36,555 nucleotides of DNA from Octopus bimaculoides (Eukaryota), in assembly GCF_001194135.2 (NCBI RefSeq), contig NC_068996.1, forward strand, positions 18,539,589 to 18,576,143. Reading direction: 5' to 3'. Position numbers and translations under genes: made by a program. A model generated the notes under the pieces. It worked only from the letters and a program-made list of their open reading frames with translations, had not been told where the DNA came from and searched no databases. Below are positions 1 through 36,555 of this stretch, one piece after another. The stretch's first letter is position 1. The number at the start of each line of letters is the position of its first letter.

Positions 1-38
<38 letters not shown>

Positions 39-80
39 TATATTGTATATGTATATGTAATGAATGTGTGTGTGTTTATA

Positions 81-1170
81 TGTAGAGAAGGAATTATATT
101 TGCGAACACTCAATTTATCAGAATTATCAGTGTTTTAAAAACCAATGAAAAGGTTTCTTATTTCTTTTGGATGCCACATGTCTGATAAAATTGTAACATA
201 AGAAATTAAAAACCATGCAGTCATTGATGCCATATGTGTTGAACCCTCTTAACGTTCGGACACTATAAGGAAACAGCAATTCATCCAACGGGTTCAAAAA
301 GGGTTATCGATGGTGGTCCAGGAAAATCAACGAGGGCCATTACCAGAGAACTTCCAGTGTCGGAGTAGACTATCAGAACTGTGATGCACAAACATGTTCG
401 AAACAAATTGTATTTATTGAGGAAAAACCAATTCGTGTCTACAAAGACAGGAAAATTTTGATCTGTATCAAGCTGTTACCTAAGGTTTAAAGCCTTACGT
501 ACATGGAAGTCTGGTGAGAAAATCTTTGACCAACACTTGAAGGAGAAAAGACAGATGCCTATGTGCAGATATTTCTGATGTCTCCAGAGTGATGCACGCT
601 AATTTTTCTACAAATCTGATGATTTTAGAAGTGTTGAATAATGAAGGTCATGTCACCACAGATCTTTCCATAGGTTTTTAGAATTAATGCTGCCGGATGT
701 GTTGAGGTACTGTAATGAATTGTGTCTTGGATGGGATGAAGCGTGCAGTGGAAGGTGTACGTTTTTCGAACAAGACTCAACATCTCACAAAACTCAAGTA
801 ACCCAAGATTGGATGTAACGATAATCTTTATGATCATATAGCAGTAAATATGTGGCCACCAAACTCGACAGATATAATCCCATGGGCTACGAAATTAGGT
901 ACATTGTGAATGGGAAACTAATCAACATCCTCACTATACCATGGCGTCACTAAAGGCCGCCATTGCCCAGGTGATGTCCAAAAATATGTAAAGGATATTT
1001 AGTGCAGGAATGCCATTGATTCCTGTCCCGCATAAAAGGAATCATAGAAGCCGAAGCTCGATTCAAGATAGTTTAGGGAGGATATGGGTACAATAATTTT
1101 TGGAAATGGGTTTTTGCTAGATTAGCGCTGTTTTATTAATTACGTTCTCAGATACTTTTCATGTCCTGTA
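81..1170 (+). mobile_element. Degenerate Tc1/mariner DNA transposon (probably DD37D/maT-like), near full length
   Basis: Frameshifted transposase motifs: NNEGHV..IF..GFRINAAG.VEVL (~630-715), F(E)QDS..H..QVTQDW (~763-815), MWPPNS.D.NPM.Y (~850-890), ETNQHPH.TMASLKAAIA (~915-970). Right end ...ACTTTTCATGTCCTG|TA at 1169-1170; gapless 16/28 match of this end to 81-108 as a decayed left TIR. Confidence 0.8.
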
Positions 1171-1465
1171 TATATACAATTCCCATACACGCTCGCAGTC
1201 ACGTGATATGTATATATTATAAAAATGTTCGAATTTTAGTTATCATTTTAAAGCGTCAAATACTTTAAAAGGCATTCAAATTAACAACGGAAATTTACAG
1301 ATGCGAAGTGATTTACTGAGAGATTTTGTCAAATTTATTGGAAGATTTGGGTGGGTTTCGATTTTTCAAGTTTCACCTGACAACAGCATTTCACACAAGA
1401 CCAGATTGCATAAGTCGACTGGGAAAATATAACGTCACAAACAGCTAAAAATTCTGTGTGTGTGT

Positions 1466-1516
<51 letters not shown>

Positions 1517-2031
1517 NNNNNNNNNNNNNNNNNNNNNNNNNNNNNNNNNNNNNNNNNNNNNNNNNNNNNNNNNNNNNNNNNNNNNNNNNNNNNNNNNNNN
1601 NNNNNNNNNNNNNNNNNNNNNNNNNNNNNNNNNNNNNNNNNNNNNNNNNNNNNNNNNNNNNNNNNNNNNNNNNNNNNNNNNNNNNNNNNNNNNNNNNNNN
1701 NNNNNNNNNNNNNNNNNNNNNNNNNNNNNNNNNNNNNNNNNNNNNNNNNNNNNNNNNNNNNNNNNNNNNNNNNNNNNNNNNNNNNNNNNNNNNNNNNNNN
1801 NNNNNNNNNNNNNNNNNNNNNNNNNNNNNNNNNNNNNNNNNNNNNNNNNNNNNNNNNNNNNNNNNNNNNNNNNNNNNNNNNNNNNNNNNNNNNNNNNNNN
1901 NNNNNNNNNNNNNNNNNNNNNNNNNNNNNNNNNNNNNNNNNNNNNNNNNNNNNNNNNNNNNNNNNNNNNNNNNNNNNNNNNNNNNNNNNNNNNNNNNNNN
2001 NNNNNNNNNNNNNNNNNNNNNNNNNNNNNNN

Positions 2032-2069
<38 letters not shown>

Positions 2070-2394
2070 GTTTATATATATATGTGTTTATATATATGTA
2101 TATGTTTATATATATGTATATGTTTATATGTATGTATATATGTTTATATATATGTATGTGTTTATATGTATGTATATGATCATATGTATGTATATATGTA
2201 TATAGAAATGTATATATTGATATATGCACTCATATAAACACATATATGTGTATATAAACATATAAATGCATATATATTTGTGTATATATACATATATGTT
2301 TGTATTATGTGTATATATGTTTGTGGTTGTGTGTTTGTATGTGTATGTACATCTTTGTGTGTGTGTGTGTGTGTGTGTGAATATAATTGTATAA

Positions 2395-2454
<60 letters not shown>

Positions 2455-2499
2455 GTATCTATACGTGTGTGTGTGTGTATAAATTTATACCTGTATATA

Positions 2500-2530
<31 letters not shown>

Positions 2531-2779
2531 GCAATGGGAGAAGAGACGGAGAGAGATAGAAAGGAAAAAGAAATACATTATACATGTCTAATGTGCCTGT
2601 GTGTTTACACTCACGTACGCACTCTTCATGCACGTATATATTTTCGTATATGTATGTATATACATATTGAGTGCTGCAGAGGTAACACCCTTTTTTTTTT
2701 TAATGCTGCAAAGTTAATTCTGTCCGAGTTGGGAATCAGAATTATATATATTTGCAACAGGTTGGTGCGCTGCTCCAAC

Positions 2780-3143
2780 ATAGATTAAGCGTTCAGGAAC
2801 GGTTAGAGGTTAATTTTGATCGAAGTCTGTTAGGACAACATTGCCACCACGATCACCACCTGACTTTTTCATCTGGACTATACTCAAAGATGTTTATAAC
2901 CTCAAACCGAAAACAATTCCTGAAACAAGGAATTTCTGTGATGTGTTAATAGGGCTCAGGGTTGTATTGAACACGAAAGACAGCCTTTTGAAGATTTTAA
3001 TTAGTTTGATAATCGTAACAGATCTTGTTTTTATAAGACACTATTTATAAATCTTCTTAAACTACTGTAATTATTTTCATTTGATTGAAGTTATTATATA
3101 CAAAAAAAAAAAAAAAGGCGTTACTTTTTGCCGTAGCCTGTAT
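2780..3143 (+). mobile_element. Tc1/mariner transposase C-terminal relic with probable right terminus
   Basis: Translation PPRSPPDFFIWTILKDVYNLKPKTIPE resembles WPPRSPDLTPxDFFLWGxLKxxVYxxKPxTIxELK; sequence ends ...TTTTTGCCGTAGCCTG|TA near 3141-3143. Confidence 0.65.
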
Positions 3144-3278
3144 AGTTATACATATTCATACAGTAACACATCTATAACACAGTTATTGAGATATAAGTAT
3201 CCTCTGCGTGTGCGTGTGTGTGTGTGTGTGCACGTAATAAGTATATATAGGGAAATATATTTTCTACGTATAAACATT

Positions 3279-3314
<36 letters not shown>

Positions 3315-3491
3315 CTAAATGTTCATATAAATACATATTTGTACATAAATATTTTATTGTTTGATAGAAACCTATTGAACTAATGTGGTGTATATGTGTG
3401 TGTGTATATGTTTCATGCATACATACATGTATATGTATAGATACACATAAACGTTTGTATTTGCGTTAATATACATACACACACATATGGT

Positions 3492-3597
<106 letters not shown>

Positions 3598-3988
3598 ATA
3601 TATTTGTATATGTACATATGTATGTGTATATGTTTGCGTGTTTGGAGTGTGTATATATTGCAATGACTCTTGCGAAGTACAGTTTATTATTCCTGGTTTT
3701 CGATTCATACCTTCGAACGCAACAAAAGAAATTGCTTAAGTTTCTCTTCTTTTTAAACTTATTTACTCAAAGATTTTGTACCTTGACATGTGTGTTGTAA
3801 GTGGCCCAGAACATCTTCCATTGTAACGAATAATCCCCAGTGTATTTTTGTGTGTAGTTATGTATTAAATGTGTGTGTGCATTCGTACGTGTGTTTGTGC
3901 ATATATGTGTGTGTGTATTTGTATTCGGAGATGGTTATAGTTTTTGCCAATCAATCACACGCAGTATATATTCGTTCTTCACTTCAGC

Positions 3989-3994
3989 TTTATT
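3989..3994 (-). promoter_or_regulatory. Candidate distal poly(A) signal AATAAA of mab-21
   Basis: First exact AATAAA on the minus strand after the stop, about 33 nt past the long hairpin. Confidence 0.35.
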
Positions 3995-4026
3995 ATTATT
4001 GTTATTCTTATTCTTATTTCAGTGTC

Positions 4027-4167
4027 CTTTGTGTGAAACCTTTCGTCACGCATCCTGTGACCTCTTCAACGGCATTCCATCTCACGTTCTGTTCAGTCCA
4101 TTCTGTCAGTGAGATAAATTGTCGCTGAAGAGGTCACAGGATGTGTGACGAAAGATTTCACACAAAG
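4027..4167. repeat. Long inverted repeat: 59-bp gapless stem (4027-4085 with 4109-4167), 23-nt loop
   Basis: Paired positions sum to 8194 along the whole stem; 52/59 Watson-Crick pairs. Confidence 0.95.
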
Positions 4168-4228
4168 TTGCTATAATAATGATAATAACAATAAAGTTGA
4201 AGTAAAGAGCGAGTATACAATGAGCGTG

Positions 4229-4234
4229 TTTAAT
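4229..4234 (-). promoter_or_regulatory. Candidate proximal poly(A) signal ATTAAA of mab-21
   Basis: First AATAAA/ATTAAA hexamer I find on the minus strand after the stop; U-rich sequence on both sides. Confidence 0.35.
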
Positions 4235-4407
4235 TAGCAAACAAAAAAAAAGAAGAAAAAAAGAAAAGAAAAAGACCATCCCCAAATACAATATCAACAC
4301 ACGATTTCACATCAGGAATCTTGCAAAACTTAGCTAACCCTATTTCTCTAAACTGCAGATGGAAGCACCGGCGGTCACCAGTCAAATTTCACGTAAATAC
4401 ATAAACG

Positions 4408-4485
<78 letters not shown>

Positions 4486-4912
4486 ACTAGTGTATAACTT
4501 TTAACTCGTAATGTATGCATTATTATATAGGCGATCTTATCCAGTTGTATTAATAATACTAATAATTCTTTACATTGACGACCTGTATAGTAGGGAAAGG
4601 GGAAAAGATTTGATTGTGTAATGCTGTGATGATAATGATGTTGGTAGTAGCAAGTTTTCCTATGTGACAACAACAGTAACAGAAACAACAACAACAACAA
4701 CAACAACAACAATAAATAGTAAATTCATAATAAATAAGAGTTGTAGTTGTTGTAATTATTATTAATAATAATAATAGTAGTAGCATCGTATCAAATGAAT
4801 GTAATTAACGATGATCATTAGAGGTTGTTAAATGAAAACAAGTGACCATAAATATTAGTTGTTTTGTGTGGCGTGTGTATGTTTTCTGTTTATGTGTTAA
4901 TGCTTTTTTCCT

Positions 4913-6016
4913 CTAGAGTTTTTCCAAGCTTCTCGGATTAGTTAACAACTCCCTGAGAATTCTCCACACTTGTTTAGCAGCGCTATCCATTGCTGATGGA
5001 GATCTGCCTTTAAAAAGGTCCAAGTTTGGAAGAAAATAATGCGGACACCTCCGATTTTGTAGACACGAGATCAATTGCAGGAGAATACCGTTAATTCTGT
5101 CCCCTAAACATGTATCGTCCCACTCCACTTCTCTCGGGTGTTTTTCACACTCGTACAGCAGTAATGTCTTCATGTGGTAATTTGTGATGGGCTGACTGGG
5201 TAGCTCCAAGTGTCGGTCTCTCATTGCTTTTAGTATACTCAAGCACTTTCTTCTGCACCCACCACACAACAGTCTGTCTTCAGCGTATTTAAACGACATC
5301 ACCCACGCGTCACCCTCAGCTGCCGATTGTTTGTCTTTCATGTAAATACTTTCCTTGGATAATAGATCAAATCCTTCGGTTTTCACTTCAGCTATTAAAT
5401 TCGGGCTTGGCCACGGTATATGAGGGACAGGCCAGTGTGCTGCGCTCCGTGACCATATGCCCCCGCAACGAAAGGCCGGTGTTATCTGCACTACATACCT
5501 TTCTTTGATACGTAACTTCACCTCTGTGGTATCGGCAACCATTTTCACAACCTCTCGGTAACTGCACTTGTCCACTGCCTGCGCCACCAGTGTTTGGAAC
5601 CTTGAACGTATTTTCCTTGCTGATAGGTATCCGGAAGCAGTAATGAATTCGACCCAGAGTGACATGGACCGTTTACGACCGTCACTTAATTTCAACACGG
5701 CACAACCAGGTATAGTTCCATCGTCTACAAAATTAAAGACGCCCATTTGGTTTAGATATAGAACGACTTCATATTCTGTTGGTGATATAACTTCCATACC
5801 TTCATATCGACCTGTGTTCGATTCGTTCAAGGAGCTTATGAAGCGAGGCTCTTGTACTTCAACCTCTTTCAGAACGTCCTGTACTACTTTGCACACCTCT
5901 CTTACCGTCTTAGCAATGTTAGCCTTTCGTGTTTGTACACGTTCATTATAATACTTGTTTAACTGGAAAAGGAGTTTTGATTGTGCAGCCATCATATCTG
6001 ATCCTTCGAGTAACAT
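4913..6016 (-). CDS. mab-21: Protein mab-21-like (MAB21L1/L2 orthologue; cGAS/MAB21 nucleotidyltransferase fold), 367 aa from first ATG or 360 aa from ATG at 5995
   Basis: Uninterrupted ORF with hallmark MAB21L sequence: MMAAQSKL..LNKYYNER, KEVEVQEPRFISSL, YEGMEVISPTEYEVVLYLNQMGVFNFVDDG, LKLSDGRKRSMSLWVEFITASGYLSARKIRSRFQTLVAQA, CEKHPRE, CPHYFLPNLDLF, ending LTNPRSLEKL-TAG. An in-frame TAA lies 16 codons upstream of ATG 6016. MMAAQ (5995) aligns with the vertebrate start MIAAQ (from recall). Confidence 0.98.
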   Translation of the reverse strand: MLLEGSDMMAAQSKLLFQLNKYYNERVQTRKANIAKTVREVCKVVQDVLKEVEVQEPRFISSLNESNTGRYEGMEVISPTEYEVVLYLNQMGVFNFVDDGTIPGCAVLKLSDGRKRSMSLWVEFITASGYLSARKIRSRFQTLVAQAVDKCSYREVVKMVADTTEVKLRIKERYVVQITPAFRCGGIWSRSAAHWPVPHIPWPSPNLIAEVKTEGFDLLSKESIYMKDKQSAAEGDAWVMSFKYAEDRLLCGGCRRKCLSILKAMRDRHLELPSQPITNYHMKTLLLYECEKHPREVEWDDTCLGDRINGILLQLISCLQNRRCPHYFLPNLDLFKGRSPSAMDSAAKQVWRILRELLTNPRSLEKL

Positions 6017-6305
6017 GAGGACAGCTTTTCTGTGGCCTAAGCCAAAATCACAACGATAACCTTATAGGAATTTTAAACCAAATACCTTTAGAAATGGAGT
6101 AATGTTGTTTTACTACTGTAGAAGTAATACAGTAGTAATTTTAAATGGTGGTTACTGGAGGTGGCGGTAGTAATAGTAGTTGTTTGGCGATGTTCTTGAG
6201 TTCACTGGTATAAATTAACGTTTTTAGTGCTTCGCAATGGAAACCAAATTTGATGCAGGGCAATATGGGAAATATTATTACTGCATTTAGATTTTTGATT
6301 TTCCT

Positions 6306-6430
6306 CTATGAAAAAGAAAGATAGGAGTGAAGCGGGCTGGTCCGCTTCCAGTTTGATTTTTCTTTCAATGCCAAAATCAGCTCCAATTCTTAATTATTTT
6401 CACACAAAATTTGACTTGTTCATTCATTAC
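6306..6430 (-). other. Candidate 125-nt intron in the mab-21 5' UTR
   Basis: Minus strand donor AAG|GTAATG at 6430 and acceptor CTCCTATCTTTCTTTTTCATAG|AG ending at 6306. Confidence 0.35.
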
Positions 6431-6916
6431 CTTCGTTTGTTATCTCTTTCTTTCTTTTCTCCTCTCTCTCTCTTTTCTCCTTTCTCTTTTTTTTTGTTTT
6501 TTTTGTTTTTTTTTGCTTCGTCCTTAGGTAATATATGTAATTTATGTAATTATTTCCACAATATGAGACTGGTATTTCTTATCAGTACCACTAGAACCGT
6601 TATTGTTCGGGTTTTGCTTTATCATTGTTTTTGTTTAAATACTTGTGAATGGTACTTTCCGTTTCAAGTGACGTTAAAATGAAATTATTTGTCCCACAGT
6701 TTGTGTTTCTCCTTTTTTAATCTTGAATAATAATGATAAAACTCTATTTTCCGTTATGTGGCACTTGTGTGTGTTTATGTGAAAATATTTTAGTTTTCCT
6801 TCTTCAAATTAAGAACCGTTCGTCCATAGAAGGGAAATTGTTGGCTAGATTGGTGATTGCCTTCTCTTTCAGTCTGACCAAGTAGCAGTATACAACAAAC
6901 ACCGACCAACCGACTT

Positions 6917-6922
6917 AACTGA
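6917..6922 (-). promoter_or_regulatory. Possible initiator (TCAGTT) for mab-21
   Basis: Matches the TCAKTY Inr consensus within a non-repetitive, GC-richer block (6840-7130) with a GA-rich tract further upstream. A 6-mer alone is weak evidence. Confidence 0.2.
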
Positions 6923-7303
6923 CTGCCAGACCAGACAGAACCAAACACTAATAGTAGCACCCAGACGGCTACACTGACACGCCTACCTTGCTTTGCAGTC
7001 CCAGCTAACAACAATGCTTGCTATGTGTATAATACCTATCAGCGAGGGATGATGATAGCTGAGCAGGCACCGACCGAAAGATATGCGTAGTAGGAGAAAC
7101 CTAATGTTGACGACGACAGGGAGTGAGAAAGAATGTAGAAGAGGAAACGGGAAATGAAAGAGAGAGAGAGAGAGAGAGATGAAATAGTGAGGGGGGAGAA
7201 TACAAAGGAAAGAAAAGGGTCGACTCGAAAGGTAGAATTGCCATGAATTTTTGACTGTTATATCTCTTCCCTCAAAATTTCACGTGCATGCTTTCACATA
7301 CGC

Positions 7304-7341
<38 letters not shown>

Positions 7342-7639
7342 CGTGTATGCGCGCGCCTCTCTGTATGTATGTGCATTTGTTTTTTTTTTTTTTGTTTTTT
7401 GTTTTTGTTTCTCCTAGTAATTCTCTGTCGATGCCTTTCCGACCATTCTTCGAGTTGTCGCCAGACAACAAAATATGCATCCGCTTAGACAACAATACAT
7501 GCAACGCAACACAAAAACGCATACATAATCACAGCTATGTGTACCTCTTATAACTGTATAAACACATATACATACACACACACGACTTCCATCTACCAAC
7601 AATACCCAGCAAAATCATTGGGAACGTCAAATCAAGGTT

Positions 7640-7648
7640 GTCTGGGCG

Positions 7649-7705
<57 letters not shown>

Positions 7706-7990
7706 TGTCATTATTATTATTATTATTATTATGTTATTGTTATTTTGCTGTTGTTGTTGTTGTTGCCTTTTTGCTAGTTTTTGTCCGTTGAGACTTTCCA
7801 GCCAATCACAGCTCATATGTAACCACCACACACACACACTCACGCCCTCCCCCTCTCTTTCTCTCTTCTCACGCATATTTCCCCACATTATCACACTTGT
7901 CACACTTCGCTGTCCTTGTCCTCGTCGTTGCATTCATCATCATCATCATCATCGTCATCATCATCATCATCAACATCATCATCATCACAA
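7640..7990. repeat. Compound trinucleotide microsatellites (TTA)n, (TGT)n, (CAT)n
   Basis: Directly visible runs; they explain the poly-L/Y/N/H/S ORFs. Confidence 0.9.
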
Positions 7991-8383
7991 CTACCACCAT
8001 CGCCCCCTTACTATCGTTGTTGTCGACATCATCGGTTTATTCTTTTTTATATTTTCATTTCAATTTTGTTCTCCTTCATCCTCAGCCCCCACCCACACCC
8101 CGCACCATCCGTGACATATTTTCCCCCCCCTGAATTTAAAAAAACAACTACAAAAAAAAACAACAACAAAATAGTGTTTATCTTTTTTCGGTGTTTCTCT
8201 TATTTCTTCTTCTAGATCTCATCCACAATAATTTTATTATTATTATTTTACTTTAATTTTTCACTTTACCCTTACCTTATCCAACATCTGTTTAATTACG
8301 GTATTAAAAACGAGTTAACACCGAAAAAAAAAAAAGAAATCCTCGAAGCCACGCCTACATGCCCCACTCCCTCTTTCTTTCTT

Positions 8384-8433
<50 letters not shown>

Positions 8434-9973
8434 TCTCTCTAGCTCATCCATTTTTGGATTATTTTAACAGACTGCTTGATGCAAAATTCACTTCTCTCAT
8501 CCTCATCAATATTATTATTATATTATTTATTATCACCGTCATATACGTATGTGTGTGAGTGTGTGTGTGTGTTAAAATTTAGTTCCCCCTCATCGAATTT
8601 CATTCTCCTCATCATTCTGTAAAATTAATACATTTTTTTAAAACAAAATTTCGAAGGAATATGTTTTCGAGAATGTAGATTAAGATAATGTCAACATTTT
8701 TTTTTTAACAGGGAGAGCAGCGGGGGTCATTCCGTACCCATGCAGCGGACTCTCATTTCGTTAATTTCCGTAACTTAGAGGTTTGGGTTTTTCAGTCCAC
8801 ATATTTCCCCTTTCGCTCGATTTACGTATGGAACGACCAACATTACGTAATCTATACCCACGAAAGCCTATTTTCTCAAAGTTAAATTTAAAAATATAGA
8901 TTTTAAACAGGGTTATGAGGAAAAGGTTCGAATTGGGGGTGGGGGTCATGAATGATTTACAACTGCTTAGAATTTTCCCTTTCCCCCCACTTTTTGTATG
9001 TCTGTTCCTCTGCATATATCTACTTATAAATGTACATACATATGTGCACAAGTGTGTATGCATATGTATGTGTGCGTGTGTCAGTATTATTTATACGTAT
9101 ATATGTATGTATGTATATATATATATATGTATGTATATATATGTTTATATATACGTATATCTATGTGTATATATATATATGTGTGTATACGTGTGTATAT
9201 ATATATNNNNNNNNNNNNNNNNNNNNNNNNNNNNNNNNNNNNNNNNNNNNNNNNNNNNNNNNNNNNNNNNNNNNNNNNNNNNNNNNNNNNNNNNNNNNNN
9301 NNNNNNNNNNNNNNNNNNNNNNNNNNNNNNNNNNNNNNNNNNNNNNNNNNNNNNNNNNNNNNNNNNNNNNNNNNNNNNNNNNNNNNNNNNNNNNNNNNNN
9401 NNNNNNNNNNNNNNNNNNNNNNNNNNNNNNNNNNNNNNNNNNNNNNNNNNNNNNNNNNNNNNNNNNNNNNNNNNNNNNNNNNNNNNNNNNNNNNNNNNNN
9501 NNNNNNNNNNNNNNNNNNNNNNNNNNNNNNNNNNNNNNNNNNNNNNNNNNNNNNNNNNNNNNNNNNNNNNNNNNNNNNNNNNNNNNNNNNNNNNNNNNNN
9601 NNNNNNNNNNNNNNNNNNNNNNNNNNNNNNNNNNNNNNNNNNNNNNNNNNNNNNNNNNNNNNNNNNNNNNNNNNNNNNNNNNNNNNNNNNNNNNNNNNNN
9701 NNNNNNNNNNNNNNNNNNNNNNNNNNNNNNNNNNNNNNNNNNNNNNNNNNNNNNNNNNNNNNNNNNNNNNNNNNNNNNNNNNNNNNNNNNNNNNNNNNNN
9801 NNNNNNNNNNNNNNNNNNNNNNNNNNNNNNNNNNNNNNNNNNNNNNNNNNNNNNNNNNNNNNNNNNNNNNNNNNNNNNNNNNNNNNNNNNNNNNNNNNNN
9901 NNNNNNNNNNNNNNNNNNNNNNNNNNNNNNNNNNNNNNNNNNNNNNNNNNNNNNNNNNNNNNNNNNNNNNNNN

Positions 9974-10036
<63 letters not shown>

Positions 10037-10234
10037 GCATATGTATATACATGTATATGTATGTATATATGTATAAGTAGATATATGTTTGGATATATGT
10101 ATATATATATATATATGCATATATACATATATCCATATATATGTATGCGTATATATGTATGTATATGTATGTATATATGTATATACATGTGTGTGTGTGT
10201 GCATGTATATCTATATATGTCTGTGTATATATAG

Positions 10235-10395
10235 TTGAATTTTATAAAAAAAAACAAAGACGAAGACAGGTTTATAAAGAATAAGCAGGTGTATTAGTTT
10301 GACGCTCGGGAATGTGAGAAAGTCTTTTACGTTTCGAGCCCATGCTCTTCAACAGAAATGAACAAGAGGAAATAAACAGAGAAGAAGAAAACTTT
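10235..10395 (-). repeat. Short interspersed repeat relic carrying a hammerhead-like motif (possible Penelope-type terminal repeat)
   Basis: Non-microsatellite block between (TA)n tracts; minus strand TTGAAGAGCATGGGCTCGAAACGTA. Confidence 0.35.
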
Positions 10396-10652
10396 GAGAG
10401 CTTACTATGTATATATATATATATATGCATGCATATATATATATGTGTGTGTGTGTGTGTGTATGCATATATATATATACAAAAATATATTTGTATATAT
10501 ACATATGTATGTAGGTATATATTTCTGCATGCTTATATGTGTGTGTGTGTGTGTGTGNNNNNNNNNNTTTGTCAAGTAAAGACACACCGAAACACAGAAG
10601 CTACGAGCGAGCGCCAGAGAAGTGCGCGCAAACAAACACACACACACACACA

Positions 10653-10691
<39 letters not shown>

Positions 10692-36555: not shown

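What the first reader, a model, noticed from the sequence alone, without database searches (positions are those of the whole stretch)
4027..4167. 59-bp gapless RNA hairpin about 750 nt downstream of the mab-21 stop: candidate ADAR substrate or small-RNA precursor
Seen: 4027-4085 pairs with 4109-4167 without indels (52/59 Watson-Crick). On the mab-21 sense (minus) RNA, four of the seven defects become G-U wobbles (4039/4155, 4069/4125, 4077/4117, 4078/4116), leaving two A-C mismatches (A at 4144 and 4122) and one A-A, so 56/59 are paired. It is unique, high-complexity sequence in otherwise simple-repeat 3' flank, has no second copy in the window and shows no TSD. Established: ADARs favour A opposite C in long duplexes, and coleoid cephalopods edit RNA extensively. 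Inference: a structured 3' UTR module (editing or retention element, or hp-siRNA/miRNA source) on a deeply conserved eye/neural developmental gene.
Basis: partly seen in the sequence, partly recalled or inferred. Interest (0 to 1): 0.75.

Follow-up and report, generated by a model that had tools for sequence, protein, structure and literature searches.

The report
Decayed 300-bp palindrome in octopus intron
The hairpin is real, but it is the best-preserved core of an old 299-bp inverted duplication in an octopus neurobeachin intron beside mab-21; such palindromes look common in this genome, and nothing found here points to a dedicated role.

Summary
Positions 4027-4085 pair with 4109-4167 without gaps (52/59 Watson-Crick, 23-nt loop, z about -15). 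It is incomplete, though. The palindrome runs with two indels from 3943 to 4241 (299 bp) and folds as one long hairpin on both strands (-152 and -145 kcal/mol). The G-U excess on the mab-21 strand is not significant (4:2 in the core, 9:6 overall).

The window is Octopus bimaculoides chromosome CM046616.1. Here mab-21 is nested antisense in a neurobeachin intron, so the plus strand is also transcribed.

The arms differ mainly by transitions (K2P 0.13-0.21), as neutral decay predicts. No Rfam family fits. The hairpin is absent from the mab-21 flanks of Argonauta and a second, distant cephalopod. An unrelated, stronger 200-bp palindrome lies 20 kb away, next to a Tc1/mariner transposase remnant.

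Published work reports abundant inverted-repeat dsRNA and hyper-editing in this genome, and no endo-siRNA pathway in molluscs. The most likely reading is a neutral palindromic repeat that is a generic ADAR substrate when transcribed. Copy number, transcription, editing and conservation within Octopus could not be tested.

The parts
3943..4241 (.). Full imperfect palindrome (299 bp). It folds as one long hairpin on either strand.
   Evidence: Self-BLAST 3943-4241 against 4241-3943, 72.5% over 309 columns, E 5e-46. Local alignment with two indels. No significant extension beyond these ends. Folds at -152.1 kcal/mol on minus (z -20.1) and -145.2 on plus (z -16.5).
3943..4085 (.). Left arm (143 nt). 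The outer part, 3943-4021, is 77-81% matched and contains an ATT-type low-complexity stretch.
4027..4085 (.).
4086..4108 (.). 23-nt spacer, the apical loop of the hairpin
4109..4167 (.). Right arm of the gapless core (52/59 Watson-Crick with the left arm; six transitions and one transversion)
4109..4241 (.). Right arm (133 nt)
4913..6016 (-). Single-exon mab-21 coding sequence (367 aa including the TAG stop). It is context, not part of the palindrome.
   Evidence: ORF. Pfam Mab-21 and Mab-21_C, with 90% identity to molluscan mab-21-like 2.
4229..4234 (-). First AUUAAA after the mab-21 stop (679 nt downstream), inside the outer right arm. Use of this signal would exclude the core from the mRNA.
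3989..3994 (-). First AAUAAA after the mab-21 stop (919 nt downstream), 33 nt past the core. Use of this signal would put the core at the end of the 3' UTR.
   Evidence: It lies in an AAT-repeat context, so it may be a chance match.
1..16016 (+). Range of the annotated 2800-aa neurobeachin gene, which covers this stretch on the plus strand. Locus L001 spans window 1-16016. No neurobeachin exon was found here, so the palindrome is read as intronic.
   Evidence: Gene table of L001: Neurobeachin, DUF4704, DUF1088 and PH_BEACH families, on the strand opposite mab-21, running over both ends of the locus.

Best explanation
The hairpin is the best-preserved central part of an old, neutrally decaying 299-bp palindromic repeat. 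It lies in the neurobeachin intron of Octopus bimaculoides that also houses the nested mab-21 gene.

Origin (inferred): a single inverted duplication. I favour a palindromic non-autonomous DNA transposon (MITE or foldback type) over a replication template switch, at roughly 55:45.

Behaviour (inferred, not measured): the element is transcribed on the plus strand as part of the neurobeachin pre-mRNA. It may also be transcribed on the minus strand if mab-21 polyadenylates beyond 4027. In either transcript it folds into a duplex of about 135 bp with a 59-bp gapless core. Such a duplex would be bound and promiscuously hyper-edited by ADAR, like the many other inverted-repeat duplexes of this genome. 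Editing would destabilise it. It has no dedicated regulatory role in mab-21.
For: - The structure is a real duplication product, not chance.
- The arms differ as neutral decay predicts. There are 15 transitions and 9 transversions over 133 aligned columns, K2P 0.21 overall and 0.13 in the core. The inner and outer parts do not differ significantly in divergence (Fisher p=0.26). Neither strand is favoured for G-U pairs.
- Both strands fold almost equally well, and both are plausibly transcribed because of the nested gene arrangement (Tsang et al. 2009, cited in PMC11511899).
- A second, unrelated and better-paired palindrome (24041-24240, -147 kcal/mol) lies in the same 36.5-kb window. It abuts an ORF homologous to HTH plus DDE_3 (Tc1/mariner-type) transposases. 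Compact palindromes therefore recur here, and one is associated with a DNA-transposon remnant.
- Half the arm-to-arm distance, 0.07-0.10, matches the burst of TIR and Helitron elements at JC distance about 0.09 reported for O. vulgaris (PMC13282606).
- In O. bimaculoides 4.4e-3 of random 50-bp loci have a near-perfect inverted partner within 2 kb, and hyper-editing is exceptionally high. Most octopus editing falls in introns and 3' UTRs, where hairpins are enriched (PMC5625713; PMC9699675).
- No sequence similarity and no comparable hairpin is present at the corresponding place in two other cephalopod mab-21 loci.
Against: - Genomic copy number could not be measured, so a transposon origin is not shown.
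- There is no target-site duplication and no recognisable terminal motif at 3943 or 4241.
- There is no second copy in the window, whereas a SINE-like family has at least six copies there.
- The core is somewhat better preserved than the outer arms (87% against 78%), which is the direction selection on the stem would give, although the difference is not significant.
- The only canonical AAUAAA near the element lies 33 nt downstream of the core on the mab-21 strand, which would fit a 3'-terminal UTR hairpin.
- No RNA data were available, so transcription and editing are inferred.
- The only orthologous loci reached are too distant to test conservation within Octopus.
Confidence: 0.68

Rival explanations
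1. The behaviour is the same (a neutral, generic dsRNA), but the origin differs. On this reading the palindrome is a single-copy local inverted duplication made by replication template switching or fold-back repair, not a transposon.
For: There is no target-site duplication, no terminal motif and no second copy in the window. The short 23-nt spacer is typical of fold-back events. Template switching is a documented source of hairpins (PMC10710096 and PMC8794818).
Against: Documented template-switch hairpins are mostly tens of bases long, not arms of about 140 nt. The neighbouring palindrome is associated with a DNA-transposon remnant. The age of the arms matches a TIR-element burst. Terminal features of a transposon this diverged would have eroded in any case.
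Confidence: 0.3
2. The hairpin is a selected cis-element of the mab-21 3' UTR. It recruits ADAR or dsRNA-binding proteins to control nuclear retention, stability or translation of mab-21 mRNA.
For: It lies 672-886 nt after the stop, with no AAUAAA in between, and the first AAUAAA comes 33 nt after the core. The minus strand folds slightly better: -94.5 against -92.2 for the core, and -152 against -145 for the whole element. Inverted repeats in 3' UTRs are known to cause retention of edited mRNAs in mammals (established knowledge: IRAlu elements, CTN-RNA).
Against: The strand asymmetry is not significant. An AUUAAA at 4229-4234 could end the mRNA before the core. No counterpart exists in the Argonauta locus or the other cephalopod locus. 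The mismatch pattern looks neutral. The same sequence is intronic to neurobeachin on the other strand. A comparable palindrome 20 kb away has no link to mab-21.
Confidence: 0.08
3. The hairpin is a small-RNA precursor, either a miRNA or a hairpin-derived endo-siRNA locus.
For: A long, near-perfect hairpin is the substrate type of Dicer. Weak sub-threshold hits to plant-type long miRNA models (MIR2934, 38.6 bits) reflect its shape. Palindromic MITEs have given rise to miRNAs elsewhere (MADE1 and miR-548, established knowledge).
Against: No Rfam family reaches its gathering score: 38.6 bits against 100 for the best hit, and none anywhere in the window. The 59-bp stem continues into a duplex of about 135 bp with no basal single-stranded junction, so it does not fit the roughly 35-bp pri-miRNA geometry that Drosha requires (established knowledge). 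A survey that included O. bimaculoides found no siRNA-type Dicer or Argonaute and no endo-siRNA signal in molluscs (PMC12479628). Only about 162 miRNA genes were accepted for this species, and each had to be conserved in O. vulgaris (PMC9699675).
Confidence: 0.04
4. The palindrome is an assembly artefact, a fold-back chimera.
For: Palindromic chimeras do occur in some sequencing and assembly workflows.
Against: Artefactual fold-backs are near-identical. Here the arms differ at 12-22% of positions and by two indels.
Confidence: 0.01

Closest known systems
Palindromic MITEs that fold on their own into hyper-edited dsRNA, for example the Harbinger-derived repeats of Xenopus tropicalis (PMC5625713)
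   Same: Both are compact (200-300 bp), non-coding and self-complementary, so one copy forms a tight duplex without a partner. Both lie in non-coding transcribed DNA of a genome with very high hyper-editing.
   Different: The Xenopus elements are a defined multi-copy family with measured editing. Here copy number, termini, target-site duplication and editing are all unknown or absent.
Inverted SINE or Alu pairs in mammalian 3' UTRs and introns (IRAlu elements, mouse CTN-RNA)
   Same: Both are long intramolecular dsRNAs in an intron or 3' UTR. Both are ADAR substrates with possible effects on nuclear retention or stability.
   Different: Those duplexes form between two separate copies of an abundant retroposon. 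This is one contiguous palindrome with a 23-nt loop and is unrelated to the SINE-like family in the window.
Drosophila hpRNA loci (endo-siRNA hairpins)
   Same: Both are long inverted-repeat hairpins encoded in the genome.
   Different: hpRNAs need a Dicer-2/AGO2 pathway, which was not found in molluscs (PMC12479628). hpRNA stems are usually longer and have identifiable target genes.
MADE1 and the miR-548 family; hairpins made by template switching that become de novo miRNAs (PMC10710096)
   Same: In both, a hairpin is created in one step by a palindromic transposon or by a replication error.
   Different: Those hairpins are of pre-miRNA size (about 80 nt or less). This duplex is several times longer and has no basal junction.

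Membership tests
MITE or foldback-type non-autonomous DNA transposon | Small size (<800 bp) and no coding capacity | tested here: met
   299 bp. The only ORFs across it are low-complexity, and a six-frame query found no protein relative.
MITE or foldback-type non-autonomous DNA transposon | Terminal inverted repeats | tested here: met
   The whole element is self-complementary from 3943 to 4241.
MITE or foldback-type non-autonomous DNA transposon | Target-site duplication flanking the termini | tested here: not met
   The flanks GGTTATAGTT (3933-3942) and CAAAAAAAAA (4242-4251) share no direct repeat. The ends are 20-25% diverged, so erosion is possible.
MITE or foldback-type non-autonomous DNA transposon | Multiple dispersed copies in the genome | not testable with these tools
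   No octopus genome can be searched by DNA. The protein-level proxy found nothing, but a control with an abundant SINE-like repeat found only one protein, so the proxy has no power.
Animal miRNA precursor | Stem of about 35 bp with single-stranded basal flanks and a hairpin of about 60-80 nt | tested here: not met
   The 59-bp gapless stem continues into a duplex of about 135 bp.
Animal miRNA precursor | Match to a curated miRNA family | tested here: not met
   The best hit is 38.6 bits against a gathering score of 100. Nothing reaches gathering score anywhere in the window.
Animal miRNA precursor | Stacked 20-26-nt reads with 2-nt offsets | not testable with these tools
   No small-RNA reads are available. 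The supplements of PMC9699675 that are held contain no miRNA sequences.
hpRNA / endo-siRNA locus | Long inverted-repeat hairpin | tested here: met
hpRNA / endo-siRNA locus | The host has a dedicated siRNA Dicer and Argonaute and detectable endo-siRNAs | tested here: not met
   Literature only: none were found in 32 molluscs, including O. bimaculoides (PMC12479628).
ADAR hyper-editing substrate (inverted-repeat dsRNA) | Near-perfect intramolecular duplex longer than about 30-50 bp | tested here: met
   56/59 paired on minus and 54/59 on plus, counting G-U pairs.
ADAR hyper-editing substrate (inverted-repeat dsRNA) | The element is transcribed | tested here: inconclusive
   It lies inside the annotated neurobeachin gene range on the plus strand. 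No RNA data were available, and the mab-21 poly(A) site is unknown.
ADAR hyper-editing substrate (inverted-repeat dsRNA) | Clustered A-to-G mismatches between RNA and DNA | not testable with these tools
   No RNA-seq access.
Conserved mab-21 3' UTR element | Lies between the stop codon and the poly(A) site in use | tested here: inconclusive
   Candidate signals lie on both sides of the core: AUUAAA at 4229-4234 and AAUAAA at 3989-3994.
Conserved mab-21 3' UTR element | Present at orthologous loci | tested here: not met
   No similarity and no comparable inverted repeat in L002-L011 (98% amino-acid identity, 80% nucleotide identity in the CDS) or in Argonauta L012. Congeneric octopuses could not be reached.

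The most novel reading that the evidence does not exclude
The palindrome is kept by selection as a two-way dsRNA module of the ancient nested pair mab-21/neurobeachin. On this reading the same 59-bp core sits at the very end of the mab-21 3' UTR (poly(A) signal at 3989-3994) and in the host intron. ADAR editing or dsRNA-binding proteins would then couple, or insulate, expression of the two overlapping genes in neurons.
Probability: 0.05. Interest if true: 0.55.

Novelty: new member of a known kind. Interest (0 to 1): 0.15.

Why it matters
If the ordinary reading holds, the locus is one more of the many inverted-repeat duplexes behind the high background of hyper-editing in octopus transcripts, and it needs no special attention. 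It would matter only if congeneric genomes showed compensatory maintenance of the stem, or if RNA data showed a defined mab-21 3' end with site-specific editing. That would give a rare example of a structured element shared by a deeply conserved nested gene pair. A practical point for the scan: in this genome a long, high-complexity hairpin is not an unusual signal by itself, because an independent and stronger one lies 20 kb away in the same window.

Tried and rejected
- **Closer orthologues.** I searched for Octopus orthologues of the locus through the protein index. The mab-21 clusters held no other Octopus species, and look-ups with alternative start codons found nothing. Only a distant cephalopod (L002-L011) and Argonauta (L012) were reachable. 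Their flanks share nothing with the window.
- **Copy number by proxy.** A chimeric six-frame translation of the hairpin core searched against 5.8 billion proteins gave 0 hits. A control with the consensus of an abundant SINE-like repeat from the same window gave only one hit, an O. bimaculoides gene model. The database therefore barely samples octopus non-coding DNA, and the negative result says nothing about copy number.
- **Exact-pattern DNA scans.** Scans of metagenome and viral contigs gave 0 hits, as expected for an animal sequence.
- **Wider palindrome.** An apparent further extension (about 3907-3927 against 4272-4291), seen by eye, scored no better than shuffled sequence and was dropped.
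- **Logan contigs as transcript evidence.** The 3.3-3.5-kb Logan contigs of the related cephalopod begin and end in microsatellites or A-runs. They come in long series of runs, so they look like genomic contigs broken at repeats and cannot be used to infer UTR length.
- **miRNA lists.** The supplements of PMC9699675 that are held contain k-mer and target tables but no miRNA sequences or coordinates.
- **Neurobeachin exons.** A scan of open frames found no obvious exon in the window. The intron assignment rests on the annotated gene range.

Full report
**Observation.** Arms 4027-4085 and 4109-4167 are 59 nt each, gapless and 88% complementary, with 23 nt between them. As minus-strand RNA the core has 52 Watson-Crick pairs, 4 G-U pairs, two A:C mismatches (A at 4144 and 4122) and one A:A. 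It folds at -94.5 kcal/mol against -36.5 for dinucleotide shuffles (z -15.6, 0 of 200). The mab-21 ORF is 4913-6016 on the minus strand (367 aa). Its TAG stop is 746 nt from 4167. No other copy exists in the window.

- The gapless core is only the centre of a larger palindrome. With two indels the complementarity runs from 3943 to 4241, giving arms of 143 and 133 nt. It goes no further: the sequence beyond scores below shuffled controls. The whole 299-bp element folds as one long hairpin.
- The fold is nearly as good on the plus strand. The core gives -92.2 against -94.5 kcal/mol, and the full element gives -145.2 against -152.1.
- Six of the seven core defects are transitions. Every transition gives a G-U on one strand and an A:C on the other. 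The 4:2 split in favour of the minus strand has p=0.34. Over the whole palindrome the split is 9:6 (p=0.61).
- So the sequence gives no sign of which strand matters, if either does.

**Genomic context.**
- The mab-21 protein maps to Octopus bimaculoides assembly GCA_001194135.2, chromosome CM046616.1, at about 18.53-18.56 Mb.
- The gene table shows a 2800-aa neurobeachin gene (Neurobeachin, DUF4704, DUF1088 and PH_BEACH families) on the opposite strand, spanning the whole 21-kb locus. The same arrangement is annotated in Argonauta hians.
- This is the known, conserved nested pair Mab21-Lrba/Nbea (Tsang et al. 2009, cited in PMC11511899).
- The palindrome is therefore intronic to neurobeachin on the plus strand, whatever its relation to mab-21.
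It has four A:C mismatches (A at 4069, 4116, 4117 and 4155), three of them with a 5' A or U. The minus strand has two, in 5'-CAC and 5'-GAC contexts.
- Whether the core lies in the mab-21 3' UTR is open. On the minus strand there is no AAUAAA between the stop and the element. An AUUAAA sits at 4229-4234 in the outer right arm. The first AAUAAA is at 3989-3994, 33 nt beyond the core and within an AAT-repeat context.

**Mode of evolution.**
- Across 133 aligned arm columns there are 15 transitions and 9 transversions. K2P is 0.21 overall and 0.13 in the core.
- The core is a little better matched than the outer arms (8/60 against 16/73 mismatches), but not significantly so (p=0.26). This is what two neutrally drifting copies look like.
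- With the O. vulgaris repeat clock (JC 0.09 about 25 My, 0.2 about 56 My; PMC13282606), half the arm distance (0.07-0.10) gives roughly 18-29 My. That coincides with the reported burst of TIR and Helitron elements.
- It is also of the same order as the O. bimaculoides/O. vulgaris split, put at 13-33 My in that paper and about 50 My in PMC9699675.
- The divergence between the arms rules out a fold-back assembly artefact.

**Comparison with other loci.**
- The protein index yielded a cephalopod with 98% amino-acid and 80% nucleotide identity in the CDS (L002-L011), and Argonauta hians (L012; 89% and 73.5%).
- Neither shares any sequence with the octopus 3' flank, and neither has a comparable inverted repeat at that position. 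Argonauta has its own unrelated 36-bp inverted repeat 317 nt after the stop.
- The hairpin is thus not a deep feature of cephalopod mab-21. These species are too distant to say anything about constraint within Octopus, and no congeneric locus could be reached.

**How unusual is it here?**
- A complexity-filtered scan found a second compact palindrome at 24041-24240. It is 200 bp long and 87% self-complementary, and its outer 55 nt are 95% paired. It folds at -147 kcal/mol on plus and -130 on minus (z -23.6), and it is unrelated in sequence to the first palindrome.
- It abuts a 104-aa minus-strand ORF (24243-24554) with 460 homologues at E<=1e-3. Full-length homologues carry HTH_23/HTH_29, HTH_Tnp_Tc3_2 and DDE_3 domains, that is, they are Tc1/mariner-type transposases. 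The ORF stops at the palindrome boundary.
- Compact palindromes therefore recur in this intron, and one is tied to a DNA-transposon remnant.
- Porath et al. reported that 4.4e-3 of random 50-bp loci in O. bimaculoides have a near-perfect inverted partner within 2 kb. That figure was computed without a low-complexity filter, so it is an upper bound for high-complexity hairpins. They also reported that this species has exceptionally high hyper-editing, and that editing across Metazoa falls mostly in repeat-derived duplexes (PMC5625713).
- Zolotarov et al. found most octopus editing in introns and 3' UTRs, where hairpins are enriched (PMC9699675).

**Small-RNA readings.**
- No Rfam family reaches threshold on the hairpin (best 38.6 bits against 100) or anywhere in the window.
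- The stem continues into a duplex of about 135 bp with no basal single-stranded junction. This does not fit Drosha-type processing (established knowledge).
- A survey of 32 molluscs including O. bimaculoides found no siRNA-type Dicer or Argonaute and no endo-siRNA signal (PMC12479628).

**Copy number.**
- A six-frame protein proxy for the hairpin found nothing.
- The same proxy for a SINE-like repeat with at least six copies in the window found a single protein, so the negative result is uninformative.
- Exact DNA scans of metagenome and viral collections were empty.

**Verdict.**
- The best-supported account is a neutral, decaying palindromic repeat in the neurobeachin intron and mab-21 flank. 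I lean towards a MITE-like origin over a template switch.
- It would be promiscuously edited whenever it is transcribed, with no dedicated role (confidence about 0.68).
- A selected mab-21 3' UTR element remains possible (about 0.08), and a small-RNA source is unlikely (about 0.04).
- Interest is low unless congeneric alignments or RNA data show otherwise.

Noticed in passing
window 24041-24240: A second compact palindrome: 200 bp, a stem of about 96 bp, outer 55 nt 95% paired. It folds at -147 kcal/mol on plus and -130 on minus (z -23.6). It is unrelated to the finding and stronger than it. AT/TA dinucleotides sit at both ends, but they are part of the palindrome's own symmetry.
   Followed up: partly
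window 24243-24554 (-), possibly continuing to about 25115: A 104-aa ORF that ends exactly at the second palindrome. It has 460 homologues (best E 5e-25), and the full-length ones carry HTH plus DDE_3 (Tc1/mariner-type transposase) domains. The ORF itself matches nothing in Pfam and gives only E=0.25 to the Sleeping Beauty transposase in the PDB. About 80 C-terminal residues seem to be missing where the palindrome begins.
   Followed up: partly
window 11393-11801, 17205-17583, 33845-34102, 33330-33435, 23354-23486, 11138-11252: A SINE-like dispersed repeat of about 280 bp with an internal microsatellite. At least six copies or fragments are present at about 70-75% identity. No tRNA-like head was detected by ARAGORN.
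   Followed up: partly
L012 7469-7581 (Argonauta hians): The mab-21 3' flank of Argonauta has its own 36-bp, 86%-paired inverted repeat 317 nt after the stop. It has no sequence similarity to the octopus hairpin.
   Followed up: no
window 1-16016 (+) and L012: mab-21 is nested antisense inside a neurobeachin gene in both O. bimaculoides and Argonauta hians. This extends the known Mab21-Lrba/Nbea nested pair to octopods.
   Followed up: partly
window 4242-4276: An A-rich tract (A runs interrupted by G) immediately follows the right end of the palindrome on the plus strand. It could be a retroposon-type tail or just low complexity. No flanking direct repeats were found.
   Followed up: no
window about 10560, 11300-11390, 28020, 28870-28940: Runs of N (assembly gaps), seen as X in translations.
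   Followed up: no
L003-L011: About 130 Logan runs hold 3.3-3.5-kb contigs of a cephalopod mab-21 locus. All are bounded by a (GATA)n repeat about 85 nt before the ATG and by an A-run or (CA)n about 2.2 kb after the stop. The species was not identified.
   Followed up: no
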